Virus record (IMG/VR): IMGVR_UViG_3300043446_003193
Coordinates: 145,444-209,443 of that record
Length of the DNA: 64,000 nucleotides
Reading direction: 5' to 3' (one strand)
How positions within the stretch are numbered: the stretch's first letter is position 1; every line of letters begins with the position of its first letter. The notes beneath the pieces are model-generated. The model was not told the DNA's origin. It searched no databases and saw only the letters and a program-made list of their open reading frames with translations. Position numbers and translations under genes: made by a program. Below are positions 1 through 64,000 of this stretch, one piece after another.

Positions 1-206
1 TTTGTAGATGCTGTAAATGATGCGGTATAATTTTCTAATGAAGTTAATCTTTGATCATCTAATGTATTTATACTATCTTTTACTGCATTACTAACAACAC
101 TTAATCCCAATTTATAGGTCGTACCTCTATCAATACCCACTATTTGAGTTTCAAGTGATGCACTTGTGAGTGGTATTAGTTGCGATATTCTTTTTCCTTG
201 ACTCAT
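1..206 (-). CDS. Partial CDS (runs off left edge), probable virion/fibre protein, MSQGKRISQLIPLTSASLETQ...
   Basis: Manual translation: ATG at 206-204, 1 nt after the stop of 208..837, open to position 1; K-R-I-S-Q-L N-terminus is common in phage fibre proteins. Confidence 0.6.
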   Translation of the reverse strand, partial: MSQGKRISQLIPLTSASLETQIVGIDRGTTYKLGLSVVSNAVKDSINTLDDQRLTSLENYTASFTAST

Positions 207-207
207 T

Positions 208-837
208 TTATAATATTATTTCTTCATCATTTTCGGTTAATATATTGATATTATCTTCCGTATCTAATATAAATTGTACAAATTTACCTTTTACATAAAT
301 ATTTGTCTTATTTTTATTAGTTTCATCAATTCCAATAAATTCATTAATTATTAAATGAACTCCTGTTTCGGATTGTTCAAAACTAAGATAAGTTGGTGTT
401 CTAACTCCATTAACATATACATCAAAATTTGCTTCATATAATTCAGTAACCGCCTGTATATAAACATTATTAAAAGTTAATCTAATCCTTCTGTCATCTA
501 AAATATCAATATAATCTGGTTGACGAAATATCCAGTTTGCTGTAATATCTAATATTTCATCTCTAAATCCTAAAACTAAATCCTTTTCACTTCTTTTAAT
601 AGTAGTCGGAATTAACGCTTGACGAGTTTTAGAATTAAATGTTTTTCTGCTTCTACTATCAAATGATGTTTCATAATCATAAGTTTGAACCGATGCCAAA
701 CTTCCAGAAAATGTTTCCCCTTGAATTTTTAAATCATTTGCAAGTTTGTCAATAAAAGATGCACCTGGTATTTTATTAATATCAGTTTTAGGTACTACCT
801 TATCTAATTTTCTTGTATTTGAATTAAATATTTTCAT
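208..837 (-). CDS. Hypothetical virion-associated protein
   Basis: 209-aa ORF coupled to neck genes; VYVNG strand similar to the C-terminal domain of 1160..2260. Confidence 0.5.
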   Translation of the reverse strand: MKIFNSNTRKLDKVVPKTDINKIPGASFIDKLANDLKIQGETFSGSLASVQTYDYETSFDSRSRKTFNSKTRQALIPTTIKRSEKDLVLGFRDEILDITANWIFRQPDYIDILDDRRIRLTFNNVYIQAVTELYEANFDVYVNGVRTPTYLSFEQSETGVHLIINEFIGIDETNKNKTNIYVKGKFVQFILDTEDNINILTENDEEIIL

Positions 838-1160
838 TACCCTCTATATTCTACGTCTGCAGAAAGATATACTTTATCTCTTTCGTTTAGAACGTATGGA
901 AAATTTGATTTTTTAAATTTTATATTAACACCATCTGAACTTTCTTCAATAAGATAATCTACTGGATTGATTATTACGGTATTTATGTAAACTAAAATTC
1001 TATTTTCGTTTTTTTGTCTTTTTATTTCTCTTAAATAGAGTTTAAAAAACCAAAATTTTGCAACAAAAGTATAATAAGTTTCATCAACACTTTTAAATGT
1101 ACAAAGTGCTTGATTATCGGTATTGTAGGTATTAACCATATCCAAAAAACTATTCTTCAT
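837..1160 (-). CDS. Hypothetical protein
   Basis: 107-aa ORF, 1-nt stop/start overlaps on both sides. Confidence 0.5.
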   Translation of the reverse strand: MKNSFLDMVNTYNTDNQALCTFKSVDETYYTFVAKFWFFKLYLREIKRQKNENRILVYINTVIINPVDYLIEESSDGVNIKFKKSNFPYVLNERDKVYLSADVEYRG

Positions 1161-2260
1161 TATAAATCAATAAATTTACCTATTATTGCAACTTCATAAC
1201 CAGTAGTTTCTACATTATATCCTAAAACTCCACTATCAAATGTTATTGTTAAATTATTTCCTGTTATTAATTTTGAATACGCGCCAACTTCCTCATATAC
1301 TCTAATACCATTTATATAAACTTTCAAATTATCGTTATTACCAACGGTTGATGAAAGGATTGACGGTACTGGTATAAATTTAATATCAGAAGTTATAAAA
1401 ATATTTTGTGCACTTGCTGTTAATATTTTTGAATTATTAAGATTTAACCAATCAATTATATCTTTATTATCATAATATGGTGATGGTTTTGTTAGCACTC
1501 CTTCTAATCTTCCGTTTCCTGTTACATCCGTTTCGGTAGTAATAACTACTTTCTTTGTAGACATTGATTTTTTAATAGTTGATTGTTCATCAAACTTTTC
1601 AGGAAGTAAATATGCTTTTACATTAAGATTGAATTCTACTCTATTGATTCTTTCAGTACCTTCACCAACTTCATTTACAACATTGAACTCAGATACTTCT
1701 GTTCTAAATTTAAAACGGTCTTTATCTCCCCAATATTGTCCAGTATAGTTTAATTGTTCAATTACCTGATTTAATTGTTCAGTAAAGTTTGTCCAACCCA
1801 TACATTCATAATTCACTTCCACATATTCTGGCATTTGAATTTTATAAATTTCGTATTTAGGTTTTGAAGTTGTACCTAATAATGTAAAACGGTCGTATCT
1901 ATTATCTTTTGAATATTTTGTTACTCCTTGATATGAAACGTGTCTTTTTAACATCGGCATTGCTTCATCTTTTGCAATTGACGTTCTTCTAATCATCAAT
2001 AATGGTAATTGTATTTTACCATGTATGTCTCTAAAAACACCTTGTCTTCTTGCACCATTCCATCTTTCCGAATTACCATATATTACAGGTATTTTTAACG
2101 CTTTACCATTATCATCTAATGTTGGTAAAACAGTATCTTCTAAATAAGACATCATTGCATAATCAATATCAAAGAGAGATACACTTTGTTTAAAGTCTCC
2201 TTTGTTTGATTTTAGTTGATTTCCCCTATTTAATGTTTCTTTTAATGGATTTGTAGACAT
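1160..2260 (-). CDS. Tail terminator / sheath stabiliser, T4 gp15-like, with extra C-terminal domain
   Basis: KIPVIYG..ERW, KIQLPLLMIRR, P.YV.VNYE motifs; follows gp13/gp14-like genes. Confidence 0.6.
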   Translation of the reverse strand: MSTNPLKETLNRGNQLKSNKGDFKQSVSLFDIDYAMMSYLEDTVLPTLDDNGKALKIPVIYGNSERWNGARRQGVFRDIHGKIQLPLLMIRRTSIAKDEAMPMLKRHVSYQGVTKYSKDNRYDRFTLLGTTSKPKYEIYKIQMPEYVEVNYECMGWTNFTEQLNQVIEQLNYTGQYWGDKDRFKFRTEVSEFNVVNEVGEGTERINRVEFNLNVKAYLLPEKFDEQSTIKKSMSTKKVVITTETDVTGNGRLEGVLTKPSPYYDNKDIIDWLNLNNSKILTASAQNIFITSDIKFIPVPSILSSTVGNNDNLKVYINGIRVYEEVGAYSKLITGNNLTITFDSGVLGYNVETTGYEVAIIGKFIDL

Positions 2261-2261
2261 T

Positions 2262-2717
2262 TTAGTTTATTCTTTCTTCTATGTTAAGATTTGATTTAGA
2301 TACCATAAATGTTTGACAAACAACACTAAAATTATTACCAGGTTGTCCACCTACTAATTGTACTTCGGTTGTATTATCAATCTCATAGTATGCTGTATTG
2401 AAATAAATGATATCACCTATTTCTGGATATATTCCTTTTTCTTCTAACATCCATCTATCCAATTTGAATGTTACATTTTGATCAGTTTCGGCTCCAAATC
2501 CTTCGTATCTAGCAGTTTCTGGATCTTTGTTAATTAAAGCAAATACTTCTACACCAGGATGCCAGGTTTTGTTTATAGATTCTCCATAAATGTTTACCTT
2601 TGTTTCATTTAAATTAATTTTAAATAAAACAACTTTATTTTGAACTACATCGTCTACTACTTCTCTAGCAAGACTTTTAAATAATTCTATATCTCTACCT
2701 ACTAAAAATTTTGGCAT
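2262..2717 (-). CDS. Neck / head-closure protein, T4 gp14-like
   Basis: NIYGES and P.IGDIIYF...YYEI motifs; synteny between gp13- and gp15-like genes. Confidence 0.6.
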   Translation of the reverse strand: MPKFLVGRDIELFKSLAREVVDDVVQNKVVLFKINLNETKVNIYGESINKTWHPGVEVFALINKDPETARYEGFGAETDQNVTFKLDRWMLEEKGIYPEIGDIIYFNTAYYEIDNTTEVQLVGGQPGNNFSVVCQTFMVSKSNLNIEERIN

Positions 2718-2718
2718 A

Positions 2719-3915
2719 TTATCCTACATATAATTTTAAAGGAACTTTTCTTAACATTTCTTGGTGGTGATTTGATTCATGCGCTTGTTTTTCAAACACA
2801 TTCTTTCTACTCATCTCTTCTAAATTTTCTCTTAATTGCGTTACTAATAAATCTTTTTCCACTTGTGCTTCTGCTCTTAACGCTGCACCATCCAATGCAA
2901 TTTCTCCATCTGGAATAGGAACAGAGGAATATTTTTCTCTAATAGCTCCTAATAATTCTTTAGATAATGCAAGAGTATATTTTCTAATCCATTGTTTACC
3001 CACATCATTAATATTTGAATACTGAATAAAATCATATGGAATATCAGAATAATCAGAAAGTGAATCGGCTTGAATTGTTTGAGAATCATGTTCAAATTCA
3101 TCTCTACTCATATATTCAAAATAAACTCTATTCATTCCTGTTCCAGTTGGTACTGGAAATATTTCTAATTTATTATCTACAATATTAAATGTATGTGCAG
3201 ATTTTCTTATGTGATCATTAAATTCAATTTGTTGCATTCTTAGAACATCTTCATATAAAGGCATCATTAAGAATTGTGCTGCAGGTGAGTAGTTACCAAA
3301 TCCTAATTCTGAAATTAAGTTTAGAGTACCTTGTGCACCAACTGAATATGGGTCAAAGAAACGAGTGATAGCAGGAATTGCTTCGTGATATACTCTGGTT
3401 ACATCTATTGTTGAACTTCCTGAAAACAATGTTTGAAAAGATGAAGAAGTTTCAACATCTATTGCCTGTTTCATAATATCATATATCTGAACTGATGCGG
3501 TTAAATCAACATATGCTTTCTTTATTGCGGTAGAACCACCCACACCCGCTTGAGTTCCGTATTGTTGTGCCATACGAATCGCAGTAGGAAGAAATGAACC
3601 ATCAACAAGTGTTTGAGAAAAATTTGAAACTTTTCCCTTTGGTTGGCCTCTTAAAATATCAAGATTATTACGAAGGTTAAATTGATTTACTTGAGAAGAA
3701 TATTCTGAAGTTGCTTCTTCAAAACAAGCCCAAATTTGTTCATTTTCCAATTCAATATTTACAATTGGATAACCTAATCTTTTTGCTACCCAAGTTGCAG
3801 TTTTTGGTGCATCTAATCTAAATTCGCTATCGGAATCGTATAATCCAAAAGGAGTTGATGAACCTGATATAAATGAGCCAGATATTGAACCAGACCAATA
3901 AGTGTTTGCAGACAT
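2719..3915 (-). CDS. Neck / head-tail adaptor, T4 gp13-like
   Basis: RLGYPIVNIEL, WIRKYTLALSKELLG.IREKYS.VPIPDG..ALDG motifs; directly downstream of the capsid gene. Confidence 0.75.
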   Translation of the reverse strand: MSANTYWSGSISGSFISGSSTPFGLYDSDSEFRLDAPKTATWVAKRLGYPIVNIELENEQIWACFEEATSEYSSQVNQFNLRNNLDILRGQPKGKVSNFSQTLVDGSFLPTAIRMAQQYGTQAGVGGSTAIKKAYVDLTASVQIYDIMKQAIDVETSSSFQTLFSGSSTIDVTRVYHEAIPAITRFFDPYSVGAQGTLNLISELGFGNYSPAAQFLMMPLYEDVLRMQQIEFNDHIRKSAHTFNIVDNKLEIFPVPTGTGMNRVYFEYMSRDEFEHDSQTIQADSLSDYSDIPYDFIQYSNINDVGKQWIRKYTLALSKELLGAIREKYSSVPIPDGEIALDGAALRAEAQVEKDLLVTQLRENLEEMSRKNVFEKQAHESNHHQEMLRKVPLKLYVG

Positions 3916-3941
3916 AATAAAAATTTATAGTTTTATACTAC

Positions 3942-3950
3942 TATAAATAT
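3942..3950 (-). promoter_or_regulatory. Late-promoter-like motif ATATTTATA (one of about 15 copies)
   Basis: Recurrent intergenic motif upstream of structural genes; see findings. Confidence 0.65.
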
Positions 3951-3952
3951 AG

Positions 3953-3988
3953 AAATAAAAAAAGAGGAGATATTTCTACCCCCTCTTT
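3953..3988 (-). terminator. Rho-independent terminator after the major capsid gene
   Basis: Minus strand AAAGAGGGGG-TAGAAATA-TCTCCTCTTT stem (with G-U pairs) followed by a U tract. Confidence 0.8.
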
Positions 3989-4014
3989 CTTTTTATTACT
4001 CTAATCCGTTAAGA

Positions 4015-5640
4015 TTATAAAGTGTTTAAACCGTTTACGATAATCTTACCGTAGAATTCTGGTCTAACGATCTTCTTAGCGTAACGAGTCATAACTCCTC
4101 TTCTTGGAGTGAAGTTAGTTGGATCGTACACTAAAGGAGTCATAATCAATGGAACATATGGAGCGTATACAGCACCTGTCTCAAAGAAGTTAGAACCTTT
4201 AAATCCTAATAAGATAACGTTCTCAGTCATGTATGGGTTTTTGTAAACATCATATCTGTTAGAGATAGAACCGATGTTAGTTACACCTGCAGCAAATTGT
4301 AAAGCATCTTTACCAGGATTTGCAGAGAAACCGTTCATTGATTCCAAAATAGTTGCAACGTTTGGAGATACTACTACGAAGTTAGCACCACCTCTCATTG
4401 TTAACTGATGGATTTTGTTAGATACCTTTTGTAATTTGATACCTAAAGTTTGATACCAAGTACTCTTAGTGTATGCAGAAGCAGCTGCTGCGTTAGAATC
4501 TACCGCGAATGCTCCAGTTGCACTATTGTAATCGTATCCAACTCTTGCATCCCAATAATCAGTTGTGAATGCGTTTTGTTGTAACATTTCTAAGATTTCC
4601 AAATCAATTTCTAAAGAAATGTACTCAGATAACATTTGAGTTAACTCAGCTTCAGCGTCTACACTATGGTAAGCATTTAAGTCTTGAGCTAATTCAGGAG
4701 TCCAAATTGCTTTCAACTTACGAGTCTTAGCAACGATTGGTTCTGATTTCAATTCTAATTCAATTTCTGGAATGTCTAAGTTTGAACCTTTATCTTCAAA
4801 GTCACCTCTGTTTTCAGCAGATGGTTGCTTATGATAAGATAATGTAGCACCACCAGCACTTACACCACCTGCAGATCCTGTACCGTAGAATTCTACTGAA
4901 GTACCATTGATCTTAGTGTATTTAGGATAGTAGTTGTTAGCTGTGATAGAACCAGATTGTAAGATTTCAAATGCTCTTACACCGTTCCAATCAGCATCAG
5001 TTGGTAAAGTTACAGTTACTTTTTTGATACCACCAGCTGCTAAAGAAGCAGATAAGTCAGCGTCAAAATTGATATCAGCCCAAGATGCAGTTGCAACTGT
5101 TGCGTCTAACGCTGCTGATGTATCGTTGATTGTATAACCAAATCTTCCAGCTCCGTAAAGACCACCTTCAGCAACTTGAGTAGAACCCAATTTGTTACCG
5201 TGAGATGCTTCAGAGTTGTAAGTTAAGTTATCCTTACCGAAAGTACCACCTTTACCGAATAATGAATTACCGTTAAAGTCTGGGTTACCAGCTTGTGAAG
5301 TACCATATTTGAAGTCCATGTAGAAAATAAGACCTGAAGGTAAGTTCATAGGTTGTACTGAAACGAATTCTTTAGCTGCGATAGAACCGAAGATTCTTCT
5401 TACTAAAGGTAACGCAACACCAGCCCATTCTTCAGAACCTGCTGAAGTACCTGTTCTTGTAGCCTCATCCAATAATTGCTTAGCTTGGTTTTCTAACATT
5501 ACTGCCATACCATGCTTAGTAGTTTCTGAACCTACTCCTTCAAGTAAGCCAGTTTTTTCCCATTTGCTTTTCAAACCTCTAGTTTGCTCAAGCATTACGC
5601 TCTGTGGGTTAGCGCCTGTCATTAATTTTTTTAAGTCCAT
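4015..5640 (-). CDS. gp23: Major capsid protein, T4 gp23 family
   Basis: LPLVRR, VQPMNLPSGLIF, AKTRKLKA.WTPELAQDL.AYH, YAPYVPL, F.PRRGVMTRYA motifs; probable maturation site LLDE/A near residue 59. Confidence 0.97.
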   Translation of the reverse strand: MDLKKLMTGANPQSVMLEQTRGLKSKWEKTGLLEGVGSETTKHGMAVMLENQAKQLLDEATRTGTSAGSEEWAGVALPLVRRIFGSIAAKEFVSVQPMNLPSGLIFYMDFKYGTSQAGNPDFNGNSLFGKGGTFGKDNLTYNSEASHGNKLGSTQVAEGGLYGAGRFGYTINDTSAALDATVATASWADINFDADLSASLAAGGIKKVTVTLPTDADWNGVRAFEILQSGSITANNYYPKYTKINGTSVEFYGTGSAGGVSAGGATLSYHKQPSAENRGDFEDKGSNLDIPEIELELKSEPIVAKTRKLKAIWTPELAQDLNAYHSVDAEAELTQMLSEYISLEIDLEILEMLQQNAFTTDYWDARVGYDYNSATGAFAVDSNAAAASAYTKSTWYQTLGIKLQKVSNKIHQLTMRGGANFVVVSPNVATILESMNGFSANPGKDALQFAAGVTNIGSISNRYDVYKNPYMTENVILLGFKGSNFFETGAVYAPYVPLIMTPLVYDPTNFTPRRGVMTRYAKKIVRPEFYGKIIVNGLNTL

Positions 5641-5663
5641 TGTATGTACTTTTAATTGTTTGT

Positions 5664-6881
5664 TTATTTAATAATACCTGCTAATTTCTTAAATCTGTCA
5701 GAAAAATCAGCTGATTCAGCAATTACTTGCTTAGCTGCTGCTGGCTTAGTAGATTTTACTGCTTTGCTAGCGATTCCTTCAGAAATAGATTTTTTAGTAG
5801 ATTTGTTAGATGAAGAATATTTGAAATTCTCTGCTAATGTAGAGTAAACCAATTTAACTTCTCTAACTGATTTTGTTCTATCCAAAGTTTCAATCACTTT
5901 AACTTTTTGTTCGTTAGTCATGTTGTGTGCTCTGAATAATTTGTTAGCGAATAACAACTTAGCGTTCAATAAGTTCACTTCGTTGATTGTTTTTTGTAAA
6001 GACTTGATAGTTTTGTAAGCTTCGTTAAGTTCTTTTTCTTTTTCTTCTTCTTCAGCTTCGTCAACTTTCTCTTTATCGTCTTTCATATCCGCTTCCATTT
6101 CACGTAAGATTTCTTCTAAATCAACAACGTCTTTGTCATCTTCTTTAGATTCTTCTTCGTTGGTTACAACCACTTTAGGGTCTTCACCTTTGTCTGTACC
6201 TGCTTCAGAACCATCTGCTAAATTTTCGTTTTTAGCTTCTTCATCTTCTTCAGCTTCGTACATAGGTTTTTCTTCTTCTTCAGAATCTTCACCTTCTAAT
6301 TGAGCTTCTAATTCTCTGATGATAGCTTCTAAGTCCATGTCATCTTCTGTTTCTTCTTCTTCAGAACCAGTTACGTCATAGTCTTCACCATCTTCTTCTC
6401 CTGTCTCATCCGCACCCGCAGTAAATGCTGGTAATTCTTCTTCAGAATCTTCTCCTTCTAATTCTGCTAATCTAGCTTTTAATTGAGCGATTTCGTCTTG
6501 TTTTGCAACTTCGTCATCACCAGCTTGATCATCAGCGAAAGGATTTTCTTCTTCAGAGATATCTGCTACCTTTTTGAAATCATCAACTTGTGCACCTGGT
6601 TCGCCAGATGTTGTTTCAGTTGAACCTGCTTCAAATTCAGTATCAGCGTCTAATGTAGGATTAGATGTAGATGCACCAATGTTTGATGAATCTAATTCTT
6701 CGTCAACTTTTTCAGCTTCTTTATCTTCAGCTTCAGCTTCTGCTCTTAACTTTGCAGATAAGATAGATTGAAGTCTTGGAGTGAAAGCCTCTTCAAGTGC
6801 GATTTTTGCGTTTGCTAAAGCAGTTTCTTTTACAGCTTTGGCATCAGCGATTGCTTCTTTCAATAATTTTGAATTTGCCAT
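5664..6881 (-). CDS. Prohead core scaffolding protein (gp22-like)
   Basis: Very acidic E/D-rich coiled coil directly upstream of the capsid gene; C-terminal RFKKLAGI. Confidence 0.8.
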   Translation of the reverse strand: MANSKLLKEAIADAKAVKETALANAKIALEEAFTPRLQSILSAKLRAEAEAEDKEAEKVDEELDSSNIGASTSNPTLDADTEFEAGSTETTSGEPGAQVDDFKKVADISEEENPFADDQAGDDEVAKQDEIAQLKARLAELEGEDSEEELPAFTAGADETGEEDGEDYDVTGSEEEETEDDMDLEAIIRELEAQLEGEDSEEEEKPMYEAEEDEEAKNENLADGSEAGTDKGEDPKVVVTNEEESKEDDKDVVDLEEILREMEADMKDDKEKVDEAEEEEKEKELNEAYKTIKSLQKTINEVNLLNAKLLFANKLFRAHNMTNEQKVKVIETLDRTKSVREVKLVYSTLAENFKYSSSNKSTKKSISEGIASKAVKSTKPAAAKQVIAESADFSDRFKKLAGIIK

Positions 6882-7028
6882 CTTTTTTCCTTAAATTTTG
6901 TTGTGAAGTTATTCTTGTAGGGAACTCCAATGTAATTATGTTGATTGTTCGGTCACACCTTATAAGAGAAGGGTATTCATTAACCAACGATGTCTTGTAA
7001 TCTTATAATAAAAATAAGATATTTGAGA
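6882..7028 (-). other. Long (~145 nt) structured 5' leader of the scaffold-capsid operon with Shine-Dalgarno TAAGGA
   Basis: Unusually long intergenic gap; hairpins ATCTTAT/ATAAGAT (7000-7020) and GTTGGTT/AATCAAC enclosing TACCCTT/AAGGTG; AAGGA 6 nt before the ATG. Confidence 0.5.
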
Positions 7029-7036
7029 ATAAATAT
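7029..7036 (-). promoter_or_regulatory. Late-promoter-like motif ATATTTAT for the scaffold-capsid operon
   Basis: Same motif as upstream of other structural genes. Confidence 0.65.
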
Positions 7037-7046
7037 ATAAAATTTT

Positions 7047-7066
7047 TAGAAAACTAAAGAAAATTA
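7047..7066. repeat. Operator-like 2x10-bp direct repeat TAGAAAACTA-AAGAAAATTA
   Basis: 19/20 identical to 34131-34150 upstream of the RHH gene. Confidence 0.7.
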
Positions 7067-7243
7067 GTGATTATACTTATTTTTTCTTATAGTTTCTTCT
7101 TTTTGTAACCTTTTTTTAATAGAAGGTTTAGTAAAGTTCTTTCTTTCTCTAAGTTCTTCTATTTGTTTTATGGACTGAACTTTCTTTTTATATTCCTTTA
7201 ATGCCCACTCTATGTTTCCGTTTTTCACGTTAACTATTAACAT
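7064..7243 (-). CDS. rpsU: Phage-encoded 30S ribosomal protein bS21 (59 aa, absent from the ORF track)
   Basis: Manual translation MLIVNVKNGNIEWALKEYKKKVQSIKQIEELRERKNFTKPSIKKRLQKEETIRKNKYNH; NIE.ALK..K.K and LR.R..F.KPS..R are bS21 signatures; MLI start resembles Bacteroidota bS21. Confidence 0.92.
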   Translation of the reverse strand: MLIVNVKNGNIEWALKEYKKKVQSIKQIEELRERKNFTKPSIKKRLQKEETIRKNKYNH

Positions 7244-7249
7244 AACTAA

Positions 7250-7549
7250 TTAATATGGTGTTTGATATTCCAATTGTTTTTTTAATTCTCTTTCGTATTC
7301 CTTTTCAATTTTATCTAAATCATCTTTAGCAGATTTAATATCTTCTTGATGTTTTTTTAATTGATAAAGATATTGGTTTTTTCTATCTTCGTTTTGTTCA
7401 TCAAAATATGCTTTACTCATCATTTTTTGACGAGTTGTTAATCCTTCATATTTTCTTATAGCATCAATGTATGCAGATGATGCTTTTCTAAAACCGGCTC
7501 TTATTTTAACTGCTTCTTCTTTTAAAGGAATTAGATTTATTAGTTTCAT
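7250..7549 (-). CDS. Hypothetical, putative internal head protein
   Basis: N-terminal KLINLIPLKEE shared in part with 8346..8624; head module. Confidence 0.5.
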   Translation of the reverse strand: MKLINLIPLKEEAVKIRAGFRKASSAYIDAIRKYEGLTTRQKMMSKAYFDEQNEDRKNQYLYQLKKHQEDIKSAKDDLDKIEKEYERELKKQLEYQTPY

Positions 7550-7920
7550 TATTGTAAATTAACTAATTTATATTTTGTAGAATATAATAAAGTTACAATC
7601 GTATCAATATCGTTTTGTAACCAACTCATTTGTAACTTTTCATCTTTTCTTAATTTCTCAACTGCTTTACAAAGTTTTTCAAAATAAGAAATTATATTTT
7701 TGATATCATTGTTAGTATCAATACCACTTACTGGTTGAACTTTGATTAATCCGTACTGTCCTTGATATGCTTCCACTAATCCATCTACTAATCCACCAAT
7801 TGAATCGTAATATGTACCTAAAGCCAAATGAGCAGATAATGCACCAACACCTTTAACTCCCCAATGGAAAGCATGTGCTTGTGTTCTACTGTGTAATAAT
7901 AATGATGCTAATTGTTCCAT
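7549..7920 (-). CDS. Dps/ferritin-like protein
   Basis: H..HW.V.G......H..L..YY.....VD.LVE pattern of Dps-type ferroxidase ligands. Confidence 0.7.
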   Translation of the reverse strand: MEQLASLLLHSRTQAHAFHWGVKGVGALSAHLALGTYYDSIGGLVDGLVEAYQGQYGLIKVQPVSGIDTNNDIKNIISYFEKLCKAVEKLRKDEKLQMSWLQNDIDTIVTLLYSTKYKLVNLQ

Positions 7921-8349
7921 TTATTTACAAGTTTTACATTCGTTAATTCCCAGTCTTTGTTTCATCACATCTTCAGAAATATCTGCTATTTCAAAATATC
8001 TTCCTAATACATGTCCCATATCTTCATAAAGAGCCTCTAATCTTTGTTGTTGTGCTCTAGCTTCTACTGCTTCCTTTTCAAATGAAGTTTGTAACTTTTT
8101 AAGTTCATTCATATTTCTCTTAATAGTTACTCTATCAAACCAATCTCCACCTTCTCTTAAAGTATATTCTTGTGCTGCATCTGCAATACCACCCAATGTT
8201 TCTGCAATTTGCATAATATCAGATTTTCTACTCATACCTTCTCTATGTTGGTTATATGTAGAAATTATTTCTAAGAAGTGTTTTTTTAATTCAGAAGGCA
8301 ATTGTTCTAATTGTTCTTCTTCTTTCAATAAATCTTTTAACTTTATCAT
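7921..8349 (-). CDS. Hypothetical, putative internal head protein
   Basis: N-terminal MIKLKDLLKEEE; coiled coil; head module. Confidence 0.5.
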   Translation of the reverse strand: MIKLKDLLKEEEQLEQLPSELKKHFLEIISTYNQHREGMSRKSDIMQIAETLGGIADAAQEYTLREGGDWFDRVTIKRNMNELKKLQTSFEKEAVEARAQQQRLEALYEDMGHVLGRYFEIADISEDVMKQRLGINECKTCK

Positions 8350-8624
8350 CTATGTACGATTTTATACTTTTTTAATCTTTGTACTGCCTGAGATAAGTCC
8401 TGTGGAGTCATATCTAATGCGTCTACTAATTTAGCAATAACTAATTGTTCTTTTTTTCTTGGTAAGTTATATGATTTAATAACTTGCAATGCTCTATCTA
8501 AAAATCTTTCTACTTTAGAAGGTAGATTAACATCCATATCTTCCAAATCTTCATTCATTTCTTCTTTTGAAAGAACTACTGCAGTTGTATAATTAGCCGG
8601 TATTAAGTTTATTAACTTTGCCAT
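8346..8624 (-). CDS. Hypothetical, putative internal head protein
   Basis: N-terminal KLINLIP...EEMNE. Confidence 0.5.
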   Translation of the reverse strand: MAKLINLIPANYTTAVVLSKEEMNEDLEDMDVNLPSKVERFLDRALQVIKSYNLPRKKEQLVIAKLVDALDMTPQDLSQAVQRLKKYKIVHR

Positions 8625-8625
8625 A

Positions 8626-9216
8626 TTAGTTTAATTCAATTATGATTTCTCTCATTAAATCCTGTGATTTACACCACTTACCACATTCTTCTGCCATCTG
8701 TTTCCATTGTTTAGATTCGTTCATTGGTGCCATAAATGCTCCATGTGTAGATGGATTAGAAACAAAATCCCAACCTACTAATTCAAAATCTTCTTGAACC
8801 ATTACAGTTCCATCTCTTAATTCTTTAACAGACCCTAAACCTCTTGATGAAATACCTAAACGAATATTATTCTTTAATAATTCTTTTAATATGTTACCAG
8901 ATGGAGTTGAAAGTATTTCTACTACACCACATACATCATCACCTTCCCAAAAAATTTCTCTAATATTGTGAGATACATTTTTTAAGTTAATTACTGGAGA
9001 ATCCGGATGGTCTAATTCACCCAACGCTCTTCTTTCTTTAATGAGTTGTTCGTATTTTTTACACTCTCTTTCCAATATTTCACGTGGATATCTTCTACCA
9101 TTTTGGTTTGCAGCCCCAGCTCTTTGAAGAATGCCCTTAACTAAATAAGTACCATTTTCTTCTTGTTGAAGTTTTGCTTCAAATAAGTGTGTTTCTATTA
9201 ATAGTCCTTTGTTCAT
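8626..9216 (-). CDS. gp21: Prohead core protease, T4 gp21 family
   Basis: N.NGRRYP, ALGELDHP, NVSH, TPSGNI, LGISSRGLGS, DFVSNPS motifs. Confidence 0.95.
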   Translation of the reverse strand: MNKGLLIETHLFEAKLQQEENGTYLVKGILQRAGAANQNGRRYPREILERECKKYEQLIKERRALGELDHPDSPVINLKNVSHNIREIFWEGDDVCGVVEILSTPSGNILKELLKNNIRLGISSRGLGSVKELRDGTVMVQEDFELVGWDFVSNPSTHGAFMAPMNESKQWKQMAEECGKWCKSQDLMREIIIELN

Positions 9217-9509
9217 TAGTCTTTTTTTCTTAATGCTGCTAAATCAGAACCTTCAATTTCTCCGTCTTTATCAACATCAATTTGTTTTTGCTTATCAGTC
9301 AATTCTGCTTCATTATATCCTCTTAATCTACCTTCTGATTTTGCTTTATAAGCAGTATCAACCGCATTAAAGAATTTTTTCTTATCATCATCACTCATAG
9401 AGCTGATATCTTTGCCACTCTTATCTAACATATGTTTAAACAATTGCTGATAATCGTTTTCTTCTTTAACTACCTGACGGATAAGTTCTTTTAATTGTGA
9501 TGTTTTCAT
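9216..9509 (-). CDS. Small head-module protein with EF-hand-like loop
   Basis: DVDKDGEIEGSD; N-terminal LKELIRQVVKEE. Confidence 0.55.
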   Translation of the reverse strand: MKTSQLKELIRQVVKEENDYQQLFKHMLDKSGKDISSMSDDDKKKFFNAVDTAYKAKSEGRLRGYNEAELTDKQKQIDVDKDGEIEGSDLAALRKKD

Positions 9510-10106
9510 TTATTCTGATATTTTACGAATTTGTTGCTCTAATTTTATCAATCTTTCCTTTATAGTATAAATATGTTTATTTGTTCTTTTCCAAAAATTC
9601 TGATTACTTACACCACTTTCTTGCTTTATTTTACCATACCAATTCAAAAACCTTTCCATTTCAGCAAGTTGTTTACTTATATTAGAAATTCCTTTTCCTA
9701 TTTTGTGTGTTGCAGGAACATTTTCTTTTTTAAGTTCTAACCAACGATTTTCTTTAACAACACTATATCCAGTTAAATCTGCTTGCCTTTTTCCTTTAGA
9801 TTTTTCATCACCTTTTTTAGTGAACGCATATGGAGTATTATAAGGACCAGCCGCATCGCTAGTTGTCATTTCATCAACCATTCGTTCTCTAACCATTTTA
9901 CGAATGATTTCTTTTATTTTTTGAAGTTCTTCTTCCTTTTTATCAGGTAATCCAGCGTGTTTTGTAGATGCAAAATCTTTAGCATCTTTATCGGACATTG
10001 AATCTGCTGCTTTTTGTACTTCTGGAGATGGGTTTTCCATATCACCTTTTTGAGCGGCATGAACCATTCCCATAAATCTTTGTTGTGCTTTAGATACTGC
10101 TGGCAT
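9510..10106 (-). CDS. Modular head-module protein, DUF3008-like N-terminus
   Basis: PAVSKAQQRFMG...SMS....DFASTKH.GLPDK motif. Confidence 0.55.
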   Translation of the reverse strand: MPAVSKAQQRFMGMVHAAQKGDMENPSPEVQKAADSMSDKDAKDFASTKHAGLPDKKEEELQKIKEIIRKMVRERMVDEMTTSDAAGPYNTPYAFTKKGDEKSKGKRQADLTGYSVVKENRWLELKKENVPATHKIGKGISNISKQLAEMERFLNWYGKIKQESGVSNQNFWKRTNKHIYTIKERLIKLEQQIRKISE

Positions 10107-10122
10107 TTTTAATAAATTTAAA

Positions 10123-10359
10123 TTATTGTAATACTATAACCGAACCGGTTAAATTAATTAATGCTGCAGGATAACAAGGAAATATCTGATGGTTATCTAT
10201 TGAAGCCAAACTTATACTACCACCACCCTCTAATGCTATACTTCCACTAGGATTTCCTTCCCCTCTCATTATACCCCAAACATTTGGATAGTTTGTACCT
10301 GGACCTAATGCAACTGAAGAAGATACTATTGTTACTTTGTATGCTCTATAATTTGTCAT
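10123..10359 (-). CDS. Small beta-rich hypothetical protein (possible decoration protein)
   Basis: 78-aa ORF in the head module. Confidence 0.45.
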   Translation of the reverse strand: MTNYRAYKVTIVSSSVALGPGTNYPNVWGIMRGEGNPSGSIALEGGGSISLASIDNHQIFPCYPAALINLTGSVIVLQ

Positions 10360-10362
10360 TTT

Positions 10363-11238
10363 TTATTTTTTTATTGATTCCTTTAATTCTTTTAATAATT
10401 CATAACTCATCATCAATGCAGATAAATGTTGTTCTTTAATCTTTTTTACAGATTTAATTTTTTTAATATTTGCAATTGTTTCTGCTAATTTGATTTTAGT
10501 AACTTTATCTGAAATTTTTGAACCAACTTCTTTTAAATTAGTAACTATGTTTGAAACTTCATTACTAACATATTCATTTAACTTACCAGTATTATTGATA
10601 TTGTTGATATATTCTCTCAATAATCCTTTTTGTTCTTCAGTAAGGTTTTTGTATTTTGTATTAAAACTTTCTACTAATAACTTGTAAGATACTGCTCTTA
10701 AATCCTCATCTTGTTTTTTATATTCTTCTAAAACAGCATCTTTCATTTTAGAATCTTTATTTTGAATAGAAGAGTTGATAATATTTTCTGCAATTGTAAA
10801 ACGAGATGAAACTATATCAGTTGGGTCAAATTGTTCATCTGATGTAACTGTTTCAAAAATTTTATAAATAGATGCTAATGTTTTATAATTAGAAATTGGA
10901 GATTTAATAAACTCATCTAAATTATAAGTTTCTTTAATCTCTTTAATAAGATTATATTTTTCTTTTGTAAGTTTTTTCTCGTCTAATCTTTTACGAGCTT
11001 CTAAAATCGTATTGATGAATTGATCAGCTTTTGATTCTGAATTATATTTTTCATTAATAAGATATTGGTATAATTTCAATTCTTTTGATAATTCTTTTTT
11101 AGAATTAAAATATTCTTTTAGAATTTTTTCTGCTACGGACTTATTTGCAGACATTATTTCTGCGGTAATTTGTCTTACTAGTAATTCAAATATAAAACCA
11201 GTATTTTTAAATTTAGAATGTTTAATTTTTTTCATCAA
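10363..11238 (-). CDS. Conserved-looking hypothetical protein downstream of portal
   Basis: 291-aa ORF, KHSKFKNTG.IFELLVRQIT N-terminus; own ATATTTATA motif at 11257-11265. Confidence 0.55.
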   Translation of the reverse strand: MMKKIKHSKFKNTGFIFELLVRQITAEIMSANKSVAEKILKEYFNSKKELSKELKLYQYLINEKYNSESKADQFINTILEARKRLDEKKLTKEKYNLIKEIKETYNLDEFIKSPISNYKTLASIYKIFETVTSDEQFDPTDIVSSRFTIAENIINSSIQNKDSKMKDAVLEEYKKQDEDLRAVSYKLLVESFNTKYKNLTEEQKGLLREYINNINNTGKLNEYVSNEVSNIVTNLKEVGSKISDKVTKIKLAETIANIKKIKSVKKIKEQHLSALMMSYELLKELKESIKK

Positions 11239-11282
11239 TTGATATAGTTAATCAGATATAAATATATTTTTCTATTAGTTTA

Positions 11283-13031
11283 TTACTCTTTTGTTAAATC
11301 TTCTGTCAAAATCTTCTTTTTGTTACCATTCATATCTTTGAAAACTTCTAAATATGAATTTTTTGGAACATATTTTTTAACAGAACCTTCTTTCGCTTTA
11401 AGAGTTTTTATTCCTAATGGGTCTCTACCTTCTGGATGGTCATCCTTACCATATCTAACTGGGTCTTTAGGTCTACCAACCCCATCTTCCTCTAATTCTG
11501 CTTTTAATTTATTTAATTCTTCTTCAACATTTGTAGGGCCTTCGGTTCCAGTTTCTTTTGCTGGATCTACACCCTGTGTTTCAATTGATGTTAAACGGAA
11601 TGTTTGTTTAGTATCTTCTAATATTGAAAGTGTTTGCTCATCTTGTTCATCTTTAGCCATTCCCATTATAGCTTGATACATCCATTCTTTAGAGAACATT
11701 TTTGTTTGTTGCATTTGTTGAATTAATGCAACTTTAGATGTATACAACTCTACTTTCTCTTGCTCATAAATTTTAGATGGAATAGTTAATTCCAATGTAA
11801 AGTTTGTTAAACGGTCATCATCAATACCTTGTGCGTATAAGTGGATGATTGCAATTTTGGTTAATTCAGAAACCATAACTCTTTGTATTCTCTCAATGGT
11901 TTTTGCAAATCTAACATCCATCGCTGCAAGAGTTGCTTTACCATTTGTATCTTCTTCATATCCTAAATATGCTTTTGGAATTTGAAGTGCTGCCATCAAT
12001 TTATTTTTAAGATAATTGATGTCTTCAATCATATTGTATTCCAACCCTTTTAGAGTATCAATTGAAGTACCATTATCATTACCTCTTACTGGCATATAAT
12101 AATCTTCAATCAAATTCTGTATATTGTATTTTAAATTATATTCACCCGTTCTTTCATCAACAAATGGAACTTTTTTAGATGCATTTATAATTTTTTGCAT
12201 GTAGTTATCTACCTCATTTGGTGGAATATTACCTACATCAATTTTAAAGATTCGTTTTTCAGGTGCTCTCATTACTCTATGAATCAACATAGCATCTTCC
12301 ATCAACATCAATTGTTTCCAAACTCTTCTTGCACCTTCTAACATTGATTTACCATATGGAAGGAAGTTGGAATCGTTATTTAAACGGAAGTGAGCAACTT
12401 CATAATTTTCAAATTCTTTTTTAGGAGTTTGTCCATAAGAACCCAATGGGTTTTGATATGGAGCGTATACAAATTTAACTCTTTGTGGATTTTGTTGGTC
12501 AAACCCTTCAACTCTACTAACTTCATATGAAGAAAGTGGCATAACATTTACAATACCAATTCCTTCTTCTGCTGCGATTTCTAATTGTAAATATAAATCA
12601 CCATATTTTACTAAATTTCTTGTCCATGGCCATAAGTTAAATTCAACATTTAAAATATCGTAGAAAAGATTTTCTAATATTTGTTTTACATTATCATCTT
12701 CGTGATGAATTTTTAAAACATTACCCATTTCATTTCTAGCAGTACACTCATCTGCATATGTATTTAATGCTGATGATAGTATTGGGTCTGTATCCATTGA
12801 ATCGTAATCTCTGAACAAGTCAATTCTAACTTGTTGATATGCCATTGATGATTCAATGTTACCAGTTCCATAATTTGTAACCTTTAATTTCATAAAGCGG
12901 TCAACAAGATTAGTGGTCATATTTTGCCACTCATCTGTATCAATTACTTTAACTCCCTTTTCGGTTTTACGAACTATGGTGTTTGTTGAAAATAATTTTT
13001 GTAACCTGCCTAATACTGATTTATCTGCCAT
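11283..13031 (-). CDS. gp20: Portal protein, T4 gp20 family
   Basis: PYGKSMLE.ARR.WKQL.LMEDAMLIHR..RAPEKRIFKIDVGN.PP, EDYYMP.RG, IDTL.G motifs. Confidence 0.95.
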   Translation of the reverse strand: MADKSVLGRLQKLFSTNTIVRKTEKGVKVIDTDEWQNMTTNLVDRFMKLKVTNYGTGNIESSMAYQQVRIDLFRDYDSMDTDPILSSALNTYADECTARNEMGNVLKIHHEDDNVKQILENLFYDILNVEFNLWPWTRNLVKYGDLYLQLEIAAEEGIGIVNVMPLSSYEVSRVEGFDQQNPQRVKFVYAPYQNPLGSYGQTPKKEFENYEVAHFRLNNDSNFLPYGKSMLEGARRVWKQLMLMEDAMLIHRVMRAPEKRIFKIDVGNIPPNEVDNYMQKIINASKKVPFVDERTGEYNLKYNIQNLIEDYYMPVRGNDNGTSIDTLKGLEYNMIEDINYLKNKLMAALQIPKAYLGYEEDTNGKATLAAMDVRFAKTIERIQRVMVSELTKIAIIHLYAQGIDDDRLTNFTLELTIPSKIYEQEKVELYTSKVALIQQMQQTKMFSKEWMYQAIMGMAKDEQDEQTLSILEDTKQTFRLTSIETQGVDPAKETGTEGPTNVEEELNKLKAELEEDGVGRPKDPVRYGKDDHPEGRDPLGIKTLKAKEGSVKKYVPKNSYLEVFKDMNGNKKKILTEDLTKE

Positions 13032-13051
13032 TTTGTTTTATATAATTTTTT

Positions 13052-13083
13052 TGAAGATACGAAAAATAATTGGAATTACCAAG
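13052..13083 (-). promoter_or_regulatory. Bacteroidota sigma70-type promoter upstream of portal
   Basis: CTTG-N20-TATCTTCA, same architecture as six other copies. Confidence 0.5.
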
Positions 13084-14143
13084 CTCTACAACTCCAATAT
13101 CTTGCTTTCCATCTTGGGCCTGGATTATCACAATTATGTCTCGCTCTAAAATTCTTTCTTCTTTCTGGATTATCTTTTTTAATAACCATTCTCTTTCCTT
13201 TTGCAGATGTACCACCAAATCCAAAGTTTACTTTAACAACATTTCCTTTGTCGTTTTTAACATATACTTTAAATTTCTTTACATCACCTTGCATTGGTTT
13301 ACCTAATTTAACACTTCTACCTTGATATTCTGCTTCATATACACAATTACAATTTGCCTCTGCAAGTTGTTTGGTATATTCTCTCATAAATTTAATAAAA
13401 TCATGAGTATCTTGTTCGTTTTCTACATCATACTCATCAATTTCTGTTGCGTCATCTCCATAGTATCCACCAGGTTGGTCGTTTTCTTTTACAGGTACAC
13501 AGTTTGGAACCATTTTACCATTTTTCATTTTACCACCAATTTCTCTATATCCATCCCAACATTCATGTAATGCATTTAGTTCTCCTAAACTTTCATCACA
13601 TTTTCTCCAACCACCACCTTTTTCTTTGTAGTTTTTTGCGGCCCATCCATTTGCATATGCTGATGGGTATACATCAAATTTAGACTTAGCAGCGGATTTA
13701 GATGCTGCCCATTTACCAGGGTCTGTTGGGCAATTCTTTTCTAAGAATAAATTTAGTTTTTCTTCTATATTCATAGTTTCATTTTTTTTCTTTCCTGCGC
13801 AATGTGCTTTTTGACTAAAACCTTTTGGATTATTACAGTCTATACTATTTTTATATTTTTGACTCCAATCTTCATTTTTTGGTTTAGTAGAAACATATAT
13901 AGGTGTTTTACCTTGTCCACTACTATCTTTACCACCTCTTCCCGCATCGTTTTGTGCAGCTCTCTTTCTACGAGTTGCACTTTCTTTCTCTTTCTTACTC
14001 ATTCCGGCAGCTTTTGCAGCGGGAACACATTTGGCATATCCACTTTTATCTCCAGAAGTTCCACATGGTGGGTGTTTACCATCAACTTTCTTGCCGATGT
14101 TTACCCATTTTTCTTTAAACCATTTATTTAAATCTTCGTTCAT
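13076..14143 (-). CDS. Modular basic protein made of short Cys/Trp/Lys-rich cassettes (putative internal-head polyprotein)
   Basis: Cassettes such as KWFKEKWV..CG..KCVP, SIDCNNPKGFSQKAHC, YPSAYANGW, CWDGY..KMVPNCVP, KVYV..NFG..FRARHNC..YWSCRAW, separated by x-N-E or hydrophobic-x-E. Confidence 0.6.
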   Translation of the reverse strand: MNEDLNKWFKEKWVNIGKKVDGKHPPCGTSGDKSGYAKCVPAAKAAGMSKKEKESATRRKRAAQNDAGRGGKDSSGQGKTPIYVSTKPKNEDWSQKYKNSIDCNNPKGFSQKAHCAGKKKNETMNIEEKLNLFLEKNCPTDPGKWAASKSAAKSKFDVYPSAYANGWAAKNYKEKGGGWRKCDESLGELNALHECWDGYREIGGKMKNGKMVPNCVPVKENDQPGGYYGDDATEIDEYDVENEQDTHDFIKFMREYTKQLAEANCNCVYEAEYQGRSVKLGKPMQGDVKKFKVYVKNDKGNVVKVNFGFGGTSAKGKRMVIKKDNPERRKNFRARHNCDNPGPRWKARYWSCRAW

Positions 14144-14174
14144 CTATAAGAGTTTCAACATATAAATATAAAAT

Positions 14175-15782
14175 TTATCCAATTAACCAGGTTAAATTTT
14201 CTGTTCCTTTTTTTCCTAAATCCATTTCATATGGATTTTGTTTTAAATGGTTAGTGGATATTAATCCTTCATATTTGTTTATTTGTGTTGCACCTAACAT
14301 ACTTTTAGTTAAGTCAATACCTTCTTGTTTTAAACGAAGTGCTGTATTTCTAACCCAAAGTCCAATTGCCATAGCCATTGTCAAGTCATCATTATAACCC
14401 TTCATAGCTTCTGCTCTTCCAGCTTGCCAAATAAATGTAAATAATTCATCTATCAATCTACCAGAACGAATAAGGATATCTTTATCGTTTATGTAGGTAT
14501 CTAATGTTGAAATAATAAGAGGACGAGTTTTTGATGTAGTAGAGAATCCTGCAACCATTTTCTTTTCATCTCTATAAAATTTACTACTCATTTGTTTTTC
14601 TACATCAATATATTTTAAATCAACACTCATATAAAATAGATTTCCGTATCCTCTATCTATACATTGTTGAATTGTAGACCATCCTACGTTTGAGTTTTCT
14701 ACTACTAGTAATGCGTTGTTCCATTCGGTTGCAACGGCTACTAAAAAGTTTCCAAAGTCTTTTGTTTCAATTTTACCTCTATATTCTGCAACTTGAGAAC
14801 TATCCTCAATATCAATAACCTGAAAAGTAGAATAATCCGAACCATCTCCTCTCGCTACGTCGGCCACTACCATATATTGTCTATTATAATTTGGATGTTC
14901 CCATTTCCAATAGTTACCATCAAACCCAGTTTTTTCTATCGGGTCCATCACATATGTATCTTTATACCACATCAATAATTGAGGATCTATTACAGTGTCA
15001 CCAGAAGATACGAAGTCACAGTCACATTCTTGTGCTGCACCTTTAACTCCTAAGATTCTTGTTTGTTCATCTCTCCACGCTTGATTTCTTTCAGGGTGTA
15101 CAGTCCAATGTAGATTAATACAATTAAACCCGTTTGAACCATTTTCTCCTTCAACCCACATTTTATGGAACCAGTTACCCACACCATTAGGAGTAGATAA
15201 TACAATAGCAGCACCACCCGTTGAAAGTGTTGACTGTGCTGATAACCAAATTTCATCAATATCTCTAATGAATGCGGCCTCATCCACAACTAATAGGGAT
15301 AGGGCTTCCGAACGTCCTGCATCAGGAGAACTTGCAATTGCTTTTACTTGAGAACCATTTTTTAATTTAAGAGAAAGTTTGTTATCTTCAGCTGCTGCGG
15401 TTGAACCATCTCTTAACCAAACAGGAAGAAGGTCATGCATTACTCTAACCTTTTCAACAAGGTTTTTGGCTACCGTAACTTTTGTTGCAATAACCAATGC
15501 ATTAAAATCTTGATTAAATAACATTTTCCAAAGAATGTATCCTGCAGAAAGTGTTGAAAGACCTAACTGACGGGATTTAAGAATAATGTTAAAACGATTA
15601 TCTTTAAAATCTGTTAAACATCCCTCCTGGAAAGGATAAAGGTGAAAGGGTATTTTTCCTCTCACCGGGTGCTGAATTACACAATATTTTTTCATAAAGT
15701 AAATGGGGTCTCCCGCACACTTACGATATTCTTCAGCGATTATCTCTTTCAGGCTCTTCTTTGGTTGAGCTTGAGCTTGCAT
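14175..15782 (-). CDS. gp17: Terminase large subunit, T4 gp17 family
   Basis: LYPFQ, KSRQLGLST (Walker A), LLVVDEAAF (Walker B), STPNG, DVARG.G.DYS, DDL.MA nuclease motifs. Confidence 0.96.
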   Translation of the reverse strand: MQAQAQPKKSLKEIIAEEYRKCAGDPIYFMKKYCVIQHPVRGKIPFHLYPFQEGCLTDFKDNRFNIILKSRQLGLSTLSAGYILWKMLFNQDFNALVIATKVTVAKNLVEKVRVMHDLLPVWLRDGSTAAAEDNKLSLKLKNGSQVKAIASSPDAGRSEALSLLVVDEAAFIRDIDEIWLSAQSTLSTGGAAIVLSTPNGVGNWFHKMWVEGENGSNGFNCINLHWTVHPERNQAWRDEQTRILGVKGAAQECDCDFVSSGDTVIDPQLLMWYKDTYVMDPIEKTGFDGNYWKWEHPNYNRQYMVVADVARGDGSDYSTFQVIDIEDSSQVAEYRGKIETKDFGNFLVAVATEWNNALLVVENSNVGWSTIQQCIDRGYGNLFYMSVDLKYIDVEKQMSSKFYRDEKKMVAGFSTTSKTRPLIISTLDTYINDKDILIRSGRLIDELFTFIWQAGRAEAMKGYNDDLTMAMAIGLWVRNTALRLKQEGIDLTKSMLGATQINKYEGLISTNHLKQNPYEMDLGKKGTENLTWLIG

Positions 15783-16429
15783 TATTTTTTAAATTTAATC
15801 TTCCAATATACACCTGCCCCAACATATGGTGATAAAGAACCATTTGTTCCATCAACCGTTCTGTTTGCAACGCCGGCACCTAATTGGTAAATTTTATCTT
15901 TTTTAGTTTTTACTATAACACCTGCACCTATATTAGATACCACATCTGCTTTATTAAATCCACCATTGAATCCATAATATACTTGTGTTTTAGGTAATTC
16001 TTTAACAATAAGAGTTTCTTTAATTTCTCTTTGTTTTACACTTGCATTGAAAGTTCTACCTAAAATTTTATTTTGTGTAATAGTATCTGTTACTGCTACT
16101 GTACCCAATGAATCAGGCAATCTTAAAGTATCTTTATAAACATTTTTAGCAAAGAAATCTTTTAATAACGCTGCTGTGTCTACTATTGTAGGAATTACAA
16201 CTTCTTTTTCAACAATTGTTTCGTGATAAATATCTGCACCTTTTTTAGTTACAACTTTAGTTTTTACAACTTCAAATGTATCAATATCATGTTTAATAAC
16301 TTCATATTTTTTACCATCAATTCTAACAGTTCTTCCTGGCATTTTACCACCTGGATTAAAATACTCCAATAATACGATTACAACTAATACCGCAATTGCG
16401 ATGTTTTTTAAATTTAATAATTTTTTCAT
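15782..16429 (-). CDS. Membrane-anchored protein with C-terminal beta strands (possible lysis accessory)
   Basis: N-terminal TM helix IAIAVLVVIVLL; Gly/aromatic beta strands ending GVYWKIKF. Confidence 0.5.
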   Translation of the reverse strand: MKKLLNLKNIAIAVLVVIVLLEYFNPGGKMPGRTVRIDGKKYEVIKHDIDTFEVVKTKVVTKKGADIYHETIVEKEVVIPTIVDTAALLKDFFAKNVYKDTLRLPDSLGTVAVTDTITQNKILGRTFNASVKQREIKETLIVKELPKTQVYYGFNGGFNKADVVSNIGAGVIVKTKKDKIYQLGAGVANRTVDGTNGSLSPYVGAGVYWKIKFKK

Positions 16430-16433
16430 AATT

Positions 16434-17102
16434 TTATTTTTTAATTAATTCTGGATGATTTAACTCAACCAACTTTTCTTCTAATAACCTTTTTCTTTCA
16501 ATCAATAATTCTATTGCTTCATAAGAATTATCAATATCTTTTTTTAAATCTTTTTTTACTTTTTCAATGTCAACATCCCAATCCCATTTTGAAATTGTAC
16601 CATCTTCATTAACCATTTCAATTTGTTGTTTCACTCCACCTAAAGCCTCTTCCAATCTATCTTTATATTCTCTTATAAAAGCCAATTTATTTCTGGTTAT
16701 TTTATAATCTTCATAGTACGGATATGTACCATCTATCTTTAGATTTGTTTCTAGTTTTGCTAAACAATTTGTACATAATCCTGTTTTACGGATTAGTTTT
16801 TTGTCTGCCCAACTATATTTTCCAGTCTCACATTTTTCATCAGAACAAGTATTTAATTTTTGTAAATACTGTCTAACATCATCCATTTGTGAATGAGCGA
16901 TTTTAAAACCTTCTTTTTGTTCCCAAGTCTTACCATCAGAATCGGTCCAGATTTCTCCAACCTTTCTTTTTTGCTCACTTTCTTTTTCATAACCAAATAC
17001 TCTTTGAGTATTATCTTCTCTTCCAAAAACCGTGTCTATAATGAGTTTACGAGATTTGTGCATCCCTTTTGCTTTCTCATCAAAACTTTTTCTTTTTGCC
17101 AT
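16434..17102 (-). CDS. Hypothetical protein with Cys cluster
   Basis: C....C and C..C pairs; GEIWTD.DGKTWEQK motif. Confidence 0.55.
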   Translation of the reverse strand: MAKRKSFDEKAKGMHKSRKLIIDTVFGREDNTQRVFGYEKESEQKRKVGEIWTDSDGKTWEQKEGFKIAHSQMDDVRQYLQKLNTCSDEKCETGKYSWADKKLIRKTGLCTNCLAKLETNLKIDGTYPYYEDYKITRNKLAFIREYKDRLEEALGGVKQQIEMVNEDGTISKWDWDVDIEKVKKDLKKDIDNSYEAIELLIERKRLLEEKLVELNHPELIKK

Positions 17103-17138
17103 TGTAACTGTTTAATTTATATATAAATATATATTGTC

Positions 17139-20100
17139 TTATTCATAAAAAATACCAAGTATCTGATTTAATGGTGCGAATGTACCTGTAAGTTTATATG
17201 TTTTTCCATTATAAAAGAATACCAGTCCTTCATTTGCCACTATTCTTTCAATTCCACCCAATCTATTCAATCTACTCAATTCTTGTTTTAATTTTTGAAT
17301 TTGTGCAGGATTGCCAGAAGTTTTAACTTGATCGGCAACTGTTTTTAATCGTGATTTCATTGAACGAATTGCCTTATCAGGATGAACCGTCAATACACTA
17401 CCAACAAATTCTAAAACATCTGCACCTACTCCTAAAAATATTTCTTCAAATGGTTTGATATTATCTTTTTGTTGTTTTGCAACATTTACTTTATCATTAT
17501 TCATTGCCCAGTCTTGTAACTTAGGATTTGATATTGTATTTAATCTAAAAGATTTATCACCAAATGCCCATCTTCTAATTAAAGCTTCTTTTGTAAGTTT
17601 ATCAACTTTAACAGGTGCGTTTGATGTAATCCACCAATCCCACCAACTTTGATGATAATCTGCTACATTATCTGAATCTTTTAATCCAAATTCGGATTGT
17701 AATTTTGAAATCTTAGAAAGATATTTTGATTGTTTAGAACTTAAATCTTCTGATTTTGGAATTTCAGTTATTGGTGGTCCTTGAATTGTGTATTTAGATT
17801 GAACATCTGCATTTACTTGCTTAATCATACCTGCTAATACACTCTCTGCTCCATCCACCTTACCAACAGCGTTTCCTTTTTCATCATATTCTATACAATT
17901 GTGAAATACTAAAAGTGCTTGTCCGTAAGGAATAACATTTACCGAAGTTGGCCAAATTACTTCAATATTCATAAATTTGGTTCCTTCACCAAATACTTTT
18001 TCTCTTTGTTTTTGAGATAATGCAGATACTGCTGCTGAAAGGTCTTTCATTGCGTAATTATATGCATCTGTTAAACCACCTCTTCCGCCAAATTTTGATG
18101 CAACATCTTCAATGCCCATTGCACTTGCTCCACCATTTGATAAATGTCCTTTATTTCTAGCTGCAATTAATCTACCATTTTTCCAGCTGATTGCTAACGC
18201 CTGTCCATCGGTTTTTTCTCTTACTACACCTAAATCCCCATTAAGTGCTTTTGTAACGATATCTTTAAGGTGTCCAAATGTCAAATCCATATCATCAAAT
18301 GGATGACTCATATGACCATATGCCCCACCTTCCATTAATAGACCTTCTTTTAAAAATTCAGTTGGTTTTTCATCAAATCTAGGTAGGTTTCTTGCAGAAT
18401 ATTTTACAGTATATTGGGTTTCATCTTCATCACCCCATATTGCATCTGCTATTGGAAAATCCATCTGCGTATATCCACCACTATAATACCAATCATCTCC
18501 TTTATTTACACCATCGTCTGCGTCTAATTTTCTAGTATGTCCTTTTGGTAAATAAGCACCATCGGCTTGAGAATCTGCATCAGCTAATCCACTTATTTCA
18601 TTTATATACATTTCAATATCTTCGTATAATTTTGAAATTTGTTCGTCAAAGTTAGGTTTGATGTTTAATTCTTTTTCCATTTTAGTTATCTCATCATATC
18701 CCATATTTCTCAATGATCTTGCAACATCATTTGCTTTATATCCGTTTGGATTTCCGAATAAGTATGCATTTATTCTTTTTCTGAATGTTGAATTTTTATA
18801 TGCATCAATTAAATTTTTAAAATGAACATCATTGGAACCCATTTCATCTATTTTACGAAATGTAGTTGCCTGTCTTCCATTTATTGTTGGCATTCCATGA
18901 TCATCCTTTCCAATATCTTTAACTTGTACCTTTTTATTTTTAAACTTACCCATTAAAATAGTATCACCCGTATCAACATCTACATTAACATCTTCTTTGT
19001 TAATTTCAATTGCTGCCAGTTGCTTTTTAGCAGATGCTAACGAATCATGAGTTCCTAATCTATCTCCACCATTTTTTGGATATACAACATATTTGTCACC
19101 AACTTTTTTTATGGTTTCGTTTACATTTTCATTGTAGATTTGTTTGTTGATTCTACCATATTCTCTCATTAGAATTCCTGCAACTGCATGTGCTTGGTTT
19201 TCTATTGGAGAACCATCTGCACCATCTTTTTCTAAATTTCTAACTAACCCCAATTCATCTTGCTTTCTATGAACCATTTCATGTGCAAGAGTTCTTAGGA
19301 TATCTGCTGTTAATCTACCTTCGGTTGCAACATATATGGATTTATCTTCAGGATTATATCCACCTAAACTTGTTTTTACTTCTGCGAATTCTCTTCCACC
19401 AACTAATGTAACATTTGGTGTTTCTTTTAATTTTAATCTTTTAGTTGCAAATTCTACAAAATGTTGAATAGATTGTTGTTTTGTTTCTGATAAATTTTCA
19501 TTTAAAGAAAACTTACTAATCATTTTTTTATTATTCCAACTATCTGCTATTTTTTCCGCAATTTCAGGAGTAATATCCATATTTTCTATTCTTTCTGCAA
19601 TTGCGGCTGCAAATATATTTAGTGCACTTGCTTCATCAATATCTTCGGCAAAAATAGCAGCTTTTCCTACACCAGTTGCAACTACTTCTGTTACAGCATG
19701 TGGTATCAATTCCATAGCCGTATGTTTTACCAACCCAGCAGCACCATGTGCCAATCCGCCACCAACTGCTGCAAATAATGCTGTTGTAGCTATTTTAATA
19801 CCAACGGATTTTAAAGCTTTTTTCTGCTTATCATCTAATTTACCACCAGCCATTAAAGTTTTTACACTACTACCAGCTGTTTTAAATGTATCATATTCAT
19901 GCTTCAAACCATGCATAATTGCATGTCCAGCACCTTTTGCTTTGTCCATTATAGCCTGACCCCAACTTCTTCTCTCATCGTGTCCTTCTTTTTTATTTAA
20001 TAACTTAGAAAAAGTTTGTTTTTCTTCTTTACTCCAATTTTTTACTTTTTCTTGTATTCTTTTTACTTGACCTTCTTTTGTATTTCCTGATTTTTCTTTT

Positions 20101-21224
20101 TGTGCATTTTTTTCAGCATCAGATTTTAATTCTACACCAGATAATTTTTGTTCTGGAGGCGGACCTTGTTGGGTATCAGAATCGGTTCCTATTGGAGAAG
20201 TTTTTTCTTTATCTATTTTTCCTTGAGTGGTTTGTCCTTGTTTTGTTGGTTGTCCAGGCTCAGATGGTTTAGCTGCTTGAGTTGCTGCTTTTCCAGGTTC
20301 TTCTTTTTTCTTTGGTTGATTAGCAGGAGCATCGGCTGGCCCAGCTATTTTAGCAGCTTGAATATGTGCAGGATGCTCTTTAGGTAATCGTAATGCATCT
20401 CTTGCTTTAATTTTCTTTTGTTGTCCTTTTGAATTTGTATATGTTATATCAACGTCTAATGCAGGATTTTCAGCTTCTCCAAAATATTGATTTGTAAATT
20501 CTTCAAACATTTCATTGGTAATGTAGTTTTGAATTATTTCAGAAATAGGATCATATACATAATCATCGTCTGTTGTAGCTACTGCTCTAATTTCTTTATT
20601 CTTTTTTTCAATAGCCTCTACATCTTCTTTTGAAGGGTATCCTCTATATAATTCTTCGTTAAGTTTGGTTGTTATCATTTTGAATATTTCTCTATCAAAT
20701 TTTGGATATGCTTTTAAGAAAAACTTTTTAGCTTTTTCTTTATCATTACTTCCCAATCCTTTTCTAACTTGAGTTCCACTAATTGGATTTGGTTCTGGAG
20801 GGATAGGATATGTATAACCAATTTCATCATAACCATATCCAGATTTTCCGTTATATGGTTTGAAATATTTACCTTGTAACCTTGTTGCATCTTTTTCACC
20901 AACTGCTGCAATATAAGCAGTAGTTTTTCCATCAAACTTTCCAAGTATTTCTACCGGTCTATATGGGTTAGAAACTTTAACAAATTTTGAAGCAGGAACT
21001 CCAAACATTGTAGTTGCTATTTCTTTTTTTTCTTTAAAAGTAAATGGTGATTTATCTGAAGATGTATCATTAGAACTTGCTATATAGACATTTGCTTCTC
21101 CAAACTGAGAAACTAATCTTTGATACGCATCATAATGTCCTCTGTGAAATGGTTGAAAACGACCACCGTATATTACGATAGTTTTTTTAACCTCTGGTTT
21201 ATTCACTTCTTTTATTAAATTCAT
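17139..21224 (-). CDS. 1361-aa multidomain protein: HxGH nucleotidyltransferase + HExxH metallopeptidase-like + ATP-dependent ligase-like domain
   Basis: GGRFQPFHRGH and ISGTQVR; RTLAHEMVH..Q; EKTDG, NIEVI, LVFH, EGLVF, YKLTG ligase-superfamily motifs. Confidence 0.75.
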   Translation of the reverse strand: MNLIKEVNKPEVKKTIVIYGGRFQPFHRGHYDAYQRLVSQFGEANVYIASSNDTSSDKSPFTFKEKKEIATTMFGVPASKFVKVSNPYRPVEILGKFDGKTTAYIAAVGEKDATRLQGKYFKPYNGKSGYGYDEIGYTYPIPPEPNPISGTQVRKGLGSNDKEKAKKFFLKAYPKFDREIFKMITTKLNEELYRGYPSKEDVEAIEKKNKEIRAVATTDDDYVYDPISEIIQNYITNEMFEEFTNQYFGEAENPALDVDITYTNSKGQQKKIKARDALRLPKEHPAHIQAAKIAGPADAPANQPKKKEEPGKAATQAAKPSEPGQPTKQGQTTQGKIDKEKTSPIGTDSDTQQGPPPEQKLSGVELKSDAEKNAQKEKSGNTKEGQVKRIQEKVKNWSKEEKQTFSKLLNKKEGHDERRSWGQAIMDKAKGAGHAIMHGLKHEYDTFKTAGSSVKTLMAGGKLDDKQKKALKSVGIKIATTALFAAVGGGLAHGAAGLVKHTAMELIPHAVTEVVATGVGKAAIFAEDIDEASALNIFAAAIAERIENMDITPEIAEKIADSWNNKKMISKFSLNENLSETKQQSIQHFVEFATKRLKLKETPNVTLVGGREFAEVKTSLGGYNPEDKSIYVATEGRLTADILRTLAHEMVHRKQDELGLVRNLEKDGADGSPIENQAHAVAGILMREYGRINKQIYNENVNETIKKVGDKYVVYPKNGGDRLGTHDSLASAKKQLAAIEINKEDVNVDVDTGDTILMGKFKNKKVQVKDIGKDDHGMPTINGRQATTFRKIDEMGSNDVHFKNLIDAYKNSTFRKRINAYLFGNPNGYKANDVARSLRNMGYDEITKMEKELNIKPNFDEQISKLYEDIEMYINEISGLADADSQADGAYLPKGHTRKLDADDGVNKGDDWYYSGGYTQMDFPIADAIWGDEDETQYTVKYSARNLPRFDEKPTEFLKEGLLMEGGAYGHMSHPFDDMDLTFGHLKDIVTKALNGDLGVVREKTDGQALAISWKNGRLIAARNKGHLSNGGASAMGIEDVASKFGGRGGLTDAYNYAMKDLSAAVSALSQKQREKVFGEGTKFMNIEVIWPTSVNVIPYGQALLVFHNCIEYDEKGNAVGKVDGAESVLAGMIKQVNADVQSKYTIQGPPITEIPKSEDLSSKQSKYLSKISKLQSEFGLKDSDNVADYHQSWWDWWITSNAPVKVDKLTKEALIRRWAFGDKSFRLNTISNPKLQDWAMNNDKVNVAKQQKDNIKPFEEIFLGVGADVLEFVGSVLTVHPDKAIRSMKSRLKTVADQVKTSGNPAQIQKLKQELSRLNRLGGIERIVANEGLVFFYNGKTYKLTGTFAPLNQILGIFYE

Positions 21225-21277
21225 GTCTATAAATATCTTAAATGTTGTACTTTTAGCTTTTTAGTAACTTTTTTAAT

Positions 21278-21309
21278 CAAACATAGTGAAAATTTTTGAA
21301 ATTTCCAAT
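21278..21309 (-). promoter_or_regulatory. Bacteroidota sigma70-type promoter (ATTG-N20-TATGTTTG)
   Basis: Perfect TAnnTTTG -7 element; a late motif also lies at 21228-21236. Confidence 0.6.
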
Positions 21310-22697
21310 TAAAGTTTTACATTTATCATCCAAGCATTTTCTGCAAATTGTTCTTTTGATACTAATTCGTATTGAACTTGATTTATACCATCTTCCTTAT
21401 AATTTATTTTTCCTTCCTGCATTTCCTTAACAAATCTTCTTTCGTTTTTTGCAGTTGGTTCACCCTTTATCCATTCTCCATTTACAAATCCCTCACTAGG
21501 ATGTGGTAATGCGTAAAATCTTCCATTTCTTCTATATGGTGTATTATTACTACTTACTTTAAATGTTTCATTTGTTATCTCTACATTATGTATCAATAAA
21601 TCAGAAATTACATTATTTTTATCTTTTAAAAAATCAGATATATTTTCAGGTAAAACTACATCATTGTAAATTTTAATATCTGCAATCTTTCCTTTTAAAT
21701 AATTTGCTATAATTGGATTACATTCACTGCATGGATTTTTACCAATTAAAATATCATTATTATATTTTTTTAATTTACCTTCAAATTCATGCGGTTTATA
21801 TTCCAATGTTTCTGTTCTTGTATTTTTAATTAAATTACTATTACAATAAAAATATATTTTATTTTCTTTAGAGTCTACCGAAACTGTTATCCATGTCCAT
21901 TCTCCAAATCCTCTTTTTATCCATGCATAAATTTGATTATCGTTTTGAGAATATAAAGAAGCGGATATTGCTCTAGAATTATTAAATCCTATAAAATAAG
22001 ATTCTTTTTTATCTATACTTAAAATTGGATATTCTACATATCGTTTATCTTTTATACCTATTAACCATTCTTTATATTTTTCAGGCTGATCTTCAATTTT
22101 ACACAAAATAGATAATGTATGTGATTGGGATAATAATTCCGATATACCAGTATCTTTTGGAATCGTTATATAAGAATTCTCTCCATCAAAATTAAAACAA
22201 GGAATATCATTGTATTCAAAAAATAAATTATCTTCTGTTAATCCTTCAAAACGACATCTCCAAAATAGGTCATCATCTTCCATACCCCAATCCCAATATT
22301 CATTAGAGTAACCATTTGTTGCTTCTACCTGTTCTTTATTCATTAATACAACACCACCGAAGTATTGTTCATAGTTTAATCTATATTTGTATTTAGATAC
22401 GGCGGTTGCAATATGTGTTGGAAACTTGTCTGGATATGAATAATCACAACTATCGTTTTCCGGTAACATATCTACATCGTGAAAAGCAACATAATCACAT
22501 CCATCTTCAAATGCATGTTTGGCTGCAATATTTTTCATCGCACCTCTATTGAATAATTTATCATCCGTTTGGTGTACAATATAAAATTGATGTGGAATTC
22601 CTTTTTTGTTTAAAAATTTTGTAAGATGAGGAACTAACATTTTAAGATGATATTCCCTATCTCTATAAGGAACACATATTCCGAGTTTTTTTATCAT
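21309..22697 (-). CDS. GT7 (beta-1,4-galactosyltransferase-like) glycosyltransferase with inserted LamG/ConA domain
   Basis: VPYRDR, FNRG..KN, HDVD, YFGGV, NGYSN.YW.WG.EDDD; insert FDGENSYI...W..ITV...IGK...LKGKIADIKIYN. Confidence 0.85.
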   Translation of the reverse strand: MIKKLGICVPYRDREYHLKMLVPHLTKFLNKKGIPHQFYIVHQTDDKLFNRGAMKNIAAKHAFEDGCDYVAFHDVDMLPENDSCDYSYPDKFPTHIATAVSKYKYRLNYEQYFGGVVLMNKEQVEATNGYSNEYWDWGMEDDDLFWRCRFEGLTEDNLFFEYNDIPCFNFDGENSYITIPKDTGISELLSQSHTLSILCKIEDQPEKYKEWLIGIKDKRYVEYPILSIDKKESYFIGFNNSRAISASLYSQNDNQIYAWIKRGFGEWTWITVSVDSKENKIYFYCNSNLIKNTRTETLEYKPHEFEGKLKKYNNDILIGKNPCSECNPIIANYLKGKIADIKIYNDVVLPENISDFLKDKNNVISDLLIHNVEITNETFKVSSNNTPYRRNGRFYALPHPSEGFVNGEWIKGEPTAKNERRFVKEMQEGKINYKEDGINQVQYELVSKEQFAENAWMINVKL

Positions 22698-22699
22698 AA

Positions 22700-23164
22700 C
22701 TATTTTCCTTTAGGAGACACATAAATTGTATCTCTTATAAGTATTTGTTTTTCCGTATAAGGAGCATATACGGATGTATTATAACATTTAATATCTAAAA
22801 AATGACCAGCTTTTGTTGTTGGCATATTGACATATTCTATATTATTTATTTCTATTTCATTTAATTTATAATCTAATATTTTTATATTATTTCCTTCCTT
22901 TATTTGGGTATATAATTCATTTATTCTTATTTCCAATATTTCATCTGATTCATTTTTATATAAAACATATGAATCTGGATGAAAAATAATTCCATCAATT
23001 TTGTAATAGTTTGGTTCTTTCAAAACTTTAGTAAACTCTATTGTTGCGGTTTTATATTTTTCCTCAACAGGGCAATATCCTGTTAATGAGTTTACCTTTG
23101 GCTTTAAATCAATAATATTTTTAATTATTAATTCGTTATATTTTATATTCTCAAATAAATTCAT
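22700..23164 (-). CDS. Hypothetical protein, possibly a degenerate stand-alone Hint domain
   Basis: 154 aa; colinear similarity by eye to the adjacent Hint domain (see findings). Confidence 0.4.
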   Translation of the reverse strand: MNLFENIKYNELIIKNIIDLKPKVNSLTGYCPVEEKYKTATIEFTKVLKEPNYYKIDGIIFHPDSYVLYKNESDEILEIRINELYTQIKEGNNIKILDYKLNEIEINNIEYVNMPTTKAGHFLDIKCYNTSVYAPYTEKQILIRDTIYVSPKGK

Positions 23165-23166
23165 AA

Positions 23167-26100
23167 TTAAGGAGTTATTTTACCACCTGGCCCTAAAACG
23201 TTGTGTACTAATATATTATTTGCAAAGTAAGTATCATTTGTTTCAACATCTAATGAAATAAATTCATCTAATTCATCAACTCTTATTTTTTCTTCAATCA
23301 TTTCCCAGTTACCATCTAAATTATACATCATATCACCAACTATAACGTCTTCTGCTCTTAAAAATTTATATTCATTATCTCTTTTTATAAAAATAGGATG
23401 TTCAAAAGTTATTTTTAATTTATCATTTATTACATAATGATAATGCCAGACTCCACTTGTAACAGATTTTACGGCACTCATAGAATCTACATAATCAAAA
23501 GTATTTGTAGAAAATGTTTTCCATGCATCTTCTTCTTCAGAAAATCCATCAATAGAAATATTTTTTAATAAATCCCCTTCTATCAAATCTTCAACATTTT
23601 TTTCACTACCATCCCACATTAAAATTTTTGTACCTTTTGCTAAACACGTTCCGCCACCTGTACAATCACAACCTGCTCCTGTGTATTTATATATCAAACA
23701 AGAGGAATTTGCTGTTCCAGAACACCCACTTTCAGATACTGCATATATTTCATAATATATTGGGTTATCACATGCAATACTACTTATACTAAAAGCATAT
23801 GATGTACCAAATGAACGAGAACCTTGATTTAATATACTACCTTCCGGTCCATAATCAAATGTACATTTATACCAAACTACATAATAAGTCGCCGCATTTT
23901 GTGCGTTTGCAGTACCTGTTCTGGAAAATGCGTATGTTAAAGTACCACAAGTTGGAGTATCCAATGAAACAGTAGGTGCAGTTATATTTCCAGATGCAGC
24001 TACTGCATTATATGAAATTGCACTATTTGTTGCGGTTGTTGATAATAATGTATCTGATGAATTATATATTTTCGCTCTAAAATACATAGTAGTACCACTT
24101 GTTAGTGATATAAAAGCAGCATAATTAGTATTTGCTGTAATACTTGTAAATGTTTCTGCCGCCGTCCAAGTTGAATTATCCGTACTTTTTTCTATTACCA
24201 ATTTTGTAGCAGTATCAATTTGACCAACCGAATATGTAGCAGTTACTCCACCACATACTACTGATTTAGATACAAATGATAATGTATTTACTACACCTCT
24301 ATTTCTTAATACAATATAATAATCAGTTCCTTGAGAAGTATCTGTTGATGATTTTTGCCCATGTATACGATATGTAGTTGTTACTCCTAAAGTAGCACTA
24401 CTTACAACTCTTGCAGCTAAATAGTAATTACCATTTGTATATGGTAGACTGTTTCCAGAAGTATCACCTGTATTATATAATTGGAAGGTTTTTATATTTA
24501 GCGCACCTTCACCCTGTTGTGGAGATGTATTATCTGCTGTTTCCCAAAGTCCATTATATGTGTTTTGAAACATTCTAAACATACCATATGCGCCGGTTCC
24601 TGGTGCATTTCCGGAATCTACTGATACTGTCATTGTAGTATACGCACCTGGGAAATTACTCCAAGTGTATTTATTATCCATTGATAATACGGTATGTATG
24701 GATGCCAAAGCCTTTGTGTTCGGTTCTAAATTATCAAATGTAATTACAGAAGAATTTGTACTAAATGTACCGCCAGTTCTACCACTCCAGGTATCTAAAT
24801 TTATAATTCTAGTAGGAGTATATGTTGGTCCTTGATATGCGTATATACCATATAGTGTTGCAGGGGTATTTAATGTAAAAGTATAATCTAAATCTTCAAC
24901 TAATTGATTTGCAGTCCAACTAGAATATTTTATTGTACCCCAGTCATCGGTTGCTTTTACTCTCATTTTATATGTACTACCAAAACTCAAACCAGTAAAT
25001 GTAATACCCGATTGTGTTGTAAGAACAGTACCATTAGTATCTGCTATTTGGTATTCAACTGTTATATTATCAGCAGTTAAATCAATAGTTCCATCATTTG
25101 AATCATATGTTAATAATCCTGCATATATACTCATTTCAGTATATCCTTTTGTAAATGCTACACTAGGAGTTCCTGTTATTGATGCTAATCTTTTACCCTT
25201 TACTGTTATTGAAATATCTTTAGACCTTTCACTACCAGCATTAATATATAAAGTCCATGCATTAGTTGTACCGGAGTAAGTATATAAGTTACCCCACCAT
25301 GTATAAGTTACTGTTCCTCTTGATGAAGAACTTAAAGTAGTTTTTGATGTTGTTGCCAACTTTCTACAAAATGTAGTACTGGTATTTGTTCTTATCAAAT
25401 AAGTGCCATTATACGGGTTTGCACCATTAAAACTAAGTGGAGATGCTTGCATTCTATTATTATCTAACCAAACATACCAATATCCACCCTGTGAGTTTGT
25501 CTCAGTTGGACCGTTTGTTGTATATGATGCATCTAATGTAAAATTAACTCCTCTAATAGCATATCCGTCAACAAACCCACTTCCTCCTTTTACCACATCA
25601 ATTGTTCCAGGTTCTCTAGTAACAGTAACTGTTTTATTAGTTAAAGTATGATAATAATATAATCCTGAACTTATTGTATATGTTAAATAAACCGAACCAT
25701 ATCCATCACCAATTGTAGATGAATTACAAATTGCATCATATAAACTAAGTGCAGAAAAAGAAAAAGAAGCTACTGAATCTGGGTCTATTTGTGCATCAGT
25801 TAAACTTTGTCCTCCCGCACTTCCCCCATTTGGATAATATGCATCCAATCTTGCAGATATTTTAGTGAAATTGCCAGATGATCTGGTTACTGAAAAAACA
25901 ACAGACTGAACTTGAGAAAGTGTACCGGAATTTATGTTAGATGTTAAAGAATATCCGTATCCTTGATTTGGATACCCATATACTGTCACACTTGTTTCAT
26001 TAAAATCAGATTGTCTATATGTACCACCAGATGCTTTTACATGATAATACCAAGTTTGATCAGCAGATGGAGCAGTCCAACCATTATGTGCTGTTGTATA

Positions 26101-27963
26101 AGTACCACTATTCAAATCTGCATAAGTTCCTCCAGACCCTACTTTGTATTGAAAGTTATCATAAGTAAATGCAGTTGCTAATGATTTTGTTATACTAATA
26201 GAACCATTTGAATATTCTCTTCCAGTTACCCAACTTGCACCCAATCCAATTTGACTTTGATTTATTTTAAAACGAACACTAAAATTATCAGTTAATACAA
26301 ATCCATTTCCATCTGTAATTGTGGCCGTATGTGTTGATGTTCCATCATTTGCAGATGTCGCAGGATTATTAACAGTTATAGTAATTACTCCAGATGCCGT
26401 TTTTGCTCCTGATGCGGAAACCGTGCTATCGGTTGACGTAGCAGAAACACTTGTAACAGAAAATCCATTATCATTTGAACCATTAATAGTAACCGTTCCT
26501 GTAAAAGTTCTATTAGCTCCTGTTAAAACATAATCTTGATCATCAATTGTTAAAACTCCCTTTTGTGGTATTAATATATCTCCGGTTTCTGTATATCCGG
26601 ATACAAATGTAGAATTGCCATCGCTTCTTCTTGCTCTTACTCTTGCTTTTGCATATTGTGCAGTTGTAGTTTTACCTGCAATAGTTACCGAAGGTGTTAC
26701 ATTTGTACCGGCTGCAACCAAAGAAGTCCATGCTCCATAAGAACCACCACTATCTTTAACAGCATAATCTATATCATAATTTAAAGTAGTTCCACTTACA
26801 GCTGCAGTCAAAGCAGTGACCGTTACACCAAATGATTGTCCAAAAGCAGAATATGCTGCACTAATAGATGGTGAAACCATAGCAACAGTTACATTCGTAG
26901 TTGTATGATTTCTAACACTACTATTACTACTATTTGTAATATTTACTCTAAGAGATTGACTACCTAAAGTATTATAATAAATTGATAAATTTTGAGAAGT
27001 TGATGTAGAAATACTTGCTCCTGTTAATACCCAATTATAAGATATTGCAATAGAATCGGGATTATATAAAACTGTTGAAGTAACAGAATATGCAACAAAA
27101 GGTTCTACACTCGTAGAAGCACCAATTGATACCGCCATTGGTCTTCTAAATGTAGTTGCCGTAGTACTTGCCGTATCAAATGGGTTTGCCGAATCTTTGA
27201 CCACAATAGTATAATCATCATCGGCCGTATTACTTGAATTATTAAAAGTTGCAGTATTTACATCTGCAGAACCATAACCTGCTCCATTAAAATTATAATA
27301 ATACGGAGAAACACCACCTGCAACATTCACAGTAAAATCTACGGAACCGGTAGTATAATTATACGTTCCTGCGCCAGTAAATGATGGAGAAGTTGTAACT
27401 GATGTAATTGTTAAATCAACTGCATTTACAAAAACTGTTTTAGAATCATTTGCTTGTTTATTTGAAGAGTTTATTCTAAGTTCTAATCGTAATGTGTTTG
27501 TAGAATTTGGTACAATATATGTATTACTATTATCAACATAAAAGTCAGAAGCATTAGTTACATTTCCGGTAAGAGTTGCAGGAAATACATTTGTTCCAGT
27601 ATATACACCATTTACCCAGATTTTAATATATGCCGTTTCTCCGGACTGCATACCCGTCACAGTATATGTAAAATCTAATCTTTTACCTGATTGAGCATTT
27701 GTATTAGCAGGACTAGTTAAAGTATTTATTGTAATTGCAGGAACTTTACCTTCAAATTCTACAAACTCATATTGACTTCCAGTAGGCCTTGCTCCAGTAC
27801 TTGGGTTTAATACTCCGACAGTATTTGGTAAATCTCTGACAGTATTTGGGTCAACTGTACCGGTCAAAAATTGATTTGCAACATATGAACCACTTACTGT
27901 CGTAGTTGCAGTGTTAAGACCGGCAGAAGAACCTAAATCTCCAATTCGTATATTACTTGCCAT
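23167..27963 (-). CDS. Long Ser/Thr-rich fibre/adhesin (Ig/FN3-like beta repeats) with C-terminal Hint (BIL/hedgehog-like) domain
   Basis: Beta-rich T/S/G composition; GGGT/CLAKGTKI...TFEHP...SLDVE...YFANNILVHN at 23200-23646. Confidence 0.8.
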   Translation of the reverse strand: MASNIRIGDLGSSAGLNTATTTVSGSYVANQFLTGTVDPNTVRDLPNTVGVLNPSTGARPTGSQYEFVEFEGKVPAITINTLTSPANTNAQSGKRLDFTYTVTGMQSGETAYIKIWVNGVYTGTNVFPATLTGNVTNASDFYVDNSNTYIVPNSTNTLRLELRINSSNKQANDSKTVFVNAVDLTITSVTTSPSFTGAGTYNYTTGSVDFTVNVAGGVSPYYYNFNGAGYGSADVNTATFNNSSNTADDDYTIVVKDSANPFDTASTTATTFRRPMAVSIGASTSVEPFVAYSVTSTVLYNPDSIAISYNWVLTGASISTSTSQNLSIYYNTLGSQSLRVNITNSSNSSVRNHTTTNVTVAMVSPSISAAYSAFGQSFGVTVTALTAAVSGTTLNYDIDYAVKDSGGSYGAWTSLVAAGTNVTPSVTIAGKTTTAQYAKARVRARRSDGNSTFVSGYTETGDILIPQKGVLTIDDQDYVLTGANRTFTGTVTINGSNDNGFSVTSVSATSTDSTVSASGAKTASGVITITVNNPATSANDGTSTHTATITDGNGFVLTDNFSVRFKINQSQIGLGASWVTGREYSNGSISITKSLATAFTYDNFQYKVGSGGTYADLNSGTYTTAHNGWTAPSADQTWYYHVKASGGTYRQSDFNETSVTVYGYPNQGYGYSLTSNINSGTLSQVQSVVFSVTRSSGNFTKISARLDAYYPNGGSAGGQSLTDAQIDPDSVASFSFSALSLYDAICNSSTIGDGYGSVYLTYTISSGLYYYHTLTNKTVTVTREPGTIDVVKGGSGFVDGYAIRGVNFTLDASYTTNGPTETNSQGGYWYVWLDNNRMQASPLSFNGANPYNGTYLIRTNTSTTFCRKLATTSKTTLSSSSRGTVTYTWWGNLYTYSGTTNAWTLYINAGSERSKDISITVKGKRLASITGTPSVAFTKGYTEMSIYAGLLTYDSNDGTIDLTADNITVEYQIADTNGTVLTTQSGITFTGLSFGSTYKMRVKATDDWGTIKYSSWTANQLVEDLDYTFTLNTPATLYGIYAYQGPTYTPTRIINLDTWSGRTGGTFSTNSSVITFDNLEPNTKALASIHTVLSMDNKYTWSNFPGAYTTMTVSVDSGNAPGTGAYGMFRMFQNTYNGLWETADNTSPQQGEGALNIKTFQLYNTGDTSGNSLPYTNGNYYLAARVVSSATLGVTTTYRIHGQKSSTDTSQGTDYYIVLRNRGVVNTLSFVSKSVVCGGVTATYSVGQIDTATKLVIEKSTDNSTWTAAETFTSITANTNYAAFISLTSGTTMYFRAKIYNSSDTLLSTTATNSAISYNAVAASGNITAPTVSLDTPTCGTLTYAFSRTGTANAQNAATYYVVWYKCTFDYGPEGSILNQGSRSFGTSYAFSISSIACDNPIYYEIYAVSESGCSGTANSSCLIYKYTGAGCDCTGGGTCLAKGTKILMWDGSEKNVEDLIEGDLLKNISIDGFSEEEDAWKTFSTNTFDYVDSMSAVKSVTSGVWHYHYVINDKLKITFEHPIFIKRDNEYKFLRAEDVIVGDMMYNLDGNWEMIEEKIRVDELDEFISLDVETNDTYFANNILVHNVLGPGGKITP

Positions 27964-30900
27964 TAGATAAAACCTGTTTTAAAGTATTTACTTCTTTTTT
28001 TAAATTTTGTATTTGTTTAACCATAATTGGAATTAGTTCATTATATTTTATGGTTAAATACTCTCCCATTATTCTTCCATCTGTTAAATTTGGATATATT
28101 TTTTCAACATCTTGTGCAATAAATCCATAATGTTTTTTATTTTCACTATCAGAATTCCAACTATATGCAACCGGATGTAATCTATCCATATCTTCAATTT
28201 CAGTTTCATCTATATCAACTATATTTTTTTTCAATCTTATATCAGAACTAAGTGATGTTGAAAAACCGGCAATATCACCTTTTACATGCAATTCTCCATA
28301 GTGAGCAAAATATCCTGCAGATTTTATATTTGCATTAGCAGCTGTTGGTGTAGCAATATCTTCAACTTTAAGAAAATTACCAGTACTATCCTGTGAACTA
28401 TTAAATAATGCCTGTAATCCTCTTTCTGAAATTTCTACTTGTTTTGTTAATGAAGTAGCTGTTAAAGATAATCCTTTTGCATAATAATTTGTTGAAGATG
28501 GTGAATATGAATCTACTCCAATACTTTCTGCCCAAATTGCATATCCAGCTGGTATAGTACCAAATCCAAATAAAGTAAATGAATCATAATAATCAATATG
28601 CCATCTTGTTTTTCTATAATTCGCAACCAAACCATTTGATTTTGTAGTGGATATTTGTAATGGGTTTGTTGTTTTACCAAGAGTTATAAATTGAAAAGAA
28701 GTATCTGCAAATTCTTCTTGAGTACTTGTAGTAGATGGAGAAACTGTTCTAGAAATTGAACCAATTGATGTTCCACCATAAGATAATGTACTTGTTACAG
28801 TTGCAGTACCAGTAACCGAATCAAAAGAAGTATAAAAATCAATATATTGTCCATCCATTTGTGAAAGAGTAGTATATGATGTTCCTTTTTTAGTATTAAA
28901 ATATGATATAAAAGCAGTAACAGCTGCTTCAGCACTACCACCTATCCATCCTCTAGTGATAGAAGAATAATAATTTAAATTCGTTGGGTCTTGACTTAAA
29001 TTATATTTTATATGATATGCAATATTTAGAGCTGCTTGATCAACAGTTGAAAAAGTACCAGTAGAAGCTACATATGTATACTCCATTGTTGGAGCATTGT
29101 TCCATTCTAAATCAATTCTATATTTAACCGATGCGTTAATTGAATATGTTGATGTAGCAGATAAACTGGTATACATATTAGTACTTGTTGCCGACAAAGT
29201 AGCTACCGTAGAACCATTAACATTATACAAATACAAATTTTGTGGTGTTGAAGTTCCTATACTAAAATAAGTTTGAGCGGTAGTTGCCGTTATTGCACTA
29301 CCTGCTCCTGGAACTGTTGTTAACAATTCACCTGGATGAATAAGTACACGGTTTCCTGCATAGGTACTTTCCCCTGTAATTTGAATATAATTATCAGCCC
29401 CAGTTCCTCCAGCATTTAAAGTAATTTTATCTTTAGAAATGCTATTTTGACCAATAACCCACCCACCAATAGTACCATCAGTAGCAGTTATTTTTCCAGA
29501 TATGTTCGCGTTGGAAGCTACTAAAGCACCTGCAGTATCTACTCTAAATGGAGCAGAGTTAAATGCCGTATTACCCGCATGAAATCCTGCAATTGACATT
29601 ACCGCTTGTGAATTACCGGATGAATTACCTGCTATTACTCTTGATTGACCACCATCTAATATCACACCATTTGTTGCAGTACCACCAATTAATTTTCCTG
29701 CTTGAATTTCAAATCCACCAATTGATCCAGTTTGAGCAGTTAATGTTGTTGCAGATATTGCACCACCAATATCAACTATATTTGTTGCAGATGCATCGTA
29801 TTTAAAATAATTACTACCACTAACAAAACTTACTTTTGGTACAAATGAACTTCCACTAATTCCTAACCAAATACCATTAGTACCATATGATTGAACTCCT
29901 TGACCTATTGAAACAAATGGTTTGGTAGTTCCACCTGCTAATGTTATATTTGCAGCAGAACCAGATGCATTAGTACCAATATTTAAAGTATTTTTAACAT
30001 ACGATTCATCAAATATTGCAATCTTAGCTGCAACAAAGAAATCTTGTGTTCCCAAATATTCCCAATAAGAATTGCTTGCTCCATCGGTAGGTGCATTTCC
30101 AGTTGTTTGCTGTAATGTTGCGTAATATTTTGTAACACCTCCTGAACTTTGATAAACGGCATCTCTTCTTGAAGAACCCGCAACAGTTGTGTAATAATAA
30201 GTTGTGCCTGCTGCATATTCTCCTCTTAACACAATACCAGGACCCGTCGCTCCGGTATTTCCATCAGTACCATCCGATGAAACATTTACATTATGTGTTT
30301 TATAAAAAGTTGTAGAAGTTCCTTCCGAATCTACATATGATCCGGTAATGCTTACAATTAATCCACTTGTAGAAGATGGTGTAGAAGGTGTTATTGTTGT
30401 ATATCCATCACCATCTACACCGGCATTTGTACCATTTGTTACAGAAGATATTCTAAATGAAGGTATAACATATGGAGAAGTGGCATCATACGCATATGCA
30501 CTACCACCTTCATTTACATATAATTTAAATGAAGAAGGAGTACCATATGAACCTGCTGTACTTTTTGTAATAGTTTGTCCATCTTTTTCAATTGATACAA
30601 CTACCGCCGGTGGTGCCGCTAATGCTTTAGAAACGGTAGCTACAACATTTTTAGTACCAGATGTACCTTCACTATCGGTATAGTTTACAGGTATTGTTAC
30701 TTGAGCAGTTGAACCAGTTATTGAAGATGCCGTTGATGTTATTGTTATAACATTTGACGAAACTGTTCCTGCCAATCCATTTGTATATGTTGGTGTACCT
30801 ATTGAAGTAAATCTACTTGTACCAGATTCCAAAGCAGTTATCGTTAATGCGGTTGGAGTAGCAGAACCACTTGTTTTTGAATTTGCATTTATTGATTGTG

Positions 30901-33900
30901 CAGATGGAGATACTGCTACTAATACATTTGGTGTACCTGCTTTAGCTTTTGAATATGTTACTAATTTTACAAATGTACTATCACTTCCTCTACCATCTCT
31001 GTAAGTTACTTTTAAATTTATACTACCACTATCAGCGGATAACGCGGTTATAGAATAGTTGTTATTTGTAAGTACTGCTGTTACATTTGAAGATGATGAA
31101 ATACTTGCACTAAATTTATTGTTTCCAATTGTAGATGCGTATGAAATATCTTCACTTCCAACTTTTACTGATATAGAACCACTACTTGCTAAAAACCCAC
31201 CAAAAACAGTTCCACCAGAATATGCAGGAAATGTTGTATTTTCGTTTGATACTGTCACTGCAATTTGTGATTCAGCTATTACCGGAGTAATTGTAATTGT
31301 ATCACTATAAACTGCATTATTTAAATCATAAGCAGTAAATGTATATGTTGTTGCGCCAGATGAATATGAATAATCACTACCATTTATACTATATGATTGT
31401 ACACCGGTGGTATTATTGTTAGAACCAACGGTCAAAGCTGGTTTACTACTACCACTAGTTACAGTAATTTCATTTGTAGTACTTCCTAAATTATTTCTTT
31501 TTACATCAATTGTTATAGTTTGTCCAGATGGTGATAAACTCAAATCGGTCATTTTATAAAAAAACTGATTAGCGTTAGAAACTGCATTTAAGTTTTTACT
31601 CTTATCACCTTTTAATACACCTTCCAATTGTACCGAAGATGAATATCCTCCTTTATTAAAATAATAAGTTCCTTTATGTGTAAGTTGGGTAGGAGTAGCA
31701 TATGACCAAGATGCTACATTTGTACCTAGCATTGCAACATCGTGTTGATCATCTCCACTAAAAACACGATAAACAGACTCGGTAGATTTTCCTATATATT
31801 CGGTAGATATTAAAGCTAATTTTGGTAAATAAGAACCAGAAGTTATGTAAATACTACCAGAAACAATGTTATTTGTTAGCTTTATATCAATAAAATCATT
31901 AAGTTGTGCAGGAACATTATTATCGTCTGGATCATACACAAATTGATTTTTATTAGCAATTGCAATGAAATTTTGACCATCAATACCATCTGCACCAACA
32001 GCTCCTTGATCAACTCTATAAATGTTTACCAAATCTCTTACATCTTCGCAAGATGCCGTATATTGAACTCTACTAATTTTTGATGAAGATATTGATCCAG
32101 TAAAATTAGAAACCAAAAGAGTTGCGGATGTTTCCGTTACATTTGTTAATAAACCAGGATAAAAAGGTTCAGATGCATAAACCGATGGATTAATGTAATC
32201 ACCATTTGCATCAAATGCTGAAGAGTAGAATGTTACAGAACCGGTTAATCCTATTTTTGAAATATCAAAATTTATTGAAGATACTCCAATTGTTTCTCCT
32301 GAGCCAGAAAAACTAAATAGTGTATTATCTGGAGTTACTGTTAATGATTTTTGAACAATTGTATCTGTTCCACCAGTAAATGTAATTTCTTTTTCTAAAG
32401 TAACAGGTACATAATTGTTATTAATATCGTAAAATTCAAAACGAAAATCGTAAGTATCATTATTTACTTTAGTCGGAACATTTACATTTAGAGTAACTTC
32501 ATTAGGAGAAAAGTTTGTTTCTTGAGAAGCTCGTAAACTTATGTTTGATAAATACCATTCTCCTTGATGAATATTAAAAAATATTTGTCCCTGCCCATCA
32601 GTATCTGGTTTAAAATTTATTTGTTGTTTATCAAATCTTCTAAAAGATTCACTAACATTAAATTCACCTAAAAGTTTTCCATATCCAAGATCAGAGTCCT
32701 CAACTACGAATGCCGGTCCAACACCAAACACATTTAATTTTCCATAACCAAAAGAAGATGATTGCAATAAAAGACTGAAATCTAATTGATATTCAGTATT
32801 ACTTAGAAAATCAATATCATTGTGATTATAAAAAACTCTCTGTGGATGTTGTGTTGTATTTAAAGTATTATCGTCTTGTAGTTTTACTGAAGATGCTAAT
32901 ACTGAATCATTTTGTGTAGCAGTATAATATGTATTTTCTTCATGTTTTTTATATTTCCAAAAATCATCTATTATTTTTTGAGATGAAAATTGTCCTATTC
33001 TAACATTTACACTTCCACTATATGCATCAGTTTGAAATAGTTCATTTGATTCTAACTGAATATCTTCTAATAAACTATAATTTCCAATATCTGATTTTCT
33101 TTTACCAAATATTTTCAAACGATTTACATCACCACTAAATGTTTCCAAATTAGCTATTTTTATTTTAGCATAAGAAGAACTAATTGCAGAGTTTGTTAAA
33201 GTTACACTTTCGTTATATGGTAATGTAAATGATGCGGAAGAAAAATCAGTTACATATTGTACGGCGTTTGTGGCATTTGAAGATGTTTCATAATAAGGAA
33301 TTGTTGCTAATGCTTTTTTAGAATTAACAACATCTTTTATAATTGTAGAATATGATTGATTTAATCCAGTTATCGTAATTGTTTCACCTTCCATAGATGA
33401 TGAAAAATTACTTCCACTAATTTTTAATTCATAAATTGTATCACCTTTGAAAGTTCTAAAATTTGAACCAGATGTAGGTTGTACCGAAACACCATCAACA
33501 CTTCCACTAATAGTTACTCTATTTACAGTTCTATTGTATATTGGTAAAATTGTTTCAGTTATATCTACCGTCGGTCTACGATAGAAACGAATCTTTGTTG
33601 TATTTGCAATAATAGGATTTACATTCACTACTTTTTGCCATCTAACATTATATTGATTTTCCCAGTTTGAAGGGATTGGTGTTAGTAATCCATTAGCATC
33701 TTCATATTCACTTAATTCTCCTAATATAGTAATTGTACATGGACCAAATGCAGTATCTGGATAAACATATACTGCCACTACTTTTGAAGTTCCTTCATAA
33801 TATTCAGGAATACCTTCTCCTGGTTCGTGATAAATTACATTTCCTAATGCATCTTTAATTTCTATCTTTATAAGAGTATCGGCAACTAATTCAGGAGAAC

Positions 33901-34048
33901 CCTGAATTAAAAAAGAGTTTTTACCACCAGAAAAAGTTCCAGGTAGTTCGGTGATTCTAAAGTATCTACTATTTGGATCAGTATCTTCTAAAAATATATT
34001 ATATCTCTCTAAATTTTCTGGAAATAGAGTCTTTTTAAGAATGGCCAT
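27953..34048 (-). CDS. Long tail fibre with C-terminal peptidase S74 intramolecular chaperone
   Basis: SDIRLKKNI...PV.Y.W...GFIAQDV..IYP...YNELIP.MVKQIQ.L; GSIGGF/GTIGGW fibre repeats; short Gly-X-Y stretches. Confidence 0.88.
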   Translation of the reverse strand: MAILKKTLFPENLERYNIFLEDTDPNSRYFRITELPGTFSGGKNSFLIQGSPELVADTLIKIEIKDALGNVIYHEPGEGIPEYYEGTSKVVAVYVYPDTAFGPCTITILGELSEYEDANGLLTPIPSNWENQYNVRWQKVVNVNPIIANTTKIRFYRRPTVDITETILPIYNRTVNRVTISGSVDGVSVQPTSGSNFRTFKGDTIYELKISGSNFSSSMEGETITITGLNQSYSTIIKDVVNSKKALATIPYYETSSNATNAVQYVTDFSSASFTLPYNESVTLTNSAISSSYAKIKIANLETFSGDVNRLKIFGKRKSDIGNYSLLEDIQLESNELFQTDAYSGSVNVRIGQFSSQKIIDDFWKYKKHEENTYYTATQNDSVLASSVKLQDDNTLNTTQHPQRVFYNHNDIDFLSNTEYQLDFSLLLQSSSFGYGKLNVFGVGPAFVVEDSDLGYGKLLGEFNVSESFRRFDKQQINFKPDTDGQGQIFFNIHQGEWYLSNISLRASQETNFSPNEVTLNVNVPTKVNNDTYDFRFEFYDINNNYVPVTLEKEITFTGGTDTIVQKSLTVTPDNTLFSFSGSGETIGVSSINFDISKIGLTGSVTFYSSAFDANGDYINPSVYASEPFYPGLLTNVTETSATLLVSNFTGSISSSKISRVQYTASCEDVRDLVNIYRVDQGAVGADGIDGQNFIAIANKNQFVYDPDDNNVPAQLNDFIDIKLTNNIVSGSIYITSGSYLPKLALISTEYIGKSTESVYRVFSGDDQHDVAMLGTNVASWSYATPTQLTHKGTYYFNKGGYSSSVQLEGVLKGDKSKNLNAVSNANQFFYKMTDLSLSPSGQTITIDVKRNNLGSTTNEITVTSGSSKPALTVGSNNNTTGVQSYSINGSDYSYSSGATTYTFTAYDLNNAVYSDTITITPVIAESQIAVTVSNENTTFPAYSGGTVFGGFLASSGSISVKVGSEDISYASTIGNNKFSASISSSSNVTAVLTNNNYSITALSADSGSINLKVTYRDGRGSDSTFVKLVTYSKAKAGTPNVLVAVSPSAQSINANSKTSGSATPTALTITALESGTSRFTSIGTPTYTNGLAGTVSSNVITITSTASSITGSTAQVTIPVNYTDSEGTSGTKNVVATVSKALAAPPAVVVSIEKDGQTITKSTAGSYGTPSSFKLYVNEGGSAYAYDATSPYVIPSFRISSVTNGTNAGVDGDGYTTITPSTPSSTSGLIVSITGSYVDSEGTSTTFYKTHNVNVSSDGTDGNTGATGPGIVLRGEYAAGTTYYYTTVAGSSRRDAVYQSSGGVTKYYATLQQTTGNAPTDGASNSYWEYLGTQDFFVAAKIAIFDESYVKNTLNIGTNASGSAANITLAGGTTKPFVSIGQGVQSYGTNGIWLGISGSSFVPKVSFVSGSNYFKYDASATNIVDIGGAISATTLTAQTGSIGGFEIQAGKLIGGTATNGVILDGGQSRVIAGNSSGNSQAVMSIAGFHAGNTAFNSAPFRVDTAGALVASNANISGKITATDGTIGGWVIGQNSISKDKITLNAGGTGADNYIQITGESTYAGNRVLIHPGELLTTVPGAGSAITATTAQTYFSIGTSTPQNLYLYNVNGSTVATLSATSTNMYTSLSATSTYSINASVKYRIDLEWNNAPTMEYTYVASTGTFSTVDQAALNIAYHIKYNLSQDPTNLNYYSSITRGWIGGSAEAAVTAFISYFNTKKGTSYTTLSQMDGQYIDFYTSFDSVTGTATVTSTLSYGGTSIGSISRTVSPSTTSTQEEFADTSFQFITLGKTTNPLQISTTKSNGLVANYRKTRWHIDYYDSFTLFGFGTIPAGYAIWAESIGVDSYSPSSTNYYAKGLSLTATSLTKQVEISERGLQALFNSSQDSTGNFLKVEDIATPTAANANIKSAGYFAHYGELHVKGDIAGFSTSLSSDIRLKKNIVDIDETEIEDMDRLHPVAYSWNSDSENKKHYGFIAQDVEKIYPNLTDGRIMGEYLTIKYNELIPIMVKQIQNLKKEVNTLKQVLSNGK

Positions 34049-34060
34049 TAATCTTTTTAC

Positions 34061-34098
34061 ATAAATATTCTCAAAAAAATAATCTTCACATATTTATA
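34061..34098. promoter_or_regulatory. Back-to-back ATATTTAT(A) motifs for the divergent fibre operon (-, 34061-34068) and RHH gene (+, 34090-34098)
   Basis: Motif orientation follows gene orientation. Confidence 0.65.
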
Positions 34099-34100
34099 TA

Positions 34101-34150
34101 AAGAAAACTAATAAATACTATATTGTATTATAGAAAACTAAAGAAAACTA
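34101..34150 (+). repeat. Phased 10-bp direct repeats WAGAAAACTA (operator-like)
   Basis: Copies at 34101, 34131, 34141 plus a degenerate copy at 34111, all in 10-bp phase. Confidence 0.75.
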
Positions 34151-34158
34151 AATAAGTT

Positions 34159-34344
34159 ATGAAATACGCAATGTTGCAAATTAAAAAAGAAACCCATGAA
34201 CTTCTCAAATCATATTGTGAAGAACACGGGTTTAAAATGGGTAGTTTAGTTGAAAATCTAATCAAAAAACACGTTGGTGTTTCAAAACCTCAATCAGGTG
34301 TGTTGAAGGCTGATAAAGTTACTGTTAGAAATCAATCTTACTAA
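34159..34344 (+). CDS. Ribbon-helix-helix-like DNA-binding protein
   Basis: AMLQI strand + ETHELLKSYCEEHG helix + MGSLVENLIKKH helix; only credible plus-strand gene. Confidence 0.7.
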   Translation: MKYAMLQIKKETHELLKSYCEEHGFKMGSLVENLIKKHVGVSKPQSGVLKADKVTVRNQSY

Positions 34345-37300
34345 ATCCATTCTCTTTTTTTATTTCTATTAATCCATCTACGATATCTCTCATAGCATCT
34401 AAGTGAGAAATAACCCAAATGAAATCAAATTGAGTTTTAAGATATTGCATCATTCCGAATAGGGATGATAGATTATCACTATCTAATGTACCAAATCCCT
34501 CATCAATCACTAAGAAGTTTGGTCTAGGTAATCCACATATGTTTATCAATGCAACTCTGATTGCTAAACCACTAATAAACTTTTCCATACCACTACACAT
34601 TTCTAATGCCCATTCTTGATCCTCGTAAACTATCTTTGCGTTGATATTCTTGCCATCTACTTCCATTACAACCCCGAAATCAACTACTTGTCCTAAGATA
34701 TTATTTACTTCCGTTTGAATAACCGGTAATGCTTTAGAAATTAATTCATATGGAATACCATCTCTCTTTACAGCATCTAAATAATAGGTGTATAGGCGGT
34801 TCTTTTCTTCTAAATCCTTAACTTCATCCATTTTAGCTTTGATACCGTCTATAAACGATTGCAATTGAGAAATAGAACCATTTACAGAAGTTATATCTTT
34901 ATTAATTTGTTTAATTACTTTATCAACTTCTGATTTAAGAATTTCTTTTTCTTTAATTTGTTTTTCTAATTGTTTGTTTGTTTCAATTGTATCTTCGTTT
35001 TCGTAATATTTTTCAATATCTTCTTCAACTTTATCCAATTGAGTTTGTAATAATTCTTCTTTTGTTTCTAAACCTTTGTATTCCATTTCGGCTTTCTCTA
35101 ATATAACTTTTATTCTGGAATATCTTGTTTTGATTTCTTGTAATTCATTATATTGTTCTTCTACACCTTCCATAGTATCCAATGTTTGTTGAATACCTGT
35201 ACAATTAACCAATGCTTCTCTAAATTCTTCTTTCAATTGAGGTAATAATTCTTTTACTCTCATTGCATCTTTTACAAAAGTATTATCACAACAAAACTCA
35301 CAATTTGGGTCGTATTTATGATTATTCAAATGTGCAATCGTTTCTTCTGCAGAACTTACATGCACTTTTGCAATATCATAAGTTTTAGTTGCTTCGGTTA
35401 ATGCTTTTTGTTCTTTTTGATAATTTGAATATGCCGTTTCAATATCAACGCCGCCAAATGATTTCTTATCTTCTATTGATTGTGATAATTCATTAAGGGT
35501 ATTGGTATGATTTTCTATTTTAGTTTCAGTATTGGTATATTCCGTTTCTAAATCTTCAATTTGTTTTGTAATTAATTTTCTTTTATCTTCCAAAGTGGGT
35601 AAATCTAAATTAGAATCAATTGGTGCAAGTTGTCTTGTTAATCCTAACACCTCGTTCTCAATACTTTCTTTTATTTTTGCTTCAGAATTTAATTGTTGTT
35701 GTAATTCTTTTAATTCACCTTTTTTATATTTAATCTCAATACCTTTATTTGCCAATTCTGTTGTAAAATCAGTTTTCTTAAAATTTTTGATAAGAACACT
35801 TACTTCTCTAATATCTTCTACTGCTGTATCAAACAACTTATCAAAGATATTCAATCCCATAAATTGTGCCAATAAATCTTTTCTTTCACTTTGTGATTTA
35901 TCAATGAATAGTGCATTATTCCCTTGCAGAGATAATGCAGTTAATACGAAATCCTCATACTTACCAACATATTGTTCAATGATGGTGTTTGTATCTCTTC
36001 TTTCTGTTCCATTAAGTGAAGTTCTTTCATCTCCATCCATTTTATAGAACTCAACATCTACTTTTACATTCTTTCCTTTGTTGATTGTTTTAGCAGTTCT
36101 TTCAATAAAATATCTTTCACCATTAATATCAAATTCTAACTTACATTTGAAATCGGTTTTACGATTATTCATTATGTTTGCTGCTTTGAATGCTCTACTA
36201 CTCTTATCGTATAAACAAAATGAAATAGAGTCAAATAGAGATGATTTACCACTTGCATTTGGTGCAAATAATCCCATCAATCCGTTTAATTTACTGAAAT
36301 CAATAACATTGTCCTCACCATAGGAGAACATGTTACTAAACTCAAACTTTATAGGTTTCCATTGGATATTTCTTGCAACATCATCTAATACAATTCTACT
36401 ATTAATATCTCTATTGATTGTTTCCAATTCAGATAAATCTTTATCTGTCACAAATGGCATCATTCTCTTAACATAATCATGTATTAAAGAGTTTTGATGG
36501 TTTACATCTGTAATATCTTCAAAATCTAATTTGTTTTGTCTATTTCCGGTCTTTAATTTGGAAAGTGAATCCGTTCTAATGATTGTAAAATCTTCAAGTC
36601 CGTATCTCATCTTAATTTCTGTCAATACTTTCTTTGTATCGGCAGTATCGGTATTAGATAAACGAACTCTCAATCTTGCATTCTTTGGCATATTGTTTAC
36701 AACCGGAACTACACCATTATCTACATCCAAAGTATAATAACCATAATCGTTTGGTAAATCAACACTCTCATAAGTTAGAGTATCCATATCCCAAACTAAG
36801 AAACCATGTTTATCTAATGTTTCACCGAAGTTTTGTTGAACCAATGAACCAGCATAAACTACCTTACAACCTGCCGGACTAATCATCTCTTGTCTTTTAT
36901 GAATATCACCCAATAGAGCTAAATCATATCCATCAAATATATCGGTTGTAAAATGTCTACTACTAACCACATAACCCACATCCGTAATAGAATTATCCAC
37001 GGGGCCGTGGAATAATGCAATCTTTGTTTTTGCATCAATATCTTCTGCTTTAGGCCAATTATCTTTATTATCAAAAATAGAATAAACAGCGAATGCAGTA
37101 TCACCATATTTCCAAACTTGTGTATCTCTTAAATAATAAAAATTATCCAAATTCAATGCTTCTACAATTGGAGTAAGAACATCAATTCTATCCAAATTAT
37201 TCATATTACAATCGTGATTACCTGTAATAAGAATTGTAGGTGCTAATTTTGCACACTCCGTAAATAACCAACTAATCTCTCTAACTAATTCAGGAGACAT

Positions 37301-37471
37301 TTCCAATTTAGCATGAGCAATATCACCTGCTAAATAAATGATTGCATTTTCCGTTCCTCTATTACGGATTTCCTCAAACATTTTTTCAAATACTTGTCTA
37401 TACTCTTTGTGTCGTTTCACGTTACGGATATGTACGTCCGCAATATGGTAAATTGTTTTTAATTTACTCAT
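34325..37471 (-). CDS. Fused SbcD/Mre11 (gp47-like) nuclease - SbcC/Rad50 (gp46-like) ATPase
   Basis: ADVH, GDIAH, GNHD, FHG phosphoesterase motifs; FSNMFSYG, NASGKSS, CEFC hook, SGMEK, LVIDEGFGTLD, ISH. Confidence 0.93.
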   Translation of the reverse strand: MSKLKTIYHIADVHIRNVKRHKEYRQVFEKMFEEIRNRGTENAIIYLAGDIAHAKLEMSPELVREISWLFTECAKLAPTILITGNHDCNMNNLDRIDVLTPIVEALNLDNFYYLRDTQVWKYGDTAFAVYSIFDNKDNWPKAEDIDAKTKIALFHGPVDNSITDVGYVVSSRHFTTDIFDGYDLALLGDIHKRQEMISPAGCKVVYAGSLVQQNFGETLDKHGFLVWDMDTLTYESVDLPNDYGYYTLDVDNGVVPVVNNMPKNARLRVRLSNTDTADTKKVLTEIKMRYGLEDFTIIRTDSLSKLKTGNRQNKLDFEDITDVNHQNSLIHDYVKRMMPFVTDKDLSELETINRDINSRIVLDDVARNIQWKPIKFEFSNMFSYGEDNVIDFSKLNGLMGLFAPNASGKSSLFDSISFCLYDKSSRAFKAANIMNNRKTDFKCKLEFDINGERYFIERTAKTINKGKNVKVDVEFYKMDGDERTSLNGTERRDTNTIIEQYVGKYEDFVLTALSLQGNNALFIDKSQSERKDLLAQFMGLNIFDKLFDTAVEDIREVSVLIKNFKKTDFTTELANKGIEIKYKKGELKELQQQLNSEAKIKESIENEVLGLTRQLAPIDSNLDLPTLEDKRKLITKQIEDLETEYTNTETKIENHTNTLNELSQSIEDKKSFGGVDIETAYSNYQKEQKALTEATKTYDIAKVHVSSAEETIAHLNNHKYDPNCEFCCDNTFVKDAMRVKELLPQLKEEFREALVNCTGIQQTLDTMEGVEEQYNELQEIKTRYSRIKVILEKAEMEYKGLETKEELLQTQLDKVEEDIEKYYENEDTIETNKQLEKQIKEKEILKSEVDKVIKQINKDITSVNGSISQLQSFIDGIKAKMDEVKDLEEKNRLYTYYLDAVKRDGIPYELISKALPVIQTEVNNILGQVVDFGVVMEVDGKNINAKIVYEDQEWALEMCSGMEKFISGLAIRVALINICGLPRPNFLVIDEGFGTLDSDNLSSLFGMMQYLKTQFDFIWVISHLDAMRDIVDGLIEIKKENGFSKIDF

Positions 37472-38409
37472 AAACTATTTATTTTATTTAACAATAATTC
37501 TTCCGAAGTAAATTCTTTAGTTTTCTTTAGTTCTTCGTAGAATTTTTCATACCCCATATCGGCGGCATCTTTATCTTTTAAATACATCATTTTAACCTGT
37601 ATTCCATTCTTTCTAAAATACTCTGCTGCTTTCAATGCCTCACTTATCGCATCGTTATCTAATGAAATAATGATATCACTAACACCACTCATAAAGATTT
37701 TCTCAACTAATGATTTTGAAGGAAACTTACCTAATAGTGGAATGGCATTTCTTTTAATTGTAATTGCATCAAATACACCCTCACAAAGTATAATTGGTTC
37801 ATTCCAATTTACCTGAGAATCAAAACAAATTATATTTTTACTAATTGGTGGGTTTTTATATTTCATCTTCTCTTCTGGATAATAAGAACGAGAAACAAAA
37901 TAATTTAATGAACCATCGGAATTATAAGAAGGTATAATAACCCTTCTAGCGTATAATCCTTCCATACAATATCCTATATTATATTTTATAATATCTTTTT
38001 CAGTAATACCCCTTTCAGTAAGATAATGCATGGCATGTTTATATTCAGGATTAAACCCTTTAGGAACCTCATTAAGAGGTTTAAATTCTTTTGGTAGGGA
38101 AATGAACACCTTTGTATCGGCATCCTCTAATTGTGGGTTATATTGAGAATCTCCATATATTTCTCTAATAATAGAAATAGTCTTTCTATCAACATCCAAC
38201 TTTTTTAATAAGGATGTTAGTTTTTTACCACCACTATTACACGTCCAACAATGCCACTTTTGAGTTTCGGTATTAACTTGTAACTTTTGTTTGTGGTGAT
38301 TACAAAACGGGCAATAAAATGCCAATTCGTTACCCCTTAATACGGAATAACTACCCAACGCATTAGATAGCGTGGTCGTAACTATATTTTTATCAGTTTG
38401 CTTCAACAC
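37468..38409 (-). CDS. DNA primase (zinc finger + TOPRIM); start revised to GTG at 38409
   Basis: CPFC..H..K and WHCWTC zinc finger; LCEGVFDA, LDND, KDAAD; the track start at 38427 lies inside a promoter. Confidence 0.88.
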   Translation of the reverse strand: MLKQTDKNIVTTTLSNALGSYSVLRGNELAFYCPFCNHHKQKLQVNTETQKWHCWTCNSGGKKLTSLLKKLDVDRKTISIIREIYGDSQYNPQLEDADTKVFISLPKEFKPLNEVPKGFNPEYKHAMHYLTERGITEKDIIKYNIGYCMEGLYARRVIIPSYNSDGSLNYFVSRSYYPEEKMKYKNPPISKNIICFDSQVNWNEPIILCEGVFDAITIKRNAIPLLGKFPSKSLVEKIFMSGVSDIIISLDNDAISEALKAAEYFRKNGIQVKMMYLKDKDAADMGYEKFYEELKKTKEFTSEELLLNKINSL

Positions 38410-38413
38410 AACT

Positions 38414-38445
38414 GTAATATACAACAAATATTTGATATTACCAAA
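38414..38445 (-). promoter_or_regulatory. Bacteroidota sigma70-type promoter (TTTG-N20-TATATTAC)
   Basis: Shares 16 identical bp with the 62427-62458 copy. Confidence 0.7.
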
Positions 38446-38462
38446 TATTTACATAAGTATTT

Positions 38463-38876
38463 TTACTCAGAAAACCAAGAATCCGGTATTTCTTTATCTG
38501 CATACTTAAATCCGTGTTTATCACACCAATCTCCGTATGTAGTTTTGGATTTTTTGTTGATTTTATTCTTAGAATTGGAAAATACGAATCGTATATCTAA
38601 ATTAGGATTTTGTTCCTTTACCAGTAAGTGTTTCTTACGGTCTGCAATTACAAACCTACCCTTTGTTTCTACTCTTATCCCGTTTGGTAACTTAAAATCA
38701 GGATTGTAAGTATGTTCAGAAGCAGGTATAGTATAAGATACTTTTTCGGATTCATATTGAACCTCAATACCCCTAGCTGAAATTTGATTAGAAATGTTTT
38801 CTTCAAGACCTGACTTAAACCCATACTTTTTTGCAACCCATTTAGGATTGTTCTTTTTTGTAACTTTTTTAGCCAT
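38463..38876 (-). CDS. T7 endonuclease I-like Holliday junction resolvase
   Basis: FKSGLEE, YES.K, HTYNPDF.LPNGI.VETKGRF, DRKKHLL.KEQ.P.LDIRFVF. Confidence 0.93.
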   Translation of the reverse strand: MAKKVTKKNNPKWVAKKYGFKSGLEENISNQISARGIEVQYESEKVSYTIPASEHTYNPDFKLPNGIRVETKGRFVIADRKKHLLVKEQNPNLDIRFVFSNSKNKINKKSKTTYGDWCDKHGFKYADKEIPDSWFSE

Positions 38877-38881
38877 TAAGT

Positions 38882-39094
38882 TTATTTAGTTTTTAATGTG
38901 TCTGAGTATTTTTTCTCATTCACTTCTCCACCTCTACCTGTTTTAAATTTAGCCGCAGTTAATACTTGCTCATCTGCTTTTTTCAAATCATTTGTAGTAT
39001 ATGGAGTTTTTGCTGCAACACCAGCGTCAAATCCAATTTTATCAACACCTAATGCTGATTGTTGTGCTTTGTATGTATCTAATATTGTTGCCAT
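38882..39094 (-). CDS. Hypothetical protein
   Basis: 70 aa, preceded by the late motif at 39112-39120. Confidence 0.55.
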   Translation of the reverse strand: MATILDTYKAQQSALGVDKIGFDAGVAAKTPYTTNDLKKADEQVLTAAKFKTGRGGEVNEKKYSDTLKTK

Positions 39095-39124
39095 CTGTTT
39101 TGTATTTTAAATATAAATATAAGA

Positions 39125-40078
39125 TTATGTGTCAAATCGTACAATAAAATTAACTGTCAAATCATGTTCTGACTTTATTGGTTGTGGTAATTTTGCAACC
39201 GCCAATAAATCACAGTTATCATCATACAATCCAATTGTTGTAATAAATGGTGCTAAAAAAGAGCCAGTTGAATCTACCGAACTACTAACATCCCAATGAT
39301 CAAACCCACCTGATATAGCGGAATTTACAGATGAACCAAATCTATAATCTAATATATCACCATTTTCTAATACTGATTTTTTACGAATGTATTTTGCGGG
39401 TTGGGTTGTATATAATTTTTGTATTTTATTATCTGCTGTGTTTAATTCATATTCTCCACCAACACTAACTATTGCAGTTGGATTTGTTGAAACATTGAAT
39501 TCATCTTGCTCACAAATCAAAAGATATTCGTGCTCATAAATTGTTTCGGTAGATTTATATTGTATATCCCATGTACCACCTAATTTTGAATTAGAACCAC
39601 TTGTAATTACAACCAATCCTTGATTGTAAAATACATTTCCAATTCTATGATTACTTCCGCTCAATACTAAATTACTATACTTATCATCTACATAGTAAGT
39701 TCCACCATCATTTAATAAAACCGAACCCTTTTTTATTCCATCACCAATACAATTTTGTGGTATTGATATTACTTTTGCTGAACCACTTAAAAATCTTTCT
39801 GGATTTGTTTCATCATATACATTTGTTTTACTACCTAATCTATAAAATGGGTCATTTTCTTTTCCATTATAAAATTGGGCTCTAAGCTGTCCAAATACAG
39901 AATATTTGTTATATATTGACCCACTTAATAATCCGGTAGTAATTGTATTTGCATCATTAGATGTATAGTTACCATCTACTGCTTCCAATAGTGTAACTCC
40001 TGCTGATGTTTTATCCCATTCTTTATAAGCTTTGAATGGTCTAATACTAATATCTGATTTAGGTATTCTTTTTAACAT
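39125..40078 (-). CDS. Baseplate/tail-collar structural protein, paralogue of 40152..41375
   Basis: C-terminal FITTIGLYDD..DLLAVAKL. Confidence 0.6.
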   Translation of the reverse strand: MLKRIPKSDISIRPFKAYKEWDKTSAGVTLLEAVDGNYTSNDANTITTGLLSGSIYNKYSVFGQLRAQFYNGKENDPFYRLGSKTNVYDETNPERFLSGSAKVISIPQNCIGDGIKKGSVLLNDGGTYYVDDKYSNLVLSGSNHRIGNVFYNQGLVVITSGSNSKLGGTWDIQYKSTETIYEHEYLLICEQDEFNVSTNPTAIVSVGGEYELNTADNKIQKLYTTQPAKYIRKKSVLENGDILDYRFGSSVNSAISGGFDHWDVSSSVDSTGSFLAPFITTIGLYDDNCDLLAVAKLPQPIKSEHDLTVNFIVRFDT

Positions 40079-40096
40079 ATCGTATATAAATATCTC

Positions 40097-40137
40097 AAAA
40101 CTAAAAACCCACCAAATTAAGGTGGGTCATAGTTTTT
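40097..40137 (-). terminator. Rho-independent terminator
   Basis: ACCCACC-7 nt-GGTGGGT stem followed by a U tract on the minus strand. Confidence 0.75.
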
Positions 40138-40151
40138 ATTTTATTCTCCGA

Positions 40152-41375
40152 TTAGAAGTCTAATTTAACTTTGATTGCAATCTCTTTATCAAAAGATTTT
40201 TCAATTGGTTTTGAAGTTTTAGCTACTGCTAATAATTCATTTGCGTCATCATACAATCCAACAGTTGTAATGAAAACCTTAGGGTCTTTTTCAAATGTTG
40301 ATTGAACGAATTGTCCAACTGAACCAGTTACGAATGTTGGGTTATTTGAGAAGTTAAATTCTCTATTGTTTGCTCTTACGAAATAATGAGAGGTTGAAAC
40401 ATTCTCAGTTCTACGAGCTTGGAAATCTGCACCTAAATTAATTGCTTTAAATAAATTGATAGAACCAGTTAAGTTGTGATAAACACCACTTTGAGAACTA
40501 GTTGCACCCGCTAAATTACCACCAACACTTGCACTTATTGCAGATGGGTTTAATAAGATAACACCCATATCAGGATAGAATAAACCATATCCTTTACCAT
40601 TTGATGCTGTGTATGTACTAATAGATGATGTTAAAGCAGAACCAATGTTTAATGAACCACTAACAATATTATAAACTCTACCTGCAGTTGTTACATTCTC
40701 ATCTGTACCACCACTATCATCAATTAATGTAATTAAACCAACTGAACCAGAAAGTTTCAATGAGAAGTTTCCTGGGTCCAATCTTTCTTTATATCTTGCT
40801 CTATTTACATTAATTGCGTAGAAATTAGTTAAATCGTGTCCAGCTGCAGTTGAACCACTATATACACTAAAGTACGGGTCAGCAGAATCTAATAATACAT
40901 TTCTAAATTGGTTATAAACCGCTTTAGTAGGCATTGTAGATGAATCATCTTGTGTTAATGTTGGTGCACCATATCCATCAACATCACCATACGCAATTGA
41001 GAATTGAACCTCTGCTGTATCTGATGATGGAGTTGCGTTATAAACATCAATATAGTACTTACCACTTGCATCTGCAACTTGTGTTGAAGATGTATAGGCA
41101 ACTGTCAATGAACCGGTATCACCACTCCATATACCAGAAGTTACTATTTCTGTTTTGTTAGTTACTTTATCAATTGCACCAAATTTTTTATAAATACCAT
41201 TTGAAATAGTATTTGTATCTGCACTAATTTGTTCTCCTTGTCCTAAAAATGTGTTTACGATTCTAACTAATTCGTTAGTATCTACCGGAGTACCTGTTGT
41301 ATTTGCAGCAGTCGCTAAGTACTGTGATAAGTTACTTGCTAAAAGGGCTCCTCTATTGTCTCTTATTAATGCCAT
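40152..41375 (-). CDS. Baseplate/tail-collar structural protein
   Basis: C-terminal FITTVGLYDDANELLAVAK. Confidence 0.6.
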   Translation of the reverse strand: MALIRDNRGALLASNLSQYLATAANTTGTPVDTNELVRIVNTFLGQGEQISADTNTISNGIYKKFGAIDKVTNKTEIVTSGIWSGDTGSLTVAYTSSTQVADASGKYYIDVYNATPSSDTAEVQFSIAYGDVDGYGAPTLTQDDSSTMPTKAVYNQFRNVLLDSADPYFSVYSGSTAAGHDLTNFYAINVNRARYKERLDPGNFSLKLSGSVGLITLIDDSGGTDENVTTAGRVYNIVSGSLNIGSALTSSISTYTASNGKGYGLFYPDMGVILLNPSAISASVGGNLAGATSSQSGVYHNLTGSINLFKAINLGADFQARRTENVSTSHYFVRANNREFNFSNNPTFVTGSVGQFVQSTFEKDPKVFITTVGLYDDANELLAVAKTSKPIEKSFDKEIAIKVKLDF

Positions 41376-41383
41376 AGTTTATA

Positions 41384-42007
41384 TTATTGAACGTAAGTTA
41401 CTGTTACTGGAATAGTTTGTGAACCACCCGTTTCATTACCATAAACTGTGATTGTAGTTTTGATAGTAGATGTTAATGAACGGTTAGGAATAAATTTGAA
41501 AGATAAACCTTTAGCGATAGCTGCTGTTGCAGATACATCATCACCAATGAATACTGGTACTGAACCTACGTCAGATGTTACACCTTCACCTACAATATCA
41601 CCTGCGTTTTTATTTGCCAATAGAATTGTATATCCTAAACTTCTATTTCCCGCTGGAGATGTAGTTGGTGATAAAGCAACTTCACCACTTCTTTGATTTA
41701 CTGAAATATTAGGAACACCAAATTCAACAACAGGAATTCTAGTTGTGCTTTTTGGTAATGTTACTAATTTGTATTTCATTACTTGAGTTTCATCTGGATT
41801 AGCTTCCAACACTGGCATATTTTTAATTGCCGCGTCGTAATATGCAGAACCCAATGGATGAGCTGGCTCATATAAACTGTAATCAATTTCATCATCTGCT
41901 AAAGCAAATTGAGTGATGTTAATTCCTCCACCTGCTGCTAATTTCTCTCTACCTTTTTTGGTAAGAATAGCATCTACTGTTAATTCGGTGTTACTTAAAT
42001 ATCCCAT
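41384..42007 (-). CDS. Baseplate/tail-collar structural protein
   Basis: N-terminal ILTKKGREKLA....ITQFALAD. Confidence 0.55.
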   Translation of the reverse strand: MGYLSNTELTVDAILTKKGREKLAAGGGINITQFALADDEIDYSLYEPAHPLGSAYYDAAIKNMPVLEANPDETQVMKYKLVTLPKSTTRIPVVEFGVPNISVNQRSGEVALSPTTSPAGNRSLGYTILLANKNAGDIVGEGVTSDVGSVPVFIGDDVSATAAIAKGLSFKFIPNRSLTSTIKTTITVYGNETGGSQTIPVTVTYVQ

Positions 42008-42055
42008 AGTATTGTATTAATCGTTTGATATAAATATAATAATTTTCAAATTCCG

Positions 42056-45000
42056 TTATTCTACTTCCAAAATTGGTTCACTTGCATCTCTACCTGCCTT
42101 ATTAACTCTCAATGTATTAGGATTAGTAGTAAATACTTCTACTGGAGGAGTACCGTCTAATGTAGTCGCTGCAGTATTTTTGGAACCTCTAAAGAAAGAA
42201 TTTTCTAATCCTCTTGTTAAATCGGAAGTATTTCTAAAGTGAGTAGGTAAGTATCCATTTAATGGAGTTACACTAACAATACTTCCAGTTCCTGCATTTA
42301 TAGTTTTTGAACCAGAAAATGGTTGTACATTTAAATATGTTTCATAATATACAGAAGATGTTAGTTCAACTCCACCTCTTTCATCTCCCTTACCATTAAC
42401 AACCACTTTATATTTAACAATATCTCTTCTTTTTTGTTCTTTAATTAAATCAACTTTGATTCTTTCTTTTACCGTTCTATTATTTTCATCAATATATGTT
42501 CTAATAGCATATCCGTTTTGTGCATATATTCCGAATCCAATTGTTTCATAATCAGTTTGACCAACTACAATATTTGAATTAATAATATCAATTTCACTAA
42601 GAATAGTTGGATTTGCTAAACCAGCATCTATTGAAGCAGTTTTTTGATAGTAATCCGCTGTATTTGATGTTTCATATCCTATATTTGTTTCGTATTGATA
42701 TGAATCTGAACTTATTCTCTCAATTGAACCGGTGTAAATTATACCTTCGTATTGTTCATTTTCTCCAGAAACTTTTTCTCCTAAATTAGCATCAATTAAT
42801 GCTTCTTTTTGAGTATTTTCTGCTAAAACAAAAGTAGTATCATTATAATGTATATCAACTTCATGTTGTTCGTTTTCTGCGGTAGGTTTACTTTTCGCTA
42901 TTTTACTTCTTTCTAAGAAATGTGGTTCAATCAATAAACCAGTAGTTGCTTTAACTCTTGCCGGCAACATTTTCTTAATATCTTCAAACATTGATTTCTC
43001 ATATAGTTTGATTAAGTTAATGTATTGGTATATATCTCTACCATCAAATCTTTGGAAATAATAGTGTCTTAAATCATCTAATCTTTTATATCTGTCTTTG
43101 TATCTATCAGATGGGTCACCAATATAATTATCCAAATTCAATCCACCCAAAGATTTTGCAATATCAATATTCAATTCTTTTGTAGGAGAAAAGAATAAAC
43201 CAACTCTATTAGAATCAGTAGGAGATTGGTCAAATGCCTTTTTAGTTGCTCTACTCTTATAAGATAAATCAACTCCAACACTTCCAGATATTTCTTCTCC
43301 TGTCAATGTATATTGTGATTCAAATCTAACTTTATTTGTTGAATAACGAGAAGAACCCGCATCTGGCATTTCTACTACAACCGTTCTATCTATTACTTCA
43401 AATTGATATGGGTATGTGTAAGAAGCTGGGAAATTATAAGCAGATGCACTATATGAAGCCGAAGGGTTTACAGAATACAATTCAGTTTGTAAACCATCTT
43501 CATAATCATTTCTAGTTGTGCTTCCGCTGAAATAGATGTTAGCATCTACATTTATCAAAGAAGATGTTGCCGCTAAATTCTTTGGATATTCAAAATCTAA
43601 ACGGAAATATAAATCATCAGTTGATGCCGATACGTGGTTTCCATTAACCATTTCAGGGAATGAAACGTGCTCATAGAATCTTTCTTTATCCAATGGTGTA
43701 GACCATAAACGGAATTCATCCACACTTCCTACAAAATCATTTCCCAATCTAATATAAGAACCATTATTCCAAGAAGAGTTTGTGTCTGCTATACTTGAAG
43801 AAACAGATTGTTGAAATATACTTCTTTCTTTTTCGGCTTGTCTAATGTTTAATTCAAAATTATGATAACTACCACTTACCTCTCTACTAACTTCAATACC
43901 AAAAAATTTATTATTAAATATTGGTAATAATGATGATGATATAGCTCCACCACCATAACTAAATGTAAGAACACCAGTTTCTCCACTACCACTCATATTT
44001 AAAACCATTCCGTTATCGCTCGTAATAACATTATAATTCCCCGCAGTAGTAGGTTTTACAAAAAATTCTATTGTATCTGGTTTTCTATTTCTTTCTGTAT
44101 TTCTCCACTCAAATTCAACATACGAACCAGATGTTATTTTTAATCCGGTTGTTATATTATCAAATTCATATTTTCCTTTACTTTCATCCGATACCTCTGG
44201 TCCACCAAATTCTAAAATTGAAAGATTTGATGATGGGATACCATAACATGCCATTAATGCGTATATACCTCTTCTGGTTCCTTTATGTTTTAAAAGATAT
44301 GGTAAGTTGTTTACAATTCTTCTCCATACTTCATATGTTCTTTTTTTAGCAGGAGTTTGGTATTTAACACTACCATTTGAATCTAATCCAAATGCGTATT
44401 CCCAAAGTTTTGAATCGGCTGCCAAATTCTTTGCATCCCAACCGAATGATTTAAGGGTATCAAATAGTATTTTATCAGATATTCCACCATTTGCTTTATA
44501 ACCCAAACCTCTACCTTTTTCAATTGCTTTAGTATGGTAATAAATGTTATCAAAGTGTTGTCCAATCATTGAAAAGAATAATAATAAACTATCATTTTCT
44601 GCATTGGTAACAATATATTGTGGAATATTGTTTTGAACCCAATTTGAATTTTGTATATCGTATGTTTCTGCTAATTCAATTATATTCTCGTACCAATTAG
44701 TAACAGTTGCTGTTGATGAATTTAATCTAGTTGTTCCATTATACGGCCAGGTTAAAGAACTTGCAGTTGATAATGTAAATGAAGAAGATGTGTATAAGAA
44801 TTTTTCAAATCCATCAAATCCTTGTATTATTTGATTTTTCTTTATAGTTTGTCTTTCTTTTTCGTTCAATTCTGCTATTGAACCTGCACCAACCGATGCA
44901 CTAAGAATTAAATTTTCATATAATTCTATTAATTGAACTTTATATACAAAATTATCAACTCTTTCTTTTGCAGAACTAAAGTGTACAAAATTGTTCCATA

Positions 45001-47089
45001 GATAAGCCGAACCACTTGCATACTCAATGTTTAATGAATCGGTATCAATGAAAGAAGAACTTAAATATGTTGATACTAAATTTGCAGATGAACTGACAGA
45101 ACCACTTAATATTAAATCATCTAAAGATTCATATCCGGTTGATTTACCAGTAACAAAATCTACTTCTACATTGAAATTAGGCCCTTTTATTGGTGGACAC
45201 TTAACATCATCTTGTTCGTTTAATACAACCGTCTCAATTAATGGGTTTGTAAGTAATTTTGTAATCCAAAAAGTTGAATTAGTATTTATACCAGCAGGAA
45301 GTGGTGAATATAATTTTAATATTGTAGATTTAACTTCTTTATCAACAATTTCATTTCCTAATGTATCTTGTTTCTTTGATGATAATGTCCAGTTGTCCTC
45401 TTCCCAAGATGTAATCAATACCTGATCAGCATTTCCAAAATTAGCTAAGTGAGTAAGATACTTACTTTCTTTTTCTGGTTCAAGAAATTTTAATTTTTCT
45501 ATGAACGCATCATATATTGATTTTTTAATAATATCTTCATCTAATTTAATAGCAGGATATAGAATATCTGTTTTAATTTCATATTCATTTCCAACTAATT
45601 CTATTTCACCAGATTTATTATATGGTTTTAAAATAAGTGTTACATTATCATTACCATTCCATTTTGGATATTTTTCTGCTAATGTTCTAAGATTAATTTT
45701 AAAACTACCATTTGGTGTTAAATTCTTTAATAAAGAAACTTTAGTTTTATCTTTTAATAATAAATCAACATCAACACTAGAAACTGCAAATGTTTTATAA
45801 GTTACATTATAATCTATTTGTAAATCTGAAAATGATGGTACATCTATTGTATCTGGAAAAGATATCTCTGTTATTGATGGAAAATCATTAACAGTTGCAA
45901 AGTTTATTATAACTTCTACTTTATCACCGGTTCCATAAGTATTTCCTATTGGAACTAAATAAATTTTCTTTTGGCCAAATATTCCTTTGAAATTATTTTT
46001 AAAAGACAATTTTACAAATCCATCCGCAGGGTTTACTCTTACTACATTATCTTGAGTAATGTATACGTCAATAAAATCAGAATTAGTTGAAGTAAAATCT
46101 ATATTGATAAAAGTATCAGAATCCGAATCTTTTACTTGCTTTGCATATGAAGTTGTAGTTAAATTGATTGTAGGCTTTGGAACTGCAATTTCTTTTTCTA
46201 AAGCAACATAAACAGCAACTCCACCTTTTTCTAATTCTTTTGCAGATACTTTAAAATTAATTGTAGTTTCTGTCCATTTTGAAAAATCGGTTGGATATGT
46301 TTCTGCAATGTTTTTAGATGTATAATAAAATTTTGTATAAGAAAAACCCGCTGGCAATGACCCGTTTATTGTAAAATATATTTCTGATTTTTCAATATTT
46401 GCAGAACTAATCTTTTTACCATCTGTATCTGATGAACTGAGTTTTAAAGAATCAGAATCTACTATATCACTACCATTTACAATTTTATAATCTAATTTTA
46501 ATATATCTCCTAATTCATTTTTAAAATTAGAATTAAATGCTATTTCATAGTTTTTAAGAGTAGGAGTAGAAACAGCATCTTGTGTAGATGATACGGCTGT
46601 TGGTTTAAATGAAAAATAAAGATTTTCACTTATAGTTGTTGTTAATAATTGTTTACTATTAATTTCTACATAATCCGTATTACTATTTTCTTTTAAACCG
46701 AACTCTTTAATTATAATTCTTTCTTGAAATGTTTGTTGACCTGTTACAAAATTATATCCACTCGGTACAGAGTCAATCCTTACATCAAAATAATTTTTTG
46801 CTATTTTTCCATCAATTTTAGCATAATATTTTCTATTACTTCCAAACGTTAAAGATGGAGAAAATTGGGATGTTACTGACAATCCTGATCCTAAACTCGT
46901 TGTTCCATCAAAAAATTCTGCATTTTCGTTAGAAGAAAGATACAATTTTATAACACCATTTGTATTAACATTGGTATCAGTATTTGATGATGTTGTTCCA
47001 CCACCACCTCCACCTGTTAAACTTTCATCAGTTCCAATTGGATCATTTGGTGCTGCCATTTTATATCTTCTATCGTATCTTATTGACAT
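42056..47089 (-). CDS. Large baseplate wedge-like protein with LamG-like domain
   Basis: NLPYLLKHKGTRRGI (wedge/gpI-like), TIEFFVK...FVGSVDEFRLW; in the baseplate cluster. Confidence 0.6.
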   Translation of the reverse strand: MSIRYDRRYKMAAPNDPIGTDESLTGGGGGGTTSSNTDTNVNTNGVIKLYLSSNENAEFFDGTTSLGSGLSVTSQFSPSLTFGSNRKYYAKIDGKIAKNYFDVRIDSVPSGYNFVTGQQTFQERIIIKEFGLKENSNTDYVEINSKQLLTTTISENLYFSFKPTAVSSTQDAVSTPTLKNYEIAFNSNFKNELGDILKLDYKIVNGSDIVDSDSLKLSSSDTDGKKISSANIEKSEIYFTINGSLPAGFSYTKFYYTSKNIAETYPTDFSKWTETTINFKVSAKELEKGGVAVYVALEKEIAVPKPTINLTTTSYAKQVKDSDSDTFINIDFTSTNSDFIDVYITQDNVVRVNPADGFVKLSFKNNFKGIFGQKKIYLVPIGNTYGTGDKVEVIINFATVNDFPSITEISFPDTIDVPSFSDLQIDYNVTYKTFAVSSVDVDLLLKDKTKVSLLKNLTPNGSFKINLRTLAEKYPKWNGNDNVTLILKPYNKSGEIELVGNEYEIKTDILYPAIKLDEDIIKKSIYDAFIEKLKFLEPEKESKYLTHLANFGNADQVLITSWEEDNWTLSSKKQDTLGNEIVDKEVKSTILKLYSPLPAGINTNSTFWITKLLTNPLIETVVLNEQDDVKCPPIKGPNFNVEVDFVTGKSTGYESLDDLILSGSVSSSANLVSTYLSSSFIDTDSLNIEYASGSAYLWNNFVHFSSAKERVDNFVYKVQLIELYENLILSASVGAGSIAELNEKERQTIKKNQIIQGFDGFEKFLYTSSSFTLSTASSLTWPYNGTTRLNSSTATVTNWYENIIELAETYDIQNSNWVQNNIPQYIVTNAENDSLLLFFSMIGQHFDNIYYHTKAIEKGRGLGYKANGGISDKILFDTLKSFGWDAKNLAADSKLWEYAFGLDSNGSVKYQTPAKKRTYEVWRRIVNNLPYLLKHKGTRRGIYALMACYGIPSSNLSILEFGGPEVSDESKGKYEFDNITTGLKITSGSYVEFEWRNTERNRKPDTIEFFVKPTTAGNYNVITSDNGMVLNMSGSGETGVLTFSYGGGAISSSLLPIFNNKFFGIEVSREVSGSYHNFELNIRQAEKERSIFQQSVSSSIADTNSSWNNGSYIRLGNDFVGSVDEFRLWSTPLDKERFYEHVSFPEMVNGNHVSASTDDLYFRLDFEYPKNLAATSSLINVDANIYFSGSTTRNDYEDGLQTELYSVNPSASYSASAYNFPASYTYPYQFEVIDRTVVVEMPDAGSSRYSTNKVRFESQYTLTGEEISGSVGVDLSYKSRATKKAFDQSPTDSNRVGLFFSPTKELNIDIAKSLGGLNLDNYIGDPSDRYKDRYKRLDDLRHYYFQRFDGRDIYQYINLIKLYEKSMFEDIKKMLPARVKATTGLLIEPHFLERSKIAKSKPTAENEQHEVDIHYNDTTFVLAENTQKEALIDANLGEKVSGENEQYEGIIYTGSIERISSDSYQYETNIGYETSNTADYYQKTASIDAGLANPTILSEIDIINSNIVVGQTDYETIGFGIYAQNGYAIRTYIDENNRTVKERIKVDLIKEQKRRDIVKYKVVVNGKGDERGGVELTSSVYYETYLNVQPFSGSKTINAGTGSIVSVTPLNGYLPTHFRNTSDLTRGLENSFFRGSKNTAATTLDGTPPVEVFTTNPNTLRVNKAGRDASEPILEVE

Positions 47090-47116
47090 CTATTCTTTTT
47101 TATAAATATTTTTATT

Positions 47117-48466
47117 TTATTTTTGTGCATCTTCGTATCTAGGACGATTTACAACATCTCCATAGTTTGAATCCCATGGATTTCCCATACTACCACCACC
47201 GGTATATATTTCTCTAGTATACCCGCCTCCGCCTCCACCGGATGCTCCAGAACTCACACCACCTTTAGATGGTGGAGGGGTTGGTACATATCCACATGTC
47301 AAAGAATTTGTTTCAATCAATTCTTCATACGAACCACCATTTCCATTTGCGTAATTTCCATATTGGTCATATCCTTTACAAAATGTATTTAATAAAGTTC
47401 CTTTTGCCGGATATTCTGGAGTTGGAGCAGGTGTAGTTGCAACATCATTAAATGTTGTAGCAGTTCCATCTGGAGAATATACATTTCGTTTAATATCAGA
47501 AACTATATTAAATGCTTCTAAATTATCTTGAATTTGTTTTTGTAATTCAACAACTGCGAATTCTTTTGGTAATTCTTTTACTCCAATCTCTCTTCTTTTT
47601 AAAGATTGTAAATTATATTCAATACATTTATATAAAATAGATTGTACTTCATTTACTAAAGTAGAGAATTCATAGGTATCACAATCACCAAATCTTTCTC
47701 CGGCCGGCTGACCAAAATTTGATTGAGTTATATCATAATTTTTATTATAAAGATAGTATTCTGTTGATTCTTTAAAATCATTAAATATTTTCTTTTTTAC
47801 CAAATCAAATTTACTTAAACCAAAATCTTTTTTAAGAATATTGAAAAAATCTTTACCATATTTACTTTCTAATGATGCATCAATTTTATCTAAAAAAGTA
47901 CTTTGAAAAGAAGTTATTAAATCAAGTACATTATTTTTATAATATTTGTATTCTTTATTTAATCTTTGTAAATTATCTATTTCTTTTTTTGTTTTTTGAT
48001 TTATTGTAGCCTCTTTTGTTTTCAAAGGAAGAATACGAATTTCTTCTCTTGATGGGGATATTTCCTGAATCCATACTCTTTCTAATTCATTTTCACTTCC
48101 CACTTTGTATCTTACAAAATTTATATTAACTTTAAGAATACCATTTGTAAATCCTAAATCTTTTAATAATTTTTCTATATCAATTGCAAGTTCTTTTTGA
48201 CCACCTTTATTGGTAATATTATACATATAATTTTTAATATCACCAGTTTTTATATATGCAACATTTTTACCTGATTTTTGTGGTAATAAGTTATTATTAA
48301 TATCATAAACAGATACTTCCATAACATCATACTTACAATCACCAAAATCGGTTTCTTTTATTTGCTCTTTTGATACAATAAATAAATCATCCTTTTCAAT
48401 GAATTTACCTTCATTTTCAGATTTATCATTTAATTGTTCAATATTTGTATATTTTTTAATGCTCAT
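47117..48466 (-). CDS. Putative baseplate structural protein
   Basis: IQEISPSREEIRI motif; Pro/Gly-rich tail; operon context. Confidence 0.5.
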   Translation of the reverse strand: MSIKKYTNIEQLNDKSENEGKFIEKDDLFIVSKEQIKETDFGDCKYDVMEVSVYDINNNLLPQKSGKNVAYIKTGDIKNYMYNITNKGGQKELAIDIEKLLKDLGFTNGILKVNINFVRYKVGSENELERVWIQEISPSREEIRILPLKTKEATINQKTKKEIDNLQRLNKEYKYYKNNVLDLITSFQSTFLDKIDASLESKYGKDFFNILKKDFGLSKFDLVKKKIFNDFKESTEYYLYNKNYDITQSNFGQPAGERFGDCDTYEFSTLVNEVQSILYKCIEYNLQSLKRREIGVKELPKEFAVVELQKQIQDNLEAFNIVSDIKRNVYSPDGTATTFNDVATTPAPTPEYPAKGTLLNTFCKGYDQYGNYANGNGGSYEELIETNSLTCGYVPTPPPSKGGVSSGASGGGGGGYTREIYTGGGSMGNPWDSNYGDVVNRPRYEDAQK

Positions 48467-48478
48467 AATTTATTTATA

Positions 48479-49636
48479 TTAGAAAGATTTTGGATGCATC
48501 TTTCCAAATCTTGTTTTATAATCCTTTGATTCAGTTGTACCATCTGCTTTTGTAACAGATACCGTCATAGTTGAATCATAACTTACACTATGTGAGTTGC
48601 CATATAATGGAAAACCTCCTGGTTTTGAATCTATTCCATCACCCGCTTTGTGATCAATTCTAAGTTGTATATCTTTAGTACCTCCAGGTGGTAAACTAAA
48701 CTGTGTTTCAGGAATAATTAACCAATCAGGATTTCTTCCGATTCCACTTGGTTTAGTGTGACTTATTTTTACGGTTGCGGCCGCTTTATCATTATTGGTA
48801 AACTTTAATGTTCCACCGGTTGACCATCTAACTTCGCTACTACCTGATTTTCCATTACCTCTTAATTTAACATCTTTATCTTCAGTAGGGCCGTCTATTT
48901 TTAATATAACTGCTTTATTAATTGCGTCTGCTCCAGATGCCAATGCAGTATTTGTAGTTGATTGTTGAATCGCTTGTTGTTGTTGAACCGCACCTAATTG
49001 TGCCTGTAAACCTTCAATGATTGAATTCAATGAATCAATTTGTTTAATTAATGCTTCAATTTGTGCTTTAAATCCAGTATTTTGTGATTGTAAAGAAGCT
49101 CTTAAAATAGATTCATCAATTGATTTTTGAACTGCTGATTGTATTTGATTTGAAAAATCTTGTATAGTTCCAGTTAAAGTATCAATTTGGTTAACCAATG
49201 TATCGTTTGTTTGATCAACTGATAATCTATTATTTATTTCAGTTTGAACCTGTGATTTTAAAGTAACTATCTGGGAATTAAGTGCTTCAACTTTTGCAGT
49301 TAATGATTGAACTTGCTTTCTTAAATCTTCTACTAAAGCAACTTGCTCATCATATAAAGGTTTTGGAACGAGATTTAAATTACGTTCTGGTATTACTGGT
49401 TTTAATTCTTTTACCTCAACATCAATTGCTTTTAATATTTCTTCTTCATCATACTTTGGTGCAGTTAATGATTTAAATAACAAAGAAGATGCAACATTTT
49501 TTTCATCAACAACTGTTACACCATATTCGTTTTTAGAAACAGCAGAACTTCCCGATACTCTCAATACACTTTCAAGTTCAGAACTTCTTGTTTCATCTAA
49601 TTTTTGAGCAATTGCTTCCAATGATGTTAATGCCAT
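48479..49636 (-). CDS. Coiled-coil structural protein with C-terminal Ig-like domain
   Basis: Heptad Q/L-rich middle; beta-rich C-terminus. Confidence 0.5.
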   Translation of the reverse strand: MALTSLEAIAQKLDETRSSELESVLRVSGSSAVSKNEYGVTVVDEKNVASSLLFKSLTAPKYDEEEILKAIDVEVKELKPVIPERNLNLVPKPLYDEQVALVEDLRKQVQSLTAKVEALNSQIVTLKSQVQTEINNRLSVDQTNDTLVNQIDTLTGTIQDFSNQIQSAVQKSIDESILRASLQSQNTGFKAQIEALIKQIDSLNSIIEGLQAQLGAVQQQQAIQQSTTNTALASGADAINKAVILKIDGPTEDKDVKLRGNGKSGSSEVRWSTGGTLKFTNNDKAAATVKISHTKPSGIGRNPDWLIIPETQFSLPPGGTKDIQLRIDHKAGDGIDSKPGGFPLYGNSHSVSYDSTMTVSVTKADGTTESKDYKTRFGKMHPKSF

Positions 49637-50703
49637 TATGCAACTATTTGAAATATTAATTTATTATCAATTATTGTTGAAATTCCACTTTCAACTATTT
49701 TAAGTTTTAACCTATATGCTCTATTAATTGGTAAAGTATTTAAATCAACAATAAAATAATTTGAAGTTGAATCACAACTTAATTTACTATAATCTCCAAA
49801 AGGAATTATAATTTCATTAGTTGTATAATCTTCTAATTGATAATATGAAGATGTTGGTAAATACTTTGATTGGTCGTATTCAAATGTTGTACTAAATGAT
49901 TTTGAAGGAAACATATCTCTACCCTTAACTCTTATTTTTATTTTTTGATTAGCAGGATATTGTTTTTTTAAATTTGATACAACAACCTTATAACCATCTT
50001 CTGCAGAGCCGGTTACCGGTGCTAAACTTCCTGTTGAAACTGAACTATCATCCCAAACTATTTCTAATTTAGGTTCATATATTGTATTAGTTTCTTTTGA
50101 AAAGAATTTAAGAACACCATAATCTTGTGTATCGTTTTCTTTATCCAAAGCATGGTGTAATATAAATCCATTGTTTGGTAGAGAACCACTAACCCATAAA
50201 TTTACAATACCAGTTACATCCATTCTAACATCATCCGATTCGTATGAATAAGATTGTGATGCCATAGATGCAGTATACCAAGTTCCACCACCACCATTGG
50301 AGATAGAGCCCGTATCGGAGCCACTCACATATGCATCTGGATTAATATCATATACCATCCATTCGTTTATACCATCTTTATAAAACCAACTAACACCATC
50401 TGTTGTTATGTTATCAAATTTAGTACCAGTTCCCATTGTCCAACTTTGAGAAACTGCGTTTGCATAAATTGTATATTCTAATGGAATTTCTTCGGATTTA
50501 GCCGCCTTTAAATTAAGATATGCTTTCCAACCACTTCCCGTTTCCAAATTAGAAACATTAAATTTAATCAATGTTCTATTTACATCTTTAGTAGCACCAT
50601 AATATAGTTTACCTACTTCTAATATTTCATCTCTCCCAGCATTTTGATTTGGTTGCTGTAAGTAGATACTTGCATCGTATGATGATGTATAAAATTTATG
50701 CAT
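49636..50703 (-). CDS. Virion protein with DNRLRE/CBM96-like domain
   Basis: DASIY..QPNQNAG....EVG...RTLIKF...DVTGIV..W......NNGFIL...PKLEI. Confidence 0.6.
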   Translation of the reverse strand: MHKFYTSSYDASIYLQQPNQNAGRDEILEVGKLYYGATKDVNRTLIKFNVSNLETGSGWKAYLNLKAAKSEEIPLEYTIYANAVSQSWTMGTGTKFDNITTDGVSWFYKDGINEWMVYDINPDAYVSGSDTGSISNGGGGTWYTASMASQSYSYESDDVRMDVTGIVNLWVSGSLPNNGFILHHALDKENDTQDYGVLKFFSKETNTIYEPKLEIVWDDSSVSTGSLAPVTGSAEDGYKVVVSNLKKQYPANQKIKIRVKGRDMFPSKSFSTTFEYDQSKYLPTSSYYQLEDYTTNEIIIPFGDYSKLSCDSTSNYFIVDLNTLPINRAYRLKLKIVESGISTIIDNKLIFQIVA

Positions 50704-52706
50704 TATATAGCCCTCCCTTTTATGTCTTTATTTGGATATTTTACTTCAAATACACACGGATCTAATGAAGGATATACAATCTTTCCCTTAGTCGCTTCGT
50801 CTATATTATATTTGTTTGGTGAATAATTACCATCTCCTCCACATAAGTTTGAAATTTTAACAGAAGGTACACTCATTACACCATCTACATTTGCAAGTAT
50901 TAATTCTATTTCGGAAATGTTTATTGTTTTGTTGAAAGACCATTTATCTATATTAAAATATTCTTGAATCTTTGTTAAACAATTAGCAAGAACTTCTCTT
51001 TTATTGTAGTTTTGATATGCAACAATTTCAAAATCAACACCAATATTTACAACAAAACCATCAATAATATTAACTGCATCAGTCATCAATCTATATTCAC
51101 CTAAATATGTTTTAAGATTTTGTTTAACTGCCTGATTTAGATTAGTTAATTTTTTATTACTATCATAACCCAACACATACATATTAATTGCAAATGGATT
51201 ATTTGTTTCTGCTATATTTGATTTCTTTTGTGAAAGATATTTAACCAATTCCTTTTGTATTTCAACTTTTGATTTACCTTGTAATCCTTCAACAACACCT
51301 ACAAATTCTGCTATATTTTTTGGAGAAGAAAGTATAGATGCAGGAGAGTTATTGTCTATTTCACCATCTGGACTTACATATACTTTTGCAACGCTACCAT
51401 ATCTTTCAGGCATTGATAACGCTCTTACGATATAATCTTGTCTAGTTACTGCTCTATTTTGAGAACCAAACATTGCAATTGCATTTTGTCTAATTTCTTC
51501 TACTGATTCTGCTCCTCTACCACCAGTTGCAGATTCTAAGTTTTCAACAGCAACTGATTGTTTTATTGTATTATATACCGTCTGATTATCAACTGCTAAT
51601 AAATCTTCATCAAATTCAATTCTTCTTATTGTTGTTAAATCACCTTGATTAACATTTGATTCAACACCACCACCTACTAAATATTTTACAGTCAATGTTT
51701 CACCGCTAGGTGCAATTCCGAATGTATTTGTCTTTAAGAAATTGGATGGGTCAATACCTTGATTTAATCTATTGATTGAATTTGCTAATCCTAATCCTAC
51801 ATTTTTAGTATTTGGTAATAGTTTTTCATCTTCATATCCTGCAGAATTATTACCACTTCCAAATTGTAAATCCATTGTATTATCTGAATTTACTTTTACT
51901 GAAAATCTATTCGGTACTTTTTGTACTTCTAAAACATAAGGAACTGAACCAGAAAATTGAGATAATTCTGAATTTGATTCTGTATTTGCTTTTTCAATAA
52001 AAATACTTTCTTGTGCCAAATAAGGAACTTCATACCATTTTGTTGAACCACCATCTGATGTTACTGAAACTATTTGGATTATTTTATCATCATTTATAGT
52101 TGTAGAAGGATAATCAGTTGATGAATTAAATAATATTGTTGTTTCCTTTTCAATAGCCGAAATTGCTTTTATTTTTTTACTAATCAAATAAAATGTTGGT
52201 TCACCCGTCATATCTCTTTCATACACATCAATTTCTCTATCGGTTGGATTTTCAAAATCAACAGAATCAGTTGTTCTAAAAATAATAGATGAATTGGTTG
52301 TTGATTGTATTTCTAAACCATCTTTAATTTTTAAATAATATCTTTCATCTGGTTTATTTGAAGAACCTGAACCAACAGCGGGCACTAATTGATATACAGT
52401 AATTGTTGTAACCGCAGGTGTTGTAACCTTTGGTTTATATCCCATTGTTTGAGCTAATGCAACTACATTTTTTCTTTCAGTTGCGTGTGCTATCATTGAT
52501 TCTTTTAATTGAACATCTTGATAGAAAGATAACATATCTCCTATTGCTGCAGCCTGTTCAACAAATACCATACCCGGTGATGATTCATTGAAATCCGAAT
52601 AACTATTTGGAAAATATGTTTTAGTAAAATCAATTAAATTTTGCTTTAATTGGCCAAAATCTTTTCCAACATAATTTATAGTTTTATTTAAGTTCTTGAT
52701 TGCCAT
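50703..52706 (-). CDS. Baseplate wedge protein, T4 gp6 / baseplate J-like
   Basis: DF..LK.NL, DFNESSPG, A...GYKP, FGSG, GG...ES.EEIR.NA...F..QNRAVT..DY. Confidence 0.9.
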   Translation of the reverse strand: MAIKNLNKTINYVGKDFGQLKQNLIDFTKTYFPNSYSDFNESSPGMVFVEQAAAIGDMLSFYQDVQLKESMIAHATERKNVVALAQTMGYKPKVTTPAVTTITVYQLVPAVGSGSSNKPDERYYLKIKDGLEIQSTTNSSIIFRTTDSVDFENPTDREIDVYERDMTGEPTFYLISKKIKAISAIEKETTILFNSSTDYPSTTINDDKIIQIVSVTSDGGSTKWYEVPYLAQESIFIEKANTESNSELSQFSGSVPYVLEVQKVPNRFSVKVNSDNTMDLQFGSGNNSAGYEDEKLLPNTKNVGLGLANSINRLNQGIDPSNFLKTNTFGIAPSGETLTVKYLVGGGVESNVNQGDLTTIRRIEFDEDLLAVDNQTVYNTIKQSVAVENLESATGGRGAESVEEIRQNAIAMFGSQNRAVTRQDYIVRALSMPERYGSVAKVYVSPDGEIDNNSPASILSSPKNIAEFVGVVEGLQGKSKVEIQKELVKYLSQKKSNIAETNNPFAINMYVLGYDSNKKLTNLNQAVKQNLKTYLGEYRLMTDAVNIIDGFVVNIGVDFEIVAYQNYNKREVLANCLTKIQEYFNIDKWSFNKTINISEIELILANVDGVMSVPSVKISNLCGGDGNYSPNKYNIDEATKGKIVYPSLDPCVFEVKYPNKDIKGRAI

Positions 52707-52711
52707 TGTGT

Positions 52712-53155
52712 CTATTGTGTATTAACAGTTATTGTTGTTGATTCTGATAAATTTGGGTTTGATAATAATGAAAATTTTATTTCTAAATTTATAGTATGAT
52801 TATCAATATTATTGTTATCCCAAATATAGTTTATTCTATCTATGTTTATGTATGGTAACCATTGTTTTACAGCATCTTCAATGGTTGATTCAATTCTATT
52901 TTCAAATTCATCCGTTGAATATACTTGTTCAAATAACAAATTATAAATATCACAACCAAACTCTGGCTGCATCAATCTTTCACCTTTTCTAGTTAAAATT
53001 AAATTTTTTAAATTTTCTTTAGCTTGGGTTAGTGTTGTGTAATTGACAGAAAAAATACCTGCAGAATCAGAAGATTTATTAATTCCAATTCCAAGTATTT
53101 TATAATCGTTTTCTTTTAAATCCGTTACATTAACTTTACCAAGTTCTATTGCCAT
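52712..53155 (-). CDS. Baseplate wedge gp25-like protein
   Basis: NLKNLILTRKGERLMQPEFGC....LFE...WLPYI. Confidence 0.92.
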   Translation of the reverse strand: MAIELGKVNVTDLKENDYKILGIGINKSSDSAGIFSVNYTTLTQAKENLKNLILTRKGERLMQPEFGCDIYNLLFEQVYSTDEFENRIESTIEDAVKQWLPYINIDRINYIWDNNNIDNHTINLEIKFSLLSNPNLSESTTITVNTQ

Positions 53156-53664
53156 TATTTAAATCTTTTAACTAATTCCGAATAATCTCTTGTCAATGCT
53201 TTTACTGTTGCGTCTTGTAAACCATCTCCTGTTGATTCAAATTGTTGTGGAATATTTTGTGGGATATCCATTCCTCTATAATCCATAGTTTCCCAATCTT
53301 CTTCCATAGTTTGTTGTGGTTGTAACATATCTAATACGCTACTCACAGCAACTGCACCTTCCTTTCTCTGTTCAGCTGTAAAAGGTTGGGTTTGATTTAG
53401 AATTTCATTAATCATTGCATTTTTTGTAAATTCTTTTTGTGGTTTCTGTGGTTGCGGTCTTTGTTGTGTTGTAATCGCAGGTTGTTTTCTACCCATCGTA
53501 GTATTTACTTCCGTTAATTCTGCTAACGATGGTGTTGATTTCTTTTGTGAGTTTAATGTAACTGCACCAGATTTAATAAGTTTAACAAGTTCTTCTTTAA
53601 CTTGTTGTTTAACTTCATTTTTAACAACTTCTTTGATTAAAGTTAATAAAATTTCTGATTTCAT
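53155..53664 (-). CDS. Hypothetical protein
   Basis: 169 aa; LIKEVVKNEVK N-terminus; ALTRDYSEL C-terminus; own late motif at 53691-53698. Confidence 0.55.
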   Translation of the reverse strand: MKSEILLTLIKEVVKNEVKQQVKEELVKLIKSGAVTLNSQKKSTPSLAELTEVNTTMGRKQPAITTQQRPQPQKPQKEFTKNAMINEILNQTQPFTAEQRKEGAVAVSSVLDMLQPQQTMEEDWETMDYRGMDIPQNIPQQFESTGDGLQDATVKALTRDYSELVKRFK

Positions 53665-53710
53665 AATAATTGTTTGTATATGTTTTAGTAATAAATATTT
53701 GATTTAATAA

Positions 53711-55111
53711 TTATCCAATCGCCGGTAATTTTATATTTCCGATAGTTGGAAGGGTTGGTGTAGTTATTTCTGGAGTAGCAAATGTAGGAAGCTCCGGCAA
53801 TGCAGGTATTTCTGGTAATTGTGGGATTTCTGGGATTTCTGGAAGTTCAACCGTTGATGGAAAATCTGGAACAAAGGGCCCATCTATTACTTGATAACCA
53901 GACCATTGAATGATTGCCGGTGCAGGTGGTGCAGGTGGTGGATATTGTGCCATTACAGACATCGTCCCACTAACTCCTAATAAATGAAACTTAGCAACAT
54001 TTATAAATGGATCAATCATTATATTTGTTTTTGTACTCCAAACAATATTTGGAAGAACAAAATGAAAATATGGTATATCTGGAATTAATCCTTTTATTGC
54101 ATCAAATGCCATTGCCTTTAAATCTTCAATTGTTGGAATAGAATCTTCAATCATTTTTTTAAATTCTTCCTTTGTTGGAAGTTTTGGTATTGCTATGTAT
54201 TGAGATAAATCTATTTTTGGAATTACACCATCAATTGTATCCTTTACAAATTGTTTTATTTCTTTTTTAGTTGGTAATGGTTTTGGAATATTATTTGCAA
54301 GAGCAATAGCAGCTTCAACCTGCTGAATTATTGGTTGTAATATTATTTCTTCTGCAGCTGCAATAATTTGTTTTTTTATTTCTTCAACTGCTTTTTCAAT
54401 TAATTGATCCTGTATTTTATCAATTATTTCTTGTCTTTTAGGTAATTCTGGAAAAGGAAACTTTAATGCCTTCTTTATTTGTGCACCAATACTTGGTTTT
54501 TTCTTTTTAGCTTCTTCGTATTGATGATATACCTCTTTTGCTTGTTTTATAACAGGATGATTTTTAACTTCATCTGCTACCGGCTCTTTATTAATAATTT
54601 TTACAATAGTTTCATAAACATTCACATCTCCAATTGGAGGAATGTTCACCGTTGTTTTTTTTAAATCATCAATTAATCCTTTTAAAGTTTCAACCAATGC
54701 TTTGTGTATTGCTGCTGAAATTGTAAGTTGTATTGGGTTAGGTCCAATATTCATAACTGCTCCAGGTGCAGGTGGTGTAGATGGCCATCCTCCTGGTTTT
54801 AATAATGGATTTGGTATTGGTGCCATTTCTGCACCCATCCAATATGCATCAAATGCTGATGGATATATTTCTGCTAAAATATTAAAATTTTCTCCACCAC
54901 TATCTTGTCCTTTTTTTAGAGCATCTTTAATTACCGATGCCATTCCAGTAACATTACCATTCATTACTGGAACTCCGTAAATCATATCACCACCTCTCTT
55001 AATACATTTATCGTATTCTTGAGCGTACATTAGTGCAAAAGAATCTAAATCTTTAGCATATTGTCCAGAAACCATTTTTAATAATATGTTTAATTTGAAT
55101 ATAGCCCACAT
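53711..55111 (-). CDS. Pro-rich hypothetical protein next to the spike-like gene
   Basis: 466 aa; C-terminal P-x-[IL] tripeptide repeats. Confidence 0.5.
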   Translation of the reverse strand: MWAIFKLNILLKMVSGQYAKDLDSFALMYAQEYDKCIKRGGDMIYGVPVMNGNVTGMASVIKDALKKGQDSGGENFNILAEIYPSAFDAYWMGAEMAPIPNPLLKPGGWPSTPPAPGAVMNIGPNPIQLTISAAIHKALVETLKGLIDDLKKTTVNIPPIGDVNVYETIVKIINKEPVADEVKNHPVIKQAKEVYHQYEEAKKKKPSIGAQIKKALKFPFPELPKRQEIIDKIQDQLIEKAVEEIKKQIIAAAEEIILQPIIQQVEAAIALANNIPKPLPTKKEIKQFVKDTIDGVIPKIDLSQYIAIPKLPTKEEFKKMIEDSIPTIEDLKAMAFDAIKGLIPDIPYFHFVLPNIVWSTKTNIMIDPFINVAKFHLLGVSGTMSVMAQYPPPAPPAPAIIQWSGYQVIDGPFVPDFPSTVELPEIPEIPQLPEIPALPELPTFATPEITTPTLPTIGNIKLPAIG

Positions 55112-55112
55112 A

Positions 55113-56402
55113 TTATGATTTACTTAAATAGTTTCTTGCAGATTCTATGATTTTTAATTTACCCTTTATGGCTTTGAATACTGCCTGATTAACAGGTCCT
55201 ACCGCAGTTGGTCCAACTGGTGTAGCATATACCTGCTTTGTAATTGCATCTAAAATTTCTTCTAATATTTTAATTAATTCTCCCGCCAATACCATTCTTT
55301 GATAATCTTCACCTGCTTTACCTGATGTTTTCTTTACACCACCTAACCATATAGTACCCGTATTATCTGAAGATAAAATTATATTTCTTTTGGTTTGTAG
55401 TATAATATTGTTATCACTATGTATATGCGAATCACCAAAAGAATCTACACTAAATTTACCATCAGTAATTACACCAGTATTTCCTTTACCAAAGATAATA
55501 AATTCTTTAGCTTTGGCAGATAAAAGAATTCTATCGGAATTTACAGTCAATTGGTCTCCTTTTAATTTATCAGCAGTTGGGAAATCTTTAAATGCTATTT
55601 TTTGTTTTGTTATTGTTGGTTTAAACTTAGTATCAACTTTACCGGATGTAATGTATATGGATGTACCATCTTTATTAATATCTTCATCTACTAAAGTTCC
55701 TATTACTTTTGAATCTAATTCTGGATTTTGTTTGTTTCTTAGATAAATTCCAGGTGTAGAAGTTTTACCATCTTCTGTTAGAAAGAATTCAGAAAATCTA
55801 ATAGTATTTCCAACTCTACCACTTAATATAGTATCACCTTGTCTTGGTTTTAAAAATTTAATTTTTTCATTAACATTATAAGGTGGAGCAGTTTCTACTG
55901 AATTAGAGTTTTGAGTAGTTGATGTACCTGTTTGTTGAGTTGTTTTATATTTTTCGTTCTTATCAGATGTATCTTGCTTTTGTATTTTATAATCAGAAAA
56001 CTTTTCAGTAGTTTTATAATCCTGTCTATAATTTGGATATAATGTATTACTATATGGAAGATAGAAGAAATCATTTTCTATTTGAATAACAATTACGGTT
56101 TCTCCAACTAAAGGTAATGTAAAATTATTTTTATCAAATGGATATGCGTGGTATAATTTGTCAACAGAGAATGTATCATCTTGTTTGAAATCAATTGCAC
56201 CATAATATCTCGTATCTGTGTTTGATAGTTTATCGTTTTCGTTATATAAAACTAAACTATCGGCAACATTTCCTTCTTTACCTTTTTGGTATTCTAAAAA
56301 ATCTTCTTCGGTTACATATACTTTTACGACAGTTGATAAGAACGCACTAAAGGTTGATGACTTTTTATTACTTGATTCGTTATAATTGGTTACATCAAAC
56401 AT
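55113..56402 (-). CDS. Baseplate central spike / hub, gp5/gpV-like
   Basis: LPLVGE.V OB-fold motif, GD.ILSGR.GNTIRF, beta-helix-like repeats, TPVGPT tip motif; near gp25/gp6. Confidence 0.6.
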   Translation of the reverse strand: MFDVTNYNESSNKKSSTFSAFLSTVVKVYVTEEDFLEYQKGKEGNVADSLVLYNENDKLSNTDTRYYGAIDFKQDDTFSVDKLYHAYPFDKNNFTLPLVGETVIVIQIENDFFYLPYSNTLYPNYRQDYKTTEKFSDYKIQKQDTSDKNEKYKTTQQTGTSTTQNSNSVETAPPYNVNEKIKFLKPRQGDTILSGRVGNTIRFSEFFLTEDGKTSTPGIYLRNKQNPELDSKVIGTLVDEDINKDGTSIYITSGKVDTKFKPTITKQKIAFKDFPTADKLKGDQLTVNSDRILLSAKAKEFIIFGKGNTGVITDGKFSVDSFGDSHIHSDNNIILQTKRNIILSSDNTGTIWLGGVKKTSGKAGEDYQRMVLAGELIKILEEILDAITKQVYATPVGPTAVGPVNQAVFKAIKGKLKIIESARNYLSKS

Positions 56403-56806
56403 TATATTTTAGTTTTTATTTCTTCAATTTCAATTTGTAAATCTGTCATCTTTTCTTTAGATTCTGCCTCTACTTTATTAATCGTATCTTCCATATCAGA
56501 AAGTAATTGTGCCTTTTCTGTTTCACTCAACCAACCATCTTCACCAATACCTTTTGCTTCTGCAGCCGCCAATCTTTGAGCGATTGTTGCAAGTTTAATT
56601 AAATGGTCATCATTTTTAACTGATACTTCAATGAGGTCTTTGATGATTGGAGCAATAACAGTAGCCTCTCCAACATTACGGATAAGTTTTCTTAACGATT
56701 CAATTAATTCAGAAATGTTTTTTTTCTTATTTTGTTGATTGTCGTAAATATCTTTAAATAATGATGATAAGTTTTTACCATCAAATAACTGAAATTCTGC
56801 ACTCAT
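56402..56806 (-). CDS. Hypothetical coiled-coil protein
   Basis: 134 aa, preceded by the late motif at 56826-56833. Confidence 0.5.
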   Translation of the reverse strand: MSAEFQLFDGKNLSSLFKDIYDNQQNKKKNISELIESLRKLIRNVGEATVIAPIIKDLIEVSVKNDDHLIKLATIAQRLAAAEAKGIGEDGWLSETEKAQLLSDMEDTINKVEAESKEKMTDLQIEIEEIKTKI

Positions 56807-56848
56807 AATTCAATATTCTTTATAAATAAATATTCTTATATTATAAAG

Positions 56849-57541
56849 TTAAATCTTTATATCCCCATTATCCATAAACTGGTTGTATAATTCCATTTGT
56901 TTGTCTCTCATTTTATTAACAACTTTTGTAATATAATGAGTTGGATGACCGGTCATTTCTCTAATTAGAAGATATAATGATTTTTTATTAAATGATTCAA
57001 TATATTCTGCTCTACGGAATAGTTCTAATACGGCATCGGCAATTTGTATATCTCTTTTCTTTTGAAAATAGTTTTCTAAATGTGCATCCCAATACGCTAA
57101 CATTCTATTATTGAATGTACGATATTCATCATTTTTTTCTTCTTCTCTAAAGTTATTTTCAGTATCAAAAGATTCTGGCAATCCAGACATTATATCCGTA
57201 TCTTTGTATCTTTTGTAATTTGCATTATTATTTAGGATAAGATAGTTTCTCGCAACAATAGTAAAATATGAAAAGGCCTTACCTTTACCATTTTTGTACA
57301 TATGGATTTTTTCTACCATAAATGCAACAACCTCTGCCATTACATCTTGAGGGTCATCATCAAAATAAGTAAATTTCCATTTGTTATAAACAATCTCTGC
57401 TAATTTAGAAAATGCAGATGCAATTCTTTCTCTATATAATTTATCCTTAAGATTTTTATCCGTTGTCAAATTATATTCTATGATAGCATCTTCTGTATCT
57501 TTTGTAAAATACTGTCTATTTGGGCTTCTTTTTCTAGGCAT
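56849..57541 (-). CDS. Phage sigma factor, T4 gp55-like (late transcription); probable start MPRKR at 57541
   Basis: YFT......I..YN, KLAE, F.Y....QD, KAFSYFTIVARNYLI resembles gp55/sigma region 2. Confidence 0.7.
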   Translation of the reverse strand: MPRKRSPNRQYFTKDTEDAIIEYNLTTDKNLKDKLYRERIASAFSKLAEIVYNKWKFTYFDDDPQDVMAEVVAFMVEKIHMYKNGKGKAFSYFTIVARNYLILNNNANYKRYKDTDIMSGLPESFDTENNFREEEKNDEYRTFNNRMLAYWDAHLENYFQKKRDIQIADAVLELFRRAEYIESFNKKSLYLLIREMTGHPTHYITKVVNKMRDKQMELYNQFMDNGDIKI

Positions 57542-57800
57542 TTTTTTGTTGAGTTTTGAATCTTTCAATAGTTTCTTTTATTTGATAAAATATAGAACCT
57601 ACTTCATCATCCTTCTCAAACATTTCACGACTATCAATTTGTCGTAATGCCTCCAGTAATGCTTCGTTTCTTTTAATTTCGTTTTCTATAAACACTTCAG
57701 TTTCTTCAAGTGTTTCTTCATATGCTTCTAATTTTTTTAGAAGATTCCAAATTACATATCCTAATGTAATTACCAATAATGTTAATAATGAATATATCAT
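57534..57800 (-). CDS. Small membrane-anchored hypothetical protein
   Basis: N-terminal TM helix, acidic coiled coil. Confidence 0.55.
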   Translation of the reverse strand: MIYSLLTLLVITLGYVIWNLLKKLEAYEETLEETEVFIENEIKRNEALLEALRQIDSREMFEKDDEVGSIFYQIKETIERFKTQQKNA

Positions 57801-57803
57801 ATC

Positions 57804-58439
57804 TTATACAATTTCGTATCCTTTTAAATAAAATTTGTTTGCGTGTTTGTATTTAACTTCTACCATTTCTCCATTTGGAGATTTCATAATAATCTTATCA
57901 TTTCTACCATAGTTTACTTTTTTAAGTACAGTTGTAGAATACACTCTATCTTTAATAGTAATACCATCCAAATGGTCAATTTCGTGCTGAACAATAACTG
58001 TCATCATTGTTTCTTTAGAAACTTGTTCATTTGCTCTATCACCCTCTGGATTGATTTCAAATGTCAATTCACCTAAGTTATCAGTTTGTACAACAACTTT
58101 AGTTGCACGAATTGTTCTAACTGGCTTTGTTAAGGTTGTTGGTATTGATAAGCACCCTTCAAAAAATAAAAAACCTTCATTTGATCTTTCAGTAATTATA
58201 GGATTTACTAAAAATAACTCTTCATCTCCAAATTGGATATAACATGCTCTCTTTTTGATACCTAATTGAGTTGCTGAAATACCTAAACCAGGATGTTTTA
58301 TCAATGCTTCAGATAAAGTATTTTTTAATTCATTTGCTTCATCTTGAGTTATTTCTGTTTTGGGACAAGGAGTTTTTAAATACTCTACAAATTCTTTAGT
58401 TTGTAACCCACTTTTGTTTTTGTCAACAATTAATTTCAT
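57804..58439 (-). CDS. def: Peptide deformylase
   Basis: GLGISATQLG, EGCLS, QHEIDHLDG. Confidence 0.95.
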   Translation of the reverse strand: MKLIVDKNKSGLQTKEFVEYLKTPCPKTEITQDEANELKNTLSEALIKHPGLGISATQLGIKKRACYIQFGDEELFLVNPIITERSNEGFLFFEGCLSIPTTLTKPVRTIRATKVVVQTDNLGELTFEINPEGDRANEQVSKETMMTVIVQHEIDHLDGITIKDRVYSTTVLKKVNYGRNDKIIMKSPNGEMVEVKYKHANKFYLKGYEIV

Positions 58440-58442
58440 ATT

Positions 58443-58649
58443 TTATTTTTTAAGTCCGTATTTTATCCATTTATACCAAAATCTTTCATGTAGAAAGTAA
58501 ATTATTGGTTTTATTATTAATTCACCCAATCCAACCATTCCTGCCCATTTTAAAGGTAGTCCTGCGGTAATTGTAAGAATTATTGTAGTTATAGTTCCAA
58601 TAAATCTATAACTAATACTTTTTGCTATATGTCTTTTAATCAACGGCAT
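58443..58649 (-). CDS. DUF2061-like small membrane protein
   Basis: RHIAKSISYR..GT.TT...K..IYFLHERFW. Confidence 0.8.
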   Translation of the reverse strand: MPLIKRHIAKSISYRFIGTITTIILTITAGLPLKWAGMVGLGELIIKPIIYFLHERFWYKWIKYGLKK

Positions 58650-59013
58650 ATTCTATAACATCTCCATCGGTATCCATATACCCTTTTCTAATTTTTGTTC
58701 CACTAATCAATTCAACATCAGCAGGTGGGTGGTGATTGATTACATCATAACCTACACCTCTACCATAGTTTACACTTTCAATATCAGGAATGATACTGAT
58801 TAAAATTTTATCCATATTTTTTTGTATAAATGGTTCTTCGGTTAAATCCATCATAACTCTATGTGCCGATTTTGGATTGTTTTCATCTTCTTCTACATCT
58901 CTGATAGCTATCCAAACATCTTTACCTTTGTCCAATTGTTGTGAAATTAACCACTCATGTCCCGCGTGCCATGTCTGCCATCTTCCGATGAATAATGCGT
59001 ATTTTCTTTTCAT
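58636..59013 (-). CDS. Cytidylyltransferase-like (HxGH) nucleotidyltransferase
   Basis: FIGRWQTWHAGH, YGRGVGY, ISGTKIRK. Confidence 0.85.
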   Translation of the reverse strand: MKRKYALFIGRWQTWHAGHEWLISQQLDKGKDVWIAIRDVEEDENNPKSAHRVMMDLTEEPFIQKNMDKILISIIPDIESVNYGRGVGYDVINHHPPADVELISGTKIRKGYMDTDGDVIEYAVD

Positions 59014-59014
59014 A

Positions 59015-59884
59015 TTATATAAAGTTTAATATTGCTAATTCTTTTGCCTTTGCCTCAACCATAATATCTACATCATTTCCATATGTTTCTGGTAATGATT
59101 GAATATAATCCGAATGTGCCTGGGGTTTGTTTCCTTCTTTACTTTCAGAATAGTGTACAACCGGAATAATATCTTTTGGCCAGGTAGATGCCGCTAGTTC
59201 TAATGCTTCTTGTTCAGATAAATCACCTGTACAAAATTTGTGGTGATGGTAATCAAATACAATTGGTATTTTAATCGCGTTGTGAATATACATTAAGTCT
59301 TTTACTGAATACATTGATGCCTTATCATCATTCTCCACTGTCAACCTATTTTGCACCGATTTAGAGAGGCGTTTGTAATTTTTGATAAATCTATCCATTG
59401 CAGACTTTTTATCTCCGTAAACACCATTACAATGAATATTAATCTTATTATAAGGAGTTTTAGATAATCCCATCATATCAAATATCTTACCATGTAGTTC
59501 TAAATCTGCAATTGAATTTTTGATAACCTCTTCTTTTGGAGAAGTCAATACAACATATGGGCCTGGGTGGCAAGTAATACGAATATTATGGAATTTGGCA
59601 TAATCACCCGCTTTCTTTAACTCACTTTTAATTTCTTTGTAATCTTTTAATTGAGTTAAATCAATATGATCACCCCACGGGATGATTGCAGATGATAGAC
59701 GAAAGAAATGAATCTTATGTTGTCTATTCCACTCTAAAATTTTGATAATATCTTTAGCATTTGCTAATGCCAACTCCGAAACATAATCCAATCCTTTGGT
59801 ATTGAATGTTTTCTTCACCATTGAACGATTTGTGGTAACTTTCTTACCCATCGTCATATTAATACATGCATATCCTATATTCAT
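59015..59884 (-). CDS. uvsE: UV DNA damage endonuclease UvsE/UVDE
   Basis: IGYACIN, FFRLSS, HPGPY.VL.SP, INIH, RLTVENDD, DYHHH, HYSES, AHSD, MVEAKAKELA. Confidence 0.95.
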   Translation of the reverse strand: MNIGYACINMTMGKKVTTNRSMVKKTFNTKGLDYVSELALANAKDIIKILEWNRQHKIHFFRLSSAIIPWGDHIDLTQLKDYKEIKSELKKAGDYAKFHNIRITCHPGPYVVLTSPKEEVIKNSIADLELHGKIFDMMGLSKTPYNKINIHCNGVYGDKKSAMDRFIKNYKRLSKSVQNRLTVENDDKASMYSVKDLMYIHNAIKIPIVFDYHHHKFCTGDLSEQEALELAASTWPKDIIPVVHYSESKEGNKPQAHSDYIQSLPETYGNDVDIMVEAKAKELAILNFI

Positions 59885-59888
59885 ATAT

Positions 59889-59920
59889 GTAATATACGAA
59901 AATAAATCTAAATTACCAAA
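59889..59920 (-). promoter_or_regulatory. Bacteroidota sigma70-type promoter (TTTG-N20-TATATTAC), 4 nt before the uvsE ATG
   Basis: Same architecture as the other copies. Confidence 0.72.
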
Positions 59921-59922
59921 TT

Positions 59923-61014
59923 TTAGTAAGTTTTGGTATTATTTTCTTCATTAATTAGTTTGCTAAGCTCTTTTTCTGTACCTTTCTTTGAACTTAACCA
60001 ATATTTAACCGCTTTTGGGTTATTTATCCATAAATTTCTCTTTTGCCATGGAAATTCAGGATGCATATATTCTTCCCATTGTAAATTTGGGATTTCTTCT
60101 TCTATAAATTCATTAGTAGATGTAACATCATCCAAAGAATCACCAGACTCAATAGATTTTTCTTCATTTTTTGTGTTAATCTCATTTTTTTCGTTTTCGT
60201 TAATAATATCATCACCGTAAACCTCATATAAACCCATTTTTTGGTTATTTTCAACCATTTCTCCAATAATTTCTTCTCTAGATTTCTTTTTTTGTAAAAT
60301 TAGTCCGTTAAATGCAATAATAAGTGCAACTGCCAATGGGTCAAACACAATTACAATCAAAAATATAAAGAATTTTACAACATTTTTCAATTCCATACCA
60401 AATGCTTCGGCTACAAACCTAAAACCACCCACTTCTTTCTCTAAATCTAAATTTTTTAACTTAATTTCGTTGATTTTTTCGGTATTTTGAGCATTTTCAG
60501 TTTGCAAACCATCAATTTTTTTGTTAATTTGAGCAGTTTGTTTATCTTTGTTATCAATTGAACGCAAAAGTCGGTTATTTACCTTACCTTTATCCAAAAT
60601 TGTGTTTTGCGTTGAGGATAATTGTCCTAATTGAGTGTTTAGTTGAGTAATTTGAGATGTATTTTGTTCAATTTTTGTTTGATAAACAGCAATTTCTCTA
60701 TCAACTACTTGCAATTTAAGTGATTGGGCCTGAAATGCGTTGGATAGATATCCAAAAATGCCGGCAGAGGTAATTAACATCAATACTGCAACGGCTGAAG
60801 TGAGATACCATTTGTTAAATCCTTTCAAATTATCCCATTCTTGCTTTAAATAAGTTGCAGAAACTAATTTAGCAAACTCCAACGCGCCCGCCATTACCAT
60901 AACAGCAGTGGCTGCCCCACTAAATAGTACACCTAGTCCTGTTACTGAGAAAAATGCCGCACATCCTGCAATAATTAGTGCGGAGAAACCCACTAAATAT
61001 TTAAGCCAATTCAT
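59923..61014 (-). CDS. Multi-TM membrane protein with coiled coil
   Basis: Three N-terminal TM segments, long coiled coil, TM FFIFLIVIVFDPLAVALIIAF. Confidence 0.65.
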   Translation of the reverse strand: MNWLKYLVGFSALIIAGCAAFFSVTGLGVLFSGAATAVMVMAGALEFAKLVSATYLKQEWDNLKGFNKWYLTSAVAVLMLITSAGIFGYLSNAFQAQSLKLQVVDREIAVYQTKIEQNTSQITQLNTQLGQLSSTQNTILDKGKVNNRLLRSIDNKDKQTAQINKKIDGLQTENAQNTEKINEIKLKNLDLEKEVGGFRFVAEAFGMELKNVVKFFIFLIVIVFDPLAVALIIAFNGLILQKKKSREEIIGEMVENNQKMGLYEVYGDDIINENEKNEINTKNEEKSIESGDSLDDVTSTNEFIEEEIPNLQWEEYMHPEFPWQKRNLWINNPKAVKYWLSSKKGTEKELSKLINEENNTKTY

Positions 61015-61015
61015 A

Positions 61016-61192
61016 TTATCGGTTAATTCTTACTAGCTCATTTACTCTTTCAATGATTTTTCTACTATCATCAATAATTAAACTAGCATCTGATGGTGTT
61101 AATTGTTGTGCACCTTTAATTCCGTTTTGTAAAACTCTTAATTTTCCATCTAAAGACTCTAATAAAGTCTGTATTTTTTCGTTGTATATCAT
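61016..61192 (-). CDS. Small hypothetical protein (58 aa, absent from the ORF track)
   Basis: MIYNEKIQTLLESLDGKLRVLQNGIKGAQQLTPSDASLIIDDSRKIIERVNELVRINR; fills the gap exactly; late motif at 61197-61204. Confidence 0.7.
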   Translation of the reverse strand: MIYNEKIQTLLESLDGKLRVLQNGIKGAQQLTPSDASLIIDDSRKIIERVNELVRINR

Positions 61193-61212
61193 AGTAATAA
61201 ATATTTTTAAAT

Positions 61213-61246
61213 AAAAAAAGGTAGAAGTAATGACCCTTCTACCTTT
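61213..61246 (-). terminator. Rho-independent terminator after hsp20
   Basis: AAAGGTAGAAG-8 nt-CTTCTACCTTT stem plus U tract. Confidence 0.8.
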
Positions 61247-61278
61247 GTAATATACGAAAAATAACTGAATTAACCAAC
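61247..61278 (-). promoter_or_regulatory. Bacteroidota sigma70-type promoter (GTTG-N20-TATATTAC) abutting the terminator
   Basis: Same architecture as the other copies. Confidence 0.55.
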
Positions 61279-61662
61279 TTTAGGGGTTAATTTTTTTGGT
61301 TTGGACTCTTCCTTTCTTTCAATAGTAATCAATAGAATACCATTTTTGATTTCAGCTTTTGCCTTTCTACCATCAAAGTTTTTTCCAACTTGAACTCTTT
61401 CCTCAATATCCGAAATCAATTGATTAAAAGGATTTTCTAAGTCCTCTGTACTTTTTTTTGCTTTGATTTCAATCTTATCTTCAAAACAATTAATTTCAAT
61501 ATCCTTTGGGTCGTGTCCCAATACTGATAAAGCAATTGTAGCCGCTTCATCTTTAACATCTACTGCAAATTTGTTAGGAACATATGTTGTTGTTTTTGTT
61601 TGTTCCCAAATTGGACTGTTTGCCCATCTTTCTACAATTCTGTCAATCTCTGAATAAAACAT
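61270..61662 (-). CDS. Small heat-shock protein (Hsp20/alpha-crystallin)
   Basis: VLGHDPKDIEI...IEIKA, AKAEIKNGILLITI. Confidence 0.85.
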   Translation of the reverse strand: MFYSEIDRIVERWANSPIWEQTKTTTYVPNKFAVDVKDEAATIALSVLGHDPKDIEINCFEDKIEIKAKKSTEDLENPFNQLISDIEERVQVGKNFDGRKAKAEIKNGILLITIERKEESKPKKLTPKVG

Positions 61663-61699
61663 AATTTTATATTTTTTGGTTAATAATACTCCATATAGT

Positions 61700-61739
61700 T
61701 CAATTACTATACCAAAGGATTATTTACGACAAATTGTCA
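61700..61739 (-). promoter_or_regulatory. Possible sigma54-type promoter with upstream palindrome for hsp20
   Basis: TGGTATA-N4-TTGA at 61700-61714; GACAA-A-TTGTC palindrome at 61728-61738. Confidence 0.4.
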
Positions 61740-61743
61740 GAAA

Positions 61744-62397
61744 TTATTTATTGTTTGTGTAATTTTGTCTTTCAATAATTGTACTCATATGGTCTGCCCA
61801 ATGCATAATATATTGAATGTTTGAACGAAGATATTTTGAAGTATCATACACTTTGAAATATTTTTCATTATCTTCATCATATAAACCATCTGTTAATTTA
61901 ATTCCAAAATATTCGTTTTCTGAAATAGGAATTTGGTAAAGAGATAGTGTGTACAAAGTTCTATCGGTGATTGCCATAAAGGAGTTTTTATCATTACGTC
62001 TATAAACCTCACCTTTATTTTTAATATGCCATTCGGAATCATTTGGTGCATAATGTAATTCTTCTTTTGTACCTAATTTACCTAAATCATGATGTAAAGC
62101 TACAAATACCAATTCCTCTTCAGTAAAATCACAAACACCACCTGCTTCTTCAAATGTTTTTTTCATTCTTAATGCATTCTTACATACATTAAAAATATGG
62201 TCAATATAACCACCAGTATATGCATTATGATAATTTAAGTTGCCGGATGCAGGAGATACTATTAAATTACCACCTAATTCGGTTTCGGAATACATATGGA
62301 GTAATTTCTCCAATCTATCACCTGTAAAATACTTTTTGAGAATACCGATAAAACGGTCATAATTAGCTTTTAATTCAGCTTCTGTCTTTTGTTTCAT
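61744..62397 (-). CDS. HD-domain phosphohydrolase (YhaM-like HD domain)
   Basis: SPAS...YHNAY.GG..DH..NV, LHHDLGK, HWAD. Confidence 0.85.
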   Translation of the reverse strand: MKQKTEAELKANYDRFIGILKKYFTGDRLEKLLHMYSETELGGNLIVSPASGNLNYHNAYTGGYIDHIFNVCKNALRMKKTFEEAGGVCDFTEEELVFVALHHDLGKLGTKEELHYAPNDSEWHIKNKGEVYRRNDKNSFMAITDRTLYTLSLYQIPISENEYFGIKLTDGLYDEDNEKYFKVYDTSKYLRSNIQYIMHWADHMSTIIERQNYTNNK

Positions 62398-62426
62398 ACT
62401 TTTAGAGTTTAATCATTTTCAATACT

Positions 62427-62458
62427 CTAATATACGAAAAATTTTTGATATTACCAAA
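62427..62458 (-). promoter_or_regulatory. Bacteroidota sigma70-type promoter (TTTG-N20-TATATTAG)
   Basis: Same architecture as the other copies. Confidence 0.72.
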
Positions 62459-62462
62459 TTTA

Positions 62463-62780
62463 TTATCTTAGTAATAAGTCCTTCTTAGTCAACAACTTAT
62501 AAAGGATTTCAACCTCTTCTTCGGTAGTTAATTCTGGTAAATCATCATCAAATAACCTCATAGTGAATATTGGATTATCGTTTTCATCAGCATACATGTC
62601 GGACTCTGATGAAAATAAAGTTGGTAGAGTTTCTAAATTTTTCATCTCATTTTCATCCACATCAACTAATGGAATAATATAATAATGAAAATTATCGTCT
62701 TCTTCGTTTACATCTATCCTGTGACATTTCCATTTATCAAAGCTGGCTTCTGTAATCGGTGTTTGTGGTACTATTATCAT
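62463..62780 (-). CDS. Acidic hypothetical protein
   Basis: 105 aa with its own promoter. Confidence 0.6.
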   Translation of the reverse strand: MIIVPQTPITEASFDKWKCHRIDVNEEDDNFHYYIIPLVDVDENEMKNLETLPTLFSSESDMYADENDNPIFTMRLFDDDLPELTTEEEVEILYKLLTKKDLLLR

Positions 62781-62785
62781 AATAA

Positions 62786-62817
62786 CAAATATAGTAAAAA
62801 TTTGTTACAAAAACAAA
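62786..62817 (-). promoter_or_regulatory. Bacteroidota sigma70 promoter, perfect TTTG-N20-TATATTTG
   Basis: Exact -33/-7 consensus; 5 nt before the ATG at 62780. Confidence 0.78.
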
Positions 62818-62819
62818 TT

Positions 62820-63659
62820 TTAATTATTAAACCAATCTCTTTGAATTTGTCTAACCATTGGCCATTCATTTGGATCATTGAAATCTTTTATTTTAGAGTG
62901 GTCAGTTCTAACTATGTTTTCAATTTCTTTCATAAAAATTCCGTACTTACTATGCAAAGGTTCGGTATATATAGCGGTTGGTTGTATACCATACTCTTCA
63001 AAAAATAAATTCATAATAACTCCAGGACCAAATCCCCATTCATATTTAATTGATTCTGGTTTTTTATAAAATTGTTGTTTTCTATAAAAATATAAATTAC
63101 TCGCTAAATCCATTACAAATGAAGAACCATAAAAAATAATATCATTGAAGTTTGTTAAACAATATTCTTCCGCCATCATTCCTTTGAATGTGGACATTAT
63201 TTCCATTGGGATTTTATTTAAAAGATATAATCTTCTATCATGATGTAAAGGATGGAATACCAAATCAAATCTACTTTTTACAACAATATCATATTCAAAA
63301 TTATTTTCAATTTCATATTCTCTTTTTATCTTCATTGATTGTTGAAATCCGTAGAATATAGCAAGTTGATAATCTTTATGTAAAAATGAATCACATTTTT
63401 TTGAATCAATTATATATTTTTTTGGTTTATAAGTATTTAATAAATTTTCAATTTCTTTTTTTTCTAAATCCCTTCTTATATAGTTTGAATTTCTAGTAGG
63501 TCTTTCTGTACTTTCATCCCAAGTATGAAAAAAATAATCTACTACAACCGAATCTTCAGAATTATTAATAAAACATTCTTCCCAAAATTTTTTTTGATTA
63601 TCGGCCGCCATTTCCCAATTTCTTATATGACCACTAAAACAAACAGCTATTCTTCTCAT
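62820..63659 (-). CDS. Putative glycosyltransferase-like protein
   Basis: RIAVCFSGHIR, VDYFFHTW, YDIVVKSRFDL, NDIIFYGS pattern seen in phage/LPS GT-like proteins. Confidence 0.6.
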   Translation of the reverse strand: MRRIAVCFSGHIRNWEMAADNQKKFWEECFINNSEDSVVVDYFFHTWDESTERPTRNSNYIRRDLEKKEIENLLNTYKPKKYIIDSKKCDSFLHKDYQLAIFYGFQQSMKIKREYEIENNFEYDIVVKSRFDLVFHPLHHDRRLYLLNKIPMEIMSTFKGMMAEEYCLTNFNDIIFYGSSFVMDLASNLYFYRKQQFYKKPESIKYEWGFGPGVIMNLFFEEYGIQPTAIYTEPLHSKYGIFMKEIENIVRTDHSKIKDFNDPNEWPMVRQIQRDWFNN

Positions 63660-64000
63660 AGTAATTTCTTTTTTCCGTATTCTAAATTATAATTAGACAT
63701 TTTTAATTTTTGATGTACACAAAATGTATATAAAGCTACGGTTGGATTTGTTATATTTGTTAATCTTTCAAATTCTTTTTTAAATCTTGAAAAGTTACTA
63801 ATAAAATTAAAAGATATAGAGCGAGATATTATTAATGAATATGATAATCCAGACTCTTTCATATTTAATCCTAAATTAACATCATCCGAATATATTTCAT
63901 GTTCATCTAATAAATTATTGATATAAAATTCATTAAACCAATTTTTAGAAAATTCTGATAATTTGTACTTATTTTCATTTATTATAAAAACAAGTTTATA
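63656..64000 (-). CDS. Partial hypothetical CDS (frame open to the right edge)
   Basis: The frame of track ORF 63656..63862 continues without a stop to 64000. Confidence 0.55.
   Translation of the reverse strand, partial: YKLVFIINENKYKLSEFSKNWFNEFYINNLLDEHEIYSDDVNLGLNMKESGLSYSLIISRSISFNFISNFSRFKKEFERLTNITNPTVALYTFCVHQKLKMSNYNLEYGKKKLL

What the first reader, a model, noticed from the sequence alone, without database searches (positions are those of the whole stretch)
34101..34344. Lone RHH regulator whose operator-like repeat recurs 27 kb away at the capsid-operon promoter
Seen: the only plus-strand gene encodes an RHH-like protein. Between its promoter motif and ATG lie 10-bp-phased repeats (AAGAAAACTA 34101, degenerate 34111, TAGAAAACTA 34131, AAGAAAACTA 34141). 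TAGAAAACTAAAGAAAACTA (34131-34150) matches 7047-7066 at 19/20, and that copy sits 10 bp upstream of the scaffold-capsid late motif, overlapping the bS21 stop. Established: RHH proteins bind tandem repeats cooperatively and often autoregulate. Inference: a small circuit with autorepression (sites downstream of its own promoter) and control of the capsid operon, and perhaps the divergent fibre operon (sites upstream of those promoters). I know of no such layer in T4 late transcription.
Basis: partly seen in the sequence, partly recalled or inferred. Interest (0 to 1): 0.8.

Follow-up and report, generated by a model that had tools for sequence, protein, structure and literature searches.

The report
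Phage RHH regulator with conserved operator boxes
A small DNA-binding protein of an uncultured freshwater T4-like phage sits behind a set of 10-bp-spaced sequence boxes, and the same boxes recur, in relatives too, just upstream of the promoter of the capsid genes; this looks like a simple regulatory circuit but no binding has been shown.

Summary
The boxes lie at the stated coordinates. The 20-mer 34131-34150 matches 7047-7066 at 19/20, against 0.12 chance hits expected.

Both sites are conserved in relatives:
- About 75 loci that carry bS21 keep the double box 10 bp upstream of the scaffold/capsid promoter motif.
- Two clades of the regulator gene, only 55% identical in their core, keep the same consensus (TAGAAAACTAAAGAAAACTA) between their own promoter and start codon.
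- The spacing between boxes is exactly 20, 30 or 40 bp in 53 distinct sequences.

The 61-aa protein is a ribbon-helix-helix (RHH) protein, judged from a PHROG Arc-like match, remote homologues in RHH Pfam families, and an AlphaFold model whose best PDB matches are almost all RHH proteins.

Two cultured relatives lack both the gene and the box at the orthologous promoter.

- The promoter-like motif of this phage is ATATTTAT(A/T) on the gene strand, not T4's TATAAATA.
- The fibre promoter is at 34060-34068.

That the RHH protein binds these boxes is inferred, and the sign of regulation at the capsid promoter is unknown. I file this as a new member of a known kind of system (RHH regulator plus repeated operator) in an unusual setting. 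Interest is moderate.

The parts
34159..34344 (+). 61-aa RHH (Arc/CopG-like) regulator gene, the only + strand gene in the window. Its 3' end overlaps the convergent 1048-aa ORF by 20 bp.
   Evidence: ORF list. phrog_3180 Arc-like repressor, E 4.8e-6. PF10723 in 34/34 homologues, below the curated cutoff. Remote homologues hit RHH_5, Omega_Repress and ParG. The AF2 model has an extended stretch 1-9, helices 10-23 and 27-39, and pLDDT 84-91 over residues 1-40. The Foldseek top hits are VapB, Arc, NikR, CopG and AvtR.
34090..34098 (+). Promoter-like motif ATATTTATA of the RHH gene
   Evidence: This is the only + strand copy among 16 exact ATATTTATW in the window. The other 15 are on the gene (-) strand, mostly in short intergenic gaps before ORF starts. 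It is conserved in relatives.
34101..34110 (+). Box 1 (AAGAAAACTA), starting 3 nt after the RHH promoter motif
   Evidence: The block ATATTTATATAAAGAAAACTAAT is conserved at 90% or more in 69 distinct relatives.
34111..34130 (+). Two degenerate 10-bp spacer units. Their sequence varies and their number differs among relatives, but their length is kept.
   Evidence: The spacing from box 1 to the proximal box is 20, 30 or 40 bp in 14, 29 and 10 distinct sequences, and never out of phase.
34131..34150 (+). Double box TAGAAAACTAAAGAAAACTA, 8 nt before the RHH ATG
   Evidence: The consensus is identical in RHH clade 1 (36 distinct sequences), clade 2 (19) and the capsid site (22).
34060..34068 (-). 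Promoter-like motif ATATTTATG of the divergent 2031-aa tail-fibre-like gene, 11 nt before its ATG at 34048
   Evidence: The ATAAATAT block is conserved in relatives. The fibre-like ORF has a C-terminal Peptidase_S74 chaperone domain, E 9e-17.
7047..7066 (+). Double box upstream of the scaffold/capsid operon. It overlaps the bS21 stop codon. On the transcribed (-) strand orientation it reads TAATTTTCTTTAGTTTTCTA.
   Evidence: It is conserved in about 75 of 78 bS21 loci with a fixed 10-bp gap to the motif, even where the bS21 C-terminus and stop codon differ. It is present in the 10 contigs known to carry both loci.
7028..7036 (-). Promoter-like motif ATATTTATT of the scaffold/major-capsid operon
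   Evidence: The same motif precedes the scaffold gene in Flavobacterium phage immuto and Microcystis phage Mel-JY01. Metatranscriptome contigs cover the capsid gene, the scaffold gene and the leader up to the bin 6876-6999. Depth then drops to 0 in 7000-7123 and to about 0 over bS21.
6882..7022 (-). Conserved, structured leader of about 140 nt on the scaffold/capsid mRNA. It has a 5' hairpin at 7000-7020, a stem GTTGATT/AATCAAC with a nested hairpin, and a third hairpin.
   Evidence: Compensatory changes are visible in the raw sequences. RNAalifold gives 21 pairs, 3 of them with double changes. There is no Rfam match.
4015..6881 (-). Candidate target operon: a 405-aa acidic scaffold-like gene (5664-6881) and the gp23-type major capsid gene (4015-5640)
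   Evidence: PF07068 Gp23, E 1e-77. ORFs.
7064..7243 (-). Phage ribosomal protein bS21 gene. Its stop codon lies inside the capsid-site box.
   Evidence: PF01165, E 5.5e-13.
37516..37532 (-). Possible third site: an exact 17-mer of the box inside the primase 3' end, 44 nt before the ATG of the fused Mre11/Rad50-like gene
   Evidence: It is kept in 42 loci but broken by synonymous or amino-acid changes in others. It is built from the rare codons CTA (6% of Leu codons) and AAG (15% of Lys codons).

Best explanation
The WAGAAAACTA boxes are operator subsites for the phage's own RHH protein.

Model:
- RHH dimers bind successive boxes on one face of the DNA helix, one box per turn.
- At the regulator's own promoter the array begins 3 nt after the promoter motif and runs to the start codon, so bound protein would block initiation or elongation (autorepression).
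- The same double box sits 10 bp upstream of the promoter motif of the scaffold/capsid operon. There bound protein would occupy roughly the -20 to -45 region and either hinder or assist RNA polymerase.
- The divergent fibre promoter, 32 bp beyond box 1, may be affected as well.

Shown: the boxes, their phasing, their conservation at both promoters, the RHH fold, and the position of the capsid transcription unit.

Inferred: that this protein binds them, and the direction of the effect.
For: 1. Specificity. The double box with up to 3 mismatches occurs only at the two loci in 64 kb. In 1.15 Mb of relatives' DNA within 10 kb of the gene, the 16-mer core with up to 1 mismatch occurs only at the gene's own leader and at the primase 3' end. 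Of 45 IMG/VR 16-mer hits that map to this window, 44 fall on the two sites.

2. Conservation. The capsid-site box is kept in about 75 bS21 loci at a fixed 10-bp distance from the motif. The leader boxes are kept in two RHH clades with 55% core identity. All three contexts give the same consensus.

3. Phasing. The spacing between boxes is 20, 30 or 40 bp only, while the spacer sequence drifts. The distance from the proximal box to the ATG varies from 13 to 16. This points to a function at the DNA level on one helix face.

4. Link to the promoter. In L325 a 198-aa gene is inserted between the array and the RHH gene, and the array stays with the promoter.

5. Link to the protein. The N-terminal strand residues Y3, M5, Q7 and I8 are invariant or nearly so across both clades, matching the unchanged box.

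6. Co-occurrence. Both sites are present on 10 contigs that span both loci. Flavobacterium phage immuto and Microcystis phage Mel-JY01 have the same capsid promoter motif but no box there. They also have no RHH homologue, even at E up to 10.

7. Transcription unit. RNA-derived contigs place the 5' boundary of the capsid unit just downstream of the motif.
Against: - No binding data exist.
- The link between protein and box rests on position and co-occurrence, and the two negative genomes are distant relatives, so they count as few independent events.
- The box is not palindromic, whereas many RHH operators are. Omega and ParG do bind direct repeats (from my own knowledge).
- The relatives are fairly close to one another. 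Third codon positions of the gene are also 80-90% conserved, so conservation within clade 1 alone is weak evidence.
- Only 64 kb of the 209-kb contig could be scanned, so the full set of sites is unknown.
- Phased A-tracts could act as intrinsically bent promoter DNA without any dedicated protein.
Confidence: 0.6

Rival explanations
1. The boxes are a real promoter-associated DNA element that is read by something else. That could be another phage or host factor, the phage-modified RNA polymerase itself (an UP-element or -35-like signal), or simply intrinsic bending by A-tracts phased at 10 bp. The RHH gene merely happens to lie next to one copy.
For: Both sites abut promoter-like motifs. In relative L208 a single box lies 3 nt upstream of the motif before the terminase operon, which suggests a general association with late promoters. 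The units are A-tracts spaced one helical turn apart. In T4, gp33 lies close to DNA at -39/-35 of late promoters (PMC2988020).
Against: Only 2 of about 17 promoter-like motifs in the window carry boxes, counting the fibre variant. The non-A positions (C, T and G of CTAAAG) are conserved at 90% or more, which pure bending would not require. At the RHH gene the array is downstream of the motif and in the opposite orientation relative to transcription, which is unlike an upstream promoter element. The box is absent from the orthologous promoter in two phages that lack the RHH gene.
Confidence: 0.27
2. The leader repeats act in the RNA, as an A-rich, unstructured translation-initiation region of the kind used by Bacteroidota (which do not use Shine-Dalgarno pairing). 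The capsid-site copy is then unrelated.
For: The array ends at the start codon and is A-rich. The host is probably a member of the Bacteroidota (capsid relatives; PMC9723584 and PMC9976891).
Against: At the capsid site the same sequence lies on the other strand and upstream of the transcription unit. The strict 10-bp phasing between boxes, with a variable distance to the ATG, has no RNA rationale. In L325 the array serves a different downstream gene.
Confidence: 0.06
3. The match is chance similarity or a relic of a duplicated segment, with no function.
For: The genome is about 30% G+C, and A-rich 10-mers are common. The 16-mer turns up by chance in many unrelated phage contigs.
Against: Shuffles and simulations give 0.07-0.12 expected hits. 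No similarity extends beyond the box, so it is not a recent duplication. The box is conserved at both places across clades.
Confidence: 0.02

Closest known systems
Omega repressor of plasmid pSM19035 (and ParG of TP228): RHH regulators that bind arrays of short repeats at several promoters
   Same: Both are small RHH proteins. Both have non-palindromic short repeats, two or more contiguous units, arrays of variable length, sites at the regulator's own promoter and at other promoters, and repeats used in either orientation relative to transcription. Remote homologues of the phage protein hit PF07764 Omega_Repress (7 members) and PF09274 ParG (3 members).
   Different: The unit here is 10 bp (one helical turn) rather than 7 bp. 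The element is a lytic-type T4-like phage, not a plasmid. The targets are a virion structural operon, not copy-number, partition or toxin genes. The comparison of binding behaviour rests on my own knowledge and was not tested.
Arc and Mnt repressors of Salmonella phage P22 (immI region)
   Same: Both are phage-encoded RHH proteins of about 50-80 aa that bind as dimers on adjacent subsites about one helical turn apart and regulate their own transcription. Arc is among the best structural matches (rmsd 1.2-1.8 A over about 40 residues), and the PHROG match is to an Arc-like repressor.
   Different: Arc and Mnt operators are pseudo-palindromic and control the antirepressor in a temperate phage. 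Here the repeats are direct, number up to five units, and are linked to a capsid operon. No significant sequence match to any PDB chain was found.
CopG/RepB-type plasmid copy-number repressors (PF10723, PF01402)
   Same: PF10723 is the best Pfam match, found in all 34 close homologues. CopG oligomerises along DNA on one face and represses its own promoter (from my own knowledge).
   Different: The score is below Pfam's curated cutoff (18.7 against 21 bits). No replication gene is co-transcribed.
T4 late transcription (gp55, gp33 and the gp45 sliding clamp)
   Same: Both have a short AT-rich motif before structural genes, a gp23-type capsid, a prohead protease, and T4-type terminase and portal genes.
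   Different: The motif is ATATTTATA, not TATAAATA. The review read (PMC2988020) mentions no repressor, and its only sequence-specific recognition is inferred for gp55 itself. A site-specific regulator at a late promoter would be an added layer. Homologues of gp55, gp33 and gp45 were not looked for.

Membership tests
Ribbon-helix-helix (Arc/MetJ/CopG) superfamily | Fold with an N-terminal beta-strand followed by two helices | tested here: met
   With 95 diverse sequences, AF2 gives an extended stretch 1-9 and helices 10-23 and 27-39, with pLDDT 84-91. The Foldseek PDB top hits are almost all RHH proteins (VapB, Arc, NikR, MazE-mt9, AvtR, CopG, AmrZ), with probability 0.8-0.97, rmsd 1.2-2.1 A and weak E-values of 0.25-3. 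A shallow-alignment model was uninformative.
Ribbon-helix-helix (Arc/MetJ/CopG) superfamily | Sequence match to a curated RHH family | tested here: inconclusive
   The protein itself scores 18.7 bits on PF10723, below the cutoff of 21, and E 4.8e-6 on phrog_3180 Arc-like repressor. By transitivity, profile hits at E up to 1e-5 match RHH_5 (15 members, best 7e-8), Omega_Repress (7), ParG (3), 56B_RHH, MatP_C and RHH_7. The language-model neighbours are RHH clusters.
Ribbon-helix-helix (Arc/MetJ/CopG) superfamily | Dimer with an antiparallel two-stranded sheet inserted in the major groove | not testable with these tools
   Only single chains can be modelled here.
Autoregulated RHH repressor with repeated operator | Two or more repeats about one helical turn apart that overlap or follow the regulator's own promoter | tested here: met
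   Box 1 starts 3 nt after the motif, and the double box lies 8 nt before the ATG. The phase of 20, 30 or 40 bp is kept in 53 distinct sequences.
Autoregulated RHH repressor with repeated operator | The protein binds the repeats and lowers its own transcription | not testable with these tools
   Needs EMSA or footprinting and a reporter assay.
Type II toxin-antitoxin RHH antitoxin | Co-transcribed toxin gene next to the RHH gene | tested here: not met
   There is no co-directional partner. The neighbours are a divergent fibre gene and a convergent Mre11/Rad50-like gene. The gene inserted in L325 lies upstream, is 198 aa long, and was not tested against any family.
T4-type late promoter | TATAAATA on the non-template strand upstream of late genes | tested here: not met
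   The recurrent motif in gene orientation is ATATTTAT(A/T). Of 16 copies, 15 are on the gene strand and one precedes the only + strand gene.
T4-type late promoter | Phage-encoded gp55, gp33 and gp45 homologues | not tested
   They were not searched for. Only 64 kb of the 209-kb contig was available.

The most novel reading that the evidence does not exclude
A site-specific RHH regulator is wired into the late, structural-gene transcription of a T4-like phage. It holds its own level steady by autorepression and gates the scaffold/capsid operon through a double operator placed where T4's clamp and gp33 co-activator dock. The same control region also holds a phage bS21 gene and a structured mRNA leader. 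That would be a layer of late-gene control not described for T4-type phages.
Probability: 0.4. Interest if true: 0.62.

Novelty: new member of a known kind. Interest (0 to 1): 0.45.

Why it matters
- T4-type late transcription is taught as lacking site-specific regulators. A conserved operator at the capsid promoter would show that some members of this large, environmentally abundant phage group add one.
- The group consists of freshwater phages that carry ribosomal protein bS21 and probably infect Bacteroidota.
- The circuit is small enough to test directly: one 61-aa protein and two short DNA sites.
- It could serve as a compact regulatory part.
- The work also gives a promoter-motif map for phages that have no cultured representative.

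Tried and rejected
Searches that led nowhere:
- Megablast of 33000-38000 against GenBank phages found no match.
- tblastn of both RHH variants against GenBank phages found no homologue, even at E up to 10. No annotated complete genome was therefore available for a genome-wide census.
- A profile search of PDB sequences gave only spurious SUMO matches.
- The first AF2 model, from 34 close homologues, merged the strand into helix 1, and Foldseek on it was meaningless.
More than half of its hits were chance matches in coding DNA of unrelated AT-rich phages.
- Rfam gave no hit in the whole window at gathering thresholds, nor in the capsid control region at E up to 10 beyond noise.
- No RNA run was listed for the RHH region, and the single read-laying run went to the capsid region. 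Expression and the 5' end of the RHH mRNA were therefore not examined.
- My leader-motif heuristic failed on the diverse capsid relatives. I replaced it with a plain box scan.

Ideas rejected:
- A second fibre promoter formed by the double box, 10 nt, and AGTATTTAT on the - strand at 34120..34112. The arrangement is not kept in relatives with 3 or 4 units.
- A weak capsid core promoter that needs an activator. Once aligned properly, the common variant differs from the consensus by one base only.
- L160 as an example of bS21 without a box. It is not syntenic.
- Other single-unit hits (28, 805, 18525, 20408, 28370, 35573, 57069). None lies within 100 nt of a promoter-like motif, and their number fits chance.

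Full report
**What is there.**
- The window is the last 64 kb of a 209-kb IMG/VR contig from a freshwater metagenome (L001 and L081 are 100% matches).
- Almost every gene is on the - strand.
- Genes identified: a gp23-type major capsid protein, a portal, a T4-type large terminase, a prohead protease, a DnaG-type primase, a fused Mre11/Rad50-like nuclease, and a ribosomal protein bS21.
- The nearest cultured relatives by capsid protein are Microcystis phage Mel-JY01 (55%) and Flavobacterium phage immuto (53%).
- The group matches the bS21-encoding freshwater phages of PMC9723584. That paper does not contain the words promoter, motif, regulator or repressor.

- The boxes are at the stated coordinates, and the 20-mer recurs at 7047-7066 with one mismatch.
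- Chance expectation is 0.07-0.12 hits.
- The 61-aa ORF is the only free-standing + strand gene.

**Promoter motif.** I listed the sequence upstream of every - strand ORF.
- The recurrent motif in gene orientation is ATATTTAT(A/T).
- Of 16 exact copies, 15 are on the - strand, mostly in short gaps 3-26 nt before start codons.
- The single + strand copy (34090-34098) precedes the single + strand gene.
- The total number of copies is not above chance. The strand and position bias is what marks it as a signal.
- It differs from T4's TATAAATA.
- The fibre gene has the variant ATATTTATG at 34068..34060. The scaffold/capsid operon has ATATTTATT at 7036..7028.
- A second motif class, TTTTCGTATMTT, occurs 4 times against 0.09 expected. 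All copies are on the gene strand, and the three whose surroundings I read lie in intergenic gaps.

**Geometry.**
- At the RHH gene, box 1 starts 3 nt after the motif. Two degenerate units follow. The double box then ends 8 nt before the ATG.
- At the capsid operon, the double box lies upstream of the motif with a 10-bp gap. Its T-rich strand points in the direction of transcription, so the orientation relative to transcription is opposite at the two sites.
- The two divergent motifs at the RHH locus are 21 bp apart. The array therefore lies 32-90 bp upstream of the fibre motif.

**Relatives.**
- The gene has 166 protein clusters in the large database and at least 152 IMG/VR stretches.
- In 69 distinct upstream sequences, the conserved blocks are the two motifs, box 1 and the proximal double box, while the sequence between them drifts.
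- The distance between box 1 and the proximal box is exactly 20, 30 or 40 bp (14, 29 and 10 sequences). The distance from the proximal box to the ATG varies from 13 to 16.
- A second clade has a 57-aa protein with 55% identity over the 38-residue core and sits at the same place between the fibre and nuclease genes. Its leader carries two or three tandem units ending at the ATG.
- In L325 a 198-aa gene has been inserted between the array and the RHH gene, and the array remains at the promoter.
- At the capsid site, about 75 of 78 bS21 loci keep the double box with the same 10-bp gap. Most keep the perfect 20-mer, even where the bS21 C-terminus and stop codon differ.
- More distant loci keep it too. 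L177 and L262 have a forward box some 15 nt upstream of the usual reverse-orientation box.
- The consensus is the same in all three contexts.
- Ten contigs hold both sites.

**Specificity.**
- In 1.15 Mb around the gene in 78 relatives, the 16-mer core with up to 1 mismatch is found only at the gene's own leader and at the primase 3' end.
- Of 45 IMG/VR hits that map to the window, 44 map to the two sites.
- The primase-end copy is an exact 17-mer in the window. It is built from the rare codons CTA and AAG, but it is broken in a fair share of relatives. It also disappears where the primase is not adjacent. I treat it as a possible, non-essential third site.
- In L208, a relative with 68% terminase identity, one box lies 3 nt upstream of the motif of the gene before the terminase. 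Targets may therefore differ between lineages.

**Absence together.**
- Flavobacterium phage immuto and Microcystis phage Mel-JY01 have the same motif before the scaffold gene, followed by a hairpin or a related leader. Neither has a box upstream.
- Neither has a homologue of either RHH variant at E up to 10.
- Among 80 diverse capsid relatives, only 4 have the box at that promoter.
- This fits a link between gene and box, but it amounts to few independent events.

**The protein.**
- The PHROG match is to an Arc-like repressor at E 4.8e-6.
- PF10723 matches every close homologue, but below Pfam's cutoff.
- A profile search of 1.8 billion representatives found 319 relatives. Of the 95 aligned and scanned, members match RHH_5, Omega_Repress, ParG and other RHH families.
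- With this deeper alignment, AF2 gives an extended N-terminus and two helices at pLDDT 84-91, with a disordered tail.
- The PDB matches are almost all RHH proteins at 1.2-2.1 A rmsd.
- Y3, M5, Q7 and I8 of the presumed DNA-reading strand are invariant or nearly invariant across both clades.

**Transcription.**
- Contigs from four freshwater and riverine metatranscriptomes cover the capsid gene, the scaffold gene and the leader up to about 6975-6999.
- Depth falls to zero in 7000-7123 and to about zero over bS21.
- The near-silent bS21 stretch argues that the signal is RNA. The boundary fits a start just downstream of the motif.
- Caveats: these are relatives' contigs laid at 85% likeness or more, and the first hairpin varies between strains. 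The boundary is therefore approximate.

**Mechanism.**
- Best reading (about 0.6): the RHH protein binds the boxes cooperatively, one dimer per unit on one helix face. It represses itself, and it acts on the capsid promoter from about -20 to -45.
- The sign at the capsid promoter is open. In T4, gp33 and the clamp lie near -35/-39 without reading sequence (PMC2988020). A protein bound there could either block or replace that contact.
- Main rival (about 0.27): the boxes are read by another factor or act as bent promoter DNA.
- An RNA-level role (0.06) and chance (0.02) are unlikely.

**Comparison and novelty.**
- In behaviour, the closest systems are Omega and ParG (arrays of short direct repeats at several promoters) and P22 Arc/Mnt (phage RHH autoregulators).
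- The fold test is met. Pfam family membership is sub-threshold for the protein itself. Binding cannot be tested here.
- This is a new member of a known kind of system in a new setting, not a new kind of system.

Noticed in passing
window 6882-7022 (- strand); L081-L157, L171, L215: The scaffold/capsid mRNA has a conserved, structured leader of about 140 nt. A hairpin right after the promoter (7000-7020) shows many compensatory changes: CTTAT/ATAAG, CTCAT/ATGAG, TCCAT/ATGGA, CCCAT/ATGGG. A stem GTTGATT/AATCAAC encloses a second hairpin, and there is a third hairpin, TGGAGTT/AACTTCA. A related leader start (AATGAATAC...) is present in Microcystis phage Mel-JY01. No Rfam family matches.
   Followed up: partly
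window 6883-6900 (- strand) and relatives: A Shine-Dalgarno-like TAAGGA(G/A) precedes the scaffold ATG, directly downstream of the phage bS21 gene. The likely hosts (Bacteroidota) do not normally use SD pairing because bS21 helps to sequester the anti-SD (PMC9976891, abstract). This may bear on the role of phage bS21.
   Followed up: no
window 3942, 9566, 11257, 14161, 17122, 21228, 39112, 40085, 42029, 47101, 52942, 53690, 56825, 61196 (all - strand): The promoter-like motif ATATTTAT(A/T) is strictly strand-biased and mostly intergenic, sometimes only 3-6 nt before the annotated ATG. That would imply very short or absent leaders, or misplaced start codons.
   Followed up: partly
window 13054-13065, 59891-59902, 61249-61260, 62429-62440 (- strand): A second promoter-like motif, TTTTCGTATMTT, occurs 4 times against 0.09 expected. 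Two copies are preceded by TTTGGTAAT. It lies before the portal gene and genes near 59-62 kb, and may be an early or host-type promoter class.
   Followed up: partly
window 34325-37471 (- strand): A single 1048-aa ORF fuses an Mre11-like metallophosphatase N-terminus with a Rad50/SbcC-like ATPase (T4 gp47 and gp46 in one protein). Its last 20 bp overlap the end of the convergent RHH gene.
   Followed up: partly
L325:4178-4774: In one relative a 198-aa gene (not tested against any family) is inserted exactly between the box array and the RHH start codon, duplicating the short junction AAATAAGTT-ATG. Downstream of the RHH gene a 236-aa gene takes the place of the nuclease gene.
   Followed up: partly
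L208:2313-2352: In a relative with 68% terminase identity, a single box core lies 3 nt upstream of an ATATTTATA motif before the gene that precedes the large terminase. This suggests lineage-specific extra targets.
   Followed up: partly
window 7124-7600 compared with 4024-6999: In four metatranscriptomes, contigs over bS21 and the genes upstream are almost absent, while the scaffold and capsid genes are deep. The runs were chosen by the capsid gene, so this is only a hint about the relative expression of bS21.
   Followed up: no
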